Source of the DNA: a virus
Reading direction: 5' to 3' (one strand)
IMG/VR virus record: IMGVR_UViG_3300042691_015921
Length of the DNA stretch: 64,000 nucleotides
Shown: positions 1-64,000 of the stretch, piece by piece
How positions within the stretch are numbered: the first letter of the stretch is position 1
Layout of the letters: each line of letters opens with the position of its first letter
Notes under the pieces: model-generated
Told to the model about the DNA's origin: nothing
The model's database searches: none
What the model saw: the letters and a program-made list of their open reading frames with translations, nothing else
Translations under genes and position numbers: made by a program

Positions 1-81
1 ACCTCTAGATACAACTTTCCCGAATGCTTTTTGTATAGCTTTATCATTACTTAAATCAAGTTTCTTCTTTTCTTTAGACAT
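1..81 (-). CDS. N-terminal fragment of a gene running off the window (MSKEKKKLDLSNDKAIQKAFGKVV...), possibly RecA/UvsX-like
   Basis: ATG at 81 just after the stop of 86..583; I-x-K-x-FGK resembles the RecA N-terminus; only 27 codons visible. Confidence 0.3.
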   Translation of the reverse strand, partial: MSKEKKKLDLSNDKAIQKAFGKVVSRG

Positions 82-85
82 AAAT

Positions 86-583
86 TTATAAATCCTTCAA
101 TATATTTTTTTTACCAGAACGAAACGGCTTTGATATCTTTTCTGGTTCATTATAGCTTTCAATCAGTTCTTTATCAACGCGAGCGTTCTCAAACTTTTGA
201 ATGATAGGCTCAAGCTTTTTATCCTGTAGTTTAAAGATAAACTTAGCCTCATCAGATTTCAATGCCTTAATAATAGAGTCGGCATTAAACCTTTTTAACA
301 ATTTTGCAGCAGCAATGACTTGGCCTTTATAGGCACCATGCAATTTATTTCCAGTAATCCAGAATCTTTCTGGACATTTGCCGCTGTTAAAGAACTCATT
401 CCTTTTATCAAAAATAGTTTCAGCAAGGAAATTAGACGCAGTGATGTATCCTTCTTTGTACTTAGACTTGAAAGGAGTTTTATCACTGCGTTCTTTTGGT
501 TTGTTCTGTTTTCTACTTGTTGCCTCTGATTCTGTGGATGTGTTCAGAGAGCGGTCTGGTGGCTGTTTTTTTTGTCGCTTCAC
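86..583 (-). CDS. hypothetical phage protein (true start may be internal)
   Basis: ORF tightly packed between neighbours; no recognised motif. Confidence 0.6.
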   Translation of the reverse strand: MKRQKKQPPDRSLNTSTESEATSRKQNKPKERSDKTPFKSKYKEGYITASNFLAETIFDKRNEFFNSGKCPERFWITGNKLHGAYKGQVIAAAKLLKRFNADSIIKALKSDEAKFIFKLQDKKLEPIIQKFENARVDKELIESYNEPEKISKPFRSGKKNILKDL

Positions 584-827
584 CTCGTTCCGATGCCTCC
601 TTACTCATAATAGCATAGCCTCTTTTACTGTTGACCATCATCAACTTATCTATTGTATCTGGTCGCTTCACTTTGTCAAGACACTCTTTGTAGTAAGCTT
701 CGGCATATTCTGGACTACACTTTAGGTCTTCGCAAATAGATTCAAGAGTCATTTTATGACAGTTATGTTCTATATAAAATTTTTCTACTATGCATAAATC
801 ATGTGTTTGCTTTTTTGCTTTAGCCAT
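513..827 (-). CDS. hypothetical protein
   Basis: GGAG RBS upstream, packed operon. Confidence 0.65.
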   Translation of the reverse strand: MAKAKKQTHDLCIVEKFYIEHNCHKMTLESICEDLKCSPEYAEAYYKECLDKVKRPDTIDKLMMVNSKRGYAIMSKEASERGEATKKTATRPLSEHIHRIRGNK

Positions 828-831
828 TCTA

Positions 832-1047
832 TCACTCCTCTAATATAGCTTTAATTTTCTTTATCTTAGTTTTAATATCATTTAGACAATCTATATAAGA
901 ATTATGTTTCTTCTTATATTCAATCACAAAATTTTCTTGTTCTAAAAACTTTAACTCATCTTGATTTAGTGATCTTAAGAAGATATTAGTGTCATGATAT
1001 TCTCCAATATTAGGACTAATTAATATCACAGAATCAATATTTTCCAT
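832..1047 (-). CDS. hypothetical protein
   Basis: overlaps the end of the upstream gene; operon packing. Confidence 0.55.
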   Translation of the reverse strand: MENIDSVILISPNIGEYHDTNIFLRSLNQDELKFLEQENFVIEYKKKHNSYIDCLNDIKTKIKKIKAILEE

Positions 1048-1381
1048 CTTCTATGTATCTCCTTTTTTGTTCCTCATTCATAGAATTAATTTTAGATCTA
1101 ATTTCTTTTTTAGCTTCTTTAAGTGCTTCCTTCTTGCTGTCTTTATCTTTTAGAGATAATTCCTGCACTTTAGTTTTGCCCATTTTCTTAGAATTCTTTT
1201 CAGCTAATTGTCCGACAGTTGTAGGTTCTCCTTTTACAAAAACATATGGAATATGAATAACTCTATATAGAGTATCTTTTTCACAATTACTACATCTAAC
1301 CAGTGAATCTGACTTGATAGACTGATACACATCAGTCATTTCGTATTCACAGTTACTACATTTATAGTCATAATTTGGCAT
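1034..1381 (-). CDS. FmdB-family zinc-ribbon protein
   Basis: MPxYDYKCxxC...CxxC N-terminus typical of FmdB CxxC_CxxC_SSSS proteins. Confidence 0.8.
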   Translation of the reverse strand: MPNYDYKCSNCEYEMTDVYQSIKSDSLVRCSNCEKDTLYRVIHIPYVFVKGEPTTVGQLAEKNSKKMGKTKVQELSLKDKDSKKEALKEAKKEIRSKINSMNEEQKRRYIEDGKY

Positions 1382-2076
1382 TATTCCTCCAGTGCGTCCA
1401 ATACTCTGCCGAGTATTCCATTTCTCTGTATGTCATCTTTTGTCAGTCTACATATTCCAATACCTTCAATAGATGACAGTTTTGACAGAATAGTGCTAAG
1501 GCCGGTCATTTTTTTAATATCATGCTGTTTAATATCGCCGTTAACAATAACTTTTGAGTTTTTGCCCATTCTTGTTATAAACATTTTGATCTGTTCTAAA
1601 GTACAGTTTTGTGCCTCGTCTAGAATCATAAGAGAATTATGAAATGTGGCACCACGCATTAATTCTAATGGTTCATATCTAATACGTTCTTCATTAAAAT
1701 ATTTTCCATAATATATAGGACCAAAAAAGTCTTTTATATTTTCTTCTAATGGTTTAAAATATGGTGCTATCTTTTCTTTAAGTTCTCCCGGAACAGCACC
1801 AATGTCTTTTCCGGCAGCAACTAGAGGCCTAGTAGCGATTATCTGATTATAATTTCCAGAGTGTAAAAATTGTGCAAATAATCCAGCAGAAATATAAGAT
1901 TTACCACACCCCGCTGGACCAACGCATATAGTGATATCATTATTTAATATTGAATCTATATAGTTTTGATGATTTGCTGTTTTAGCCTCAACGGTTTTTA
2001 TTACACTTCTTTTATCTTGCTCTGCCTGCTTTTTGGTCTTGACCACTCTCTGATTTTTAGGTCTGCTTTTTCTCAT
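1381..2076 (-). CDS. phoH: PhoH-family ATPase
   Basis: GPAGCGKS Walker A, MRGATF, LDEAQN, TRMG, GDIKQ motifs. Confidence 0.95.
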   Translation of the reverse strand: MRKSRPKNQRVVKTKKQAEQDKRSVIKTVEAKTANHQNYIDSILNNDITICVGPAGCGKSYISAGLFAQFLHSGNYNQIIATRPLVAAGKDIGAVPGELKEKIAPYFKPLEENIKDFFGPIYYGKYFNEERIRYEPLELMRGATFHNSLMILDEAQNCTLEQIKMFITRMGKNSKVIVNGDIKQHDIKKMTGLSTILSKLSSIEGIGICRLTKDDIQRNGILGRVLDALEE

Positions 2077-2137
2077 GGTGTCTTCTTTATTAGAGTTGTG
2101 TTAATTTATTGAACACTAGATTATCTATCGTTTTCTT

Positions 2138-2452
2138 TTATAGAGAGTCCGACATTTGGCTCTTGATAAAGGATATCATGTCTAAAAGATTGATTTGTTC
2201 TACTCTGTTGTTATCAGAAGCTTGTAACATAGGCTGTCCTTCTTTGTCTACAAAAATACAAATGCCGTGAGCAAGTTTATTAAACTTATTATGATGAACA
2301 GAAAAACCTGCGTATTGACTGCTCTCATTTGGATTCACTTCTAGTCCTAGACTAACTTCTGAATTTCCAACCCATACTCCCTTGCCTTTTTTGTCTTTAG
2401 TCTCGTAGGTCGCTAGCACCTTGCTTAGTGCTGATTTTACTAATTTTGACAT
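2138..2452 (-). CDS. hypothetical protein
   Basis: AGGAG RBS, ATG start. Confidence 0.65.
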   Translation of the reverse strand: MSKLVKSALSKVLATYETKDKKGKGVWVGNSEVSLGLEVNPNESSQYAGFSVHHNKFNKLAHGICIFVDKEGQPMLQASDNNRVEQINLLDMISFIKSQMSDSL

Positions 2453-2477
2453 TATTATATATCTCCTTTTTGTTTAA

Positions 2478-3419
2478 TTATGCTAGATCAGACACATCTG
2501 TTTTAGACCAAAACTTACAACTCCAATATCTAGCTTTCCATTTTGGTCCTGGGCTAGTATCGCATTGGTGTCTAGCACGGAACCTTTTTCTGCTTTCTGG
2601 ATCATCTCTTTTTATAGACATGTTTGGATCACCAAAGTTTACTTTTACAACATTACCCTTATCATTCTTAACATATACTGAGAACTTTTTTGGACCCTTT
2701 GGCGTTCTAAAGGGTTTATTTAGTTGAACTTTTTTGCCTTTGTTTTCAGCAGCGTACAATGTTGGCATTGCTTCTGTTTCTGGACCTTCCATTTCAGAAG
2801 GTTCTTCTACTTCGTCTTCATCCTCTTCTTCTGAATATTCATCTGTTTTACTAGCATAGAATACAGAGTCAAATATTGCTTCGATATAATGTTCTGCTTT
2901 TGAAATTTTATCTTTAGCCCATTCTTCAAATTCAACGGGAACTGATTCTAAAAGTTTAACAAGCATCATTAATTGTTGATGCATCTTATTAATTTGATTA
3001 ACCTGCATTGAATTATCTTCATCAGATTGTGCCTTTTTCCAAGATGTTGGGTCTGGCCTGTCTTTATCTCCGGGCTTTGCGGGCTTATAATTTTTACCTT
3101 CTCTCTTCTTCTTCTTACGGATGTTTTCCCAAAGTCCAGGCTTTTCATCTTCTCCGATAATATAAACTTCTGGCTGTTCATCAAAATCAAGATATTCCGA
3201 ATCACTAGGAATATAATCTATAATGGATTCAGTTGACCCAAAAGTTTGTTCATAATAGGTATCTTCTACTTGTTGTAGCTGTGACCCTTTTGCTGAACTC
3301 TGGCATACAGCATATCTTTGTGCATTATCTGGATAATCCTTGTTCATTGTAGAATCGCCCATACATCTAGATAAAAAATCTGCCCTGTCTTCATCTTTTC
3401 TTCTTTTTGGAATTGGCAT
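2478..3419 (-). CDS. modular phage protein with alternating basic and acidic blocks (possible internal head protein)
   Basis: short motif blocks (FLSRCMGD; PGLWENIR; WAKDKISKAEHY; LNKPFR...FGDPNM...FRARHQC...ARYWSC) separated by Glu-rich linkers. Confidence 0.6.
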   Translation of the reverse strand: MPIPKRRKDEDRADFLSRCMGDSTMNKDYPDNAQRYAVCQSSAKGSQLQQVEDTYYEQTFGSTESIIDYIPSDSEYLDFDEQPEVYIIGEDEKPGLWENIRKKKKREGKNYKPAKPGDKDRPDPTSWKKAQSDEDNSMQVNQINKMHQQLMMLVKLLESVPVEFEEWAKDKISKAEHYIEAIFDSVFYASKTDEYSEEEDEDEVEEPSEMEGPETEAMPTLYAAENKGKKVQLNKPFRTPKGPKKFSVYVKNDKGNVVKVNFGDPNMSIKRDDPESRKRFRARHQCDTSPGPKWKARYWSCKFWSKTDVSDLA

Positions 3420-3427
3420 AGTTTACC

Positions 3428-3730
3428 TCATAGATCTTTTTCTTTAACGAATACGCCATCAATCATTTTGCCTTTACGATCTTTAATATCATTGTAAGCT
3501 TGCTCTAGGCATTCTTCCAGCGTAATCTTATTTCTTGCGGTTAAATTTAACATAACAACTAACATATCGCCTATATCATCACGAATATCTCGGCCCTTAC
3601 AAACACTATCTGATAATTCTCCAAGTTCTTGTAGCAGTTTTAGAGTTTGATCTTTATCACTACTTCCATCAATTAGATTTCTATCATGGTGCCATGTAAC
3701 TACTTTATCAATCAAATCATTCAAATTCAT
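3428..3730 (-). CDS. MazG-like nucleotide pyrophosphohydrolase
   Basis: KLLQELGEL...DDIGD...AYNDIKDRKG MazG-like signature. Confidence 0.85.
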   Translation of the reverse strand: MNLNDLIDKVVTWHHDRNLIDGSSDKDQTLKLLQELGELSDSVCKGRDIRDDIGDMLVVMLNLTARNKITLEECLEQAYNDIKDRKGKMIDGVFVKEKDL

Positions 3731-4800
3731 AGTGTCATATCTCCAAAGTCAATATCGCTCAAATCGTTTTTACTTGCACCAATTTTATATGAAGTTATTT
3801 CATGTTCTTGTGGTGCTACTTGTACGCTTTCGCTATTCATCCAGGGCTCTGTCCATCCAGCGATAGGATTCTTTCCAACGCTTTCATATGGAAGGCCAAT
3901 GTTCTTACGCCTTGACATACAGAGCCAATCAATATACTGATGTAATACATTTTCATTCAGTCCAATGATAGAGCCGTCTTTAAATAGATAAGATGCCCAT
4001 TCTTTTTCTTCCTGTGCGGCACTTTCAAACATTTTGATAGCTAGTTCTTCGCACTGCTTGGCTGTTTGGACAAAACCCTCAGACTCTTCCCTTTGTAGAA
4101 TTTTGATTATTTCCTGAGTATTCTTAAGATGTAGAGCCTCGTCACGCTTTATCAACTTTATTATATCTGCGTTGCCAGCCATCTTCTTATTTTCTGCAAA
4201 AGCAAAAGAGCAAACAAAACTTACATAAAATCTTACTGCTTCAAGTATATTAATACTTACCAATGTCATATAGATTTGTTTTTTTAGATCGGCAGTTTTA
4301 GTGCTACCTGAATCCATGCCCATTAAATTGTTATAGTCTTCAATTGCTCTCTTCGCTCTTTTAATGATTTCAATATCATCATAGATACCGCCAAATACTT
4401 CTGAACTATCAGAATATACATTTTGTATAATATAACTATAACTTTGTGAATGAATTTTTTCAAAAAATTGCCATGTCATTAGACATGCTTCTAGTTCAGT
4501 ATTTGTAACATATTCTAGTAAAGTGGGAACTCCTCGACAGATAACACTATCAAGCATTGTTTGATACTTAAGATTAGATGTGAATATAAACTTCTCGTTT
4601 TTACTTAGAGTCTGAAAATCAGATCTATCTTTCTTAAGTTCTATTTCCTCTGGACGCCAGAAGTTCATCATCTGCTTACTATCAAGTTCTTTAAATATTG
4701 GATATTTAACTATATCATACCTCTGCACACCAAGATCTTTACCAAGGAATAGAGGCTGAGTCATTGGATCAACGTTCTTTGTATTAAAGATTGTTTTCAT
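3727..4800 (-). CDS. nrdB: ribonucleotide reductase class Ia beta subunit
   Basis: FWRPEE, LDSV, EKIHSQSY, LEAVRFY, RDEALH metal ligands, C-terminal APQE.EITSY; ATG at 4800 overlaps the nrdA stop. Confidence 0.97.
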   Translation of the reverse strand: MKTIFNTKNVDPMTQPLFLGKDLGVQRYDIVKYPIFKELDSKQMMNFWRPEEIELKKDRSDFQTLSKNEKFIFTSNLKYQTMLDSVICRGVPTLLEYVTNTELEACLMTWQFFEKIHSQSYSYIIQNVYSDSSEVFGGIYDDIEIIKRAKRAIEDYNNLMGMDSGSTKTADLKKQIYMTLVSINILEAVRFYVSFVCSFAFAENKKMAGNADIIKLIKRDEALHLKNTQEIIKILQREESEGFVQTAKQCEELAIKMFESAAQEEKEWASYLFKDGSIIGLNENVLHQYIDWLCMSRRKNIGLPYESVGKNPIAGWTEPWMNSESVQVAPQEHEITSYKIGASKNDLSDIDFGDMTL

Positions 4801-7025
4801 ATTGCACAACTCCCACTTTCACAATTTGTTTCTTTTTCTGTTTCGCCGTCACCATCTGGAGAATTAGCATAGTAGAAATTCTTGATCCCATACTTATAAC
4901 CATAGATTTGATCTTTTATCAAAACACTCAATGGAATATTTCCATCTGGATAATGTGCATAATTATAATAAAGATTAACACTTATACTCATGTCTACAAA
5001 CTTCTGGATAATAGCAGCTATATTTAATATAGACTTATTATCTTTTAGGTTCCATGCAATTGTATAGTAATTTTTACGGGTATAGAAGTTTGGAACCAAC
5101 TGCTTTAGCACACCATTCTTCGCCTTTTTATATGACAATAGATTTCTTACAGGCTCTATACCATTGGTGCTATTCTGTATGACAGAACTGCTCTCACATG
5201 GCATTATAGCCGATAAAGTTGAGTGTCGCAATCCAAATCTTGCAACCCTATCCCGTAATGATTCCCAATCCATTTTGTACACTGGCTTGATAATTTCATC
5301 TACAGACTTCTTATACCAATCAATCGGTAATAATCCTTTAGCGTATTTTGTATCATTAAACTTTGGACATTTACCTTTTTCCTGTGCAAGTTCACAACTA
5401 GCATTAATTAAATGCCATTGAATTTTTTCCATAAGTTCATGTATAACCTGTAATGTCTCTGGATTATCATAGAATAACTTATTCTTAGCAAGAAATCCGG
5501 CGAGATTTGTTATTCCTATCCCAAGAGAGCGACGGTTCTTTGTAAAGTTTTCACCAGCTAATACTGGATAGTCTTGATAATCTATTACTGAGTCTAGAGT
5601 TCTTACGGCGATTCGGCAAGCCCTCTCAATATCGGAATCATCAGATAATTCAAGTACATTTAGTGCGGCTAGAATACAAATTCCAATTTCACCATTTGGA
5701 TCGTCAATAGATTGAATTGGCTTAGTTGGGTGTACTATTTCCTGGCAGAGATTTGACATATAACAAGGAATTGACCAAGATCCATGTTCATTAGCATTGT
5801 CAATATTCATTGTATAAATACGTCCAGTTTCTAGTCTTTCTCTAGAAAATATTTCTGCTAACTTACGAGATGAAATTTTCTTCTTAAATTTAATATGTCT
5901 TGAATTTTCATATTTTAGATATAAAGTTTCGAACTTTTCATTATTACCAAACGCCTCATATAATCCAACGGCTTCATGCGGACTGAATAGAGTAATGTCT
6001 TCATTCTTAATCAATCTATCATAAAATAGCTTGCAGAATTGTATGGAATAATCCAGCTTTCTAACTCTATTATCGTCTGTTCCAGCATTATTTTTGAGAA
6101 CTAGAATATCTTCAATTTCATAATGCCAAAATGGAACATGAACCGTAGCAGAACCGCCACGTAGTCCGTTTTGGCTAGTAGACTTTACTGCTGATTCGAA
6201 GTTCTTTAAATAGGGAATAAGTCCAGTATGGATTACTTCACCGCCGCGAATTGGAGAATTGATAGGACGCATTCTTCCAATATTTAATCCAATACCGGCA
6301 CGACGGGCAGTATATTTGCCTACGGCATGAAGGCTGGAGAATATAGCGTCTAGATTATCGTCAACGTCAACTAGGACGCAACTAGCAAACTGGCGGATAT
6401 TAGTTCTTACGCCGGCCATAATAGGTGTTGGCAAATTGACTTGGAATGTAGAATAGCAATCGTAGGCTTCCTTTACTTCCTCTATGGTATTAAATAGACA
6501 CATAGCAATACACATATATGCAAACTGAGGAGTCTCATATATTTTGCTAGTAGTTCTATTCTTTACTAGATATTTATCAATTAATTGCTGTAGACCAGAG
6601 TATGTAAATAGATTATCTCTATCGTGATTTATAAGTTTTTCAATAGTTCTAACGTCATCATTTGACCATTTTTGTAAAATAATCTGATCGTATACTCCGT
6701 TATCAACATTTAGTTGTAAGAAATGAAGAAAGTCCATTGGCTTATCACCATATCCCCAAACCGTCTTTCTTAGGTGCATATTTAGTAGTCTAGCAGCTAC
6801 ATATTGATAATTTGGAGACGATGTAGATATCAGGTCATTGGCGGATTTAATCAATATCTGATGGATTTCCTCACTAGTAATGCCATCGTATAATGCAAGA
6901 TTTGCATTCATTTCAATATCAGAAAATGATACGCCAGATATATCATTAGTAGCCCATTCTAGAACCTTATGGATTTTCTCAACAGAAAACTCTTCTTTCT
7001 CCCCATTCCTTTTTTGCACTTTCAT
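4797..7025 (-). CDS. nrdA: ribonucleotide reductase class Ia alpha subunit with ATP cone
   Basis: VQKRNG ATP cone, PTPIM, ASCVL, SNLCQEI active site, C-terminal CESGSC. Confidence 0.97.
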   Translation of the reverse strand: MKVQKRNGEKEEFSVEKIHKVLEWATNDISGVSFSDIEMNANLALYDGITSEEIHQILIKSANDLISTSSPNYQYVAARLLNMHLRKTVWGYGDKPMDFLHFLQLNVDNGVYDQIILQKWSNDDVRTIEKLINHDRDNLFTYSGLQQLIDKYLVKNRTTSKIYETPQFAYMCIAMCLFNTIEEVKEAYDCYSTFQVNLPTPIMAGVRTNIRQFASCVLVDVDDNLDAIFSSLHAVGKYTARRAGIGLNIGRMRPINSPIRGGEVIHTGLIPYLKNFESAVKSTSQNGLRGGSATVHVPFWHYEIEDILVLKNNAGTDDNRVRKLDYSIQFCKLFYDRLIKNEDITLFSPHEAVGLYEAFGNNEKFETLYLKYENSRHIKFKKKISSRKLAEIFSRERLETGRIYTMNIDNANEHGSWSIPCYMSNLCQEIVHPTKPIQSIDDPNGEIGICILAALNVLELSDDSDIERACRIAVRTLDSVIDYQDYPVLAGENFTKNRRSLGIGITNLAGFLAKNKLFYDNPETLQVIHELMEKIQWHLINASCELAQEKGKCPKFNDTKYAKGLLPIDWYKKSVDEIIKPVYKMDWESLRDRVARFGLRHSTLSAIMPCESSSVIQNSTNGIEPVRNLLSYKKAKNGVLKQLVPNFYTRKNYYTIAWNLKDNKSILNIAAIIQKFVDMSISVNLYYNYAHYPDGNIPLSVLIKDQIYGYKYGIKNFYYANSPDGDGETEKETNCESGSCAI

Positions 7026-7046
7026 AATCGGTCCTTATTCGGTAAT

Positions 7047-7103
7047 AAAAAAACCCGTCCTTTATGCACGTTTCCTCACATGGAAGGAAGAGGTGCGACG
7101 GGT
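7047..7103 (-). terminator. extended imperfect hairpin followed by a U-tract directly upstream of nrdA
   Basis: minus strand ACCCGTC-GCAC-..TTCCT..AGGAA..GTGC-ATAAAG-GACGGGT-TTTTTT. Confidence 0.6.
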
Positions 7104-7139
7104 ATGTTGGTTCACTATTATATCTACTGTCTTCAAATG

Positions 7140-7799
7140 TCAAGCCGTAAAATAAAGAGATGGCTTTTTGACAAGTTGATCTAAAAATCTCTTAACAACC
7201 CAATTGATGATAGCTGGGAGAAAGAAATATAGCAATATTAAAGCCACGGATGATGATTTTGGCTCTACTTTTTTAGAATTGATTATATTTTCATATACAA
7301 AGTTTTTGCAATCTTGATACAACTGATTTTTGCTTTTTTCATCGCATTGTTTGAAGTCCACTCCTCCATTGCTGGCAAGAGTAGCCCATTCATTTGCATA
7401 ATTCAATGCAAGTTCTGCAACTGTTTTTCTTTTATTGTCTGGATATTGTGTAGCAATTTCTTGTTTTATTTTTTCTAAATTTACAAGAGGAGGGCTTCCA
7501 AATCTTTGTTCACTAGTGTCTTCATTATATGAGAAATTAATATCTGGAAAATGCTTTAGCTTAATTGATCCTCCGTCTTGTCCCAATATTATTCCCTCTA
7601 CTTCTGCCTTAATAGAAAGAAATAATTTCTTTGTTTTTACAGCAGGTAAATTATTTAAGAATAATACTTGAACAGAGTTATCTTTCTTTTCAACTTTAAT
7701 AGTTGTTGAATTTGGAATAAAGATAGAAAATTTTGATATGGAATATCCATTTTTTGAAAAAGCTTGATATATAGCTTCTTTTATTTTAATTAGGTCCAT
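7140..7799 (-). CDS. hypothetical protein with C-terminal hydrophobic segment
   Basis: VALILLYFFLPAIINWVV segment. Confidence 0.65.
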   Translation of the reverse strand: MDLIKIKEAIYQAFSKNGYSISKFSIFIPNSTTIKVEKKDNSVQVLFLNNLPAVKTKKLFLSIKAEVEGIILGQDGGSIKLKHFPDINFSYNEDTSEQRFGSPPLVNLEKIKQEIATQYPDNKRKTVAELALNYANEWATLASNGGVDFKQCDEKSKNQLYQDCKNFVYENIINSKKVEPKSSSVALILLYFFLPAIINWVVKRFLDQLVKKPSLYFTA

Positions 7800-7800
7800 T

Positions 7801-8271
7801 TCACTTTCTTTCTATTAGACACCATGATAGTCCAGAAAATAATTGCTTTAGAGTTTTCTTTTCATAGTCGGTGACTATATGGTTTTCATCAGCTAGAACT
7901 GACTGGAAAAGACTGGTTAATTCAGTAGATAGTTTTGGATATTTACCACGTAGAGAATCACCAAAAAACTTAGAAGCCGCTTTTACGTATAGATCATTTA
8001 TCTGCTGAGAATCTGTCTTATATTTGAGTATTCTTTCGCAGAATTCATAATTGAATAATGCTATTTTTGCCCTATCTTCATTCTCCGTAACTAGATCGGC
8101 AATTGGCCTAACTTTGTTTAGTATTTCTTCTGATGGTTTTTCAATATTCAATATTGAACTTACTTCATCAACCTCGTTTGGAACAATATTTGGAACGAAT
8201 TCTGGAACTGATCCAAAGAACACAAATACAATTAGTCCAATAGCGAAAATCGTCTTAAGAGTTTTAATCAT
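7801..8271 (-). CDS. membrane-anchored/secreted hypothetical protein
   Basis: N-terminal hydrophobic segment. Confidence 0.65.
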   Translation of the reverse strand: MIKTLKTIFAIGLIVFVFFGSVPEFVPNIVPNEVDEVSSILNIEKPSEEILNKVRPIADLVTENEDRAKIALFNYEFCERILKYKTDSQQINDLYVKAASKFFGDSLRGKYPKLSTELTSLFQSVLADENHIVTDYEKKTLKQLFSGLSWCLIERK

Positions 8272-8272
8272 A

Positions 8273-8563
8273 TTATTTCTCCTCTAAATTATCATTTAGA
8301 AGCGGAAATACCTCGTCTAATTTTTGCGATGCTGAAACTAATTTTGACTCATCGCACCTTCTTTTTAGCAAGTACCACAATTCAAGAGTTTTTAGAAATT
8401 CAGCACTATTTTCTTTGTCTACAGCAGTATCTACATTAACAACCGTATTTGGACTGTCTTTAACTAAAAACTTTCCAATTAAGTAGGAGAAGTCTATATT
8501 GGATAGCAAAAGTCCTACGGCAATTACTAGGGCAATGCCCTTTATTATAAGGTTCGTGTCCAT
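8273..8563 (-). CDS. small membrane-anchored protein
   Basis: N-terminal TM segment. Confidence 0.65.
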   Translation of the reverse strand: MDTNLIIKGIALVIAVGLLLSNIDFSYLIGKFLVKDSPNTVVNVDTAVDKENSAEFLKTLELWYLLKRRCDESKLVSASQKLDEVFPLLNDNLEEK

Positions 8564-8979
8564 TACTTGATCTCAACTTTCTTGCATTGGCATGGTTTGC
8601 AACCGCATTTTGTTTCACATTGGCATGTAGTTTTTGTTGTCATCAAATTGCATTTTCCATCTGGGCAATTTTTAACCTGTGGAAGATCTTGCTTGGAATG
8701 ATATGGGCATGGGGTTGTATGAGTATCTCCATGGATAACTATTCCTGTGCCTTTACAAGCACATTTTTTAGGATCTGGATCGGTAACTGGACCATCATCT
8801 GGTTTTGGAACCGGTAGTATATTATATACTTCCTTTTCAGCAGAGTCAAATGCATTAGATATTTCTAGTCTCCATTTGCTCGCTAGGCTAGAATAATTTT
8901 GCAATATATCTTCGCTAAAACAATTCAATGAATAGCTAGCCAATAGAAATGTCGATATTAGTATTATATTTTTTTTCAT
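8563..8979 (-). CDS. secreted Cys-rich protein
   Basis: signal peptide, CxCKGTG..CPYH, CPDGKC and C-terminal Cys cluster. Confidence 0.65.
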   Translation of the reverse strand: MKKNIILISTFLLASYSLNCFSEDILQNYSSLASKWRLEISNAFDSAEKEVYNILPVPKPDDGPVTDPDPKKCACKGTGIVIHGDTHTTPCPYHSKQDLPQVKNCPDGKCNLMTTKTTCQCETKCGCKPCQCKKVEIK

Positions 8980-8992
8980 TTTTATTCCAATA

Positions 8993-9919
8993 TTAAAATA
9001 CAGTATCTAACGTCCATGTTACTTTTCTTGGGGGAAATCCATCAACGTCACTAAATGCCCATGAGCCATCTTGTGATAGCATACCTGCGGCATCGCTTTC
9101 TCTAATCCAGAAACTTCCATCGGGCTGATCATGCCGTTTTTCACCGCCATTCCACACGCCCCAAGAATTTTGAACCAGAAAAAGTGTTTCATTATATATT
9201 TCATGAGTATCATCTACTGCAATCCATGCCATGGCATGATTCCAAGAACCGCTTCTTCTAGCTATGCCATATTGATCTCTACGTGAACTGAATCCATAAT
9301 TACTACACACCGATAAGGCATAACCGTTAGCAATAGCGTCTCTTGCTTCTTCTACTGTCTTAACAAGACTGGCAGTTTTAACTTGGTGTTTTTGTGCTTC
9401 TGTTATTAAAGAGGATGGTACTCCTCTACTGCCCCATCCAGCACCTAGATGACCATTGTAAACAGATAGGTCTATACTATCATATTTACGTCTTAGAAGT
9501 ATACCACCACTTTGACGAAGGAATCTGACCGCTTGAGAGCCAGTCATTCCCTCTCCGCTAAAGCCCCTAGAACCATATATTCCCTCCGTGGCACCTCTGG
9601 CAACGAACTCTTCTCGTTCGCCTCCAATTATTTCATGGCATCTAGTAATGTCTACAGCGTTCCTGCCAGCATGGGAAACACAATCTCCGACTACTTGTCT
9701 TTCGTGAGATCCAAATGTAGGATCAAACTTTTGCACTGACTTGAAAAGTAATGATAACTTCCCTTTACCAGTACCATAAAGACCATAAGCGGCAGCACCG
9801 AAAATTGGGTGTTTTAACTCACCAAGTAAACGGTCTGTATCTTCTGGATCTTTTATAAAACCCATAAAGCCATCTTTATAGGCTTTTAATAAATCTGTAG
9901 GTTTATCAAACATTGTCAT
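8993..9919 (-). CDS. papain-like (C1 family) cysteine peptidase
   Basis: Q-x-x-G-D-C (oxyanion Q and catalytic C), NHAM (His), QNSWG (Asn). Confidence 0.85.
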   Translation of the reverse strand: MTMFDKPTDLLKAYKDGFMGFIKDPEDTDRLLGELKHPIFGAAAYGLYGTGKGKLSLLFKSVQKFDPTFGSHERQVVGDCVSHAGRNAVDITRCHEIIGGEREEFVARGATEGIYGSRGFSGEGMTGSQAVRFLRQSGGILLRRKYDSIDLSVYNGHLGAGWGSRGVPSSLITEAQKHQVKTASLVKTVEEARDAIANGYALSVCSNYGFSSRRDQYGIARRSGSWNHAMAWIAVDDTHEIYNETLFLVQNSWGVWNGGEKRHDQPDGSFWIRESDAAGMLSQDGSWAFSDVDGFPPRKVTWTLDTVF

Positions 9920-10134
9920 ACCTTTTCGGATTTGGTATTATCATTTACCCATTTAACAGAGGAGTCAATTAATACTGTGATTACAGGAACAAGCATTACG
10001 CCAAGAGGACCAAGATCTATTTTAGTTAGATTTTGTCCAGCATATGTAAGAAATGCGGCAACGCCAACAAGTGCTGCGTTTTTGACTACTTTAAGTAGAT
10101 CGGACTTATTGAATGAAAAAGATTTAGAACCCAT
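9916..10134 (-). CDS. small two-TM membrane protein (holin-like)
   Basis: 72 aa, two hydrophobic helices, charged C-terminus. Confidence 0.5.
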   Translation of the reverse strand: MGSKSFSFNKSDLLKVVKNAALVGVAAFLTYAGQNLTKIDLGPLGVMLVPVITVLIDSSVKWVNDNTKSEKV

Positions 10135-10143
10135 GATATTCTC

Positions 10144-10650
10144 CTAACTTAAGCCAAGGACTAGTAATTTATATGAAACGCCAGAAACAGAACTGTTTAG
10201 ATAAACATATCTTTGAGAAGCACTAATGGTAAATCCGGTAAATGGATCATTAGAGACAAACAAAGAATATGGTTTAACTAGTATATTACCACTTCCTCCG
10301 TTGAAGAGATTTGTGCAAGCATTTGTTCCGGTGCATGAAATATTAAAATTATAATTCTGTGTAGTAGATGTATTATAGATTGTAAAATTTTTAATACCGG
10401 TAAAGTTTATATTTTGTGTAGAACCAAAAGTATTTTGCGGAAGTGCTTGAAGATCGAGTCTAATTCCAGAACCTGATGGCAATATTCCAGTTATGGATAC
10501 TGCGTTTGTAATCTGGTTTGTTCCACTTCCATACGAATATGACATAGAAAGATTATTAGAATCTACTAAAGATAAGGATTCATTCGCATTGGTTTCAACT
10601 AGAGTAAAGCCAGTCTTATGGTTTACTGACGCACTGATAGAAAATGCCAT
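10144..10650 (-). CDS. Ser/Thr/Gly/Asn-rich beta protein, probable virion component
   Basis: composition only. Confidence 0.5.
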   Translation of the reverse strand: MAFSISASVNHKTGFTLVETNANESLSLVDSNNLSMSYSYGSGTNQITNAVSITGILPSGSGIRLDLQALPQNTFGSTQNINFTGIKNFTIYNTSTTQNYNFNISCTGTNACTNLFNGGSGNILVKPYSLFVSNDPFTGFTISASQRYVYLNSSVSGVSYKLLVLGLS

Positions 10651-10659
10651 TTAATTACC

Positions 10660-10941
10660 TTATACTTTTATTGAAATATCATGAGTTTTTACTAAATCTT
10701 GTATAGCACACGATAATTCTTTTAGAGCATCATTCGTCTGTTCTTGTCTTATTGTTGCATCATGCTTCCATTCAGCACGTTCATCCTTGTGCATTGTGTG
10801 AATTTGAAAAATAGTTTCTTGAAATGATTCAGTTCTTTTATCTTCTCTTTTATTGAATGAAACTATTGTATAAAATAGCAGAGTAATCAATGAAGAAATC
10901 ATTAATCCAACTATACCTAATTCAGTAACTATGCCACTCAT
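10660..10941 (-). CDS. single-TM plus coiled-coil protein (holin-like architecture)
   Basis: N-terminal TM followed by a helical charged tail. Confidence 0.5.
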   Translation of the reverse strand: MSGIVTELGIVGLMISSLITLLFYTIVSFNKREDKRTESFQETIFQIHTMHKDERAEWKHDATIRQEQTNDALKELSCAIQDLVKTHDISIKV

Positions 10942-10964
10942 TTTTTGTTCTCCAAAGTAAATCC

Positions 10965-10988
10965 TCTCCCCCTATTTCTAGGGGGAGA
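10965..10988 (-). terminator. perfect inverted repeat after 11002..11625
   Basis: TCTCCCCCTA-N4-TAGGGGGAGA. Confidence 0.6.
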
Positions 10989-11001
10989 AGAAATAAGTTA
11001 A

Positions 11002-11625
11002 TTATACGTTTCTTGCTGGGTAATCTTTCAGAACGGGATTAATTGCACCATACATATAGACGAGTTCGCCAGGAACACTCTTGTATGTTACAAACTGAGC
11101 CTGATCAACAGCATTTGACGCATTATTAGTTGGAAGAACATAGCTAACATTATTTGAAGCTGGAGGAGTACTCCAACTAGTTCTCTGTCCAGAAATCTTA
11201 AGAAATCTGAAATAACCACTTCTGAAAGCCGAGCATGTCTGGGCACCTTTAGACTTGTTAGATATAAGAGTGCGTGGACGATTGCCCGGAGTTCCAATTG
11301 ACAATAGTGTACTAGCAACATTGTTAATTCTGGTAGTTACAGTTCTAATCATGAACTGACTCTGATCATATGCAAAAGTGCCGGAAGCATATGCTTTAGT
11401 TGCACTGTATGCATGAGCGGCACCAGAAGCCGCAAGAACTAGAACACGCTTGACTCTTCCATCAATAGCGTTATTTGTTAATGGAAATGTTCTTGAAACC
11501 GGTGATCCAACAGTTGTTGTGGTAGCAGATGTAATACCTACTATTGTTCCACCATTAGATTTTTCATTTACAATATTAGAATTGCCAGTGGCCGATACGA
11601 CATAACCGCTTGGTAGTAAAGCCAT
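11002..11625 (-). CDS. probable structural (virion) protein
   Basis: Ala/Ser/Thr-rich, GGAG RBS, own downstream hairpin. Confidence 0.5.
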   Translation of the reverse strand: MALLPSGYVVSATGNSNIVNEKSNGGTIVGITSATTTTVGSPVSRTFPLTNNAIDGRVKRVLVLAASGAAHAYSATKAYASGTFAYDQSQFMIRTVTTRINNVASTLLSIGTPGNRPRTLISNKSKGAQTCSAFRSGYFRFLKISGQRTSWSTPPASNNVSYVLPTNNASNAVDQAQFVTYKSVPGELVYMYGAINPVLKDYPARNV

Positions 11626-11703
11626 GATATTCTCCAGTAGCTTTATTGCCAGTGTCCTAAATGTCCTTAAAGTTTAGTCCAATTCCTAATAATGTATACT
11701 CCA

Positions 11704-12372
11704 TCAGAGGCTATCGTATGTAATAATATTTCCGTTTTTTAGTAATTTTAGTGTTGTCAACTCTTTCTGATAATCAGTATCTGATTCGAATTCTGAGTTT
11801 TTAATGGTCATTATATTACCATCTTTTCCTACAAAAACTGCCCATTTGTTAGAATCTTTAATATTGAATAATGCCTCGTTTAGTCTGGATATAACATTAT
11901 CAATCTCGTTATTGTTAACATTATTAATATCTTGGTCAAATTCTAAATTATTACATAATTCTTTCTGTATTTGTATTCTAACTGATGGAAAAGTAAACAT
12001 TCTCTCTATACCAATGAAAAATCTATATGGAGATATGACTTTAAGGCATCCTATTCCATCAATTTGTTTGTTTAGAATATGAAAATCAGATTGTCTAATT
12101 CTGAAATTGGTATGACCAATCCAGCAATCAAACATATTATAAGGAGAAAATTGATCATTAATATCGTAATATCCAAATGGGGTTCTTATCTTTCGCATTG
12201 ATATAAGATCCTGAATATTTACAAAATTCATCATTCCTTCTTCATTATCTTCGTCTTCTTCAAAATTACTATTATCTTGATCGTTTTGATCATCAATAAC
12301 AGTATTGTCTAAATCGTTTGCTTCGTATGCCGGAATAAATTTTTCCCAAGCTATTTTTCTAGCAACACTCAT
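11704..12372 (-). CDS. hypothetical protein
   Basis: 222-aa ORF with GGAG RBS. Confidence 0.7.
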   Translation of the reverse strand: MSVARKIAWEKFIPAYEANDLDNTVIDDQNDQDNSNFEEDEDNEEGMMNFVNIQDLISMRKIRTPFGYYDINDQFSPYNMFDCWIGHTNFRIRQSDFHILNKQIDGIGCLKVISPYRFFIGIERMFTFPSVRIQIQKELCNNLEFDQDINNVNNNEIDNVISRLNEALFNIKDSNKWAVFVGKDGNIMTIKNSEFESDTDYQKELTTLKLLKNGNIITYDSL

Positions 12373-12383
12373 ATTATATCTCC

Positions 12384-12653
12384 TTATTTAAAAGAGCTTG
12401 GATTGATGCAATTATCATCATCTTCAATATTATTATTTGGATTTGTATACTCTATAATGGCCCTTAGTATCTGTAATTCCTCAATCTTGTTATTAAGTGT
12501 TAAGTCTTTTTCTATGGTTTTGCAAAAAAGATTAAGGCCAGATGGAGAAGAAATAAAAAATATTAGATCTTTGAAAACGTCAAGATCTGAATATTCCATT
12601 GATATTATAGGATTAGAATCAGAAATATCTATTTTGATATGACCATTACTCAT
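12384..12653 (-). CDS. hypothetical protein
   Basis: ATGA overlap with upstream gene. Confidence 0.55.
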   Translation of the reverse strand: MSNGHIKIDISDSNPIISMEYSDLDVFKDLIFFISSPSGLNLFCKTIEKDLTLNNKIEELQILRAIIEYTNPNNNIEDDDNCINPSSFK

Positions 12654-13018
12654 GATTGATAATTATTATTCATTAGTCGATATAGTTCGATACTTTGTTT
12701 ATTGAACCTAACAAATGATCCTTTTTTTGTGGTGTCTGATTGAGAAAGAATATTATATACTATATCAATTTTATCCTTATTGTTATCAATAGAAGATATT
12801 TGCTTGTTATTGATTAAAGAGTATATATCATTTTCATAGAAATATGATTGAATCAAATTATATATTTGAGCATTTATATGCAAATCAGAAGACAAGGTAA
12901 AAGATGGAAGATTGCCGTTTTCATCCAGAAATATAAGTATGTTGCCGTTATCTTCTGCTGTAGTTATTATTCTTAAGATGACTTTAGCTTCAAATAGATT
13001 CATTAAGATGTTTCTCAA
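12650..13018 (-). CDS. hypothetical protein
   Basis: operon packing. Confidence 0.55.
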   Translation of the reverse strand: MRNILMNLFEAKVILRIITTAEDNGNILIFLDENGNLPSFTLSSDLHINAQIYNLIQSYFYENDIYSLINNKQISSIDNNKDKIDIVYNILSQSDTTKKGSFVRFNKQSIELYRLMNNNYQS

Positions 13019-14069
13019 CTGTTTTTGCCGTGTTTAGCCATGAATATTTTTGTCCAGTGGATATGCCATTTTCATTTACTGAAAGTTCATTATTTTGGAC
13101 TTTCTTGTGAACAAGTCTCATGTACTCAACCATCTGATCAATTTCATCATTATCTATTTTATGCCAATTGAATCTACCGTCAAAAAACTTATTATCTATC
13201 GCCTGTTCTTTTCCACTGTTCATATTTACAAGCATTGAATTATCTTGATTGCAAAATTCAGTATGTGCAGTAACATTGGTGATAATTAAGTGTCTGCCAC
13301 ACGCGAGCAATTCAAGTGCTTCTAGATTCCACCCCTCTGCTCTTGATGGAAATATTCCACAATGTATTTGAGACATGATATTATACACCATTGAGTGGCT
13401 TTTCTGTCTGTTGACAAAAACCATCTTATCTCCAAGCTTTGTGTTTCTGTATCGCCTGACCCATTCATCAGTTTCTTGCTGATTCAAGAAAAAATTATGT
13501 GGCATCATAACAAGTATAACATCATCATCTTTTTCAAAAGCCTTATTAAAAACTTCTGGAAGTATATCATGTCCTTTTCTAATCTCAAATTTGCCAAAAT
13601 TTCCAAAGACTGTTTTTTTAGGACTAGGCAAATTACATGGCTTAAAAATTGAAGTATCTACTCCAAGAGGCACAACATGAACAACGCCGGCCATAATTGG
13701 TAGATTATCAAGGATAACATCTTTTGCCCATGACGAGCATACAAAAAGTTCATCAGGATTCTTTAGGGAATGCAGTTCTATATCATTGAACTCTTCTAGT
13801 TCAAATATTGGCATTCCTATTCTTTTTCCATGGCCGGGGAATAGATTTAAATCATGTTGATGCCATATTTTTATAGACGGGGCATTATAAGAGTAATCCC
13901 AACGATTAAGAGTTTCAGAAATATATGGAAAAAGTTCTTCGTCTGGAGTATTCTGCCCAATTGGTATATGTCTTAAATCATGCCCAAGTGAATTAAGTTC
14001 CTTAATGATATTACATGAAACATATCCATAAGAAGTTTGATTTATTGGAGCATTAACATTAATTATCAT
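12990..14069 (-). CDS. glycosyltransferase family 4 (GT-B)
   Basis: VPLGVD, RKGHD, PSRAEGWNLEALE motifs. Confidence 0.9.
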   Translation of the reverse strand: MIINVNAPINQTSYGYVSCNIIKELNSLGHDLRHIPIGQNTPDEELFPYISETLNRWDYSYNAPSIKIWHQHDLNLFPGHGKRIGMPIFELEEFNDIELHSLKNPDELFVCSSWAKDVILDNLPIMAGVVHVVPLGVDTSIFKPCNLPSPKKTVFGNFGKFEIRKGHDILPEVFNKAFEKDDDVILVMMPHNFFLNQQETDEWVRRYRNTKLGDKMVFVNRQKSHSMVYNIMSQIHCGIFPSRAEGWNLEALELLACGRHLIITNVTAHTEFCNQDNSMLVNMNSGKEQAIDNKFFDGRFNWHKIDNDEIDQMVEYMRLVHKKVQNNELSVNENGISTGQKYSWLNTAKTVEKHLNESI

Positions 14070-14277
14070 TTTTATCTTTTCGTATTGGAACCTGTTTTGG
14101 TTCTAGCTCTTTTTTTAGTTTAAATAGTTCATTTTCCAGTTTTCTTTCCTGACGCATAAGTAGACGCTTTTTTAAAAGCTTTGTCTTAATATTTTCTTTG
14201 CGTCTTTTTTCTTTTCGTTTTTTGTGCTTTTCACTCATCAGATATTTCCTCTTGTGTTCTGACATACAGAATTTCAT
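14059..14277 (-). CDS. small very basic protein (likely start at the MSEKHKK Met)
   Basis: Lys/Arg-rich ORF in operon. Confidence 0.45.
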   Translation of the reverse strand: MKFCMSEHKRKYLMSEKHKKRKEKRRKENIKTKLLKKRLLMRQERKLENELFKLKKELEPKQVPIRKDKNDN

Positions 14278-14467
14278 CAGCTTTTAATAGAATTGTTTCT
14301 TTGCCAAGCTCAGTGCTTCCAGATATCTCAACGCAATTATCATCAAATTCTCCAGAAAACACACTATAGATTTGATCTATTAGAGAGTTTGTTTCTTGCA
14401 AAGAAAGGAAGAGATGTATTTCTTTAGAATTTTTGAGAAAAATTATTATTTTTTTCATATAGAAATA

Positions 14468-14494
14468 TTCTGGGGCTAATATTTAGCCCCAGAA
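14468..14494 (-). terminator. inverted repeat after 14507..14809
   Basis: TTCTGGGGCTAA-N3-TTAGCCCCAGAA. Confidence 0.6.
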
Positions 14495-14506
14495 TCATAG
14501 AGAGAA

Positions 14507-14809
14507 TCAAGAAATTACGTCTAGCATCTTACCCCTAACAATCTGTGCATGTCCACGATTTGATTGTGAATATACAGCACTCGCTAGTTCCTGTGTGATT
14601 CCTAGTGCCCGTGCGGCACGTTCTGTTCCACGCTTGTTGGCTGGAAACACGCCAAGGCCGAGACTATTGGCAACAGCGGTTACTGGATTAAAAGTCTTAC
14701 CGCGAGTTTTTCCCCTATATGATAAACCAAGCAGTCTATTATCAACATAGCTCCAACTATATCCTGCTGAAACTTCACTTAAAACTTCTAAAAATTCATA
14801 TTGAGTCAT
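14507..14809 (-). CDS. hypothetical protein
   Basis: AGGAG RBS, own promoter and downstream hairpin. Confidence 0.75.
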   Translation of the reverse strand: MTQYEFLEVLSEVSAGYSWSYVDNRLLGLSYRGKTRGKTFNPVTAVANSLGLGVFPANKRGTERAARALGITQELASAVYSQSNRGHAQIVRGKMLDVIS

Positions 14810-14847
14810 GTTATTCTCCTAAATTAGATTTGACAAACCAACAAGAC

Positions 14848-14875
14848 ATTATATCTTAAAAACTCTCGGTTGCAA
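14848..14875 (-). promoter_or_regulatory. sigma70-type promoter TTGCAA-N16-TATAAT
   Basis: same spacing as the promoter family elsewhere in the window. Confidence 0.55.
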
Positions 14876-15197
14876 CTCGGTTGCTAAAATTTCAATTTCT
14901 TGGCATTTTGTTTGCCTTTTGTTGGCTATAATGCGGTAGCTGGTTGTTGATTCCCAGCCTACAGCATTTGTTTGCAATTAAAATCATCAGCTTGTTGGGC
15001 GTAGGCGAAATAAATAGCTAAAGACCCTCCAACGGCATTAGCGGCTTTTTAGTTCTGCGTAGGCGGATAATTGCTAATGTTAACCCTTCAAGTTTTAATT
15101 TTTTTATTTTCTCTCTGAGCAAACAGTTTGTTCTAGTAAAGAGAAGAGGTTGATCAATATTTCTTTCTCTTTTATAGATAATTGAGGATATTAATTT

Positions 15198-15785
15198 ATG
15201 AGCGATATATTTTTAAATCTAGGATGTTTTGATAAAAGATTTCCTAAACCATATATTAATGTAGATATAAGAAAAGATGTTAATCCAGATATTGTAGATA
15301 ACGCTTTTGAATTAAATAAATTTGATGATGACTCTGTAGATTTAATATATTGTTCTCATATGTTTGAACATTTAAAACCACCGCAGGCATCAATGGCATT
15401 GTCTGTTTGGTTTAGAAAGCTTAAAATTAATGGAATAATAAGACTTGCTGTTCCTGATTTTAAAGCTATATGCAGAAGGTATATCTATACTGAAAATCTA
15501 AATGAACTAGATAAGCTACTGTATGGTTCTCAAAAGCACGAATTTGATTATCATTATGCTGTATATGATTTTGAGAAAATTAAAAATTTATTAGAATCAC
15601 ATGGATTTACAGATATTGAAAAATGGGACTGGTGGAATACTGAACACAATAGATATATTGATGATTTTTCAAGGGCATATTTACCTAGTAATCAACCTGA
15701 TATAGCATTATCTCACAATAGATTACTCAATAACAATGGACTATTAATGTCATTAAATATACAAGCAAAGAAGGAAAAACAATGA
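15198..15785 (+). CDS. class I SAM-dependent methyltransferase-like protein
   Basis: LNLGC, VDLIYCSHMFEH, LAVPD. Confidence 0.8.
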   Translation: MSDIFLNLGCFDKRFPKPYINVDIRKDVNPDIVDNAFELNKFDDDSVDLIYCSHMFEHLKPPQASMALSVWFRKLKINGIIRLAVPDFKAICRRYIYTENLNELDKLLYGSQKHEFDYHYAVYDFEKIKNLLESHGFTDIEKWDWWNTEHNRYIDDFSRAYLPSNQPDIALSHNRLLNNNGLLMSLNIQAKKEKQ

Positions 15786-16465
15786 TTTCTATATTGCTAC
15801 TTTCCAGAAAAAGAGAGTTAATGCTAGAAGAATGTATTGATTCTATTTTTAAAACATCATCAACAGAAGTTGAAATTTTTGTAGGATGCGATACAGATGA
15901 TGATACCGATTATAAAAGATTACACAATAAGTATTCTGAAAAAAATGTAACATTTATATATCAGCAAAGAGGATTTTTTAGCATACCAAAATATTTAAAT
16001 AAAATGGCAAAACTGACAAAAGGAAGTTCTATATTTGTTTTAAATGATGACTGTATAATGGAAGATACTGATTGGGACTTGCAGATTATTGATAAGTTAG
16101 GAGATGGAAGTATTCCACTATATGGAAAAACATATGACGATTCTATTGATAGAATATCTGATGATTATGCTGCATTTCCAATAATTACGAGATCTGCATA
16201 TGATAAACTTGGTTTTTTTATGGATGATTCTTTAGATAACCATGGTGCCGATGTTATTACCTATAGAATATATAAGTCCGCAAAGAAAGTGGTTGATTTA
16301 AATAAAGTAAGAATTAAACATATTTATCACAATAGCAATGAAGCACTTGCTAAAAGACAAAATGATCTAACAGCAACAGAAATGATTAATAGAACATTTT
16401 CTAAACCGTTTAGTGTTGAATTGATGCTAACTCTTGATATTTCAGAGAAAGCTAAATTACTATGA
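15782..16465 (+). CDS. glycosyltransferase family 2-like
   Basis: ISILLLSR start, LNDD, GAD motifs. Confidence 0.75.
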   Translation: MISILLLSRKRELMLEECIDSIFKTSSTEVEIFVGCDTDDDTDYKRLHNKYSEKNVTFIYQQRGFFSIPKYLNKMAKLTKGSSIFVLNDDCIMEDTDWDLQIIDKLGDGSIPLYGKTYDDSIDRISDDYAAFPIITRSAYDKLGFFMDDSLDNHGADVITYRIYKSAKKVVDLNKVRIKHIYHNSNEALAKRQNDLTATEMINRTFSKPFSVELMLTLDISEKAKLL

Positions 16466-17418
16466 AAAAACAGATTTTATTTGTAACTGAAAAATGGTGC
16501 GATGCTAACCCAAAGTTAGCTTTAACTAATAATTTTCATAATTTATTCAATAGCTTTTCAAATTCAAGACCTGATTGTACATATAGCACTATTCATCTTG
16601 ATGAATCAATGATGATATATGGAAGACATATAGATCAAGTCCTTGAAGGGTACTGTAAAACTTTTAATGTAGATATGGTTATATATTCTTTACTTGGTCT
16701 TTCGTCGGCAAATCCATCTATAGAAACGTTTAGAAAGATTAAAAATCTTAATATATATCAATGTATAATGTGGCCCGATACCGGTTCAGTATGGGGAGTA
16801 GAAACCATTAAACAGATAGGCGATTCAGTTAATTTAAATGTTTTATGGGACAATCCAGTTTCTGATTATCATAATCAATCGCTTCCATTGCTAGAGAATA
16901 CCAAATCCATGTGGGTTCCACAAGACAATGAAATGTTTTGTGACAATAGAATAAAAGATATTGATGTTAGTTTCATAGGAAGTGATAGATATCCTGAAAG
17001 AAAAGTATATATAGAATATATTAAAAAACATTGCGAAACATTTGTATTCTCTGGTGGACAAAGAGAAGATAAATTATCTACTAAAGAATATGCTGATTTA
17101 ATTAAAAGAAGTAAAATAGGAATAAACTTTGCTGGTAATCCAGGCGGATTTTGGCAATGCAAAGGTAGAGTTTATGAAATAATAGCATCTAATTCAATGC
17201 TATTGGAAAGTAAAAATCCATCAACAGAAAAAATTCTTAATAATAATGAATATGTTGACTTTACAAGTCCAAAAGATTTATTATCAAAAATTCAATACTA
17301 TCTAGTAAATCAAGATGAAAGAATTGAAATAGCAAATAGAGGATATGATAGATACATTAAAAACTACTCATCTCAAATATTTTGGGATAAAATAATGAAG
17401 GAAGCATTTGATGAATGA
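16462..17418 (+). CDS. CgeB/GT1_2-type glycosyltransferase
   Basis: IDVSFIGS..YPER, SKIGINF, KGRVYE, ERIEIANRGY. Confidence 0.8.
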   Translation: MKKQILFVTEKWCDANPKLALTNNFHNLFNSFSNSRPDCTYSTIHLDESMMIYGRHIDQVLEGYCKTFNVDMVIYSLLGLSSANPSIETFRKIKNLNIYQCIMWPDTGSVWGVETIKQIGDSVNLNVLWDNPVSDYHNQSLPLLENTKSMWVPQDNEMFCDNRIKDIDVSFIGSDRYPERKVYIEYIKKHCETFVFSGGQREDKLSTKEYADLIKRSKIGINFAGNPGGFWQCKGRVYEIIASNSMLLESKNPSTEKILNNNEYVDFTSPKDLLSKIQYYLVNQDERIEIANRGYDRYIKNYSSQIFWDKIMKEAFDE

Positions 17419-18244
17419 TTTTAGTAAACCATTTATTTCAATAATATTGCCAGCTATTAGACAAGATAGATGGGACGATCTATACGATAGTGTCTTATTA
17501 GCATGTGGAAAATATACATTTGAGTTAATCTTTTGTGGTCCCTTGCCATTAACTGAAAAACTTCAAGCAATACCAAATGTTAAATACGCAAAAGATTTAG
17601 GCTCTCCAACAAGAGCATCCAATATAGCATGTTCTTTAGCAGAAGGTCTTTTAATAACTTGGATAGCCGATGATTGTTTGATGATAGAAGATTCGATAGA
17701 TAAAAATATTGATCTATTATTATCTATGGGAGATGACATAAAAAATGTTGTAATCCAAAAGTATTATGAAGCTGGAAACATAACCAAAGACGAGTATTTA
17801 GTTATAAATAATTCAAGAAATTTTTCACCATATTTTAGTAATTCATGGGTTGGATTTAATAATCCAATAATGTATAGAAAATATTATGAATTACTTGGTG
17901 GTCTTGATGCGTATTTTGATGCATGTCCAACCGCACACAATGATTTAGCGGTAAGGGCACAGGCACAAGGTGCTATTGTAAAAATATCTCAATTTCCATT
18001 CCTTAACTGCGGATGGATGGAAGGTGGAACTGGAGATCATAAAGCAATATATCTTTCTCAAGAACAAGTTGATGAGCCAAAATTTAGACAAAGGTATCAT
18101 AATCCACAATGGATATATAGTGATTTAAATATTCCTATTGATAACTGGAAATTGTCACAATCAATATGGAATGTTAGATTCAAAAATGGCGTTCCAAAAA
18201 CATATCAAAGTATACTAGATGAAAATGAGTTAGCTTCATTATGA
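17411..18244 (+). CDS. glycosyltransferase family 2-like
   Basis: ISIILPAIR, WIADD, LGGLD; paralog of next gene. Confidence 0.75.
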   Translation: MNDFSKPFISIILPAIRQDRWDDLYDSVLLACGKYTFELIFCGPLPLTEKLQAIPNVKYAKDLGSPTRASNIACSLAEGLLITWIADDCLMIEDSIDKNIDLLLSMGDDIKNVVIQKYYEAGNITKDEYLVINNSRNFSPYFSNSWVGFNNPIMYRKYYELLGGLDAYFDACPTAHNDLAVRAQAQGAIVKISQFPFLNCGWMEGGTGDHKAIYLSQEQVDEPKFRQRYHNPQWIYSDLNIPIDNWKLSQSIWNVRFKNGVPKTYQSILDENELASL

Positions 18245-19008
18245 AATTATCATTAATAGTTCCATCAATTAATTCGGATAAATGGATTAATATCAATGAA
18301 TATATGAAAGTTGCTTGTAAAAAATATTTATATGAAATTATTGGAGTTGGTCCAAAATTTCCAGACCAATCTCTAGAAAGTATTAAAAATTTTAAATTTC
18401 TAAGAGATTTTGGTTGTCCATCAAGAGCATTTCAATTAGCAACAATGATAGCCGAAGGAGAGTATATAGCTTGGTGTTCAGATGATTCAAAAATAATTGA
18501 AAATTCTATTGATGAATGTATAGCATTTTTTGATAATAATATGACAGAAAATGATGCAATGACCCTCAGATATTCTGAGGGTGAAAATTATACAGGTAAT
18601 CAACATAATGAAGAATTATATTGGATAGGATTTACGCATACTGATTTAAAACAGCCTGGGGTTCATAGAGACTGGAAGATAGCACCATTGTTCATGATAA
18701 GAAAAAGTTTATATTATAAACATGGAGGTCTTGATTGTAGATTTGAACACATAAATATGAATACACATGACCTAATGTTTGCAATACAGAAAAATGGCGG
18801 TAAACTATATTGTTCTCCTTCTAAAGTATTTTCTGTAAATTGGAGTCCAAATAATAATACATCTAATTATCAGCCAATATTTTTAGCATATCATCAAAAT
18901 GATTTACCATTATTTAAATACTTGTATCAGCAAGAGTATAATAGATCAGTTGATTTTGAAAACTGGAGATTACAACCGTCGCTATGGTCTAGGAGATATA
19001 AAGAATGA
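18241..19008 (+). CDS. glycosyltransferase family 2-like
   Basis: LSLIVPS, WCSDD, HGGLD. Confidence 0.75.
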   Translation: MKLSLIVPSINSDKWININEYMKVACKKYLYEIIGVGPKFPDQSLESIKNFKFLRDFGCPSRAFQLATMIAEGEYIAWCSDDSKIIENSIDECIAFFDNNMTENDAMTLRYSEGENYTGNQHNEELYWIGFTHTDLKQPGVHRDWKIAPLFMIRKSLYYKHGGLDCRFEHINMNTHDLMFAIQKNGGKLYCSPSKVFSVNWSPNNNTSNYQPIFLAYHQNDLPLFKYLYQQEYNRSVDFENWRLQPSLWSRRYKE

Positions 19009-19946
19009 AAGTATTAGTAACAGGTTCTAATGGCCTTTGTGGAAATTCGATAAAATCATTATCTTCATCGTCTAATCATGATTTCACCTTTATTGGAAGA
19101 AATAGCATTGATTTAAGAAATCAAAATCAAGTTGATGATTTATTTAATTCTATTAATGATATCGACGCTGTAATACATACCGCTGCCAGAGTTGGAGGTA
19201 TAGGAGCAAATCTTTCATACCCTGAGTCATTTTTTTATGATAATATAATGATTAATACAAATATTATACATAACTGTATAAAGAAAAATATTAAAAAGTT
19301 ATTTGCATTTTCTTCTGTATGTGTTTTTCCAGATAATTTGACTCTATTAGAAGAAGAAAAAATTAATGACGGTCCAGTATATGGTGCCAATTTCGCATAT
19401 GGATATTCAAAAAGAATGGTTGATGTTCACATAAATGCTGCAAAAAAACAATACAATATTAAAAATTGGTGTTCTATAATTCCAGGAAATATATATGGCC
19501 CATATGATATGTTTTCTATAAAAAATGGACATATAATACCAGCATTGATACATAAAATGTACTTATCAAAAATTAATAACAAGCCTCTTGAAATGTGGGG
19601 CGATGGATTGTCTCTTAGAGAATTTATATTTGTTGATGATTTAGCTTCTATGTTGATACAATTACTTGACAAAGAAGATATTCCAGATAAAATTATAATG
19701 TCCGGCATAGAAGAAACATCTATTAAAAATATTGTTGATATTCTTTCAGATATAGCTGATTTTAAAAACGATGTTATATGGGACACTTCAAAACCAAACG
19801 GACAAAGAAGTAGACCTTCATCAAAAGCTAGAGTAAATAGATTATTTCCAGATTTTAAATATACTGATCTTAGATACGGTTTAGAAAAAACATGGAATTG
19901 GTTTTGTAATAATTATCCAAATGTTAGGACTGAATATAATGCATAA
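19005..19946 (+). CDS. GDP-L-fucose synthase family (Fcl/ColC-like) reductase
   Basis: TGSNGLCG, AARVGGI.AN, YGYSKR, HIIPALI, REFIFVDD, WDTSKPNG. Confidence 0.9.
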   Translation: MKVLVTGSNGLCGNSIKSLSSSSNHDFTFIGRNSIDLRNQNQVDDLFNSINDIDAVIHTAARVGGIGANLSYPESFFYDNIMINTNIIHNCIKKNIKKLFAFSSVCVFPDNLTLLEEEKINDGPVYGANFAYGYSKRMVDVHINAAKKQYNIKNWCSIIPGNIYGPYDMFSIKNGHIIPALIHKMYLSKINNKPLEMWGDGLSLREFIFVDDLASMLIQLLDKEDIPDKIIMSGIEETSIKNIVDILSDIADFKNDVIWDTSKPNGQRSRPSSKARVNRLFPDFKYTDLRYGLEKTWNWFCNNYPNVRTEYNA

Positions 19947-20568
19947 AGAAGATCTTATAAATTTCGAAAATGAAATAGAAAATTTATACAAAGAAGCGTC
20001 AATACATGGGCCGATACATCTAAGAAATGGAAATGAAGATAATCTTATTGAAATATTTAAGAATATTAAAGATAATCACTATGTATTTAGTACATGGGCT
20101 AATCATCTACATGCTATTTTGAAAGGTATACCATTAAATAAAATAAAAGATAGAATACTTGAGTCTCAGTCAATGGCAATGAATTTTCCAGAATATAGAT
20201 TCTATACTTCCGCAATAGTTTCAGGTATTTCTCCAATATCCATAGGAACTGCACTATCAATTAAAAGACATAATATCGACAGTAGGGTTTGGTGTTTTCT
20301 TGGAGATATGTCTTTTAGGACTGGAATATCTCATGAGTCAATTATATATGCGATATCCAATGATTTACCGATAACATTCATTATCGAAGACAATGGTAAA
20401 TCCGTTGATACTCCAACGCAAGATGCTTGGGGGTCAGTTCCAATTGGTGACATTGTATCTTTTTATCAGGAATTGATTAAAAAATTTAATTCTACATGCG
20501 ATATAATATACTATCAGTACAGTTCTAAATTTCCTCATTCTGGCACTGGAACATTTGTTGCATTTTAG
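19939..20568 (+). CDS. ThDP-dependent dehydrogenase E1 alpha-like subunit (short)
   Basis: GPIHL..GNE, SAIVSG, GD...EDN ThDP motif, PHSGTG. Confidence 0.8.
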   Translation: MHKEDLINFENEIENLYKEASIHGPIHLRNGNEDNLIEIFKNIKDNHYVFSTWANHLHAILKGIPLNKIKDRILESQSMAMNFPEYRFYTSAIVSGISPISIGTALSIKRHNIDSRVWCFLGDMSFRTGISHESIIYAISNDLPITFIIEDNGKSVDTPTQDAWGSVPIGDIVSFYQELIKKFNSTCDIIYYQYSSKFPHSGTGTFVAF

Positions 20569-20576
20569 GATTAATA

Positions 20577-21095
20577 ATGAAATATATAGAAGAAGTAGAC
20601 CGTGGAATGAAACTGCTAGCCTCTAGAAACACAATAATTATTGGTCAAGCAGTAAAATATAAAGGACACGCCATAACGAGACAAGCCGCGTTTTGGCCTG
20701 AAAATAAAAAAATTGAACTTCCTGTAGCCGAAGAAATGCAAACCGGAATGGCTTTGGGTATGTCTATTATTGGAGATACTGTAGTCTCTATTTACCCGCG
20801 AATAAACTTTCTAATTTGTGCGGCTAATCAACTACTTAATCATCTTGACAAATGGGAACTGATGGGATGTGGAGTTCCACATGTAATACTTAAAGCTGTT
20901 GTTGGTAGTGAACATCCACTTGACCCCGGTCATCAACATAAGGCTAATTGGGCAGATCAGATTAAAGCTATGTGTGATAAAATCCATGTCCATAATCTAT
21001 TGTATGCACATAAAGTATATCCAGCATATGAATACGCTCTCAATAATAACGGAGTCCATCTAATTATTGAGCATGGCGATTTATATAGTAATTAA
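20577..21095 (+). CDS. E1 beta/transketolase pyrimidine-binding domain only
   Basis: ELPVAEEMQTGMALG, PGHQH; C-terminal domain absent. Confidence 0.8.
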   Translation: MKYIEEVDRGMKLLASRNTIIIGQAVKYKGHAITRQAAFWPENKKIELPVAEEMQTGMALGMSIIGDTVVSIYPRINFLICAANQLLNHLDKWELMGCGVPHVILKAVVGSEHPLDPGHQHKANWADQIKAMCDKIHVHNLLYAHKVYPAYEYALNNNGVHLIIEHGDLYSN

Positions 21096-21113
21096 TTTAT
21101 ATAGGAAATATTC

Positions 21114-22250
21114 ATGAAAAGAATTGAATTTGGTGAATTGAGAATTGGAGATCTTGCAAGAAAAAATCTTCTAGAAGTATGTGACTCTAATTGGGCGAGT
21201 GGTGGTCCAAAAGTTGCTGAATTTGAAAAAAAATGGAGTAATTTATTTGGATACAAGAAAAGCGTAGCCATGAGTTCTGGAACGGACGGAGTTATTAACG
21301 CATGTCTTGCACTATATGATTTAAAAAATGCCAAACGCGGTATTAGTGAGGTCATTGTACCAGCACTGTCTTTTATCGCAACATCAAATGCTGTACGTGC
21401 CGCAGGTCTTATTCCAAGATTTGTGGACGTTAAGACAGAGACTCTCAATATTGATGAATCTAAAATAGAAGATGTAATTAATGAAAATACAGTTGCTATT
21501 ATGCCAGTGCATACAATGGGCAGAATGGCAGAAATGGGACCAATATGTAAGTTAGCCGACAAATATAATCTAATAGTTATAGAAGATGCATGTGAGGCAC
21601 ATGGTGCAATATACAACGACGGTATTGAATCAAGACACGTTGGATGTTGGGGACATATGTCTGTATATAGCTATTATATTGCACATTTAGTTTGTTGTGG
21701 AGAAGGTGGTATGGTATCCACAAATCATGATAATATTGCTGAGATACTATATTCTACACGATCCCATGGTCGCCCGGCACATTCTGTATACTTTGATCAT
21801 TTACGGACTGGATTAAACTCAAAGATGAATGATCTTGAAGCATCTATTGGTCTTGAGGCAATTGAAGTATTTCATGATACATTTTGGACTAGGCATGAAT
21901 TTATGAAAAGAATGCGTGAAGCCGCTAATGGATTTGAAAATGTTGCTTGGTTCTCAGAAGAAGATCATGGTAACTTAAACTGTCCGCATGGTTTTAGTAT
22001 AACATGCAAAGAACCCGGAAAAATAGATCAGGTTAAGTCTGTGTTGGATGCATATAATATCCATCATAAACGTAATTTTGGATGTATTCCCACACAACAT
22101 GGTGCATTTGCCGATATGGGATATAAACTTGGAGATTTTCCAAATTCAGAATGGATTGGCAATAATGGAGTACATATCGGGTGTCATCAATATCTATCTA
22201 ATGAAGACGTAGAAAGAATTTGTACAGCAATAAAGGAAGCACTGTCATGA
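21114..22250 (+). CDS. DegT/DnrJ-family PLP enzyme of ColD type (His in place of the Schiff-base Lys)
   Basis: SSGT, EDACEAHGA, SYYIAHLVCCGEGG. Confidence 0.85.
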   Translation: MKRIEFGELRIGDLARKNLLEVCDSNWASGGPKVAEFEKKWSNLFGYKKSVAMSSGTDGVINACLALYDLKNAKRGISEVIVPALSFIATSNAVRAAGLIPRFVDVKTETLNIDESKIEDVINENTVAIMPVHTMGRMAEMGPICKLADKYNLIVIEDACEAHGAIYNDGIESRHVGCWGHMSVYSYYIAHLVCCGEGGMVSTNHDNIAEILYSTRSHGRPAHSVYFDHLRTGLNSKMNDLEASIGLEAIEVFHDTFWTRHEFMKRMREAANGFENVAWFSEEDHGNLNCPHGFSITCKEPGKIDQVKSVLDAYNIHHKRNFGCIPTQHGAFADMGYKLGDFPNSEWIGNNGVHIGCHQYLSNEDVERICTAIKEALS

Positions 22251-22750
22251 TAGAAAAAATTCAACAATGCCTTGCCGCTATCAATCCAGATGATATACGA
22301 GATCTGAAAGATCTAGTAAAAGACTCATCGCAAGTTATACTTATAGGTAATGGCGGAAGCAACGCAATAGCTTCACATATTGCTGTGGACTATGTTAAAT
22401 TCTTAAATATTAAATCATTTTGTTTCTCTGATGCAAGTATGTTGACCGCATATATGAATGATTATTCTGTCGAGGATGCATACAAACAATTTATTGTAGA
22501 TATGCATGAGTCTGGAGGATTAGTAATTTTAATCTCATCTTCTGGAAATTCTAAGAATATTTATAATGCTGCGAGTTACTGTAAAGAAAATGATATCAAT
22601 TTTGTTATACTTACTGGATTCGACCAGAATAATCTGGTACGTAGTAATTTAAAAGATTATGCTGCCATTGACTATTGGGTAGATTCAAATAGCTATGGAG
22701 TGGTTGAGTGCGTACATCAAATATTTCTACATGCAATTATAGACAATTAG
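22247..22750 (+). CDS. gmhA: SIS-domain phosphoheptose isomerase (GmhA-like)
   Basis: GNGGS, ISSSGNSKNI, LTGF, VECVH. Confidence 0.8.
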   Translation: MIEKIQQCLAAINPDDIRDLKDLVKDSSQVILIGNGGSNAIASHIAVDYVKFLNIKSFCFSDASMLTAYMNDYSVEDAYKQFIVDMHESGGLVILISSSGNSKNIYNAASYCKENDINFVILTGFDQNNLVRSNLKDYAAIDYWVDSNSYGVVECVHQIFLHAIIDN

Positions 22751-22757
22751 GACTAAT

Positions 22758-23699
22758 ATGAATATTGTAATAACAGGTGCTGCTGGATATATTGGAACTA
22801 AATTAACTAAATATTTCTTAGATAGTGGGCATAAGGTTTTTGCTTTTGATAATTATTTCTATAGTCAAAAACAATTAGTATCTCATGTGTTCAATCATGA
22901 AAATTGTCTTCTATTCGAAGAAGATGTAACAAATTGGTCAGAAAATCTTAAAAATGCTATTGCTAATTCTGATATTCTAATCCCCCTGGCCGCATTGGTT
23001 GGGGCACCACTATGTAATAAATACCGTAGTAAAGCAACTAAGTTAAATCAGGAATGGTTTAATGAATTAATACCATATCTAAATGGGCAAAAGGTTATTT
23101 ATCCAAACACTAACTCTGGATATGGAAGCACGGGAAATGATATATGTACGGAAGAAACCCCATGCAATCCAATTTCTCTTTACGGTATAACGAAGGGAAT
23201 GGCAGAGCAAGTATTATTAACAAAATATGATAACTCTATATGTTTTAGGCTAGCCACCGTATACGGTAAAAGCTATAGACAGAGAATGGATTTACTTGTA
23301 AATAATCTAGTATATACTGCACTTAAAACAAAAAATCTGGAAGTTTTCGATGGACATTTTAGACGCAACTATATTCACATTGATGATATTGTTTCTGCAT
23401 TTGCACATGCTATTGATAATTTTGACACTATGAAAAATAATGTGTATAATTTAGGCAATGATTCTGTAAATATGACAAAGCTTGATCTCGTCAAGAGAAT
23501 AGCTTCACATACCGGTGTTAGTTATTCTATAGTCGATAATATAACAGATCCAGACAAACGAGATTATATTGTTAGTAGCCAAAAACTGTATAATACTGGT
23601 TTTACCCCTTTATATGATCTTGATTACGGGATTAAAGAGATGATAGAAGTTTGCAGTAATTTTAATGATGATATCATGTATATGTGCAGGAATTACTGA
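22758..23699 (+). CDS. NAD-dependent epimerase/dehydratase
   Basis: TGAAGYIG, YGITK, FRLATVYG. Confidence 0.9.
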   Translation: MNIVITGAAGYIGTKLTKYFLDSGHKVFAFDNYFYSQKQLVSHVFNHENCLLFEEDVTNWSENLKNAIANSDILIPLAALVGAPLCNKYRSKATKLNQEWFNELIPYLNGQKVIYPNTNSGYGSTGNDICTEETPCNPISLYGITKGMAEQVLLTKYDNSICFRLATVYGKSYRQRMDLLVNNLVYTALKTKNLEVFDGHFRRNYIHIDDIVSAFAHAIDNFDTMKNNVYNLGNDSVNMTKLDLVKRIASHTGVSYSIVDNITDPDKRDYIVSSQKLYNTGFTPLYDLDYGIKEMIEVCSNFNDDIMYMCRNY

Positions 23700-24673
23700 T
23701 GATTATTTCAAAAACTCCATTTAGAATATCATTATTTGGTGGCTCAACAGATTACGAGTCATTCTACTCTGAACATGGTTCATTGCTCATTGGTTTCGCA
23801 ATTGACAAACATTGCTATCTTACCGTTAGAGATAATCCAAACATCTTTGATTACTACTCAAAAATCACGTACTCAACAATAGAATCTGTAGAAAATAATA
23901 GAGATATAAAACATAATGGTGTTCGTGGAGTTCTTGAATATTTTAATCTCCTAGATAGAAGATTAGAAATTTCATGCTTTAATGATCTTCCAGCACAAAC
24001 AGGAATTGGGTCATCTTCTTCTTTTGTTGTTGGATTAATAAATGCTATGATGTATCATACTAGGAGTTATAGATTTTCACCAAATAGATTGGCAGAACTT
24101 GCCATAGATATTGAAAGAAAGCATCTGAAAGAAGCGGGAGGGATTCAAGATCAAATATGGGCTGCACATGGCGGTTTTAACTCAATCAATATAGACAAAA
24201 AAGGAAAATTCAAAGTCAAACCGCTTCCGATATCTGATGATTTTGTTAAAGAATTTATTGATAGATCATTCCTAATATATACTGGAAATAATAGACAATC
24301 TTTTAAAATCGCCTCTTCTCATGATACAGGAAGTCAAGACAGAAACAAAGAAAATATCCTTTTCCTTGCTCGTCATGGATATGACGCCTTCTGTAATGAA
24401 AATCTACACGGCATAGCTTCGTTACTTAGAGAATCATGGGAATCTAAAAAACAAATATCTAACTTAATTTGTACGAAAGAAATAGAAGAAATGATTAATG
24501 ATTTATATGGATATGGAATGATTGGCGGGAAATTGATCGGCAGTGGAGGTTCTGGATTTATATTTGGAATGGCTGACAACTTTATTGAAAAACAAACGAT
24601 AAAGAACATATTCTCTAAGAGATATATAGATTTTAATATTTCAAAAATAGGATCTACTATTATCCATGAGTAA
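23699..24673 (+). CDS. hddA: GHMP kinase, heptose-7-phosphate kinase HddA-like
   Basis: PFRISLFGGSTD, GIGSSS, GIQDQ, GGKLIGSGGSGF. Confidence 0.85.
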   Translation: MIISKTPFRISLFGGSTDYESFYSEHGSLLIGFAIDKHCYLTVRDNPNIFDYYSKITYSTIESVENNRDIKHNGVRGVLEYFNLLDRRLEISCFNDLPAQTGIGSSSSFVVGLINAMMYHTRSYRFSPNRLAELAIDIERKHLKEAGGIQDQIWAAHGGFNSINIDKKGKFKVKPLPISDDFVKEFIDRSFLIYTGNNRQSFKIASSHDTGSQDRNKENILFLARHGYDAFCNENLHGIASLLRESWESKKQISNLICTKEIEEMINDLYGYGMIGGKLIGSGGSGFIFGMADNFIEKQTIKNIFSKRYIDFNISKIGSTIIHE

Positions 24674-25112
24674 TTTTAAAATCGGTATAGTCTCTGGATA
24701 TTTTAATCCATTACATGCCGGTCATATAGAATATATTAATGCCGCAAAAAAACAATGTGACTATTTGATTTGCATTATTAATAATGACGATCAAGTAAAT
24801 CTAAAAGGGTCCGCTCTTTTTATGGACGAAGACCATCGTAAAATAATTGTTGAAAATCTTAAAGGAGTAGATTTTGCAGTTATTTCAATAGATGATGATC
24901 TTTCTGTATCACAAACACTTGAGAATATATCAAATCTGGAAGGTATAAACGAAAACTGTCGCCTGCTATTTTTTAATAGCGGCGACAGAAATCCTGAAAA
25001 TCAAAACTTAAAAGAAGTTAATATATGTAAAGATAAAAATATAGAAAGAGTATTTCTAGATTTACCTAAAATATATTCTTCTTCTACATTAAAACTCAAC
25101 CTTACCACGTAA
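24666..25112 (+). CDS. HxGH nucleotidyl/cytidylyltransferase (RfaE domain II/TagD-like)
   Basis: GYFNPLHAGH, GDR, SSS. Confidence 0.85.
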   Translation: MSNFKIGIVSGYFNPLHAGHIEYINAAKKQCDYLICIINNDDQVNLKGSALFMDEDHRKIIVENLKGVDFAVISIDDDLSVSQTLENISNLEGINENCRLLFFNSGDRNPENQNLKEVNICKDKNIERVFLDLPKIYSSSTLKLNLTT

Positions 25113-25385
25113 AATATCAAATAGCATAACCCAATCAGAAGCTTTTGCTAAGATTGGATTCTTAAATGCCGCAGGCTTATTCTTCTCAAAGTAATAATGT
25201 CCTGTCCATGCAAACGGATATACAACAAATGGTGCAAATGGAATTAGACACCACCACCATCCTCCATTGTATATAATTGCAGATACAAATGCAATAGTTA
25301 CTAACTGTCCCAGCACATGAAGTCTCCTGCATGTTTTATTTTGATGCAGACTTAGATAATGCTGATAGTATTCTTTAAAAGTCAT
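25089..25385 (-). CDS. DUF962/Mpo1-like membrane protein
   Basis: YLSLH...RRLH, AWTGHYYFEKNKPA. Confidence 0.85.
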   Translation of the reverse strand: MTFKEYYQHYLSLHQNKTCRRLHVLGQLVTIAFVSAIIYNGGWWWCLIPFAPFVVYPFAWTGHYYFEKNKPAAFKNPILAKASDWVMLFDILRGKVEF

Positions 25386-25748
25386 TTAAACCTCCACGTT
25401 TTCTATTCCTATATTCCTATCTACACAAACCGCAAAACTTGTAATCATACCGTTTGGTTTCTTGTCGTTAATTACCACTCTAGGCCCAACAGGAAGCCCC
25501 ATAATCAATTGATCATAGAATATACCATGCCTATCCAGATGCTGCTGCGTAATTGATCTACAGCCTTCCGGGCGAGCCGTTGTTAAAACTATATAGTAGT
25601 CTTTATCTCTCCACTCTGCTAATTTAGCAGTAACTCCTGGCAATAATGTTGGCTGAAAGGTTACAATATCATGTAAATCTCGCCAATGATACAGCAAGGT
25701 TCCATCTATATCGCAAAATATTGTTTTTCTATTTGTCCTATCATTCAT
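25386..25748 (-). CDS. HAD-superfamily phosphatase (capsule-biosynthesis type)
   Basis: CDIDGTL, TTAR, INDK. Confidence 0.85.
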   Translation of the reverse strand: MNDRTNRKTIFCDIDGTLLYHWRDLHDIVTFQPTLLPGVTAKLAEWRDKDYYIVLTTARPEGCRSITQQHLDRHGIFYDQLIMGLPVGPRVVINDKKPNGMITSFAVCVDRNIGIENVEV

Positions 25749-26419
25749 TATATTTCCTTTATATTTTTATCCTCAATCTGTTTAAAATCATAGAAATACT
25801 GTTCTTCGTTGCTTTCGCTAGTCCATCTACTTCCTGTATTCTCACAGCTAAATTCTCTACTAAATACTAGCCAGTCTGGTTTTTTGTCAAAAGATCTGCT
25901 AATAAATGATCCACCATCCATCCACAAAATACGATTATTTGGCTGTAAGAAGTATTGACCCCCATCTCCTTCAAAAAAATGTCCGCATTTATGCCCACCA
26001 GCCATTTCTCCATATCCAGAACTATACTGTGGTCCCAACGACCAGTCAATCGTAAACAGATATTTTGACTTATGCCTACTCTTATCTTTTATGATAATAT
26101 TGGCCGATCTATTTTTTAGATAATCAACTATATTTACGCTGGCATAATAACTTAGACTATCCCAGAGTTGTAAAAAATCTAAAGGATAGTTCGATCCACC
26201 TTCCTTATCTCTATGCAAATAATGTATTGGAACTCTTGCGTGTTGACTTCCATATTCAGTCATGACACTAAAAAGACCACATCTTTGAGGTATGCTTGTA
26301 AAGTTAAACACTTCTACAAGAATTCTATCTGCATTTAAATCTGGAGGATTATTATATAGAAAAGATGTATCTAGATATGAGGTGAAGTAAGGAATATTTA
26401 TGTTTAGAAAATTGCTCAT
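25748..26419 (-). CDS. conserved-looking phage hypothetical protein
   Basis: LQLWD, YLFTIDW, HKCGH, QPNNR blocks. Confidence 0.6.
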   Translation of the reverse strand: MSNFLNINIPYFTSYLDTSFLYNNPPDLNADRILVEVFNFTSIPQRCGLFSVMTEYGSQHARVPIHYLHRDKEGGSNYPLDFLQLWDSLSYYASVNIVDYLKNRSANIIIKDKSRHKSKYLFTIDWSLGPQYSSGYGEMAGGHKCGHFFEGDGGQYFLQPNNRILWMDGGSFISRSFDKKPDWLVFSREFSCENTGSRWTSESNEEQYFYDFKQIEDKNIKEI

Positions 26420-26420
26420 A

Positions 26421-26918
26421 TTATATGTAATCTAGCCATTCTTCTGGCATGTTTTCTACAACTAGAAGTAATTCTGCCTTTTTAGGCGTTATAAGCAGAT
26501 TCATGCCCGCTTCTTGTGGCGTTCTATTTCCTTTTGACAAGTTGCATTTTCTGCAACAACTGACTTGATTCTCCCATGTATTCGCCTGGGACTTTTGTTT
26601 AAATCTACTGACAGGGATTATATGATCTATAGTTAGTTCTTCTGTGTGCAGTTCTTTATTACAATATCCGCACCTACTTCTATCTCTGGTGCGTATTGCT
26701 CTTTTAGATGGGAATTTTTTGTATGAAATGCGAATATACTTAGAATATACCATCACAGCGGGGATTTTTACCTCCCCACTGGATGAGCATAATCTCTTTT
26801 TATAGTATGATAATACGCTAACATTGGTATTATTTAGGTCCAATACTATCGCTCGTCTTATATTGATAATAGATAGTGGCGTATAATCCGCATTTAATAT
26901 CAGTGTCTTCATCAACAT
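26421..26918 (-). CDS. HNH endonuclease (McrA-like)
   Basis: CGYC, TIDHIIP, N..CC..CN..K. Confidence 0.9.
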   Translation of the reverse strand: MLMKTLILNADYTPLSIINIRRAIVLDLNNTNVSVLSYYKKRLCSSSGEVKIPAVMVYSKYIRISYKKFPSKRAIRTRDRSRCGYCNKELHTEELTIDHIIPVSRFKQKSQANTWENQVSCCRKCNLSKGNRTPQEAGMNLLITPKKAELLLVVENMPEEWLDYI

Positions 26919-27086
26919 TCACCAACAGCAATTCCACTTCTTTGCATAAGTTCTGAAATCTTCTCAAGCTCAAGAGGAGTCAGCCCAATTTGATAGAATT
27001 TATCACATCTATACTGAGTAAATCTACCATTGATAATAAATCCGACAACTCTATTTGTATAGTCAATAACTGTTTTTTTATCTTTG

Positions 27087-27584
27087 CTAATCTTGTACAT
27101 TTAAAACCTCCTGATAAATCAAGTTATTTGGAGTAAAGGATATAGATATCTTATCCTTAATCAGTTCTAGAATTTGATTATATTCTTCTGAAAAGATGCT
27201 CATTTTAACTTTTGAAACATCTGTAAATTTAATTTCCTTAATTCCACATTGATATAATGCCTGTAAACAAGATATACATGGAGGACCGGTTATATATGCT
27301 GTCGCATCAAGTGTTTGCCGGCCCAGCCTAGCTGAGTTATAAATAGCGTTAGCCTCTGCATGTATCATAAATGGGTACTTTTTTGGCCTAGTTCTTGGCA
27401 GTATATCATCATCTATATCTCTGATAAATCCATTATATCCGGTAGAGATTAACGTTTTATCTTTTACCAGGGCACAGCCACACTGAGTCTCCATATCATG
27501 GCTCATTTCCCGCCAGGATATAGCTTCCTTAAAATAACGAATATCCCATTTAGTTAATATAGTATTGAGTTTTACAATATTCAT
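27087..27584 (-). CDS. dCMP deaminase
   Basis: STGYNG, HAEANA, PCISC. Confidence 0.9.
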   Translation of the reverse strand: MNIVKLNTILTKWDIRYFKEAISWREMSHDMETQCGCALVKDKTLISTGYNGFIRDIDDDILPRTRPKKYPFMIHAEANAIYNSARLGRQTLDATAYITGPPCISCLQALYQCGIKEIKFTDVSKVKMSIFSEEYNQILELIKDKISISFTPNNLIYQEVLNVQD

Positions 27585-27943
27585 TGTATTTCTTTCTTGC
27601 CTTTTTCTGTAAGTTCAAAGTAAAACTTTCCATCTTCCCCGACTTTATAATCCATTAAACCATTCTTAACCATTTCTTCTATTGAGTCAGATATTTCTTG
27701 TTCTACTTCTTCTTTTGTCTTAAAATAAATATTGTTTAACTCATAATCATCAATTATATATTCATACTTTCCTTTATTTTTTTTAGTTAAGTCTTTGACT
27801 ATAGCTTTCGCTAGCCCTTTCTTATTGAAAATACCAACAATAAATGGAAGTGCATTATCAAGTTCAGCCGGATCATGCTCTACTTCTGGACTTAATGTCT
27901 CATAGACTACATATAATTTCATAATCCCTCCTTGTTTACCCAA
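27581..27943 (-). CDS. hypothetical protein
   Basis: ORF in operon. Confidence 0.6.
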   Translation of the reverse strand: MGKQGGIMKLYVVYETLSPEVEHDPAELDNALPFIVGIFNKKGLAKAIVKDLTKKNKGKYEYIIDDYELNNIYFKTKEEVEQEISDSIEEMVKNGLMDYKVGEDGKFYFELTEKGKKEIQ

Positions 27944-28530
27944 AGTTCTTCTTCAAACCATTCTGAAAATACAGATTGATTTAATACCACCCCCGGCTTT
28001 CCGCCCATATAATGTATTGGTTGTATCATATTATTCTTGATAGCATAATCGAAGAAATCTTTCACTGTTACCGGGGTCATTATTCCCCATCTCAGCTTAT
28101 CTTTTATAGATTCGATCTTGGAAATGTGCTTATCTAAGTCATAATCTTTTGGAATCTTTAGATCCAGATTTATCTTTTCTGATGGATAGATGAATAAGAT
28201 AGCGGCTTTTTCCCTAATGTATGCTTTCAGATCGCCAACCTTAAGGGTCAATTTACCATACGTAGGAACCCATTTAATTTCTATTGGCATATCATTGATT
28301 GGGCAGGAATTATATTTAAGATCGACTATATAATCTGCACCAGATGTTTTGCCTTTTTCAACAAATTCACCCGTGTTGTCAACACCATTATTTCTTGGAT
28401 TTTTGACGCTGATTCTTTTACTATTACAATTTTCAATCCACTTAAAAAAGAAATAGTTTTCTAACATAGTAGAAAACTTTATTTGCTGTTTGAAAGTGTC
28501 TATACTCCTATTATCAAAACGGTTAGACAT
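27919..28530 (-). CDS. hypothetical protein, possible PD-(D/E)XK nuclease fold
   Basis: GADY...IEIK spacing resembles PD-(D/E)XK. Confidence 0.45.
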   Translation of the reverse strand: MSNRFDNRSIDTFKQQIKFSTMLENYFFFKWIENCNSKRISVKNPRNNGVDNTGEFVEKGKTSGADYIVDLKYNSCPINDMPIEIKWVPTYGKLTLKVGDLKAYIREKAAILFIYPSEKINLDLKIPKDYDLDKHISKIESIKDKLRWGIMTPVTVKDFFDYAIKNNMIQPIHYMGGKPGVVLNQSVFSEWFEEELWVNKEGL

Positions 28531-28557
28531 ATTTTTTTCCTAAAGTAAAAATTCAAA

Positions 28558-28826
28558 TTCGGGAACTAGGATTTGAACCTAGACAGAATGATCCACATAC
28601 TACTATAGTTTTCACTACCCTTTATGGTTTGTAGTCTAGACTTTACCTTCACCATGGATTAACTTTAGGTGTCTCCCGTCAAGTCGTTACACCTTCTAAT
28701 TTCTTAGCTTGGCTCGGGATTGGCATTTTACAGCGTTCCCCGAATTTGAGAGATTATACTATTAAAGTTTCCCTTAATGCACTCCAGTTCTTAAAGTCAT
28801 TCGTGCTACCGTTACACCACTCCCGA
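28558..28826 (-). tRNA. trnQ: tRNA-Gln(UUG), split by a group I intron (exons 28794-28826 and 28558-28595)
   Basis: spliced: TCGGGAG/TTCCCGA acceptor, AATGA-CTT|TGGA-TCATT anticodon arm, CTAGG-TTCAAAT-CCTAG T arm; no encoded CCA. Confidence 0.9.
28596..28793 (-). ncRNA. group I intron (IC3-like, 198 nt, no ORF) inserted after U34
   Basis: P1 ACTT/GAGT with U.G at the splice site; P CAAATTCGGGGAA, Q AATCCCGAGC, R GTAACGACTT, S AAGGTAAAGTC (P7 GACTT/AAGTC); terminal G. Confidence 0.9.
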
Positions 28827-28827
28827 A

Positions 28828-28902
28828 TACGAGAGGGGGGAGTCGAACCCCCAACATTCAGATCCTAAATCTGACGCCTCTGCCAAATTGGGCTACCCTC
28901 GC
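28828..28902 (-). tRNA. trnL: tRNA-Leu(UAG) with short variable loop
   Basis: TCAGA-TTTAGGA-TCTGA anticodon arm, GGTTCGACTCC, A73. Confidence 0.85.
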
Positions 28903-28913
28903 ATGATATATAG

Positions 28914-29016
28914 TAGTTAAACAAGTTCTTGTGGGTTCTGTGATTGTGGTAAAGCCACAATTCAGGCTTGCTCACACCTAGCCACAAGATACAGCAAGTC
29001 TCTACTCATTTAACTA
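28914..29016 (-). ncRNA. unclassified structured RNA between tRNA-Thr and tRNA-Leu
   Basis: 13-bp closing stem, TCTTGTGG/CCACAAGA, ATTGTGG/CCACAAT hairpin, potential CTTGCT/AGCAAG pseudoknot. Confidence 0.55.
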
Positions 29017-29019
29017 TAA

Positions 29020-29092
29020 AGCCGATGAAGGGAATCGAACCCCCGACAGGCGATTTACAAAACCGCTACTCTACCAACTGAGTTACATCGGC
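29020..29092 (-). tRNA. trnT: tRNA-Thr(UGU)
   Basis: GCCGATG/CATCGGC, GCGGT-TTTGTAA-ATCGC, GGTTCGATTCC. Confidence 0.92.
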
Positions 29093-29101
29093 AAATTCTA
29101 A

Positions 29102-29203
29102 GGATGGATGAGTGGAATCGAACCACTTCAAGGGCATTTGTTTGCCTACTTTGCTGTCGCAATTCGGAACTTCCCTCACGCTACCATTCACGCTACATCC
29201 ATC
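29102..29203 (-). ncRNA. tRNA-like RNA with acceptor, D and T arms but an expanded non-decoding anticodon domain
   Basis: GATGGATG/CATCCATC, TAGCGTGAATGGTAGCG, AGTGG-TTCGATT-CCACT; about 40-nt insert with TTGC-GACA-GCAA. Confidence 0.65.
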
Positions 29204-29273
29204 ATGCAAGGCTCGCCATCTCTAACGAGCCAAGATCGCTCTATCCACATGGGTAGATACGTCAGCCTCCGAA

Positions 29274-29350
29274 TAGGGGAAGTGGGATTCGAACCCTACG
29301 ATCTCCAGCTTATGAGGCTGGCGAGAACGACCTGACTTCTCTATTCCCCG
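29274..29350 (-). tRNA. tRNA-Met(CAU), initiator-like
   Basis: C1:U72 mismatch, A11:U24, CCAGC-CTCATAA-GCTGG; lacks the three G:C anticodon pairs; bulged T stem. Confidence 0.8.
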
Positions 29351-29362
29351 ATAATTATTATA

Positions 29363-29435
29363 GTCCCAGGTCCGAGAGTCGAACTCGGCGTGAGTACCTT
29401 ATAAGAGTACGTTGCCAACCGGTTTCCACCTGGGA
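29363..29435 (-). tRNA. tRNA-Ile(UAU) with atypical D arm
   Basis: GTACT-CTTATAA-GGTAC, CCGAG-TTCGACT-CTCGG, TCCCAGGT/ACCTGGGA. Confidence 0.7.
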
Positions 29436-29450
29436 AGTTAGTTCTTAACT

Positions 29451-29478
29451 ATTATACTCCACGTATCGTCATTGTCAA
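29451..29478 (-). promoter_or_regulatory. promoter TTGACA-N16-TATAAT driving the tRNA operon
   Basis: perfect hexamers just upstream of tRNA-Ile. Confidence 0.85.
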
Positions 29479-29679
29479 GAACTGGTCTTTAATTTTTCTC
29501 AATCGTGATTAAAAAAACATAAGTTTCCAAAATCTTCTATTGGCAAAGACTTAGGTTCAACCTTTGGTCTAGGCTTAGGTGCGTTCTCCCCAAATAAAGC
29601 TTCTGCTTCCTCTGGAGTCATAACGTAACCGTCTCTCTGTGCCTCACGAACCGCGTCTAGCATACGTTTTACACTTTCT

Positions 29680-30006
29680 TTAGTCATTAAATAATCCCTT
29701 TAGATATTCCCTAGGAGGAAGCGGACGCCAACCCTTGTATTCACGTTCAGCATCATACGGTTGCCAGTATGGAGCATCACAGGCATCCACGTTACCAAAT
29801 CCATCATCACGGTAAAAAGCGTGCGGACACAACCCTATGTATACTTCCACACCATTTTTCTTCTTGCCGGGAACGCCTCTTTCTTCATATTTATACGTTC
29901 CGGTCCACAATCCGATATTCTCTCCGAAGTAATAAACTCGTTGACCTTCTTTGGGAGGATCGGTATGAGAGTTTCGCCAGTCATTCATTATTGATACCTT
30001 TTCCAA
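29680..30006 (-). CDS. hypothetical phage protein
   Basis: W...PP..G...W.P pattern of small phage proteins. Confidence 0.55.
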   Translation of the reverse strand: MEKVSIMNDWRNSHTDPPKEGQRVYYFGENIGLWTGTYKYEERGVPGKKKNGVEVYIGLCPHAFYRDDGFGNVDACDAPYWQPYDAEREYKGWRPLPPREYLKGLFND

Positions 30007-30205
30007 GCTTCCTCAGACGGACCCTCAACAGCCTCGCACAACTCTTCCCACAAACTTTCGACTAGATTTTGGTCACAGTCAACAGCCCTAAAAGGAACGT
30101 CATAGATAGAGTCAAGAAATCTATTAACAAGACTCTTCAAGTCCGCTAGTTCCTTCCGGGAATCATCAACCTCTTGGATTGTCATCACTTTCCTCCTTTT
30201 TTCTG

Positions 30206-30233
30206 ATTCTACCACGCTACGCGAGAATGTCAA
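30206..30233 (-). promoter_or_regulatory. promoter TTGACA-N16-TAGAAT
   Basis: followed by GGAGG RBS and ATG. Confidence 0.8.
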
Positions 30234-30430
30234 TATGGGCGGCACCTATTCCTACTCCCACTCATCAGTGGTTTGGGAGGCCACATGGGTATGTCTACCT
30301 CTCTGCTGTGCTTTGCCTCGTCATACGGTAAACCGTCGCCCATAAGGTGTATTGGTAGGATTTTGAAAATGGAATCCTAAAAACCATTAGGGCAGTCATC
30401 CGCTTGGATAGCCAAGGTTCAGACCACGAT
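30234..30430 (-). ncRNA. putative promoter-driven structured RNA of about 200 nt
   Basis: no ORF; stems TATGGGCG/CGCCCATA, CTCCCA/TGGGAG, TAGGATT/AATCCTA, TTGG/CCAA. Confidence 0.45.
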
Positions 30431-30433
30431 CTT

Positions 30434-30461
30434 ATTCTACCACTGTTTATCGTCCTGTCAA
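30434..30461 (-). promoter_or_regulatory. promoter TTGACA-N16-TAGAAT
   Basis: family consensus. Confidence 0.8.
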
Positions 30462-30485
30462 GTCTGTTTCTTTAAACTTTCAAAG

Positions 30486-30557
30486 CTGTGGGAGGTGGTT
30501 CTGCCCCACCATCTTACACTTTAACAGAGTGCCGCATTACTGTTATGCTATCCCACA
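30486..30557 (-). tRNA. trnN: tRNA-Asn(GUU) with non-canonical T loop (GGCAGAA)
   Basis: TGTGGGA/TCCCACA-G, GCACT-CTGTTAA-AGTGT, GGTGG/CCACC. Confidence 0.8.
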
Positions 30558-30568
30558 AAGATATAAAA

Positions 30569-30641
30569 AGCAAGAGAAGGGAATCGAACCCTCAACTTTC
30601 AGTTTGGAAAACTGACACTCTGCCAATTGAGTTACTCTTGC
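30569..30641 (-). tRNA. trnG: tRNA-Gly(UCC)
   Basis: GCAAGAG/CTCTTGC-U73, TCAGT-TTTCCAA-ACTGA. Confidence 0.92.
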
Positions 30642-30680
30642 AAATCCTATGAAAAGATTTCTCTAATCATAGGAAAAATA

Positions 30681-30893
30681 TCAACGAACCACAGAACGAA
30701 CGCGAGAACCAACCCTACGCAGTCCATTGCGGGTTACTTCTACCGTCTTCTTTGTGACCTGAACTGGAACACGAACTACTTCCTTAGTAGCGGTAACTAC
30801 ACGGTTGCGAAGTCCACAAGTTCCATTAGCACAATCTCCAGCATTTACAGAGCCACAAGCAAGTGCAAATGCTACAACAAGAATATATCTCAT
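30681..30893 (-). CDS. small secreted Arg/Val-rich peptide (Planctomycete-style C-x-x-G-x-C)
   Basis: AGGAGG RBS, signal peptide, GDCANGTC. Confidence 0.7.
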   Translation of the reverse strand: MRYILVVAFALACGSVNAGDCANGTCGLRNRVVTATKEVVRVPVQVTKKTVEVTRNGLRRVGSRVRSVVR

Positions 30894-30924
30894 AGAATCC
30901 TCCTTTAAAAAGTAAAGTTAAAAC

Positions 30925-31088
30925 AAATGCCCGTTTGGATATCAAGGGCGGGCAACCCCCCGTCACTGTCAAGCAGCGAGTGCGTAGGTTTCTACGTCAT
31001 TTAAAATTTGTCTATTTTTAAACTGGCCTTTAGACAAACCAGTACATGCAATTATCTTTTCCATAATCAGTCGATACTTTTCACCCCC
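30925..31088 (-). ncRNA. ssrA: two-piece tmRNA, coding piece; tag ORF 30969-30998 reads (A)DVETYALAA*
   Basis: 5' GGGGGTGAAAAGTATCGAC; pk1 ACTGGTT/GGCCAGT plus TTGTCTA/TAGACAA; TAAAT then resume codon GAC; YALAA end; TGCCCG/CGGGCA 3' stem. Confidence 0.92.
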
Positions 31089-31626
31089 GATAAATTACTA
31101 TAGCCTTTGCAAATTTTATAACATCTTCATCTGAAAATTTATTTCTGGCAAAATTAAACATAACAGATACAAATCTAACATTTCCAATTATATATCCTTT
31201 ATTATTATCAATTCTGTCTAAACTAGCAGAGTTAATATTTAATGGATTTAATTTGTTATCTTGATCCTTATATGTTCTTAAATCTAAAGCAAAACCGGTA
31301 AATGGACAAGTACCATTCTGTGATTCCCAAACATCTTTTAAATGTTCTAAAGTCAAAGAATATTCTTTCTTTTTTCTTCTTTTTGCGTCTCTCAGAAACG
31401 GTTTAAATACACTATATTCATCTTGTTTTTTTGGATTATTCAAATTCCAAACGGGATAGTCCGTTCTATTACTTAATATTCTTTCAGTAGTTTCTGGACT
31501 TTTGCCATAACAAGACAAACAGCAGTAGAATTTGTCCTTTCCCGCTTTTACTTTTCTATTATACTCGCCTTTTTCTTTTTCAAATTCTTTGTTACAAGTA
31601 GCACAAACTAATTTTATTTTTGACAT
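31081..31626 (-). CDS. HNH-type (His-Me finger) homing-endonuclease-like protein within the tmRNA intervening segment
   Basis: N-terminal CxxC..CCxxC finger; QNGTCPFTG, ASLDRIDNNKGY..GNV..V...N; stop codon overlaps tmRNA nt 6-8. Confidence 0.8.
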   Translation of the reverse strand: MSKIKLVCATCNKEFEKEKGEYNRKVKAGKDKFYCCLSCYGKSPETTERILSNRTDYPVWNLNNPKKQDEYSVFKPFLRDAKRRKKKEYSLTLEHLKDVWESQNGTCPFTGFALDLRTYKDQDNKLNPLNINSASLDRIDNNKGYIIGNVRFVSVMFNFARNKFSDEDVIKFAKAIVIYRG

Positions 31627-31690
31627 TTTATCTCCTATTTAGGTTATATATTTTATTATACACCAAAAATGATGGAGATGATCAAAAAAA

Positions 31691-31755
31691 GTGGAGGTGG
31701 AGGCATTGCAGCCTCGTCCTGTGTTATTTCCGAAATAATCTCTACATGTTTAGGC
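31691..31755 (-). ncRNA. ssrA: two-piece tmRNA, acceptor piece (5' boundary approximate)
   Basis: TAAACATGTAGA...CAGGAC-GAGGC-TGCAAT-GCCTC-CACCTCC-A; pairs with GGGGGTG to give G3.U70. Confidence 0.9.
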
Positions 31756-32203
31756 TAAGTTTGAGTCAATAGCCATGACTGTACCTTTTCATTTACTGAT
31801 TTCCGTAATAGATCAATAATTCCAGAAAATTTAAGACTTGTACGATCTGGATTATATTTATCATGATATACTATAGCGAGAAGAATTTGTTCAATTTCCC
31901 ATTCAAGGTCACTCATATTATACTCCCACCAGGGTCTTATCAGTAATTTCTTCCGTCTCATTATTATAGTGGACAAAGAACGAATAACCAATCTTTTTAA
32001 TATTTAGATCCCAAGTCTTGATGTATTCTTCAATCCATACGTCAATTCTATATCGCTCAATATTATCCCTGTTCCAAAGGAAATGGCATCTAGTATTGAC
32101 AATATTTCCTAGATTATTATATCCAACTTTTGACTCTACAAACTCGCTTAACACACTGTTTGGGATCGTGTTCATTCTGTTTCTCCTTGTTGGTGATGCG
32201 TTA

Positions 32204-32231
32204 AGTATACACCATTTATCGTCCATGTCAA
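32204..32231 (-). promoter_or_regulatory. promoter TTGACA-N16-TATACT
   Basis: family consensus; nearest clear promoter upstream of the tmRNA. Confidence 0.75.
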
Positions 32232-32254
32232 GCGGAATCTTTAGGCTATCAGGC

Positions 32255-32287
32255 AAAAAAAGAGGATGACCGATTAGATCACCCTCT
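32255..32287 (-). terminator. rho-independent terminator after the DUF1559 gene
   Basis: AGAGGGTGATC-TAATC-GGTCATCCTCT-TTTTTT. Confidence 0.8.
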
Positions 32288-32315
32288 CATAATTCTATTT
32301 ATATAGAATATTTAT

Positions 32316-33272
32316 TTAATCAATTGATGTTGCCTCTCCACCACTTCTTGTGACTAATCCACAAAATACCCTTAAATCGACATCTTGAGAGATTAATCTT
32401 GTGCTACCATCGCACATAACTACTACACACCCTCCGGGATGAAAGCTGTAAAATTCTCCATCATTGCTAGCATTTATTGGCATACCGGCATTTGGTGCAG
32501 CACCTTTAAAACCATCCGGCCTAAAAGCATCTACTTTAAATGGACCAAGATTATCAGCCCAAGAAATACACTGATTAACTGATCCTTGTTCTATTTTACG
32601 CAGTCTATACACATAAGGTCTTGAAACACACTCTCCGACTAATATCGTCTTGCTAGTTCCATCCATAATTGAGGAAAGCTTAGTAACCTTATCTTTATCT
32701 AAGGCACCAACTGATGAATCTCCACCATTGATATAAATATCAGGATCTACTACTTTCTTTTTGACTCCAGTACAGACTTCATAATCAGTGCTTGCCAAAG
32801 ATAGATTTGAAATAGACGGTCTTATGCTATCACTATCTGGACTTGCTGGATAATTATTTAGTTCACCCCTAACTGCACTAGGGCAATAATAAACGCTTAC
32901 TTTTCTCATGGCAGCATTTAAATTATTCTGACTATACCAATGCTCATTCCAGTTATAACTAGATGCTAGATTTCCTTCTTCCATATATGGCATTACTAAG
33001 ACTCTCCAACTATGTTCTACTCCTGATGGATTTCCAACAGGTTTTGGATTCATTTTAGCACTAGCTACCGTATAACATGCGGCCGGTAGATAATTTCTAC
33101 TATCAGCACAATTTAAAAAAGCCAATCCAATTTGTCTTACATTGCTTGAACAATTTGTTCTATTTGCGGCCTCTCTTGCCGCCTGAACCGCCGGAAGTAA
33201 AAGTCCAACTAGTGTTCCAATAATAGCAATAACAACTAATAGTTCAACCAGTGTAAATCCACGTTTTTTCAT
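32316..33272 (-). CDS. DUF1559 domain protein with prepilin-type N-methylation site and H-X9-DG motif
   Basis: [36 protein letters not shown]...C.SN; DGTSKT; [12 protein letters not shown]. Confidence 0.93.
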
Positions 33273-34619
33273 AATCAATCCTTTTTTTAAGTTTAAAAAT
33301 ACAATTATACATTTTATGTATCCCAATAAAAGATGGCAATAATGTTAGAATTTTGTTTAATTACGGATTAAATGCATTTGGCGGGATATCCCTATCCAGA
33401 AACATCCGGCGTTCTTCTCGCAATCCGGCAATTTCTTTTCTTTGAACTCTTATTTCTCTTTTTAGCGAAGCGACATAATCATCTTCATAGATGCTAAATC
33501 CTCCACGACCAACAACTTCAACAATAGCTTTTGTTAAATGCCAAATATCTGCTGTATTATCAGAAACCTTATATAGAGAATCTAGTGTTTTACTTTTTAG
33601 TATTTCGCAGAAATATTGTAGATCGAATAGATCAGCGTCATTCAATTTTGTCATGTATGCCATTCCTCTTTTACCCGCCCAATTAATTCATTGAAAACAA
33701 CATAAGCATCAATATTTCTACATGGTGCCCAATATACTATAGCTTGATCATCCATAGCAAGTTCTGTAGAATAGCAATAATAATGCCATTGATGTATCTT
33801 TCTAATGCTTCCAATAATTGGTCTATTATCTGGCTCAAAAGACCTAAAGATAATATTGTTCGGCCTAGCGTAATAATGAAAGCCTATGAATTCATATTCA
33901 GTATCTTTTGTTTCAAAGACAATCTTGACTCTTGAAGTATCAATCATTATAAACAATTCTTCCCTTCTAGTGGATCATAAATTGAATTAGGCATAACATC
34001 CCATCGTCGCTCGTTTTTTAGGAATTTGATTACATACTGAAAGCACAAGCAGCAAATATCAATATCAAATTTGCTCCCGTCTAAAGGACTACCATATCCC
34101 CACTCCGCCTTAAGAACAGCATAATCTGGTCCAGTCATGTCAGATATTGTACAACTCTTTCCACAGATATCGCACTTAATATCATCGACAACATCTTTTA
34201 GTATCTTCATAGTTATACTCGTCTAGATTAAAGACTTGGCTCATTGTATCATGTAGTTTTGAAATATGCAACTCAAGCAAAACACTCATCCCCGAAAGCA
34301 CATTCACAATTTCATCTTGTGACAAGTCACGTTCCATAACTCCGTGTGCTACACTGTCTAGATTAGAAATAAATGAGTGTAGTTCCATAATTTCGTTTTC
34401 AAGATCAAATCTGTCCTTCATTTGTATTTCCTTTTTTTGGAATTGGTACTGAATTATTATACTTCATAATGAATACTTTTTTATCATTAGCAAATGATTC
34501 TTCACGATAATATAGGTGAATAACATTATCTACCTTAAAACCTAGTGTCTCGCGGTCTTGTTCTACGGCATAGATTCCGCCATCCATCGGTCCACCAACA
34601 CATTCTATAGTTTCATACT

Positions 34620-35180
34620 TCATTTTACAAGTACCTTAATTGCAATTTCTACGGATTTATCATAGATCTTCTTAAAAACTCTAACTACAAACTTGCCAAA
34701 ATCTACCAGTAGATCACCAAGAATATAGAATATAACTGAAAGGGGCCAGCAAAATATCCACGAACTAATTAGATGTACATTATCTAGTAGATTAAGATTC
34801 TTAATATCTCCATAGATTTTTAGTTCGTCTTCATTCCTCCAAAGACGACCGCTGATTCGCATATATTCAATATATACCTCATAGGGAGTTGTATTAGTTT
34901 TCTTAGCAATCTCTGATAGTGTTGCCCCATTTACATCTAGGAATTTCTTTGTCCACTTAAATACACTCCAAATAAATCCAACGCCAATATATGACATTAG
35001 ATATAAAATACATGACTTTGGATGCAATTGAACATAAGCTAATACATCTGGAAGATAGCCAAAAAGCCATAGTCCAGCAATTGTGCTTAATATAACGCCT
35101 AGTCCACCATCACATTCATTGTAAACTAAAAATAAAATAAAACAAACTAAAAGAATTGCCGGAAGTATTGTTAGAATCAT
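34620..35180 (-). CDS. multi-pass membrane protein
   Basis: 3-4 hydrophobic segments, W..WP motif. Confidence 0.65.
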   Translation of the reverse strand: MILTILPAILLVCFILFLVYNECDGGLGVILSTIAGLWLFGYLPDVLAYVQLHPKSCILYLMSYIGVGFIWSVFKWTKKFLDVNGATLSEIAKKTNTTPYEVYIEYMRISGRLWRNEDELKIYGDIKNLNLLDNVHLISSWIFCWPLSVIFYILGDLLVDFGKFVVRVFKKIYDKSVEIAIKVLVK

Positions 35181-35468
35181 TTTTCATTTTCCTTTTCTGT
35201 GTGTGTAAATGTCATATCGTCTATTGATCTTTGTAAAATCCACATAGACTCCCAATGTTCTGCGGCTTTTACTGGACCAACCATTAAGAAACAATGGACA
35301 ATACCCCTGATGTATTGAAGCTTATCTCTTAAGTTATGCGACTCTGATTTTTCATTATTAAGTATGGTTAATACTGTATCTGCGAACACGGCTACTGGAG
35401 CCAACTTTTCTTTCAGTTGCCCGTTAGACCAGTCATTTGTCACTTTTTCACAAAGTTGTTTTACTTCT

Positions 35469-35972
35469 TCAATTGGTGTCATAATTTTCTCTCCGCGAGT
35501 CAAAGCTTTCAATTGTCCATCCCATGCTCAGTAGATCGTTCCTAATTTCATCCGTAACAAAACTTTCTCCTACATATCCATTGTTTTTATCTATAATTCC
35601 AGAACAATACCAGTCTATGTAGTCTCCTTCTTGTCTCATATCAGCAATTATACCGCCAGCATATCTCCATGAACAACCCCACGGTTCTTCACAATCACTA
35701 TAAAAGAAATCATTATTACACATAGCGGCATATAGATTTTGAGCATAGATTTTACTTGATCTACATTTTTCTAGGATAGTTTGGTTTGATCTAAGATCGT
35801 ACTCTAGATTACAAGTTTTACTGGCCTGATCTTTACGACTCTCTTCTTGATCAAGGATATTCATCCATGAATCATAAACTTCCTTAGTCATCGTACCATC
35901 ATCATGCTGTCTTTTAAGGCTAGATTTAAAGAAATAGCCTCTATCTGGACTAGAAGAATATTCAGTTGTCAT
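35469..35972 (-). CDS. conserved phage hypothetical protein
   Basis: YAQNLYAAMCNN..CSWRYAGGIIA..DYIDWYCSG. Confidence 0.7.
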   Translation of the reverse strand: MTTEYSSSPDRGYFFKSSLKRQHDDGTMTKEVYDSWMNILDQEESRKDQASKTCNLEYDLRSNQTILEKCRSSKIYAQNLYAAMCNNDFFYSDCEEPWGCSWRYAGGIIADMRQEGDYIDWYCSGIIDKNNGYVGESFVTDEIRNDLLSMGWTIESFDSRRENYDTN

Positions 35973-36357
35973 AATAATTTTTTACCTATCTATATTAGAA
36001 TAATTAATTAGAGATATTTTATAGTCCGCATATCCTAAATCTAACAATGAACGAACATCTGCCAGAACTTCATCACAGCCGGTTGATTCTTCTTTGGTTA
36101 TTTTTTCCCAGAATTCATCACAACCTTCTGTAATCTCTATTTGAATAACATATTTTTTCATAAATATACCTCCTAATAATTATCCCTTATTCTTTCGTTA
36201 TCCCACGCTCTTTCAATAATCTCGTCAAGCTTTTCTAACTCTTCGATAGTTTTTGCCTCTTTGGCTCGCCTAATACCATCTTCGCACCAATCATCACAAC
36301 AGTTCATAACAATACGATAAGAACCGTATGAATCGATAACGCTCTCGCGGAGTTCTT

Positions 36358-36816
36358 CTAGATTTTGTTCCATAAATATTCTCCACTTTTTAGTTTAATT
36401 TTAGAGCATCCCATCTGGTTATCAAGTTCATCTATCCAAATATCCCAATTCTTTTCTACTAAAGAGATAAAGTCTGGAGTACTTCCTCTATTCTTGTATC
36501 GTTGTATATATTCGTCTTTTAATTCTCTATCTGGATACACTAGAAGAAAAGGGATATCATTATCAACAAGTGCGTCCCTAACAACTTTATGAGAAGATAC
36601 AAATATTTTATAGATAGATTCGTTTAATAAAGATGTTTGAATATGTTCGATATAATTTGCCGGGAAATATTGTTTATCAAACTTTGAACTATCACTATCT
36701 AATACCGTACCAATTTGAATATTATAGGAATAGTGTTTATTGGAATAGTATGTTTTACCTGTTCCTGGGAAGGCAGACACTACTTTTGCGTACATGCTAC
36801 TGTGTTTTATTTCCAT
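36358..36816 (-). CDS. small P-loop NTPase/kinase-like protein
   Basis: AFPGTGKT, DSDSS, RG. Confidence 0.7.
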   Translation of the reverse strand: MEIKHSSMYAKVVSAFPGTGKTYYSNKHYSYNIQIGTVLDSDSSKFDKQYFPANYIEHIQTSLLNESIYKIFVSSHKVVRDALVDNDIPFLLVYPDRELKDEYIQRYKNRGSTPDFISLVEKNWDIWIDELDNQMGCSKIKLKSGEYLWNKI

Positions 36817-37445
36817 CCTAGTGCCTCCGCTACAGTCGGGAACTGTTCACAAAAAATACTCTTACACTCATTCGCAATAATCATATGTTCTTTTTGAGTG
36901 CCATTTCCTGATCTTAGATCAATATAGTGAATCCACGATCTTACTGAGCCTTTCATATAAAGTCTAGTAGGTGTTGCAAGAGGTAGAGCAAATCTGGCAC
37001 ACTCCTTAGCAATCCCACTAGCAATCATTCCATCATAAAGACTCTTAGCCTTTGCAAAATGCTCGCGGATTTGAGTATTCCATTTAGCTTTTACTTCATC
37101 ACTAACATCATCAATACTATTTTGACGATTCTTGTGATCCTGGCTACGAAGTTCAAAAAGAGGAATATCTTCTGCTAGTAATGTTGTGTCCGCATATCTT
37201 TGAGAGAACTCTTGAAAATTGAAACTTTTATGTCTTAAAATTTGTGCGGCTAATCCCCTAGTAGTATTGATCTCAAAAATAAGATCAGCCATCTCAAATA
37301 CAGACCAATGTTTCTTATTGATACAGTATCTGAGTAGCTTGGCACAATCCTGATTGTTTTGACCTTCTGGATTTGATACTCTGGCACAATAAGCCATTAA
37401 CTTTTCAGCATCAGGAGTAACACTGACTAGTTTTACTTGAGTCAT
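36807..37445 (-). CDS. thyX: FAD-dependent thymidylate synthase
   Basis: HWSVFE, QILRHKSFNFQEFSQRY, ECARF, TQKEH. Confidence 0.96.
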   Translation of the reverse strand: MTQVKLVSVTPDAEKLMAYCARVSNPEGQNNQDCAKLLRYCINKKHWSVFEMADLIFEINTTRGLAAQILRHKSFNFQEFSQRYADTTLLAEDIPLFELRSQDHKNRQNSIDDVSDEVKAKWNTQIREHFAKAKSLYDGMIASGIAKECARFALPLATPTRLYMKGSVRSWIHYIDLRSGNGTQKEHMIIANECKSIFCEQFPTVAEALGWK

Positions 37446-37676
37446 ACTTGTTCCTCTACTATTGTTATATCAAACTCTTCTAGCGGACAGAGTTCTTCGT
37501 CCCAAAATCCGTTTCGTAATCCTAATCCTAAGATATGACCGGGTAATTTCCACTGATCAAATTCTTGAACTGTAATTCGTCGATGTTTTCGCCCCCAATC
37601 GCAAACGGTAGCGTCGAACACCTCTGTACCATCATCATACCACATTCCAGGCTTGCTGACAAACCTTACAAATTGT

Positions 37677-38015
37677 TCAGGTTTCTCTAAAGTCATAGAT
37701 TATTAACTCCATTCTTTTGGCTATATCATACATATGTCCGGTTCCTTTTCCGCCGGGAAATAAAACAACAGCATCGGCATATTTTGCCATCTGCTGGTTC
37801 CTTCTATATCCGGCTGATTTACCAAACTTTTCCCAATCTGCGGGGAATTTCTTGACTGGAATATTATTCTTCTTAGCCCACACTTCTCCAGCCGTGTCAA
37901 CTCCTCTTGCACAGCCGGATACAACTTCTGAGATTGTACCACCTAACTGATCAAGTTTTTTGAAGTCTTCATCAGTTAAGTGATAGTCTCTACCGCCAGC
38001 AATAATGGTTTTCAA
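37677..38015 (-). CDS. SLOG family (DUF2493/YspA-like) protein
   Basis: IIAGGRD, VSGCARGVD, ADWEKFGKSAGYRRN..M, GGKGT. Confidence 0.85.
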   Translation of the reverse strand: MKTIIAGGRDYHLTDEDFKKLDQLGGTISEVVSGCARGVDTAGEVWAKKNNIPVKKFPADWEKFGKSAGYRRNQQMAKYADAVVLFPGGKGTGHMYDIAKRMELIIYDFRET

Positions 38016-38457
38016 AATTCTGTTCTCTCAAATAGCAACCACTTATACTTATCCAGATCGGCAATAGGAAATGGATAAAGCTTTCCGCCATAAACATAAT
38101 CCGTACTCCAGTCTGGATTAATCATGACAAAAATATATTGTGTAACCCCACCAATATTTGCCTCAACAACTAAAATATCGCCAACTTTCAGATCATATTT
38201 CATGACAACTGCCGGCCTATTATCAACAGGGGCGGCGATAATACCATTGCTAAACATAAGAGACATACAAACAACAAAACCAGCCACAAGCTTATTCATA
38301 AACTCTCCTTTACTTGAGAAAATTCTTCATAATTCTTACAATAAGATAGCCACACACTATACTTATAATCAGACAAATTATTAACCTCGATATATCATCA
38401 TGAACAATCGATTCAATTAACGGACGATTTACTATTGTTTTCATCAATATAGAAATT

Positions 38458-38871
38458 TCACAGTTTATCTACATTGTCTTCAATAGCATCAGCAATTCTA
38501 TAAAAATCATTTCCACCATCATTCAAGACTGTAAGATCTTCATAATAAGTATATACATTATCATTGAATGATCCTTCTTGTGTTTTCAATCCAGCCCAGT
38601 CTTGAACATTCTTTGGAAGAACTGTCACTCCACGCTCAGTATTACCCTGTCCGAATCGAATTGCTGATACACCTTCCCATCTTACCTCATGAACCTTCAT
38701 CTGCTTCTTCTTATGCCTCTTCTGTTCCTCATTATACAACTCACACAGGACACCAAGGCAACAATGACATGAATCTCCCTCATGGTCAGTGATCTTTAGA
38801 TATCCTTGACCTTGCTTATATTTACCGCTACGTAGAGCCTTAACCCACTTCTTTGCAATATTCTTATTCAT
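38458..38871 (-). CDS. phage hypothetical protein
   Basis: KWVKALRSGKYKQG..CCLGVLC..LND..F..IAD family pattern. Confidence 0.7.
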   Translation of the reverse strand: MNKNIAKKWVKALRSGKYKQGQGYLKITDHEGDSCHCCLGVLCELYNEEQKRHKKKQMKVHEVRWEGVSAIRFGQGNTERGVTVLPKNVQDWAGLKTQEGSFNDNVYTYYEDLTVLNDGGNDFYRIADAIEDNVDKL

Positions 38872-40188
38872 TATTGTACTCCTTTAGTTCTTCTTCTGAT
38901 AGAGCCAAGATACGGACGTAAAAACTATCACCAAGTCCTGCAATTTTATCAGCCGGATAGCCCATGTCAACTAGCCATTCGTGCAGATTAGGATTTTTAC
39001 TACGATTATAAACCTTTGGGAAACCATACATCCATCCGCTAGGTGGATCAATCCATACAAGATCATTTTCCATTTTTAAACTCCTGTGTTGTGTGAAATA
39101 TATACAATATCATGAAAAAAATTAGAAGCCTATTGGACCAAAGCTTATCTGCATCTATTATTCCACTAATTACATAAAATAGCATAAATAAATAAAAGTA
39201 GATACTATTCATAATATTTAAACCACCTTATGTATCCAAGCCTTGTCTTGCCTTCCGAGATATAAATCTTTCCCCCACATACCCAAACAAGTAAAGCAAA
39301 GGACATACCCCACAGAATAATTCCAAGCACCGCCCAAATTGGAAGAGAAAGAAATAGCAGTAGATAGAAAACCCAAATCATTCTATCTCCTTTACGTTGA
39401 CTAGACCCGGCTTAAATATCCCCTGATATACCAGTTCATCGTCTTCCACTTGATACACATATAGACCATGTTCTCCATCTATAACCGCACCAAAGATATG
39501 AACTCTTGTGGAGGGATCAATCAGTTGTGCAGACCCATCAAATGGTCCACCATAGATAGAAATATTATCTAGTCTAATATCGTTAAGATAAAATGACTGT
39601 CTCATCCTTCTCCCCACTGTTTCATGATACGACCGATACAGGCACGGATGCCACGCTTACGATTGAAATTGTGACCCTTCGGGGTATTAAACTTAGCAGA
39701 GAATTCCTGACCGGTCATAGTGGTAAGATCAATGCGGGTATAGCCACCCTTGCAGGAAAGTTCATGAAATTTACGATCACCCCTTTCGGACATCTCCCTC
39801 TTACTCATAAGGATATCGCGGCCCCCATGCTCCAACCAACCATCGGCCGCAAAAACACGACAATGATAAACCCGAACCTTATGACCAGCCTCACGAAGTT
39901 CTTCAATACTAGGCACGTTACGAATCTTCTCACGCTTAATTTTAGTAGTCATTTTATTCCTCTGTTATTGTTACTTCAACACCATCAAACACATGAACGT
40001 CAACGCTGTCATAAATACCACAGGCACGGGGCTTATTCACCACTTTCCAGTGAAAGTGAAACTTATTCCCATCAAGTTCAGAATATCCTATCTTAACAAG
40101 ATACTCGTTAATGATATCTTCCAGATCAGGCAGGCATAGGTCAAGTTTTGTTGTTTTGGTTGTCTTCATCGTTTTCTCCTTCTCTCAG

Positions 40189-40216
40189 AGTATACCACGC
40201 CTATCAGCGTTGTCAA
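40189..40216 (-). promoter_or_regulatory. promoter TTGACA-N16-TATACT
   Basis: family consensus. Confidence 0.8.
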
Positions 40217-40234
40217 GCCACTTGTTCCATTTGC

Positions 40235-40720
40235 TCATAGTACCCAACAAACCTTCCTATATTTATCGTGAGGATCACTATCGTTAATAATCTGCTCAAT
40301 AATATTCCAATCACCATTCGCTAGGCCCGCCCCAATTTTCGGAAAATGAACATCCGAAAAATAATTGTATTCAATGTTACTATTGCTGATTATTCTGAAA
40401 ACATTAGCCACTGCCACATAATTGACATATCTTACTGTAGGATCGCCTCCACAAGTTTCTTGAGTTAATGCATTAGCAATCCATAGATAGTCTCTCTTAG
40501 CAGACTTATATTCGTTCCACGGATGATAATACCAAATAATGTCGCCAAGCTTCGGTTTATCTTTTGATTCCAGACTCAACTTATATCGTGTATAACACTC
40601 AGGATATTTATCTTTGATTGCTTTAGCAACGCCCGCACCCATAACTCCCAACATATTACAGCCATGAACAATCACTCCAGACTGAGCATCCAGCAGATTA
40701 CCTTTTCTGTATTCAATCAT
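40235..40720 (-). CDS. macro domain (Poa1p/DarG-like ADP-ribose processing) protein
   Basis: GNLL, HGCN..GVMGAGVAKAI, FPKIGAGLANGDW. Confidence 0.9.
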   Translation of the reverse strand: MIEYRKGNLLDAQSGVIVHGCNMLGVMGAGVAKAIKDKYPECYTRYKLSLESKDKPKLGDIIWYYHPWNEYKSAKRDYLWIANALTQETCGGDPTVRYVNYVAVANVFRIISNSNIEYNYFSDVHFPKIGAGLANGDWNIIEQIINDSDPHDKYRKVCWVL

Positions 40721-41046
40721 TAAATGTCTCCTGTCTCAACAAATTTTTGCAGCATAGGGATTAAAGCCTTAACTTGCTCGACATTAAGGTGCATTCGACT
40801 ATTAGATACTAGTTCTTTGGCTTTAAGAAGCGTTTTGATTTCCTCTTCTGAAACATCTCGCCAAGGATATCCCGCCCTTAGACCAATATCATTACATCCT
40901 AACCAAATTCTAACGCCAGAGCTACTACGTTGAAGGCTACATTCGGCCCCGTAATCGTCTACGAAATTGTATCGGCCAAATCCACGTTGAGTATGAGTTT
41001 TTTCCATTAGTGATTCCTTGGTTAGTCGGTTATCTGTACGAAGGAC

Positions 41047-41074
41047 AGTATACCATACCCTTACGGGTTGTCAA
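41047..41074 (-). promoter_or_regulatory. promoter TTGACA-N16-TATACT
   Basis: family consensus. Confidence 0.8.
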
Positions 41075-42148
41075 CCCCATGCTATAGTGTAATATGGATC
41101 AACTGATCCTTGTGGATCTCTCTGGTCATAGAATCCACTCTTCTTATCCACTTTATATCCCAAGCTGGTTAAACGGAATATAATCGTCTCATTAACATAC
41201 TTCTCATTAATAGCAACTGCATATTTACCCTTACTGGATGCTTCTGCGATTTTGCTTTCAATAATAGTAAGATGAGTCTGATTAGTATTGCTATTTAGAT
41301 CATCAGAGATCTTTCTTGCAGTTTTTGCGTCAATCATTCTATTATTTCCTTTCATACTTTTTCATCAGTATACACAATTGATTTAATAACTCGATATGTC
41401 GCTGATGCCAATAATCTACCGCTTCTTTTGCATGATCCGCCGACTCGTAGCGAATAACGTGGCAATTCTCCCATAAACAAAAAGATCTTTTTTGCACAAA
41501 GAATCCACGAAATTCGCCGTTATTATAAAGTTGTTCAACAACTCTGAATCCACCAGCGTAAGATTTAATTACATTAGTAATATATGACTTAAACATATAC
41601 TCCGATTCTTTTGCTTCGTTGATAGAAACCGGATGGTGATGGCAATCTTCCCATACCCAGAAAAATAAAGGATGTCTTTTCTGAATAAAATAACCCAAAA
41701 GTTTGCCATTATCAAACTCTCTCTTGACTACTCTAGTTTTATCAAACATGATTTTCTCTTTCTATTGGTTGTTTGTGGGTTTTTCTAAATTCTCGCAGTC
41801 TTTTTACAAACCACCAATGGAAGTTTTCTTTTCCTGGCTTGAATCCGGCTTTTTCACAAGACTGAACGAATAAATATCCGTCACCGGGACAACAAACGAT
41901 AAAATCTCCATTATATTCTTTTCCACCATACTCAGCTTCGTACTCGTCATCCCAGCTAAATGTAGCCATTCCAGTGTTTCTTCTAACAATAAACCAGTCA
42001 CCAGCGTCTACAAGAATATGACCAGTTTCGTAACCATTCGTAATTGCTTTAGAAACAAACCAGTCTGGAACAATCTCGCCATAGAGTTCAGCATTCGTGT
42101 CGCAAATTTGGCACATAGTCTCTCGCTTTGTAATAGGTGTGTAGAACG

Positions 42149-42176
42149 ATTATACCTCACGACTCAAACGTGTCAA
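42149..42176 (-). promoter_or_regulatory. promoter TTGACA-N16-TATAAT
   Basis: family consensus. Confidence 0.8.
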
Positions 42177-42870
42177 CCGTTGATCCACCCCCTCAAGTCT
42201 ACGATTTCATACCAGTCACGGTCACTGCCATTCACGGTATAAGACTCGTCGCATGCGTTGCCTTGAAAATTATATTTCTCAACTTTTACCTGACTTAATG
42301 CTTCCTCATATGTTTCAAAACATCCAATCCAGTCACCAGTACGACGGGACGGATAATAATCTTCCCCTGCGATTAGCAAATAGTATTTCATAGAACTCCG
42401 TTCTTTCGTAAAAAGCCGTACAAATTTTTCATATCATTCTCGTCAACACGAAACTCGACCGGATCATTGTTGTAACTAAAAACCCTCACCAGATAAGGAT
42501 TTCGCTTTAGATTTTCATTATAGTGAATTTCAATAAGGTCATACTCTAAAACTAGAGTTCGCAACAATGAAGATTTCACAGCTACACCTTGCGTCTAGAG
42601 TCCCAATGACTAGTCATGGTCATTCCTTACTGAGTATTCAATAACGAGATCAACTGGCTGAACTTGTTCATCATACAAAAAATTGTATAATATACCGAAT
42701 TTTAAACTTACTGCATTAAAATCAACATCATTCACTCTCATAAAAATTTCACTCATGCCTATACCTTTAACAAAAAAAGTATCAGTTACATTCATGTGTT
42801 TAAATATGATTTCTTCGGGCTTGCTAGACTTTTCTTTAAACGTAATCATTTTTCCTCCAGTTAGTTGTTA

Positions 42871-43605
42871 CTAAGAATTACTTTTCCATTTGCCATCATA
42901 CACTAAAATTTCAGATAAGTACTTATTAGCAGTTTGATCGTCACATTCAATATACAAGCCTTCTGCGGTCCAGTTTTCAAGATTTACTTTGGAGTAATTA
43001 ATCCCGTCGTAAGGTTTAGATGCGGGAAATTCTTCCACTAACCAAGAGCAAACACGGTTTTCAGGAACAAAAACGGTATGTAATAGGTCTGAACGCAAGA
43101 AAAAAGAATAGCCCGAATCATAGGATTCATACCTAGTAAGTGAGAGATTTTGCTTTCCAAGACTAATAAACTTGCCACAACCTCCAGAGATATGACTATC
43201 CCATCTATATTTGTTGTACTCTTCTCCTCGTTGATCGTCTAGAGCATATACCTTATTATCAAGTTGACCTTTCAAAACCGTAATTTTGAGGTCTACATGA
43301 TGAGAATGAATAGCAATAGCCGAATCTTTGTAAAGTTCATGATTCTTATCCGCATAAAAAACTCTTTTATAGCGTCCATCTTCATATTCAAGCGGGAAAG
43401 AATGAACTCCTACACAGTGACAGTTGAGAAGATTTTTCATATTACCAACGCTCTCCACAATTAGTTTTACGTTATGATTCTTACACAAAGTTTCGTATTC
43501 TTCTGACGAGTATGCTGAATCTGGAGTTATCATTATGCGTCTAGCTTCGCCCTTTTCTAGACTCTCATAAGAAACAAACTTTCCGCAAACGTCGCACTTA
43601 ATCAT
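42871..43605 (-). CDS. hypothetical protein: N-terminal zinc finger fused to a cupin-like domain
   Basis: CDVC..C N-terminus; IHSHH...LHTV. Confidence 0.5.
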   Translation of the reverse strand: MIKCDVCGKFVSYESLEKGEARRIMITPDSAYSSEEYETLCKNHNVKLIVESVGNMKNLLNCHCVGVHSFPLEYEDGRYKRVFYADKNHELYKDSAIAIHSHHVDLKITVLKGQLDNKVYALDDQRGEEYNKYRWDSHISGGCGKFISLGKQNLSLTRYESYDSGYSFFLRSDLLHTVFVPENRVCSWLVEEFPASKPYDGINYSKVNLENWTAEGLYIECDDQTANKYLSEILVYDGKWKSNS

Positions 43606-43860
43606 CGAAATCTCCTCGCTGATTGTCAGCCTTCTATGTCAAATCCTTAATTAGACGAGCAAATGTTTCGGCCAACTCCGGTAAAGAGTCAAATTTAACG
43701 TTAATTGAACGGCTATCATGAAACCAGATAACAATTCTTGAGCCATTAGCGGAGTCAATGTGTTTATTGATATGATAGATATCCGATTTGTGAATGATAT
43801 GTGAGCCAATATGAATAAAGTCTGCCATCTGTTTCTCCTGTGTTTGTCTGTCCGAAGGAC

Positions 43861-43889
43861 AGTATACCACAGCCCTCACGGGCTGTCAA
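43861..43889 (-). promoter_or_regulatory. promoter TTGACA-N17-TATACT
   Basis: shares the flanking tctgt.cgaaggacagtatacca with the 41047 promoter. Confidence 0.75.
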
Positions 43890-43890
43890 G

Positions 43891-44350
43891 TCACGGAAGC
43901 TCCGTAATCTTTATTTGCTTACGCAAAGTTTCCTTTCTCAGATATTCTTTTTCACTTTCAATATACTTGCGACACTCTTCTTCTGTTTTAAAACGTCTTT
44001 GTTCCCTGCCGCTACGATAATTTTCCTGAATCCAAGAGTAAAAAATCCATTCTTTCAGTCTTACCTGATACCAAATCTCGCCAAGACCATTCTCAAATTT
44101 GAATACTTTGTATTTCATATTTACCTCACGGAAGCTCCGTAACCTTGTCTTTTTTTTGTGAAATTAGAAAATCATGCAAGTATTGCCTAGCTTCACTCTC
44201 TGAATTAAAAACTAAAGTCTTATTATAGGCAAGACCATATGCTGTAAAGTCTATTTGAGTAAGCCAAGAATCAGAAATCCAACCCTTTTTTCTAATCTTA
44301 TACCAGATTTTACCACTACCTGTCTCTACTTTACAAACAACATACTTCAT
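43891..44350 (-). repeat. tandem paralogous small genes (43891-44118, 44126-44350); third copy 46207-46482
   Basis: shared G.G.IWY.IR..W...W...F motif; near-identical 3' DNA tcacggaagctccgtaa. Confidence 0.8.
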
Positions 44351-47300
44351 TGACAACAACCTCTTATAAAGAAATACATCTCTTGAATAATATCGTCTAA
44401 TTCTAAAAGTTCTATTTCGCGTAAAACATCCGTAAGGCCAATCTCCAATGCTTCGATTTCGCAAATATGAGTAGGTGAGGATATATCGTTTGTATTTTCC
44501 CAGGCATCAATACGATTTCTAATAAATTCTATAATGCGTTTTTGTTTTTCGTTAATCATATAGTCGTTTAATTCCTCTTTTATCGTATGCGTCAACTTCT
44601 TCTAATTCTAGTTCAATTTTGCACCGTTTAATATCATAGTAGTAATCATAACTATAATAAGTATCACACGCAATTAGTATATTCACATTTTCTATAGTCT
44701 TATCTAAAGAGTAATATGGACCAGAGATAATTTCGTCCTCATATCTTCCATCTTTTCTGACATATACAATGTAATAAGTGTCAACTTTCATAGTCACTCT
44801 TTAATCTCCACAATTACTTTAATGCCCTCAAAGCTATAACTATTATAGGCACTACCGGGTTTAACAATACACTCCATCTTATAAGCATCTCCCTTTGAAC
44901 TCAAATCATTGTCAAGAATATGTTGCTCAATCAATGTTTTAATATCAGAAATAGAATAGGTGATTTCTTTCTTATTTTTAACTTCCACTATATCGCTCCA
45001 GTGTTATTATTCTCTAAACGCTCACGAAAATTAAGTAGCTTGTCTAATCTCAATTGTTCTCGTTCTACTTCTTCTTTTTGAAATTTTATTTTGAGGTCAA
45101 TATCATCTATAGTTGCTGGTCTAAGTTCTTCACAATCCCTTAGTCCATAATACCAAGCTTTCTTTGAACTAAAAAGAGTTGAACAAAATTGTGGGGTATG
45201 CTCTGCTTCAAATATGGACAAAGCACCACCATTATGACCTAATAGAACAACTACATCGCCCTTTTTCCAACTTGGTTTATTGTTCATACATTATCCTCTG
45301 ATCAGTAAGCCTATCTGATGGGTTTTATAATCCATAAAGATCATTCCATCGTCAGATTGTGACCATTCCTCCATTAGCAAAATATCTCTAGGACATAAAG
45401 ACTCATGCATAGGAATGAAACACTCCGATGATGTGTCATAATATGCTAGTTGTTTTTGATAATCTCTTTCAATATAATGATTAGCCTTAACGAGTTCAAT
45501 TGTCCATTTCATTGTATCACCTAGCCCACAAGCGACATAAAATACATCTTAACCGGATAATCTGGAAATTTTTTGCTAATCAGATCAAACCTTTCTTGGA
45601 TAAATTCTAGAGTTAGTTCACCTTCCAAAAGGTTAACCCTTCCATAATCTTCATCTGCATCTATCATATAACCAAAGTATAAGTAATCATCTAGATGATA
45701 TGTTTCTACTGGATCATCATATTCTATTTCACCGAGATCATAAGGTTCTTCATATACTTTACCATCCCATTCATAATGGTATTCTTCTCTTTTGACTAAA
45801 ACCCGCTCTGTTCCTTTTACTTTACCAGTTTTGGAATCATATCGGTTTTGTTCTTCGTAGACCGCTGGTGAGGTTACTACTTTTAGATCTTCTACTGGAA
45901 TTTTTATTCCTATAATACAATAACGCAAAGCGTCAACCCAAATTTTTGCTACTTCTGGTTTCATTATATATCCTCCATTTTTGTAAGACCACAATATTCA
46001 CAAATATACCAAGGATTACCTACGGGACCAAATGACTTAAACCCAAATTTGTGTCCTAAAGTCCCACAATCATCCCGTAGTTGTTTGAGTGTAGGATGGT
46101 GTTGGTGTATACATCGGTCATACTCATCCATACATTTTGCTATTTCGCGTCGTATATCACGATCTATTTTTAGTTTTTCACGCCATATATCATCGTGATT
46201 CATTAGTTATTCTCCACCAAGGTCTGTGACTGTGACACGATTTCTTTTTAGCCTAACCAAATACCTTTCTTTTTCAAGATTCAAGTGTTCTATTGCCTCT
46301 TCTTTACTATCAAATTGTGGGATATAAGGCGTCCAGCCATACTCAGTTTCATAATATATTCTATACCATGAATCCCACAACCAACCAAGATGTCTGATTT
46401 TATACCAAACTTTACCCAAACCATCCTGAAATTGGATAATTGTATATTTATTACTGGGACGATAATTTGTTTTTGTAGCCATTAGTCATTCTCCAGTACA
46501 GATATAGCGTATTTTGTCATTCTATTTTTTGCATCGTCGAAATCTTTTTGTTTGCTAGCATAATGCTCTCTGAAATTTGGGTGATCAGCGGTTAATTTTA
46601 AGGATGCGTTTAAGCAATAGTCGTATTGAAATGAGTTTTCTGTTGGCGAGAGCTTTTTTCTTTCGGAAATCTCAATAGACTGCAAATCTTCCGAATATAC
46701 TTTACCATAAACTATTAACCCATTTTGGTTCAGGATTTTATAATAATATGGAATAGTAATATCGATAGTTTCAGTTGTGCGAACATATTCGATTTTCTCT
46801 CTTGTAATTTCCATCACTCATTCTCCGTAAAATTACTCAACACAACCTTACCTTTGAACTTTGACCACTTTTTGATATCCTTATCGAAAATAATATAAGG
46901 TTTAAAGACCAAGTTATCAGGGATTCCCAAATAATAGCCATGATACGCAAAGTCTCCATCACTATTTTGACGGAACTCAGTTAGAACAACAACAATTTTT
47001 GGATCATAATTATGAACCACCATAACAGGCAAATCAAACTCATAACTAACATCACGCTTTTCGGGCTGAATAATTTCAGAAATCATTATTTTACCTCATC
47101 CTTTAATTGTTCAATAATGGTAAGTAATCCGATCATAATAACCCATCCCATATTAAATGGAAAACTATACTGTGGATTATTTAGTGCTAAATCTACAACT
47201 GCTAATACAACTTGAAAAACAAAACTTGCATAAATAAAAAAAGTGCTTGTTTTCATTATATTCCTCGTTGGTTAAACCATTCATCAACGGTCATAATTTT

Positions 47301-48125
47301 TGGACAAATATAGTCGTCATTCTTATCGAAAGTATTGTTTTCAAAAAAATTGTATGCGTCGAAAGTATGGCCCGCGAAAACAAAATCCCATTTATCAGAA
47401 CAGTATGCGTTCTTTGCTACGTTTTCAAAGTCAACAATCAATGTTTCTGCTGATTCATATTCGATAGGTACGGTCCTCTCGAACCAATAGGTACAATTGT
47501 CTCCAACATCATAGATTAGAACAAGTTTCATAATTTATACGTTACCTTCTTTGAAAAAGTCGCGGTCAATTTTGCAATAGCCATATCCACAGTGGGGACA
47601 AGCTTGATTGTCCTTATAATCCTCGCCTATTAGATAGATAGCGATTTGTTCTCCCCATCCACATTCTTGGCATTGTATCCAGGCGTAAAGATCCCTCTCC
47701 TTTACGTCATTCAGCATGTAATTAAGCAGCATTCTACCCATCTCGTCACCACTACTCCCATAAGGAGCAATATAAACATCCGTATACTCATCCATCCTGA
47801 ACTCTCCACCTTTATATCCGGTAAATACGTTATTAAGAGCATACTTTGCATCTACCAGCATTTCCCTAACGGTAATGTCTTTCGCCGGTTCAAACGCAAG
47901 ACATTCATAATATCCCCGATAACTATGAGGGTTGCGGAATCCATTCCTTACTACTTTATCAGGATTTTCCCGCTCAAGAATACTAATCAACGATCCAAGA
48001 CTAAGTGACATATTATTTTCCTTTCCCTCCACGCTTTTTGTTTCCACCGTAAAGATGAATGGCAACAATATAAATAGGAAGAAGTATAGTTGGCAGAATA
48101 CCGCAAAAAAGTAGTAGATAATTCA

Positions 48126-48239
48126 TTAGTTCACGCTTGGGATGACTGCCATTAGTTTACCAGACGCTCTGGCAATTACAAGGGCATCGTAAATAAATTT
48201 ATAAAAAGCATTGATATTTTTAGCCATTTGTTCATCCAT
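48126..48239 (-). CDS. 37-aa truncated duplicate of the C-terminus of 50150..50377 (not in the ORF track)
   Basis: 44-nt identity 48154-48197 vs 50178-50221; GAGG RBS; MDEQMAKNINAFYKFIYDALVIARASGKLMAVIPSVN. Confidence 0.65.
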   Translation of the reverse strand: MDEQMAKNINAFYKFIYDALVIARASGKLMAVIPSVN

Positions 48240-49401
48240 TAGTTATTCCTCACAATCGATTCCATTCCAAACATATTCCCCCGCCGTATATAGAAGTATT
48301 AGCGGAGTTAATAAAAGACCAAACGCACAGAGCATTAGTATTAGTGTGCCGGTGATTAAGTTTCGCAATATCGTCATCGTCCGTTCTCCAATCTATTAGC
48401 AATAGACCTAAGTCTATGAACAAAATCATAAAGAGTATTCTCACCATAAACATTAACAAGCCTATCAGCAAGCCAACTCAAAAATTCTGCGTCTAGCAGT
48501 TCTTGTGTTCGTTTCGCTGCTATCTTTCTTGTCTTTTTGTTTCCGATTTTACGATCTTTCATGTTTTATCTCTCCACAGAGGATATTCTTTATCGTTTTT
48601 AGCCAAGTTATCTGCTAATTGAGCCACTTCTCTTTCGCTCCAGCCCGCAAAATAGCCTCTCATAAAAACCTGAGTAAGTTCATTACGGTCTTTTTCTCTC
48701 TCATAATATTTCTGGACTGCTTCTATCCAATTTTTAGTTGCTAGTTGTAGTGGGTTTTCGTTCATTGTTTATTCTCCAAATACTTATTTAATTCAACCAA
48801 CTCCTTCTTCATTATTGTGTTCATAACAAGTTGTTCTTCCAGAATATTCCATCATCTCTCCTTTTATCTTTGCTTAAACATCTTGCCTTTATTGTCTAGA
48901 TAAACGCAATGATACCTGCTTTCAGGCAGCCCATCACAATCATCAAACTCTTGTTCTCCAACCAACATAACATCAAACTTGTTGGTTAGATTTAAAACGA
49001 AGCTTGAAAAATCAACAACTTCTACCCATTGAAGATTGTGTTTGGCTTTTGGGTTTTTTGGTGTACCTTGACTAAAAACTCCAGGGACTTCTTCGTTAGT
49101 TAAATCCCTAGCCATCCAGTGATAAAGATAAATACGCATTATTATTCCCAGGTGATTTTGAATTTTTCGTAGCCAGTTACAAACCCATCCCATACAATGT
49201 CATAATTCTTGTTTGAAGGTTTGGCTTACACCACCACAGCGTACCACCAAACCGTATTGTTAGTTAAAAGATAAGGGGATGTTTAGTCCCCCTATAGTGG
49301 GAGTGTTATCGCCAACTGATATAGAGTGTTCATTAAGGGTTACTATAATATCCCGTTTGTCCAAATCAGTTAGGTTCTTCATAGTGTCTCCTTGTTCTAC
49401 C

Positions 49402-49429
49402 ATTATACCACACTACGCTAACGAGTCAA
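49402..49429 (-). promoter_or_regulatory. promoter TTGACT-N16-TATAAT
   Basis: family consensus. Confidence 0.75.
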
Positions 49430-50385
49430 GTGTCCCAAATACGACCGTATAAAGTTTCATTTACTCAACCCCCATATTCAAGAATTTCCCCAACTATTAC
49501 ATTTTCATTAAGAATACCTGATTTTACTATCTTATCTACTCGTTCTTGCATAGCATCATAACCACTAACAACCTCCCACAACTTTTCGCCATTAGTATCT
49601 TCCCAAGCAATTAACCACATTAGTTATTCTCCAAATATTTTTGATACGCTTCTAGTAAATAGTTTTCAATTAATTCTTTTGGATTCTCTATTCCATGAGT
49701 ATTCTTTAAGACATCTAATTGCTCTTGTGTTATTTTTGCACAATATTTATCTTTCCATACGTCATATGATAATTTAGTCATTATTTATTCTCCATCAAAT
49801 TCTAAATTATTTGTCATAATTTTATTCTCTTTTCTAAATGAGGGAGAAACCAAAACCCCCCAACTCATGCCAATAGGATGAGTGTCAAATCCCATTTCTC
49901 TTAAAGTATTGGCAACCCAAGCCATTTTTTCGCCCCTTGGTTTCTTGCAAAAAATAGAGTTTTCTGATGCTGCAAGTACCATTGAAAACATGAGATCAAT
50001 TAATTTTTGTTCTTTATTTTCCATTATTTATTCTCCTTTTTATTTTCCCCCGCCCCTCTTCTTTTGCCCGCTATAAGCGTACACAAACAAAAAATAGATG
50101 GGGAACGAGATCGACAAGACTACGACTCCAAAAAAAATCAAGTAAGTCATTAGTTCACGCTCGGGTTAACAGCCATAAGTTTACCAGACGCTCTGGCAAT
50201 TACAAGGGCATCGTAAATAAAATTATAGAACGCACTAATATGAGCCGCCATTTGCTCCTCACCACGCTCGTTGATAATGTCATCAGCCAGAGCGTATGCA
50301 AAATTTGTAATCTGTATACGGACTGCATCTTCATCGTTTGTAAGCATTGTCAGATCTTTTCTATAGAGGTGAAACAATTAGTAGA

Positions 50386-50457
50386 TAGCCCCAGCAGGAA
50401 TCGAACCTGCACCTAGAGATTAGAAGTCACTTATTATATCCATTTAACTATGGGGCC
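50386..50457 (-). tRNA. trnR: tRNA-Arg(UCU)
   Basis: GGCCCCA/TGGGGCT, CTTCTAA loop, GCAGG-TTCGATT-CCTGC. Confidence 0.9.
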
Positions 50458-50462
50458 GCGAA

Positions 50463-50789
50463 TCAAGTAGACCGGTCAATCAATTTGTACTCAAAGATAT
50501 CCCCATTCTCTCTAATCTTCTTATCTTCATATGGGGATGCAACACGCCGGTAAAACTCTTGCTTGATATTTTCAAGAACTCCGGTGATCATTGCCACGTT
50601 ACGGTATGATACACCATCCTCAGTCAATGTCAAGTGGGCAGCAACCCTTGAGAAACAGTAATTAATCCGGCCCAAAAGCTTGGGGAGTTCCCACTTCTCT
50701 TCCGGCTTAACGTCAAAAAGAATTGCGTCAATCATCGCATCAACTGACCGGTCCAATCCCGGCCGCTCATCTTCTGAAATATATGGCAT
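50463..50789 (-). CDS. conserved phage hypothetical protein
   Basis: MPYI...G.INY...GVLE..KQEFYRR...PYEDKKI.ENGD. Confidence 0.75.
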   Translation of the reverse strand: MPYISEDERPGLDRSVDAMIDAILFDVKPEEKWELPKLLGRINYCFSRVAAHLTLTEDGVSYRNVAMITGVLENIKQEFYRRVASPYEDKKIRENGDIFEYKLIDRST

Positions 50790-51271
50790 GATTTATCCTT
50801 TATCGTCCAAATCCAATCTTGGTACGTTCAACATTATCCGAATTTAGAAACTGAGTTTCATGAAACCATCCGGTTTCGTTTGATCGTCCACTCCACCAAC
50901 TACATTCATACGTTACATAATTATTCTGCTTGATGCATACGCTGGTAATTACAGCATCAATAGCTTCTTCAAGACTATGACCTAGAGATACTTTAGTTCC
51001 AATTGGCATAACGACGATATTCTTCATTTGGTTTCCTCTTCTTCTATTAAAGTCTTCCATTCAAACTGTGCGGTATTTGGATTATATTGAGCGACATTAT
51101 TTTTTATAGCTTGTGTTTGTACATCTATAGTTCCAATTTCCACTCCTATAAACAATCCTAGCATTAGAAATATATCGCATGACGCGGCCCAGACTATACA
51201 AAAAATACTTGCAGTTGATCCATCTTCTGAATTTTTATTCATTTTACCACCAGTGGTTAGTTTGAAATCAG

Positions 51272-51345
51272 TAGCGACGGTGGGATTCGAACCCACACTG
51301 TGGACATTTTAAGTGTCCTGACTCCTGCCGTTGGTCTACGTCGCC
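51272..51345 (-). tRNA. trnL: tRNA-Leu(UAA) with short variable loop
   Basis: GGACA-CTTAAAA-TGTCC, GTGGG-TTCGAAT-CCCAC, A73. Confidence 0.88.
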
Positions 51346-51355
51346 TCATACCATT

Positions 51356-51383
51356 ATTCTACCACACTTTCAGTGTGTGTCAA
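51356..51383 (-). promoter_or_regulatory. promoter TTGACA-N16-TAGAAT for tRNA-Leu(UAA)
   Basis: family consensus. Confidence 0.8.
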
Positions 51384-51478
51384 GGAGGGGCCGGAGGAAT
51401 CGAACCTCCGAAGGATGATCAACCCTACACCATGCCTTCCCACGGATTCGAACCGTGCCTCAACCACTGACCCCTCTC
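51384..51478 (-). ncRNA. tRNA-like RNA with two T-psi-C arms and no canonical anticodon arm
   Basis: GAGGGGTC/GGCCCCTC; CACGG-TTCGAAT-CCGTG; GGAGG-TTCGATT-CCTCC. Confidence 0.65.
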
Positions 51479-51484
51479 TATCTG

Positions 51485-51512
51485 ATTCTACCACAACCTT
51501 ATCGACCGTCAA
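51485..51512 (-). promoter_or_regulatory. promoter TTGACG-N16-TAGAAT for the double-T-arm RNA
   Basis: -10 ends 6 nt before the RNA 5' end. Confidence 0.8.
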
Positions 51513-52864
51513 CTCTCGTTGTCTTGAAAGAACTTGTCAAAATCTGGTTGTGTTCCCGGCCGCAACCGCCAATGAGTTACTCCCCAATTTCCAAAATCAT
51601 CTTTACCTATATGATATGGACCACCTTCGTATTCGGTCATTATGGGCGTTGGATCATGGGATAGATGGTATTTTTCACACCATTCCTTGTTCTCTCTATG
51701 GATATGACCGTATCCATCATACCCGCTGACGCACAAAAAGTCAACATCCGCACCTTCCGGTGGAAGTTGTTCTGTAACTGGAATCCACCGCAAGGCGGAT
51801 TCTAGTTCTTTTACTTTTTGTTCTGATTTAGCTAAAGCGTCACACCATTGTGAAATTTTGCTACGGTAATTTACGCAGCGTTCCATTACTAATTTTACGT
51901 CCGCGTCTGAATAGTTACCTTCTTTGATGTTTTTAATTGCTAGATCTAGACCAAATGATTCACTCATTTTCAGCCTCTTTTGCTTTACGTTCTTCTTCCA
52001 GCCTCTGCCTAACTTGTTCCTTCAACGCCTCAAATTCTTCCGGTGTCATAGGACAATTTGGGCATTTATCTATTGGCTCTGACGGACCATTGGACTCCCA
52101 TTCTGATCCACAACCGCTGCAAATTGTAATAGTGCGGCGTGGCACTTCTGGCTTTATAGTGCGTTGTTCACACCCAGACAATACCAATAGAAAGATAGCT
52201 ATCAATTTTTTAATATTCATCCTAACCCCTGTCTTTCAAAAGTTGGTTTAATCTTACGATTTCATCAGACTGATCACTATACATCTTCCCTATTTTCTCA
52301 AGCAAATGTTGTATATCTTCATTAGACATCGCCCAGCAATTACATTCATCTCCTGCTGCATCATTGGCACATCCATCCTCTGATAATGGACAAGAATACC
52401 ATGGATCTTCACAGGTATAATGACCTCTATATGCGAGCTTTTTAAGTTGATTTAGTAGTTCAATCACCTGTGTTCTCCCACAACTTGTATAGACTCTCTG
52501 AAAACTGTGCGAGCCATTCCCAGTTTTCTTCTGAAATTGAACTATCATCGTATCTATCCATTTCCTCACGGATCTTTTCCCCTTCATCTGATTCGTCCTT
52601 ACCATCTTTGATAAGTTGATGAAGTTGAACAGTTAGTTCGACCATACGCTTAAGATTGTTAGTATTCATTTGCGATATTCCTGTGCTAATTTTTGTATAT
52701 CCACACATTTCCTGTGATTTTCTCTTTCCCATTCAAGCTGGTTGTTTAGCCATCCAATAGCAGCAAGTAACTCGTCCCGATTCAACTCCTCAGAGGGAAC
52801 GCCGAATAATTCAAATTCTGTCTTATGGGACTTCACCCAGTCTAAAGAAATTTCCCTCACTTGT

Positions 52865-53323
52865 TCATTCATCAAAAAAAGCCCTCACTATCGTTACAGC
52901 ATCATTCAAATTATTTACTTTGTATCCACACATAGCGAACATCATAGAGTGAGAATGAACATTATTTACTCCATCCTCTATAATAAGCACTACTGGAATA
53001 TGTTCGTGATAAGCCCACGCAACTTCGAACATAGTGCCAATACTAACCTTTGTAGCTCCTAAAAGGTTAACAATTATAATATCTGAATTAATAACATCAG
53101 AATGATCTCTCGTCAAGATCGCGGGACCGCCACTCAATATACCCTCAACGTTTGTCGCAGATATATCTTTACAGTCTTGCAAGTAATGCTTACCTCGCAT
53201 TGGACTCAAGCACTTAACATTATTCGTTATTGACTTGACTTTTGCTATAAAATCATTTCGCCAATCCGTTGCTCCACCATAAGAACACGAAGTAATCGGT
53301 CCTGCTAAATAAACCCTATTCAT
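52865..53323 (-). CDS. nucleoside 2-deoxyribosyltransferase-like protein
   Basis: VYLAGPI, WR, D...SD, SIGTMFEVAWA. Confidence 0.85.
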   Translation of the reverse strand: MNRVYLAGPITSCSYGGATDWRNDFIAKVKSITNNVKCLSPMRGKHYLQDCKDISATNVEGILSGGPAILTRDHSDVINSDIIIVNLLGATKVSIGTMFEVAWAYHEHIPVVLIIEDGVNNVHSHSMMFAMCGYKVNNLNDAVTIVRAFFDE

Positions 53324-53739
53324 AGTAGTCTCCTTTTATTTATAAGCTCTGCTAATCGTAATAATATCCCACCTATTCATCTTTTTAGTTTATCTTCCAT
53401 ATTGTTAAGTCTCACATGGATCGTAGTTATTTCTTGTCTAAAGCTTTTTAAACTATCTCCGTGATCAATGATAGTTATCATCCTCCACGCCGCTCCAATT
53501 AATGAAAGGACGATAGAAACCACTATAGCAATTATACCAATCTGTTCTAAAACTGAATGAGTCATTTGAGTTTCCCCTCTATGTTGCTAATTCTTTCTGA
53601 TAGCTCGTTAGTGCCTTTTATCAGGAGGTCACAATCATATCGAAGATCAGATATGAATTCATGTCGATATATCTCTGCCACGATTAAAGCCGCTAATCCA
53701 AGCACTATTGTTAGCATTCCGATAATTTGTAAAATTGAT

Positions 53740-54231
53740 TCAATCATTCGACGCCCCCTTCGCTTTAGGCGTCGAACGGGCGAGAATGCCGTCTACGAAA
53801 TCGGCTTCCCTGGAAGTGTCTGTGGCCGTGGCTTCGTCACCGTTGCGGTATTGCTGATTCGCCAATTCACGGAGCTTACGGGCGGCAAAAGCCATCGCCT
53901 CACGCTCCTCCTCCGTCAGCCACGGTGCGTCGTAGAGGGGGAGTGCATCTTTGTCTTTCCACTTGGCAAGCCGCTCGTCTGTCGTCACTTCATACTTGTC
54001 ATGCCATCGACTGCCGTCAAACCAAGGTTCGCCTTTGTATAACCACGCCACCGACTCCGCGTTGCTTGCAGACTTATTATGATTTTCTCTTTCCCATTGA
54101 AGCTGATTATTCAGCCAACCAATAGTGGCGAGTAATTCATCCCTACTCAATTCCTCTGATGGAACACCAAATAGTTCAAATTGGGTCTTGTGTGAGTTTA
54201 CCCACTCCAAGGAGATTTCACTATCAGTCAT
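53740..54231 (-). CDS. chimeric hypothetical protein
   Basis: N-terminus near-identical to 52666..52875; C-terminal half GC-rich. Confidence 0.65.
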   Translation of the reverse strand: MTDSEISLEWVNSHKTQFELFGVPSEELSRDELLATIGWLNNQLQWERENHNKSASNAESVAWLYKGEPWFDGSRWHDKYEVTTDERLAKWKDKDALPLYDAPWLTEEEREAMAFAARKLRELANQQYRNGDEATATDTSREADFVDGILARSTPKAKGASND

Positions 54232-54899
54232 TTGTTTCTCCGTTTTTCAATTTGCATTCCGATTAATACTCCAACGCCAATTAGCGTTAATGCTGTTGGC
54301 AATAAATAGGATAATGGAAAATACATAAATAAAGCCAGAAAGAATAGTAGTATATTTTCAAAAAACTCATTCATTTGATTTCTCCTATGAGGTAATCTTT
54401 CTATACAAAAGCGGGGCCGGATGTTGACACCACTTGGTTTTAAACACTTCTTCACCAGCATCATTAATCACATGCTCAATCGGCGTGATTATATGCACAG
54501 CTTCTCCTGTTTCAGTATCACACCACACGCAGAATTCTAGTCTGATTCCATTAGTGTCAAATACGTCATAACTACAATGTTCTGGAACCTTGAGAATCAT
54601 GTCATTCATCCCCTTGGTATATCTTATCATCACCCTCCAATACCTCGCTTCCGCACCATTCACATTTATGCTTTTCCCAAGGGTATAGTGGACGAACAGG
54701 TTTAGCATAATGTTTAACCAACCAGTCAATTTGGCCGGTCTGAATACGAATACTGGAATCTATATTCTGTATACTTTTATTAAGGCTAATCAGATTAGCT
54801 GATAAATACTTAATCTGTACACCTATACCAAGTAACAATATGGTTGCCAAAATCCACAGAAATTTTGTTATTAAGGAATCAAATTCTGCGTTTGTCATA

Positions 54900-55559
54900 T
54901 TATTTATTCCTAGCGATAAAAGAGCGAAGTGAATTCGCAGACTCATAAAATTGAGCATAGTCAAGTCTATCGGCAATACGAGATAATTGGTCTATATCTT
55001 CTTTTGTTATAGTATATTTAGGGCCAGAATAAAGAGGAAAATGTTCCCATCCCTCATGTTCTGGAAATATTCCTTTGGCAAGTTCTTCTGTAGAACAACA
55101 TGACCATACTAGATCGACTTTATATTGAGTATCTTTTGTATTTCGTACACCCCAAGTAATTGGAGTGGAAGAGTTTTTAATCTCTTCCAACTCTTTCTTT
55201 ACCTGTTCATACTTTCTCCTCAAGTCATAAACAGTACCACTAGCAATTCGTGCGGACTCACAAGCTGCTTTCCAGTCTTCCGCTTTTTCTCTCTTTAGTT
55301 CTTCGATAACTTTATTTTGTGCGGCAATTTCAATATTCGCTTGGTGAACATCGCGGCGTGCCCGGTCGAGATCGTCGTCGTATTTTTGGTTAGCCGCGTC
55401 ATTCACAGAATGGAAAAGACGCTCAAACGAATCTCGCTCGGCAGTGAGACTAGCGATTTGAGCATCGCGTGCCTGTAAAGTATCCCGCAAGATGCAAAAC
55501 TGGGAGTCCCATTGTCTGTCCTCTAGTTTCCCATCAGTATTATATCGTGGTTCAATCAT
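54900..55559 (-). CDS. coiled-coil hypothetical protein
   Basis: heptad-rich N-terminal half with a GC-rich patch. Confidence 0.6.
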   Translation of the reverse strand: MIEPRYNTDGKLEDRQWDSQFCILRDTLQARDAQIASLTAERDSFERLFHSVNDAANQKYDDDLDRARRDVHQANIEIAAQNKVIEELKREKAEDWKAACESARIASGTVYDLRRKYEQVKKELEEIKNSSTPITWGVRNTKDTQYKVDLVWSCCSTEELAKGIFPEHEGWEHFPLYSGPKYTITKEDIDQLSRIADRLDYAQFYESANSLRSFIARNK

Positions 55560-56072
55560 TTTTAATTCTCTCCTCTAGATCGACAATCTTACGCCTATCC
55601 TTAGACCACTCCATTACAGCCTCTTCCATAACATATTTTATATCTCCAATTTCTGGATAACCATTCATCGTTGGAGCCTTGAGTCTCATAAGCATATTAC
55701 GTAAAGCTACATATGCTGATGTTGGTTCGATATTATCTTCTTGTCGATGCTCGGCATCGTACTGCATCTTTTGAAAATTTCTCTTAGTCATCAGTTAACT
55801 CCCGCCGCCTGGAAATAAGACCTCATATGATCCCGGTAAGCTTCTGAATAGCGAAGCGGACAGGCCATGCCATCATCAACCCGATTCTTTGGTACGATAA
55901 AATATCCGTCATCATCCTTGACTATAACAGACCCCTCTGGAACTGAGACAGACAAAATATCTTTATCGTTGACCACCATATCACTAGTAATTCCATATGG
56001 AGTCTTTGTGGTAATAATTCTACCCGACTCATGCTTCCTGGCCTTAAATCTATTCTTCGACATATTGTTTCC

Positions 56073-56501
56073 TCAAACTGTAAAAATTTTGTTAAATGAA
56101 GACCCAAAAGTATTCCGGTCAATACTCCAATAAACCCGGTGCAAACCAACAGCGTCTAGAATCTTCTGACAATTATCACATGGTTTGCTCAATAAAATCT
56201 TTCCCTGACGATTAATCCTGAGAACAACAATGGAAAGATCGTCGTCAATCTCATTATATCTGTCCAGAAGTTTAGAAACAAGATGACTTTCCGCGTGAAT
56301 GTAAGGAAACTCTTTGTAGGTCTGGATATTAAACCGCTTTCCCATTTTATATGCCTTGGAGTTAATCTTGATAGGATTATTCTCGCAGACAAGAATGGGC
56401 TTTTTACCGCTAAAAGCAATAGCATAGTGATAACGTCGCTGAAACTCATTCGGCGTGAAAGTATCGTAACTCAACTTAATAGCTTTGTCAATAATTTTCA
56501 T
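56073..56501 (-). CDS. zinc-dependent deaminase-fold protein
   Basis: IHAE, SKPCDNC. Confidence 0.8.
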   Translation of the reverse strand: MKIIDKAIKLSYDTFTPNEFQRRYHYAIAFSGKKPILVCENNPIKINSKAYKMGKRFNIQTYKEFPYIHAESHLVSKLLDRYNEIDDDLSIVVLRINRQGKILLSKPCDNCQKILDAVGLHRVYWSIDRNTFGSSFNKIFTV

Positions 56502-57979
56502 TTGGTTGCCAGAAGGTAAAGACCAACGTTGCTAAAGGCATACCCAGCGTATGCCATGCTCATCCCGATATTGCCCTTATATCCCTGCTCAAAAGATACA
56601 TACAGATAGATCGCCCCGGTTAAAAGTATTAGATTACCGCTCATACTGCCTCCTGTACAGTGAGAAGTGGATAAAGTTCCTGATATTTTTTGATAGCTAA
56701 ATCTTTTTGTTTGATCTCAAAATCTAGACCGTAAGTATCGATTGGCTGAGTGGCATAGTCTGGAAACTATAATCCTGATCTTTTAATTCCAGAGAGATAC
56801 AGCAGAGGCCGGGCTTATTCATCACCAAATTCCTTTTTGAGATCTTCGTAACACTTGCGTCGATATGTCTTATTCTGTTCTTCAAGTTTGATACGAGTAT
56901 TGTATTCTTCGTCTGTTTCAAGTCGTTCCTTGGAAACGTGAAATTCTCTATCGTCCGGTCCATAATAGTCACAAGTAATGTCTGTCCATCCCTCTTCTTT
57001 ATATTTTTGAAGCATAGAAATTACACTATCGATACTTTTTTCAAAGTCTATACGGTGATAATTTCTTTCTGTTCTCATTTTCTTCATGTTATTATCCATT
57101 CTGGTTTACGTTTTTCATATCTACAAGATATCTAACATACCAACGACTACCATCTTTGCATATTACAAAGCTGGCATTCAAATTGAGTTCGACCTGTTCT
57201 TCAAAAGCAAGGAGTTGTAGCACCAGTCTTCTATTACTAGCCAAAAATATACGATCTGTTCCCTCAATGGGATCACCATTTTTATTGGTTTTCCATCCGG
57301 CGTATTGTCTCGTCATAATTACAGAACAGTCCATTCTGGTTTGGGTTTGCCTTTTAATTTGACGCTTTTCTTCGCTTTAGAGCATAGCTTGGCTACTGCC
57401 TCTACGCAAACTTTTGCTTCCTTGAGTGTATCACAGCATCCCTCGTTTGTCAACTCCTTTGCGGAATGGAGATACTCAGGAGAGTAATCTAATTCAATAT
57501 GGTCTTTTAAACAGCCGTCAGCTTTGTATGTTTGCTCACTCGTTCGCGGCACATTAAAACAACCAAAACAAACCCGGTCATAATTTCTGCCGTCAACGAA
57601 TGGAGAGGTTTTGTGAGCTTTGGTATATATAAGAGTTTTTTGACCACAGATATCACACTCTATTGTTTTTGACACTAAAGAGGTTCTCCTATTTCAAAAA
57701 AATAATGACTATCCTCTGGATCAACAATGACCACACTAAAATGTATATGGTGAAATTTGTGCTTCTTCTTAATTGACTTGCATAATTCTATGAATCTATT
57801 ACTGTTGAAATAATTAAAAGCTCCCATATACACATGAGCCTCAAATGCCCATCCTCCGCAATGATCGTCTACTTTTAGTAGAGGGGAATGATCTCCTAGT
57901 CTTAACCAAGTATTTAGTCTATCTATAATGAACCTATGATCCAGAATATCGAGGGTCACTATGACGTTTGTTATGCGGC

Positions 57980-58438
57980 TCATGATTCTACTCTCCCGTC
58001 TGGATAAAACACTTTAACTGGGACGTTTCGTTTAATCGCATAATCATAATAAGTATACCAAGTTCCACCTTTTGACTTACGCTCATTATCCATAGGCACT
58101 ACTATTAGTAGATCACTACTGTCAACAATATCCCGATTACGAGCGAAGTGAGTTTTTGCTGTTAGAATTCTATCTGATTTATGGAATGCTCTCAATGATT
58201 CATCGACTGGTGGGTGACTAACAGTAAATTGATTGAGATCTTCTGCAATACTTGCAATCTCTACATCAACTCCTATGCAGTCTCCATGATGTAGTATAAA
58301 ATTCACCGGTCCTAGCTCATGTAGAAATTTCTTAACATTATATGTCTGAGTCTCATTCATCCCATTGCGAGTTCCTGTGACCCCTATGTATGGGACTATT
58401 GTTTCTGCACGAAAATCTTCTAGATTTGACTCTCTCAT
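57980..58438 (-). CDS. SLOG superfamily (DprA-like) protein
   Basis: IGVTGTR, HHGDCIGVD, ARNRDIVD, GGTWYT. Confidence 0.8.
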   Translation of the reverse strand: MRESNLEDFRAETIVPYIGVTGTRNGMNETQTYNVKKFLHELGPVNFILHHGDCIGVDVEIASIAEDLNQFTVSHPPVDESLRAFHKSDRILTAKTHFARNRDIVDSSDLLIVVPMDNERKSKGGTWYTYYDYAIKRNVPVKVFYPDGRVES

Positions 58439-58645
58439 TTTGGTTTCTCAATTAGTGAGAGAGTTACACCCTCGTGCAAAATAACAAAAGGGATATCTAT
58501 ACCAGCCTGTTTTTTAAAGTCCGCAAATCTTTGACTCAGAGCCTTTATTTCTAATTTAGTCATATAATTAGGGACGGTTATTACAAAAAGCAGAGGATTA
58601 TCTGATTCATATAAAGAGGTCTTGATATTTTCCCAACCATAGTTG

Positions 58646-58975
58646 TCATTTTCCATCGAATTTCTCCTTTAGCTTAAGGTATCTATTGTATTCAGCCTTT
58701 TCTTGTTCCTCTTTTTCCTTTTTCTTACTCGCTCTGACCTTTTTATTTAACTGCATTCTCTTTTCATATTCCTCGTCTGTTTCCAGTCGGGAGGTATAGA
58801 CAACAAAGTATTGTGTATCACTATCCCCATAGACTAATTCAAGTTTAACCTTGTTTGTACCATCTGAAAGATTCACCCAGATATTTTTGAGATATTCTAT
58901 CGCTGATTCTATTGATCCCTCTAGAGAACCCAGACTGATCTCGTCGTACTTTTCTGTTATAAATATTTTCTTCAT
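58646..58975 (-). CDS. hypothetical protein, paralog of 56815..57099
   Basis: shared RLETDEEY..R motif; ATG at 58975 with AGGA RBS. Confidence 0.7.
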   Translation of the reverse strand: MKKIFITEKYDEISLGSLEGSIESAIEYLKNIWVNLSDGTNKVKLELVYGDSDTQYFVVYTSRLETDEEYEKRMQLNKKVRASKKKEKEEQEKAEYNRYLKLKEKFDGK

Positions 58976-59033
58976 TTGTGCATCCTTTAAAAACTCCTGG
59001 GGTGGCATTGCTGCCACCCCAGGGTTATTGATC

Positions 59034-59930
59034 TCACACCCAAACCCTGTAGTTTTCGTTATCATCCTCCCAATCGGGGTCTTCCTCGTCCTGCTCGTCC
59101 TCGTCCTCATAGTCTGGGTCTTCCTCATCCTCGTCCTCGTCATACGAGAACTTCTCGCTATACAGGGGGCGATTCAAAGCACCCTGATACTCGGCAGCAA
59201 CCTCGTAGTTGGTTACACGAACCTTTTGACAGTTCTCGTCAAGGGGGACGCTCACAACATCCTGCGGATTAACCTTAACGATAACAATCTTATCACAACT
59301 GTTAGCGTGTCCCTCAACGTACTTTAGAGAACCAACATGAAGACCCCCGGAGCATCCAACGCTTCGATTATCGTCAACCCTAGAGCGACTCATGCTAGGA
59401 CAATCCCCGACATTATTACGGTATGATCTGAGGGTGTACTTATCCACGAAATCTCCATCATTTACCGTCTTGCCGTTCTTATCCACAAAGCTTTCTCCGT
59501 GATAAACGCTGACTGCCTTGTAAGCAAGAAAGTAACCGTCTTCCGTAATCGGGAGATTCTCATGCTCCAAAAAGTCATACAGTTCACGCTGACTCTGCAT
59601 ACTTGGATTCTGCATAAGATTCTTAAGGAAATTAACAAGAGGCTGGAACGGAAGACCGTTCTTCATGAAATCAAGAAGACGTTTGGTGATTGTACTATGG
59701 ACCTCCTCTCCATCATAGAAAACCACACCATTCTTGACCTCAACAGAGCCGTCACTAAAGCTGGCAACGGCACTCTGAACATCGATCAGATTAAGCATGG
59801 TGTCTTCGTCTGCCGTATGGAGAGCCTCAACAATCGACTTGTAGTTGAAATGATCCTTAAGAACTTGGTAGCTCTTGTTCTTAAGAACAACCGTCAAATT
59901 ACCATCAACAATCATGAACGGAACACTCAT
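59034..59930 (-). CDS. rIIB: rIIB-like protein
   Basis: NPS..S..ELYDFL, ITEDG.FLAYKAV, CSGGLHVG, VNPQDVVSVP. Confidence 0.88.
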   Translation of the reverse strand: MSVPFMIVDGNLTVVLKNKSYQVLKDHFNYKSIVEALHTADEDTMLNLIDVQSAVASFSDGSVEVKNGVVFYDGEEVHSTITKRLLDFMKNGLPFQPLVNFLKNLMQNPSMQSQRELYDFLEHENLPITEDGYFLAYKAVSVYHGESFVDKNGKTVNDGDFVDKYTLRSYRNNVGDCPSMSRSRVDDNRSVGCSGGLHVGSLKYVEGHANSCDKIVIVKVNPQDVVSVPLDENCQKVRVTNYEVAAEYQGALNRPLYSEKFSYDEDEDEEDPDYEDEDEQDEEDPDWEDDNENYRVWV

Positions 59931-59969
59931 CGTAGTCTCCTTTTTAGTAGTAAAGCTGTCTGTGTGTGA

Positions 59970-62084
59970 TTATACCGGAAGAACGTTGTCTGTCAACACC
60001 TGATTTTCCACAAAATCAATATAGTCTGAAATTTTCTGCTTATTAGATCCATCAATCCAATTAAGTGAGACAAGACTAAGCATAGGATACTTGTCCATTT
60101 CATTCCGTAGCGGAATTTCAAACTCTGCCTTCTTATCAAATCCCTCACGATCTTCCATAAGGTTAGAAAGTCCGAGACAATCACAAGCATTCATGATCTT
60201 CTTACAAATATCCATATTCTTCTTAAGACTCTCGGCCTTCTCCTGATAATCGGCAACGATCTGCTTTGCCCTGTTATCAGTAGAGGTATTCAAAATAGCA
60301 CTGTGAAGGTGAGTAAAACCGATAGACGGGGCATGACGCATATCATAGATATCATCCTTGTAAGTGGTGAAAATATCCTTCACCATATCAATGAAATACT
60401 CCGGGCCTTCCCAATTATCTCGACTTTCAAGCTTTCGGCTTGCCACCGTAGACTCTGGCACGAAAATAAACTTCTTGTCAAAGAAACGATGCCGATAGCA
60501 AATGATAAGCATCTGCTTGATCACCGAAATACTAATCGTCCTATTGTTAATAATTACGTCCTGAGCGTAACTACCCCTCGTCTTCCTAATGGGAATATAA
60601 ACAGCATCTTCTTCCTTAACGCTCAATCCGCAGGTCTTAAAGCTTTCGGAATACTGGTCAAAATACTCCACCAGACCATAGGTTCGATCAGCAACCGTGT
60701 AGGACTGCTTCTCTGGCTTTGGCATGGAGGAAACAAGAATCACATCCTTGCGAGTTGCTCCACCAAGAATATCATAGAATGCACAATCGTCAACAGTCTC
60801 ATTCTCTGCGAGAGTATAGACGTAGACATGCCCGCGATTATTATCCTTGAGATACTGACGAACCCGGCCAACTCCTCCTCGCTTCAAGTCATCAATTGCG
60901 AACACTACATTCTCGCCAAAATGAACAGTCAGAAGATCGCGGTCAATATTGATCTTGCTACGAAAGTTAGACTTAGAAGCAGACATTACAATCTTCGTTC
61001 CGGTGGAAACGCTATTCATGCCCATAGAATCAAAAAGCTTCATTCCATTCCACATCATAGAATCTTTAAGTTGAGAAGTAACTTGCCTAACAGAACTACA
61101 ACGGTCTTGAATCTCCACGTACTTTTTACGAGCAAGGAAAAGAGATGGCTGGCTAGAGATAGACGTTTCAATGCTATTCTTAATATCCTTCATGATATGA
61201 ATAAGCATTTCATGAAGCTTCGCCTTAGTCTGTGGATTGAAAGACAGACTCTCTCGGCTAGGAGTAAAGTCAACATCTCCAATATTCACATACATAATCA
61301 ACCCACGAAGATTGTAGCAGAAAATACTAACAGAATCATCCTCAAACATGCGGCTGAGTTCACAGTTATCAACGTTATAAGGAACCTGTCCCATCACAAC
61401 ATAGTTATCGGCCATGTCATGAAATGCCCACTTACCATCATTATCAGAAATGATAGGCTCAGGCATGTTCATATTAATGTTAGCATTGACAATAGGCTTA
61501 ACCTTCCAATACTTATAGAATTCACCAGCGATGGTATGAAACTTGCTAATGTCTCCAGACCGGACTGGCACAGAAACCTTAATACCATTCGGCTCATCGG
61601 TAGAAGAGGTTTCCATCTTCACGAACTGATAATCTCCCGTTGTATCCTTGAACCCGGAGTAAATCCGCTTTTCTCCGTTCAGATAGGCTTCCACGGTGAA
61701 ACTGTTCGAATAGGCAAGAGGACTCTTGCTTCCAAGACCAAGACAGCCGAGAAGATCATTGCTCTCAGTCTTTGTGCTTTTAAAGAAGGTGGTGTAGAGA
61801 ATCATGCACATATCGTCAGTCATGCTGATTCCAAAATCACGCACATAGAAATACGGCTCAATTGCAGTAGGAAGGTGGACTTCAAACGGCTTGTCCGCAC
61901 ATCCCGCGTCAACATGGGCATCATACGCATTGGTAGAAAGTTCACGAATAACGGCAAATTCCTTGTGGGAATACATGTCATTAGACAGAACCATAAAAGC
62001 TTTTGCCGATCCTTCAATGGAATAGCTTTTCGAAACAAGACCAGCAGACTTCTCAACGCTCGACCCGGCAGAATACATCTTCAT
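59970..62084 (-). CDS. rIIA: rIIA-like protein with GHKL/Hsp90-type ATPase N-terminus
   Basis: YS.K.AVIRELSTNAYDAH, RDFG.SM, STK, G.LGLGSKSP, PSRE.L; upstream of rIIB. Confidence 0.88.
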   Translation of the reverse strand: MKMYSAGSSVEKSAGLVSKSYSIEGSAKAFMVLSNDMYSHKEFAVIRELSTNAYDAHVDAGCADKPFEVHLPTAIEPYFYVRDFGISMTDDMCMILYTTFFKSTKTESNDLLGCLGLGSKSPLAYSNSFTVEAYLNGEKRIYSGFKDTTGDYQFVKMETSSTDEPNGIKVSVPVRSGDISKFHTIAGEFYKYWKVKPIVNANINMNMPEPIISDNDGKWAFHDMADNYVVMGQVPYNVDNCELSRMFEDDSVSIFCYNLRGLIMYVNIGDVDFTPSRESLSFNPQTKAKLHEMLIHIMKDIKNSIETSISSQPSLFLARKKYVEIQDRCSSVRQVTSQLKDSMMWNGMKLFDSMGMNSVSTGTKIVMSASKSNFRSKINIDRDLLTVHFGENVVFAIDDLKRGGVGRVRQYLKDNNRGHVYVYTLAENETVDDCAFYDILGGATRKDVILVSSMPKPEKQSYTVADRTYGLVEYFDQYSESFKTCGLSVKEEDAVYIPIRKTRGSYAQDVIINNRTISISVIKQMLIICYRHRFFDKKFIFVPESTVASRKLESRDNWEGPEYFIDMVKDIFTTYKDDIYDMRHAPSIGFTHLHSAILNTSTDNRAKQIVADYQEKAESLKKNMDICKKIMNACDCLGLSNLMEDREGFDKKAEFEIPLRNEMDKYPMLSLVSLNWIDGSNKQKISDYIDFVENQVLTDNVLPV

Positions 62085-62131
62085 TTCCTAATCTCCTGAC
62101 AAGTGTTTGTGTGTGCCTTAACGACTCGCCT

Positions 62132-62159
62132 ATCCTACCATCCTATCGTCTGCTGTCAA
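62132..62159 (-). promoter_or_regulatory. promoter TTGACA-N16-TAGGAT upstream of rIIA
   Basis: family consensus. Confidence 0.7.
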
Positions 62160-62432
62160 GTTGGTCTTGAATTTTTTCCCAACCCCTATGCCTAGACTTG
62201 GAAGCCATAGGCCAGCCCCCACCACATTTGTCCAACATCCTCAATTGTTGATGGATTTTCCGATGAACTTCTCCATCTCTAACAATTTCACTCCAGAGAA
62301 TATCCCTGGTTTCTACAGCAACGGTCGCAACCATAACCCCTCCACCACTTTGTGGACGAGTAACGATTGTATAGCCCGCACAAGCACGGTCAATCTCTTT
62401 TTTCGTTATCGTAATTTTCTTTGACATAGCTT

Positions 62433-62975
62433 TCATACATCCTTAAAGAAATACCAACGGTTATAGGTGACGATCTCTTCCGCACCGTCAATATACATCA
62501 GGTATTCTTGCAAGTCAAGCCACGAATCAAAAATCATTTGATGGGGAATTGTCCCGAATAACCAATCTGGAGCATTTTGCTTTCCTTGAGCAACATTGAT
62601 CAGTATCGGTTTCTTTTCACGGTTTGCAAGAAAGATTTCCTCATATGTTCCACAGGGATGAATATCTAAATCTAGATTGACAATCAAGAAATCGCTGATA
62701 TCAACAAGTCTTAGGTCTACGTTTCTGATTGTCTTCATGACTTTAGATAGTTCGTCATACCGTTTCTCTTGCTTGAGTCTTTTCTTGAGCATGACGGTAT
62801 TTTCATCTTCTCTACCAATCTCTGACGGTTTAATTAATGGATTGAAAACAGTAAGTCCCATTTTTAAAAGAACGGGGGTAATATTTTCTCGCCATGTTTT
62901 TCCGCCATCCGGTACTCTATCCATAGCACCAGCAAGATATACCCGCTGATTATTTAGTCGATTCATCATCCTCAT
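62433..62975 (-). CDS. nucleoside 2-deoxyribosyltransferase-like protein
   Basis: VYLAGAM, WR, DL..VD.SDF, GTYEE. Confidence 0.8.
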   Translation of the reverse strand: MRMMNRLNNQRVYLAGAMDRVPDGGKTWRENITPVLLKMGLTVFNPLIKPSEIGREDENTVMLKKRLKQEKRYDELSKVMKTIRNVDLRLVDISDFLIVNLDLDIHPCGTYEEIFLANREKKPILINVAQGKQNAPDWLFGTIPHQMIFDSWLDLQEYLMYIDGAEEIVTYNRWYFFKDV

Positions 62976-63098
62976 CCTCTTCTACCAAGTCCCACTCAAA
63001 TTCTTCCACTTCTTTGTCATAAACCGGCAGTTCGGTTTCTTCCCACCAAGCAACTGATGTTTCAGGATAGTCACCATAATCTTGCATAATTACCTCCG

Positions 63099-64000
63099 TT
63101 ATTTCTTAAGTAAATTGTATTTATGAATAGCAGAAGCTATGACCTGATGCATGTCATAGTATCTATATTCGGCTAGTCTACCGCCAAAAATAAACTTATT
63201 TGTATCTATCAGCGACTGATATCTACCAAATAATTCGTTGTTTAGTGTAGTATTGACAGGATAGAATCTCTCCAAACCGTCTTCATAGTCTTGTGGAAAC
63301 TCTTTAGTTATTACGGTATGACGAGAATCTAATTTGTCGAAATGTTTATACTCCACAATTCTAGTATGTTTAACATCTACGTCTGTGTAGTTTACTATAG
63401 AAGTCCCTTGAAAGTCGCAATTTTCGATGTATAATTGCTCAAATCGTAAACTTCTCCAGTCTAATTTCCCTAGACTTGAGTTAAAAAACTCATCAATTGG
63501 GCCTGTATATACAACCTTCTTTGCTATCTTATCCCACTCATCCCTGCTTGTCAAGTAGTCTTCATCTAGTATTACCTTAATGCCGTCCAGCATATTCTCT
63601 ACTAGTTTGGTATATCCAACTGTTGGTAGTCCTTCATAATTATCTGAGAAATATCTGTCGTCAAATGTTTTTCGGATTGGGATACGTTTTATTATTGATG
63701 CTGGCAAATCGCGGGGATGTTTATCCCATTGTTTAGTTGTATATCCCTCGACAAATATCTCATATAATTCTCTGCCGCATTTATCTAGAATCCATTCTTC
63801 TAGATTCTTGGGATTGGTATTAACTACCCTAACTGATTCAAGATATCTAATTGCTTCTTCTGGAGTTTTTACATTTGCTACTTGATAAAGGGTGAATAAA
63901 TTAATCGGGAATGAATATAATCTATCCTTGTAATTAACTTTTACTCTGTGCGAATACCCATTAAAAGAGGAGAATCTATTTATAAATTGCCAGATACGCT
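63099..64000 (-). CDS. glf: UDP-galactopyranose mutase (5' end lies outside the window)
   Basis: frame open to the window edge (..YSFPINL..GYTTKQW..); DRYFSD.YEGLP, YTGPID, GRLAEYRYYDMHQ. Confidence 0.93.
   Translation of the reverse strand, partial: RIWQFINRFSSFNGYSHRVKVNYKDRLYSFPINLFTLYQVANVKTPEEAIRYLESVRVVNTNPKNLEEWILDKCGRELYEIFVEGYTTKQWDKHPRDLPASIIKRIPIRKTFDDRYFSDNYEGLPTVGYTKLVENMLDGIKVILDEDYLTSRDEWDKIAKKVVYTGPIDEFFNSSLGKLDWRSLRFEQLYIENCDFQGTSIVNYTDVDVKHTRIVEYKHFDKLDSRHTVITKEFPQDYEDGLERFYPVNTTLNNELFGRYQSLIDTNKFIFGGRLAEYRYYDMHQVIASAIHKYNLLKK

Follow-up and report, generated by a model that had tools for sequence, protein, structure and literature searches.

A split tRNA-Gln gene in a phage tRNA cluster

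The DNA analysed here (the window) is a 64,000-nucleotide stretch of a 130,685-base virus record. On its minus strand, positions 28826–28558 read as a complete pre-tRNA composed of a first exon, a group I intron and a second exon. Exon 1 (28794–28826, 33 nt) supplies the 5′ strand of the acceptor stem, the D arm, the 5′ strand of the anticodon stem and the bases C32, U33 and U34; its final four bases, ACUU (28797–28794), form the exon strand of P1. The intron (28596–28793, 198 nt) starts with UAAGAAC and ends with GUAUG, its last base being the terminal G (omega G) at 28596, and it is of the IC3, or tRNA-Leu(UAA), type; no ORF was found within it. Exon 2 (28558–28595, 38 nt) contributes U35, G36, G37 and A38, the 3′ strand of the anticodon stem, the variable loop, the T arm and the 3′ strand of the acceptor stem, and closes the molecule with a U1–A72 pair and a discriminator A, CCA not being encoded. 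The anticodon stem strands that flank the insert are AAUGA in exon 1 and UCAUU in exon 2.

Eight insertion points are possible in the seven-nucleotide anticodon loop, and a single one of them combines a U at position −1 with a terminal G of the intron. This site yields the loop CUU/UGGA with the anticodon UUG and places the intron between U34 and U35. At the DNA level the insertion could be shifted by one T, an ambiguity that the U(−1)/terminal-G rule resolves. An earlier note on this DNA, made from the letters alone, had proposed the junction AATGACTT-TGGATCATT, which is the single site of the eight and equals the uninterrupted tRNA-Gln sequence in other viral contigs. The splice-site U·G pair and the terminal G to which it had pointed are kept throughout an alignment of 33 homologous introns, with U34·G in 32 of the 32 rows that have letters there and an invariant column at the terminal G. 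The insertion position is likewise, as it had claimed, that of the tRNA-Leu(UAA) intron, designated 'Leu.3Ug' and written CUU/a...g/AAAA in Williams 2020.

ARAGORN calls the spliced 71-mer tRNA-Gln(ttg), in agreement with the host proposed from the letters, and makes the same call for all 10 spliced products from the 10 Gln loci described below, between which the acceptor, D and anticodon stems show compensatory changes. The glutamine identity elements U1–A72, U35 and G36 are found in ten of the ten loci. The discriminator is A here, versus the G of E. coli tRNA-Gln. The glutamine identity predicted for the product is based on the anticodon, the U1–A72 pair, the ARAGORN call and synteny.

The expectation that tRNA finders would probably miss this gene was borne out. 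With default settings ARAGORN called no tRNA at the locus, the Rfam tRNA model gave just 13–14.5 bits on the gene halves, and ARAGORN -i returned a 'tRNA-Stop(tta)' with the intron misplaced, i(37,198). The search with RF00028 that the earlier note had suggested as a check was run as a permissive Rfam search of 501 bases and gave a match at 28615–28803 (minus strand) of 55.4 bits against a gathering cut-off of 50 (E 1.9e-13). When the whole record was searched with the same model, this intron was the sole match (E 1.2e-14), and no second group I intron was found in the 130,685 bases. A gathering-threshold Rfam search of the whole 64-kb window with default filters did not report it; that the intron lies above cut-off in 501 bases and is missed in 64 kb is an effect of the filters, and one that matters for annotation pipelines. 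The model match, the lack of an ORF and the presence of the core helices uphold the description of a compact group I intron with IC3-like architecture, the placement in this subgroup being a putative one by homology, under a class name taken from the literature.

The split gene belongs to a minus-strand cluster of tRNAs for Gly, Asn, Ile, Met, Thr, Leu and Gln. The 3′ end of its neighbour, tRNA-Leu(UAG) (28827–28903, minus strand), abuts the 5′ end of tRNA-Gln at 28826–28827 with a spacer of 0, so that one RNase P cut would create both the Leu 3′ end and the Gln 5′ end. Elsewhere in the cluster, Rfam alone (49.3 bits) reports a tRNA at 30486–30557 on the minus strand that ARAGORN missed; read by eye it is a tRNA-Asn(GUU) with an atypical T loop, GGCAGAA. 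Two gaps on the minus strand contain no called gene: 28904–29019 (about 115 nt) and 29093–29272 (about 180 nt), the latter with a weak tRNA-Sec-like Rfam match (27 bits, E 0.011) and a YrlA-like one (25 bits).

The record has a GC content of 37.2% and encodes rIIA, NrdA/B and dCMP deaminase, genes that mark a T4-like phage; the source is a T4-like aquatic phage. No other tRNA-Gln was found by ARAGORN -i in the 130.7 kb, whose glutamine codons comprise 658 CAA versus 402 CAG. The called U34 tRNAs (Leu UAA and UAG, Thr UGU, Ile UAU, Gly UCC, Arg UCU, Lys UUU and Glu UUC) read A-ending codons, and a Gln UUG tRNA thus completes the set.

Fold and covariation of the intron

The P1–P10 model was drawn from the Rfam alignment and by eye and then counted on a MAFFT alignment (A1) of 33 non-redundant homologous introns from viral contigs. 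All of the following elements are on the minus strand. The internal guide (28781–28787) holds the P10 strand CUG (28787–28785), which pairs with U35, G36 and G37 of exon 2, and the P1 strand GAGU (28784–28781), which pairs with A31, C32, U33 and U34 and sets U34·G at the splice site. It is followed by the P2 hairpin (28761–28778), of 7 bp with a GAAA loop. The catalytic core (28639–28753), delimited by the Rfam alignment and covariation, comprises P3 (28753–28748 with 28677–28672), P4/P5 (28743–28714), P6/P6a (28713–28691, with a GAAA loop), P7 (28685–28681 with 28643–28639, forming a pseudoknot with P3) and P8 (28671–28650). The P9.0/P9 three-way junction (28599–28635) consists of an outer 5-bp helix around a 2-bp hairpin and a 4-bp hairpin, the latter capped by a GAAA loop. 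The sequence carries GAAA tetraloops on P2 and P9 and, in P8, a receptor-like motif, CCUAA...AUGG.

Counted on A1, 96.2% of the cells of the P1–P10 model are standard pairs, versus 79.2% in shuffles and 27–47% in slid-partner controls. Pairs that change on both sides number 33 of 56, and the covariation score of 0.473, versus 0.154, was matched by none of 500 shuffles. Compensatory pairs are found in P3 (5 of 6), P5 (2 of 2), P6a (3 of 4) and P8 (3 of 4), in all four pairs of the inner 4-bp P9 hairpin, and in P2, where 7 of 7 pairs changed on both sides. P7, P6 and most of P4 show no variation, as expected for a catalytic centre, and the guide GAG is invariant in the 33 introns. P10 has both-sided changes in three of its three columns; this covariation is independent support for the predicted 3′ splice site and shows an intron tuned to its Gln host.

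An unconstrained minimum free energy fold of the window's intron recovers P2, P3, P4, P5, P6a, P8 and P9, while the folding energy of the intron alone is unremarkable (z −1.21) and not informative as evidence. The window's P1 includes just four exon base pairs, and its P10 one Watson–Crick pair and two wobbles, so that splicing may need support from the anticodon stem or from a protein helper.

Relatives, P10 guides and a neighbouring nuclease gene

The best database match of the intron lies in the tRNA-Leu(UAA) gene of a 735-kb uncultured phage record, LR756501, which a 205-nt intron, 76.6% identical to the window's, interrupts at the same site. Remoter matches fall between two halves of capsid genes, in the pelagiphage HTVC120P and a related deep-sea phage. 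The major capsid protein of these two (L002, Pelagibacter phage HTVC120P, 19433–20607 of the record, and L003) appears as two 'capsid protein' CDSs with a homologue of the intron core between them, probably an unannotated group I intron. No match was obtained when 10 kb around the locus were compared by megablast with 50,697 phage records.

To collect relatives, IMG/VR was scanned twice for patterns made of conserved core strings, which gave about 150 loci, and host anticodons were called by an ARAGORN -i pass together with the U/G rule. At site 3 the hosts are UAA (60 loci), UCU (17), UUG (6, two of them being this genome), UUU (2–4), UGU (1) and UCA (1–2, an uncertain call); CAU is the host at site 5 in two loci, and 48 lack a split tRNA. 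A further IMG/VR scan with the Gln 3′ junction brought the Gln set to nine viral contigs plus the window. The same 3′ junction pattern was sought in bacterial genome contigs, where none of the at least 120 matches listed has an intron core upstream; by their sequence, we take these matches to be chance ones.

Several of these loci deserve mention in their own right. One 251-kb contig (IMGVR_UViG_3300027963_000035) has split Leu, Arg and Gln tRNAs (L033, L078 and L176), and a 230-kb contig (IMGVR_UViG_3300032332_001787) has a split UAA tRNA together with a split Gln tRNA (L022 and L067). Besides the normal tRNA-Leu(UAA) of 83–89 nt, the commonest host is a UAA tRNA of 73–76 nt, with 22 non-redundant loci (L008, L013, L022, L026, L029, L030, L042, L043 and L065 among them), which has a discriminator A and a Leu-like D arm and no long variable arm; a tRNA-Leu of class I would be an unusual find in bacteria or in their phages. 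At L138 (13969–14074), ARAGORN -i reports a tRNA-Gly(tcc) in which 32 nt are inserted following the anticodon, possibly a mini-intron and possibly an artefact.

Every intron pairs its guide GAG with C32-U33-U34, and the three bases 5′ of GAG can pair with the start of the 3′ exon. This P10 triplet matches the 3′ exon in most host classes: UUU or AUU versus AAA in Leu, UAC versus GUA in Thr, UAG versus UUA in Lys, and CUG, CCG or UCG versus UGG in Gln, where all five non-redundant introns tabulated pair at three of three positions. Some Arg copies have UAG versus CUA, while six of ten Arg introns pair at one position of three.

Five viral contigs (L309, L311, L318, L330 and L332) carry a tRNA-Gln(UUG) gene without an intron. 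The gene of these contigs is identical to the window's predicted product at 68 of 71 positions and to that of the sister locus L138 at 71 of 71, and it stands in the same order, Thr(UGU)-Gln-Asn(GUU). L151 has an identical anticodon arm, also uninterrupted, in a Met-Thr-Gln-Ile-Gly cluster. In a tree of the introns built after removal of the host-specific guide, the window's intron groups with five others (L067, L112, L138, L164 and L166) in a clade of six Gln introns with support of 100/99. The surrounding tree is formed mostly by Leu(UAA) introns, and the other four Gln introns (L046 type) lie elsewhere. Three changes are needed on this tree for Gln and 19 for all host labels; a single Gln clade is not rejected by the AU test (p 0.076). 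By these sequence relationships the window's intron is placed in the tRNA-Leu(UAA) lineage, with which it also shares core strings common to the bacterial Leu.3Ug seed of Williams 2020.

In six sister loci (L067, L112, L138, L164, L166 and L176) tRNA-Gln is followed immediately 3′ by a free-standing HNH gene of ~236 aa on the other strand, at distances from a 15-nt overlap to 6 nt, and some twelve Leu(UAA) intron loci have an HNH homologue 6–17 nt away. Uninterrupted alleles of the L309 type have neither intron nor HNH gene. A tblastn search of the whole record of this phage with the L067 HNH protein gave no hit at E ≤ 10, from which we conclude that the window's intron is an orphan copy, one that lacks a nuclease partner. 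The pattern of intron plus HNH gene in the sister loci resembles, by analogy, collaborative homing. For the earlier suggestion that the intron could shield its gene from a homing endonuclease, support is indirect and comes from relatives, which have an HNH gene beside the tRNA while empty sites are without either element; the genome at hand has no such HNH gene.

An ORF of 203 aa (27919–28530, minus strand) starts 27 nt after tRNA-Gln. It gave no hit in Pfam or PHROG, and no homologue was found beside other Gln-intron loci. Its 174 homologues at ≥48% identity come from early regions of T4-like phages, in contigs of marine and freshwater origin, and the gap upstream of them leaves too little room for a split tRNA. 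The protein shows a motif resembling D...ExK, and a protein atlas points weakly to PD-(D/E)XK/Hjc nucleases. As a candidate for the intron's partner nuclease it was rejected, given the lack of a family hit, its absence beside other Gln introns and its conservation away from split tRNAs.

Proposed splicing, alternatives and known systems

Taken together, these observations make it very probable that a group I intron of the tRNA-Leu(UAA) lineage, 198 nt long and without an ORF, interrupts the only tRNA-Gln gene of this phage between U34 and U35, and that, as we propose, the transcript is spliced to tRNA-Gln(UUG). The splicing and function put forward here are read from the fold and from known group I chemistry. 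The tRNA cluster would be transcribed from the minus strand, and the intron would fold into P1–P9, its guide GAGU pairing with A31-C32-U33-U34 and thereby setting the U·G wobble at the 5′ splice site. An external guanosine would cleave after U34, and the terminal G would then occupy the same site, with the CUG triplet holding U35-G36-G37 in P10 until the exons are ligated into the 71-nt tRNA-Gln(UUG). Host enzymes would trim the product and add CCA, and the mature tRNA would read CAA, the phage's preferred Gln codon. As to its history, a selfish intron may have entered tRNA-Gln from a U34 tRNA sharing C32-U33-U34, its P10 triplet becoming adapted afterwards. In relatives the intron appears to travel with the convergent free-standing HNH gene; since that gene is missing here, the intron would persist only because of clean splicing.

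Three other readings of the locus were weighed. That the gene encodes an ochre-suppressor tRNA, with anticodon UUA and the intron 3′ of the anticodon, is suggested by the ARAGORN -i call and by the 5′ junction, whose letters CUUUAAG allow UUA to be read if the intron is placed further 3′. Such a placement would put an A instead of a U before the intron, a misfit to the 32 homologous introns, in which the U·G pair and the terminal G are invariant. The uninterrupted alleles read CUUUGGA, and TAA is a genome stop, ending 62 of 165 long ORFs in a genome well covered by ORFs under the standard code. We rejected the suppressor reading as having hardly any chance of being correct. Improbable too, though less extremely so, is decay, with an intron that has lost the ability to splice left as a relic in a tRNA-Gln pseudogene. 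The short P1 and P10 and the loss of the endonuclease partner from this genome would fit such decay, but all core helices are intact, the columns invariant in the 33-intron alignment are kept and the exons form a clean cloverleaf. Moreover, the gene is the sole tRNA-Gln of this phage, and the U34 tRNAs called in it are readers of A-ending codons; the same arrangement persists in six sister loci, where intron and exons alike show compensatory changes.

The weakness of P1 and P10 also bears on a reading that shares the ribozyme with the one preferred here. The intron could be a true ribozyme that needs a protein helper in vivo, or a timing gate limiting tRNA-Gln(UUG) to certain infection conditions, and some group I introns do depend on protein cofactors (PMC3984707). 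No sign of a dedicated cofactor was seen at the locus, however, the downstream 203-aa ORF being a conserved T4-like early gene that occurs elsewhere without a split tRNA. This makes a helper or timing gate unlikely, if the least unlikely of the three. We also count against it that the tRNA introns of Anabaena and Azoarcus, which are homologous, need no protein in order to self-splice.

For the family as a whole, we lean towards a history in which a phage-borne IC3 lineage repeatedly moved among tRNAs with C32-U33-U34 (Leu UAA, Arg UCU, Gln UUG, Lys UUU, Thr UGU and possibly an opal suppressor, UCA), retuning only the 3-nt P10 guide at each move and often accompanied by the convergent free-standing HNH gene; the balance tips only slightly in its favour. 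Were it true, phage tRNA repertoires would be systematically under-called, and the lineage would be a case of ribozyme retargeting with minimal change. The family forms a natural experimental series on how small a change lets a group I ribozyme switch target: it offers one core set in six anticodon contexts, occupied as well as empty sites, and loci with and without HNH. In T4-like phages it would bring tRNA genes within the range of homing and collaborative homing. Together with roughly a hundred related viral contigs, this locus shows that group I introns in phage tRNA genes are common. Phage tRNA inventories made with standard tools are then incomplete, the sole tRNA-Gln being here either missed or miscalled as a stop suppressor, and such gaps affect studies of codon usage, host prediction and recoding.

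At the time of the review by Hausner et al. (2014), all phage introns then known were in protein-coding genes, despite the many tRNA genes of phages (PMC3984707). The literature searched, mainly that outside subscription journals, yielded no report of a phage tRNA gene with a group I intron. The Williams 2020 preprint (bioRxiv 10.1101/2020.01.27.920355) raised the settings of bacterial tRNA introns from 4 to 21. The claim that tRNA-Gln is not a classical host needs qualifying: it is right in that the gene lies outside the four classical settings, but that preprint lists 21 bacterial ones. Its 26-intron seed alignment gives Leu, Arg, Thr and Lys names, Thr.3Ug and Lys.3Ug included, and none for Gln.

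The known class is that of the IC3 tRNA introns, and what is new here is the tRNA-Gln host in a phage genome. The intron in the tRNA-Ile(CAU) of Azoarcus sp. BH72 (IC3, 'Ile2.5Ug'), for which structures have been solved, is compact and without peripheral domains, with GAAA loops on P2 and P9 and a receptor-like motif in P8, like the window's intron. It differs in lying after the anticodon (site 5), in its guide sequences and in its bacterial host, whereas the window's intron lies inside the anticodon. The ORF-less psbA intron of cyanophage S-PM2 with its free-standing endonuclease F-CphI (PMC6083498, PMC3984707) is paralleled by the sister loci, which also pair an ORF-less intron with an adjacent free-standing endonuclease; the host here is a tRNA and the nuclease an HNH protein on the opposite strand, so that the comparison fits the family and not the window's nuclease-less copy. 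The introns of T4-type phages (td, nrdB and nrdD) and T4 SegB (PMC2988022, PMC13096335) resemble this locus in their T4-like phage setting, as selfish elements of conserved genes and in the endonuclease activity near tRNA genes, but the T4 introns are in protein genes and have their own endonuclease ORFs, and SegB is not intron-associated.

Related too are the bacterial Thr.3Ug and Lys.3Ug introns among the seeds of Williams 2020, which have non-classical U34 hosts and the same site 3, the guide of the Thr.3Ug seed, UAC-GAGUGC, being that of a phage Thr intron (L082); they differ in being bacterial, and the seeds have no Gln entry. The tRNA-Leu(UAA) intron (1990; Zaug et al. 1993; Williams 2020) has the same site, a length of ~200 nt, no ORF, the GAG guide, the P4, P6 and P7 core strings, the terminal G and a very short P1. 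In the present case the host is tRNA-Gln(UUG) instead, P10 is formed by CUG versus UGG and not by UUU versus AAA, and the intron resides in a phage rather than in a bacterial or plastid genome.

Follow-up and report, generated by a model that had tools for sequence, protein, structure and literature searches.

A two-piece tmRNA gene with a nuclease gene in its spacer

The freshwater phage locus described here lies within the window (the whole 64,000-nucleotide stretch of DNA that was analysed) and is a two-piece, circularly permuted tmRNA gene whose spacer holds an intact nuclease ORF. On the minus strand the acceptor piece comes first, followed by a 603-nt spacer with a 181-aa ORF and then by the coding piece; this layout, together with the overlap between the ORF stop codon and the start of the mature tmRNA, had been put forward in the original prediction and is verified on the minus-strand sequence. 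The elements are listed below in the direction of transcription.

32204..32231, minus strand: strong sigma-70-like promoter (TTGACA, 16 nt spacer, TATACT), just past the terminator of a DUF1559 gene
31692..31752, minus strand: tmRNA acceptor piece, with the 3' strand of helix P2, the T arm, the acceptor strand and A73
31715-31711 and 31704-31700, minus strand: T stem GAGGC/GCCTC, perfect over 5 bp, with the 6-nt loop TGCAAT
31699-31693, minus strand: 3' acceptor strand CACCTCC, with the discriminator A73 at 31692
31089..31691, minus strand: intervening segment of 603 nt, outside the mature tmRNA
31673..31680, minus strand: second CATCTCCA motif, which forms the 5' side of a hairpin closed on its 3' side by the Shine-Dalgarno sequence GGAGAT
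31655..31660, minus strand: -10-like TATAAT box, preceded by TTTTTGGTG, in the hairpin loop; no -35 element
31630..31635, minus strand: Shine-Dalgarno sequence GGAGAT of the nuclease ORF
31081..31626, minus strand: nuclease ORF, 181 aa; its stop codon TGA (31083-31081) is tmRNA nt 6-8
30920..31088, minus strand: tmRNA coding piece, with G1 at 31088 and an approximate downstream end (~30920)
31088-31082, minus strand: 5' acceptor strand GGGGGTG
31043-31007, minus strand: PK1, ACTGG/CCAGT plus TTTGTCTA/TAGACAAA
30998-30969, minus strand: tag frame DVETYALAA, with resume codon GAC at 30998 and stop codon TGA at 30971-30969
~30962-30920, minus strand: 3' pseudoknot or terminator-like hairpin plus U run, closing the coding piece

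The acceptor piece opens with TAAACATGTAGA at 31752, and its true 5' end possibly lies some bases farther upstream. CCA is not encoded after A73 (31692). In the coding piece the D-loop analogue is AAAAGTATCGAC, which lacks GG, and the downstream part is cut down to one pseudoknot. The promoter at 32204..32231 is inferred to be a candidate start for the acceptor-piece transcript.

The stretch is present in 18 DNA runs, and contigs from three runs span both junctions with zero differences, so that both are confirmed by independent assemblies. In one of the runs a contig breaks off at 31672-31680; deletion joints and loose ends were sought in the runs compared with the locus and none was found. 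In the single RNA-library run, a 167-nt contig from within the ORF is the sole signal; it may stem from carried-over DNA and is no proof of transcription.

The tmRNA halves pair with each other and co-vary

The two acceptor strands, GGGGGTG and CACCTCC, form a 7-bp acceptor stem between the two pieces with a G3.U70 pair, which together with A73 had been claimed from the start, and the stem co-varies in relatives. Co-folding of both pieces with RNAcofold yields the acceptor stem, the T arm and P2 (29 intermolecular pairs, ddG -19.2 kcal/mol) and recovers all four of the P2 segments proposed earlier. The cognate halves pair best among 14 partners, the other 13 being foreign acceptor pieces.

Compensatory changes are seen in the acceptor stem across loci, ORF-bearing ones included (GGGGGTG/CACCTCC, GGGCCTG/CAGGTCC, GGGGATG/CATCTCC), and also in the T stems. 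At two ORF-bearing loci, L104 and L105, G5-C68 is replaced by A5-U68, so that the halves co-vary across the insert. The acceptor piece of L010, a relative lacking the ORF, has the same length and register as that of the window, with compensatory changes in its T and acceptor stems. PK1 comprises 13 bp in the window, and helices of 13-15 bp with differing sequences occupy the same place in 12 loci; as 7 of 100 shuffles match the window, the signal is modest singly and convincing across loci. The tags are intact in all loci, those of relatives including DVENYALAA, AEHSFALAA and ADESLALAA. Both the non-canonical T loop (TGCAAT, with no TTC) and the D-loop analogue recur in the ORF-less loci L010 and L117, and the TGCAAT loop is found in several other phage tmRNAs, a distribution which suggests that these are conserved variants.

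ARAGORN makes no tmRNA call on the window, and Rfam makes none at its gathering thresholds. In E-value mode the 3' part matches RF00023 with 28.4 bits and E 2e-9 (cut-off 47) and the tag part matches RF01850 with 22.6 bits (cut-off 84), and the score of the tmRNA against RF04321 is 11.2 (cut-off 47). Covariance models, which the original prediction had named as a check on the pieces, match both of them only below the gathering level. The gene is overlooked because of its long spacer together with its reduced structure; short-spacer relatives pass, in that L008, L009, L011 and L014 exceed the RF04321 cut-off, although L010, which also has a short spacer, fails the Rfam cut-off too. A search for smpB in the 130.7-kb phage record did not find it, so that SmpB of the host would be needed.

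The spacer encodes a predicted His-less, PacI-like nuclease

The ORF protein has an N-terminal CxxC...CxxxC zinc ribbon (C8, C11, C35, C39), which is MYM/eL24-like, and a C-terminal PacI-like His-Me finger nuclease domain (S135-L-D-R-I-D140, Y145, N149, N158). Nothing significant is returned by a Pfam search of the ORF, and PHROG endonuclease families match it (phrog_3322 endonuclease, 3.8e-23). In the AlphaFold model (pLDDT 90.7), strands 133-138 and 150-154 and helix 155-161 make up a beta-beta-alpha-metal fold. The top hit of the structure search is PacI (PDB 3ldy), with a Foldseek probability of 1.0 and a VIA Z of 7.5 over 109 residues, and the next matches are to many HNH domains, among them Gme HNH, Cas9 HNH, McrA, Cap5 and T4 endonuclease VII; all these Z scores, at 4-7.5, are moderate. 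A profile search of solved structures places PacI at E 0.036-0.6, below significance; profile hits to HisF and symplekin were rejected as spurious, being driven by the SLDRI..GY string.

The catalytic histidine is absent, its position being taken by an invariant arginine (Arg138, in SLDRID) in 61 family members, and Y145 in the omega-loop, N149 and N158, the metal-binding asparagine at the helix start, are likewise invariant in the family. PacI-type enzymes have a tyrosine in place of the histidine (PMC5714182), and Tyr145, which we equate with the PacI tyrosine by its position, may stand in for the catalytic histidine in the same manner. The label of HNH-type endonuclease given to the protein earlier is thus correct as to superfamily, but the canonical H-N-H is not there, and the protein is better described as a His-less PacI-like His-Me finger with the pattern SLDRID...Y...N...N. 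With PacI, a group 20 His-Me finger (PMC5714182), it shares the missing histidine, the omega-loop tyrosine and the metal-binding asparagine at the start of the helix; it differs in the extra N-terminal zinc ribbon, and identity is only 12-19%.

The nuclease family follows the 3' end of tmRNA genes

The nuclease family comprises about 100 sequence clusters and has no Pfam entry. Judged from the neighbourhoods of its members, it sits almost always directly after the 3' end of a tmRNA, in both permuted and standard phage genes and at some bacterial chromosomal ssrA genes. A tmRNA 3' end adjoins the nuclease in 14 of the 15 closest viral loci, the fifteenth (L042) being cut by the contig end, and the same holds for six of eight contexts added from other assemblies. 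Among 46 bacterial loci, about 31 have a tmRNA ending 65-130 nt before the ORF, and in one cyanobacterial family the gene lies beside chromosomal ssrA in 9 of the 61 genomes sampled, in some of them only as fragments. The spacer, which had been proposed as a neutral site for a selfish nuclease, is indeed occupied by a nuclease gene, but such occupancy is not specific to spacers, given that the family also follows the 3' ends of standard-order tmRNA genes and of chromosomal ssrA. At one locus, L033, a gene in standard order has a reduced anatomy like that of the two-piece genes, and the nuclease there clusters with the nucleases of permuted genes.

Ten permuted loci carry the ORF (the window, L028-L032, L104-L106 and L111), with spacers of 603-618 nt, and all have matching acceptor halves with G3.U70 and an intact PK1 and tag. 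As these loci were retrieved by protein homology alone, their shared RNA features place the arrangement beyond chance. Permuted alleles without the ORF, which the original prediction had asked for, are found in L009 and L117 (both with 29-nt spacers), L008 (36 nt) and L010 (48 nt). A stricter pattern search of metagenomes gave two real relatives only, L115 (which has the L010 sequence) and L117, besides L116, which lies at the end of its contig; an allele of the same phage without the ORF did not come up in this pattern search, and blastn between ORF-bearing and empty loci revealed no near-identical occupied and empty pair. Searching 50,697 phage records with the region by blastn gave only short chance hits, and a coding-piece pattern, TGAAAAGTATCGANTGNTT, was discarded since its matches in viral contigs were mostly chance occurrences inside a protein gene.

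The three nearest relatives of the window tmRNA all lack the ORF, and the nearest relatives of the window nuclease reside in tmRNAs only 57-60% alike to that of the window. Between contigs that cannot be aligned in their flanks, cassette identity is 83-97% (global-alignment values for flanks sit on a noise floor of about 70-78% and tell no more than that the flanks are not alignable). By these sequence comparisons the presence of the nuclease is patchy relative to tmRNA relatedness, a pattern that repeated loss, in place of gain, could also produce.

The leader of the nuclease gene

The leader is the most conserved DNA of the cassette. The CATCTCCA motif is found in every cassette, and the minimum free energy folds of single sequences pair it with the Shine-Dalgarno sequence in all 13 phage leaders. 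The hairpin is weak in the window, with a 6-bp closing stem and a z of -1.7, and reaches -5.2 to -7.2 in four relatives. RNAalifold on a crude leader alignment gave no consensus pairs, the arms being out of register. The original prediction had taken CATCTCCA for a possible insertion scar, but its conservation in every cassette together with its pairing with the Shine-Dalgarno region makes a regulatory arm likelier. The same hairpin design is documented for I-TevI, I-TevII, I-TevIII, segB and mobE (PMC2988022).

A TATA-type box is conserved in the aligned leaders, and TATAAT at 31655..31660 is a probable internal promoter on sequence grounds. A two-hexamer promoter scan does not call this -10-like box, as the -35 element is lacking, and a reading of TGGTGTATAAT as an extended -10 is ruled out by the position of the TG, one base out of register.

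Discussion

We propose that the locus is a working permuted phage ssrA whose discarded spacer has been occupied by a free-standing gene of the homing endonuclease type, an explanation that we think probable. In this model the nuclease would recognise and cut alleles without the ORF at the conserved 3' end of the tmRNA or close to it, and its gene would then be copied in by repair, as in the intronless homing of T4 SegB or MobE. Because in a permuted gene it is the spacer that follows the 3' end, the nuclease gene would be removed by ordinary tRNA-type RNA processing, that is, by RNase P at G1 and by 3' trimming and CCA addition at A73, with splicing unneeded. Translation from a read-through precursor would be low through pairing of the CATCTCCA motif with the Shine-Dalgarno sequence, and transcripts starting at the -10-like box in the loop would be without the CATCTCCA arm and hence translatable. 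The central part of the original prediction, a functional-looking permuted tmRNA with a spacer endonuclease behaving as an intron-free selfish element, is supported by the comparative data.

A promoter would not fit between the ORF and G1; the coding piece would therefore have to be cut from an RNA that also carries the ORF, and RNase P cleavage would always leave the stop codon of the ORF with the tmRNA. The stop codon is inside the mature tmRNA, with none before G1, in 10 of 10 permuted loci, and the idea of a non-stop, self-tagged nuclease would follow from this anatomy. A further reading, which we hold to be unlikely, is that the nuclease and the tmRNA are functionally coupled, such that RNase P turns the nuclease mRNA into a non-stop message subject to trans-translation tagging while a promoter of the cassette drives the coding piece. 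Tagging would lead to proteolysis of the nuclease, possibly through the very tmRNA that hosts its gene, and the conserved internal promoter, by now driving the coding piece, would lock the selfish gene in. As a bolder extension, breaks made by a nuclease acting at the ssrA flank may have helped to create permuted phage ssrA genes, for which the reduced standard-order gene at L033 provides a point of comparison.

A different account of how the RNA is made, departing from the main explanation in this respect only, is that there are two transcription units, with the acceptor piece arising from an upstream transcript that ends near the U run after A73, and the nuclease mRNA and coding piece from the internal -10-like box, so that there is neither a single precursor nor an excised spacer. 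The U run directly after the acceptor end, the conserved TATAAT before the ORF and the strong conservation of the leader are consistent with such units, and T4 homing endonuclease genes often bring promoters that serve downstream host genes (PMC2988022). However, a terminator scan calls nothing at the acceptor end, the promoter scan is likewise negative there for want of a -35 element, and alleles without the ORF have no room for a second promoter, from which it follows that the ancestral state was a single precursor; we regard two units as possible, though on balance they are not what we expect. It is rather improbable, in our estimate, that the nuclease-like protein is not selfish at all and is instead an accessory factor tied to ssrA, for instance a DNA- or RNA-binding protein or nuclease kept beside the gene for a role in tmRNA expression or processing, or as a guard of the ssrA 3' end, which is a frequent integration site for islands and prophages. 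Its tight link to the 3' end of tmRNA, kept in phages and distant bacteria alike at an identity of only 35-45%, the missing catalytic histidine and the leader being the best-conserved DNA of the cassette would all suit such a role. Against it, the cyanobacterial gene is present in so few of the genomes sampled, and partly as fragments, notwithstanding that ssrA is universal; closely related tmRNAs without the ORF look intact; the regulatory design is that of known homing endonuclease genes; and PacI, the nearest solved fold, is an active nuclease without the histidine.

That the insertion killed ssrA and left the halves as decaying pseudogene remnants might be suspected from the failure of gene finders, the non-canonical T loop and D-loop analogue and the lack of an encoded CCA. 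Yet the same odd loops recur in L010 and L117, which have no insert, and in other phage tmRNAs, the acceptor halves co-vary across the insert in L104 and L105, cognate halves pair best with one another, and each of the ten ORF-bearing permuted loci has an intact PK1 and an intact tag frame, so that we consider decay very improbable. The chance that unrelated pieces were joined by the assembly is negligible in view of the DNA runs and of contigs crossing both junctions without a difference, and nine further independent contigs show this architecture too; nothing except the one contig break speaks for an artefact.

Several elements of the locus, which under the preferred explanation is a working permuted ssrA hosting a homing-type gene, have precedents. 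Like other permuted tmRNA genes (RF04321, RF01850, RF01849; Caulobacter type), it has an acceptor piece, a spacer and a coding piece in that order, halves that join through their acceptor stem and helix P2, a PK1, and a tag with ALAA at its end, and its maturation would be expected to proceed via tRNA-processing enzymes. It differs from published examples, whose spacers are short, in a 603-nt spacer with a protein gene, and also in the single pseudoknot of its downstream part, its TGCAAT T loop and scores below every curated cut-off. Two-piece tmRNAs in phages have already been published, for example in the OM43 phage Melnitz (PMC9004378, PMC11915505), and in the tmRNA database paper a tRNA-Ala gene in a spacer is called "unique" and the longest gene, of 1152 bp, holds a repeat element.

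The nuclease gene resembles T4 segB (GIY-YIG, in a tRNA gene cluster; PMC2330249) and mobE (HNH) in being a stand-alone gene between conserved RNA-gene sequences of a large phage, in its patchy presence, and in a ribosome-binding site sequestered by a hairpin that transcripts from a suitably placed promoter escape (PMC2988022). Unlike SegB and MobE, the nuclease here is a PacI-like His-Me finger with a zinc ribbon whose homing activity is only predicted, and its site is the 3' flank of ssrA, which is inside the RNA gene when this is permuted, with the ORF extending into the first bases of the mature RNA. A homing-type nuclease gene is also found within a tmRNA gene, and removed at the RNA level, where group I introns of the tmRNA T loop carry LAGLIDADG genes (PMC11915505), whereas in the window there is neither intron nor ribozyme, removal would use RNase P and 3' trimming, and both the nuclease family and the position differ. 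Of the arrangement given in the original prediction, the two-piece form was already known in phages (PMC9004378). Our literature search found no paper describing a protein gene in a permuted tmRNA spacer, and the new part appears to be this gene in the tmRNA spacer only.

Selfish nuclease genes enter essential genes by way of self-splicing introns or inteins, or they sit between genes. If the explanation preferred here is true, the locus would represent a third, splicing-free way of living inside a gene, in which the natural two-piece state of the RNA allows a protein gene to be removed by the ordinary processing of tRNA ends. The finding explains how such tmRNA genes escape ARAGORN and Rfam. 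The unannotated PacI-like family, with its specificity for the ssrA 3' flank, is a candidate source of new rare-cutting enzymes, and the locus would be a natural test case for the coupling of RNase P processing, non-stop mRNA and trans-translation.

Organization of the locus

The IMG/VR virus record from which the window is taken is 130.7 kb long, and its other genes include ribonucleotide reductase and sugar-modification genes. When the minus strand was read again, every sequence statement of the original prediction proved correct, and the elements lie as follows (the ORF from an ORF call; the P2 strands, T arm, acceptor strand and coding-piece start from sequence reading).

From 31752, minus strand: P2 3' strand
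After the P2 3' strand, minus strand: T arm, stem GAGGC/GCCTC, loop TGCAAT
Ending at 31692, minus strand: 3' acceptor strand CACCTCC, then the discriminator A (31692)
31626-31081, minus strand: 181-aa ORF, within a 603-nt spacer
From 31088, minus strand: start of the coding piece, with GGGGGTG, AAAAGTATCGAC and the other P2 strand
In the coding piece 3' of the P2 strand, minus strand: H-type pseudoknot, ACTGG/CCAGT and TTTGTCTA/TAGACAAA
After the pseudoknot, minus strand: tag frame GAC...TGA, encoding DVETYALAA
Ending near 30920, minus strand: G-rich pseudoknot/hairpin and U run
Starting at 30893: next gene

Upstream of the tmRNA, both the window (32316-33326, minus strand) and the viral contig L010 (6023-7021) have a gene for a DUF1559/N-terminal methylation-motif protein. 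The DUF1559 family is typical of Planctomycetota, and this neighbour hints at a host from that phylum; a DUF1501 gene is also found near the locus in contig L106. There are eight tRNA genes (seven by ARAGORN, seven by Rfam, six common to both), the two unshared calls being a tRNA at 30486-30557 (minus strand; Rfam, 49.3 bits) and tRNA-Ile(tat) at 29363-29434 (ARAGORN).

The window stretch is present in 18 DNA runs from freshwater and other metagenomes. Misassembly, which the original prediction had named as a possible objection, is contradicted by contigs from three runs that read with no differences across both junctions, acceptor/ORF (31491-31857) and ORF/G1 (31033-31240 and 30600-31671). 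Logan contigs of run X6 break at the second CATCTCCA motif (window 31672-31680), one ending at 31671 and another starting at 31681, which could reflect a graph branch from a variant or short repeat; a contig of run X18 crosses this motif unbroken.

The two-piece tmRNA

Neither ARAGORN nor Rfam at curated thresholds calls a tmRNA in the window. In E-value mode two tmRNA models do match: RF00023 covers the 3' piece at 28.4 bits (E 2e-9), and RF01850 covers the tag region. When 52 nt from the 5' end of the coding piece are folded together with the acceptor piece in RNAcofold, the 7-bp acceptor stem with its predicted G3.U70 pair, the predicted P2 helices and the T arm are all recovered. In a partner matrix computed on 46-nt and 58-nt pieces, the cognate pairing gains -19.2 kcal/mol with 29 intermolecular pairs and beats all 13 foreign acceptor pieces.

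The strongest support for a real RNA comes from comparative data. In L010, the closest relative, the parts follow in the same order behind the syntenic DUF1559 gene, with a spacer of just 48 nt, and both the acceptor stem (GGGCCTG/CAGGTCC) and the T stem (TTGGC/GCCAA) have changed in a compensatory way. The unusual T loop and D-loop analogue of the window recur in L010; its PK1 differs in sequence and is still complementary, and its tag is DVENYALAA. Empty alleles, that is, permuted tmRNAs lacking the ORF, had been suggested as something to look for, and L117, L008 and L009 join L010 in this class. Across 12 loci PK1 is 13-15 bp long at the same position with differing sequences, and the tag is intact in every locus. 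No smpB was found in the 130.7-kb record; phage tmRNAs usually occur without smpB in the same genome.

Several other RNA elements were seen in the viral contigs. L018 (267 kb) has a standard tmRNA with a TGCAAT T loop and two adjacent CTA-anticodon tRNAs (8650-8806), labelled Pyl by ARAGORN and probably amber suppressors. In L007 (1-353) a GOLLD RNA (RF02032, 224 bits) adjoins a standard tmRNA gene. The minus strand of L015 has an element resembling an acceptor piece, GGACAGGGCTGCAATGCCCTCACTTCCA, whose acceptor-like end falls at position 7711 of the reverse complement. No coding piece could be recognised in the 900 nt that follow; the element may consist of a tRNA-like domain only, or the spacer may be very long.

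The spacer-encoded protein

A Pfam search with the ORF gave no match, and its homologues, 105 clusters among 5.8 billion proteins, are all unnamed and lack Pfam domains. PHROGs assigns it to endonuclease families (phrog_3322 at 3.8e-23, and endonuclease VII and HNH families). The family alignment shows conserved N-terminal cysteines (C8, C11, C35 and C39) and an invariant block S-L-D-R-I-D...G-Y...N...N. In a confident AlphaFold model (pLDDT 90.7) the N terminus looks like a zinc ribbon of the MYM/eL24 type, and the C-terminal domain best matches PacI (Foldseek probability 1.0, E 8e-3; VIA-align Z 7.5 over 109 residues), followed by many HNH domains at Z 4-6. In the PacI group an omega-loop tyrosine assumes the role of the catalytic His (PMC5714182). 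Because the canonical His position is occupied by Arg and Y145 in the omega-loop is invariant, we place the protein among the His-less PacI-type His-Me fingers of the HNH superfamily. The predicted HNH-type endonuclease thus holds at the level of the superfamily, but not for the canonical catalytic His, and nuclease activity is plausible.

Genomic contexts of the nuclease family

Viral loci were retrieved via protein homology alone and the 15 closest taken. A tmRNA 3' end adjoins the ORF in 14, the fifteenth being cut by a contig end. L028-L032 have a permuted tmRNA with the spacer (604-618 nt) filled by the ORF, as in the window, and L033-L041 a standard one-piece tmRNA with the ORF behind its 3' end. 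Among eight contexts from other assemblies, four are permuted with the ORF (L104, L105, L106 and L111), in L107 the ORF comes behind a standard tmRNA, in L109 it precedes an acceptor-like piece, and two are unrelated. In bacteria, the distance from the chromosomal tmRNA gene to a full-length homologue (35-44% identity) behind it is 65-130 nt in Rivularia, Calothrix, Scytonema, Oscillatoria and some Verrucomicrobiota and Neomarinimicrobiota MAGs; by ARAGORN, a same-strand tmRNA ends just 5' of the ORF in about 31 of 46 bacterial loci. Because tmRNA 3'-end contexts recur in phages and bacteria, we consider the family specific for the ssrA 3' flank, which in permuted genes is the spacer.

More distant homologues (30-40% identity, without the N-terminal zinc ribbon) stop some 30 nt short of a tRNA-Arg(TCT) gene, located at ~3290-3470 in L043, L044, L045, L048, L049, L050 and L055, and the wider family seems tied to tRNA and tmRNA genes generally. 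Cyanobacterial copies beside chromosomal ssrA have open frames of 330-357 aa with two successive family matches (e.g. G001:C1:2717847-2718806), which may represent a fusion or domains in tandem; short fragments are also present in the genomes G022 and G008.

Other arrangements occur in single contigs. In the empty allele L008 a different, canonical HNH ORF (C-terminus ...CANCHREIH; 6390-6450, minus strand) terminates just before the acceptor piece, and hence a second kind of nuclease adjoins phage tmRNA genes. L040 (3520-3800) and L041 (3600-3900) have two nuclease genes in tandem behind the tmRNA; the second is a nuclease-like ORF with a Cys-rich stretch and an endonuclease VII-type LDHDH motif. 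L033 (2580-3620), possibly intermediate between the permuted and the standard gene, has a tmRNA in standard order yet with the reduced anatomy of two-piece forms; its nuclease clusters with the nucleases of permuted loci, and the ORF stop is followed directly by a third copy of AACCTCCACTTAAT.

The leader and the stop codon

Every cassette (tmRNA plus ORF) has a second C(A/G)(C/T)CTCCA motif 11-15 nt past the true acceptor end, followed by a T run, a TATAAT-type box, an SD and the ATG; empty alleles lack all of these. The repeat had been taken for a possible insertion scar. In the minimum-energy fold, however, it pairs with the SD region and places the -10-like box in the loop in 13/13 phage leaders. 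Hairpin z-scores against dinucleotide shuffles are -5.2 to -7.2 for four relatives, -3.9 for a cyanobacterial locus and only -1.7 for the window. The arms vary by locus while keeping their complementarity (ACGATCTCCAT/ATGGAGATTGT, CGCCTCCATT/AATGGAGGTTG and TTCCACCTTTCATAG/CTATGGAGGGTGGA), and in cyanobacteria the same hairpin with its U run looks like an ssrA terminator. The I-TevI, I-TevII, I-TevIII, segB and mobE genes have RBS-sequestering hairpins, with a promoter that lets their own transcripts escape (PMC2988022), and these T4 genes resemble the leaders in having a hairpin over the RBS with an internal promoter-like box. Because pairing with the SD is kept and there is this phage precedent, we read the motif as a putative regulatory arm rather than a scar. 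That it resembles the acceptor strand may simply be due to both being CCUCC-type sequences, and by analogy with the I-TevI autorepression site an operator is possible.

The ORF stop lies within the mature tmRNA in all ten permuted loci, at nt 6-8 in seven (the TGA in the window), at nt 25-27 in L032 and L106, and at nt 34-36 in L104. As there is no promoter space between ORF and G1, the coding piece would be cut from an ORF-carrying RNA; with the stop so placed, RNase P cleavage at G1 would leave a non-stop nuclease mRNA.

Mobility and relation to known elements

Both empty and occupied alleles are present among related tmRNAs. The three nearest relatives of the window tmRNA (71, 67 and 66% identity) are all empty, and the nearest relatives of its nuclease (65-67% amino acid identity) reside in tmRNAs just 57-60% alike. 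Between contigs the cassette is 83-97% identical and the outer flanks are not alignable. No near-identical occupied/empty pair was found by blastn of the loci, metagenome pattern search or in run contigs. Three changes explain the contexts (permuted, standard, tRNA-Arg, other) on the nuclease tree, so that switches of context have been rare. The gene occurs in 9 of 61 sampled genomes of one cyanobacterial family, two of the nine holding fragments. Taken together, this is the sporadic distribution expected for a homing endonuclease gene, although repeated loss would leave the same pattern as gain.

Phage two-piece tmRNAs are published, with 53 in phage genomes in the Melnitz paper (PMC9004378). 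A 2025 tmRNA database paper gives LAGLIDADG genes in T-loop group I introns only, unlike the spacer position here, terms a spacer tRNA-Ala gene 'unique', and notes a spacer repeat element in the longest gene (PMC11915505). In the literature searched, of incomplete coverage, no paper came up that describes a nuclease gene within a tmRNA spacer or a nuclease family of the ssrA flank. We regard the observation as confirmed and its core interpretation as supported: the locus combines two known kinds of element, a permuted tmRNA and a predicted free-standing homing-type nuclease. What appears to be undescribed is the tie to ssrA at the level of the family, and the proposed route out of the host gene by RNA processing.
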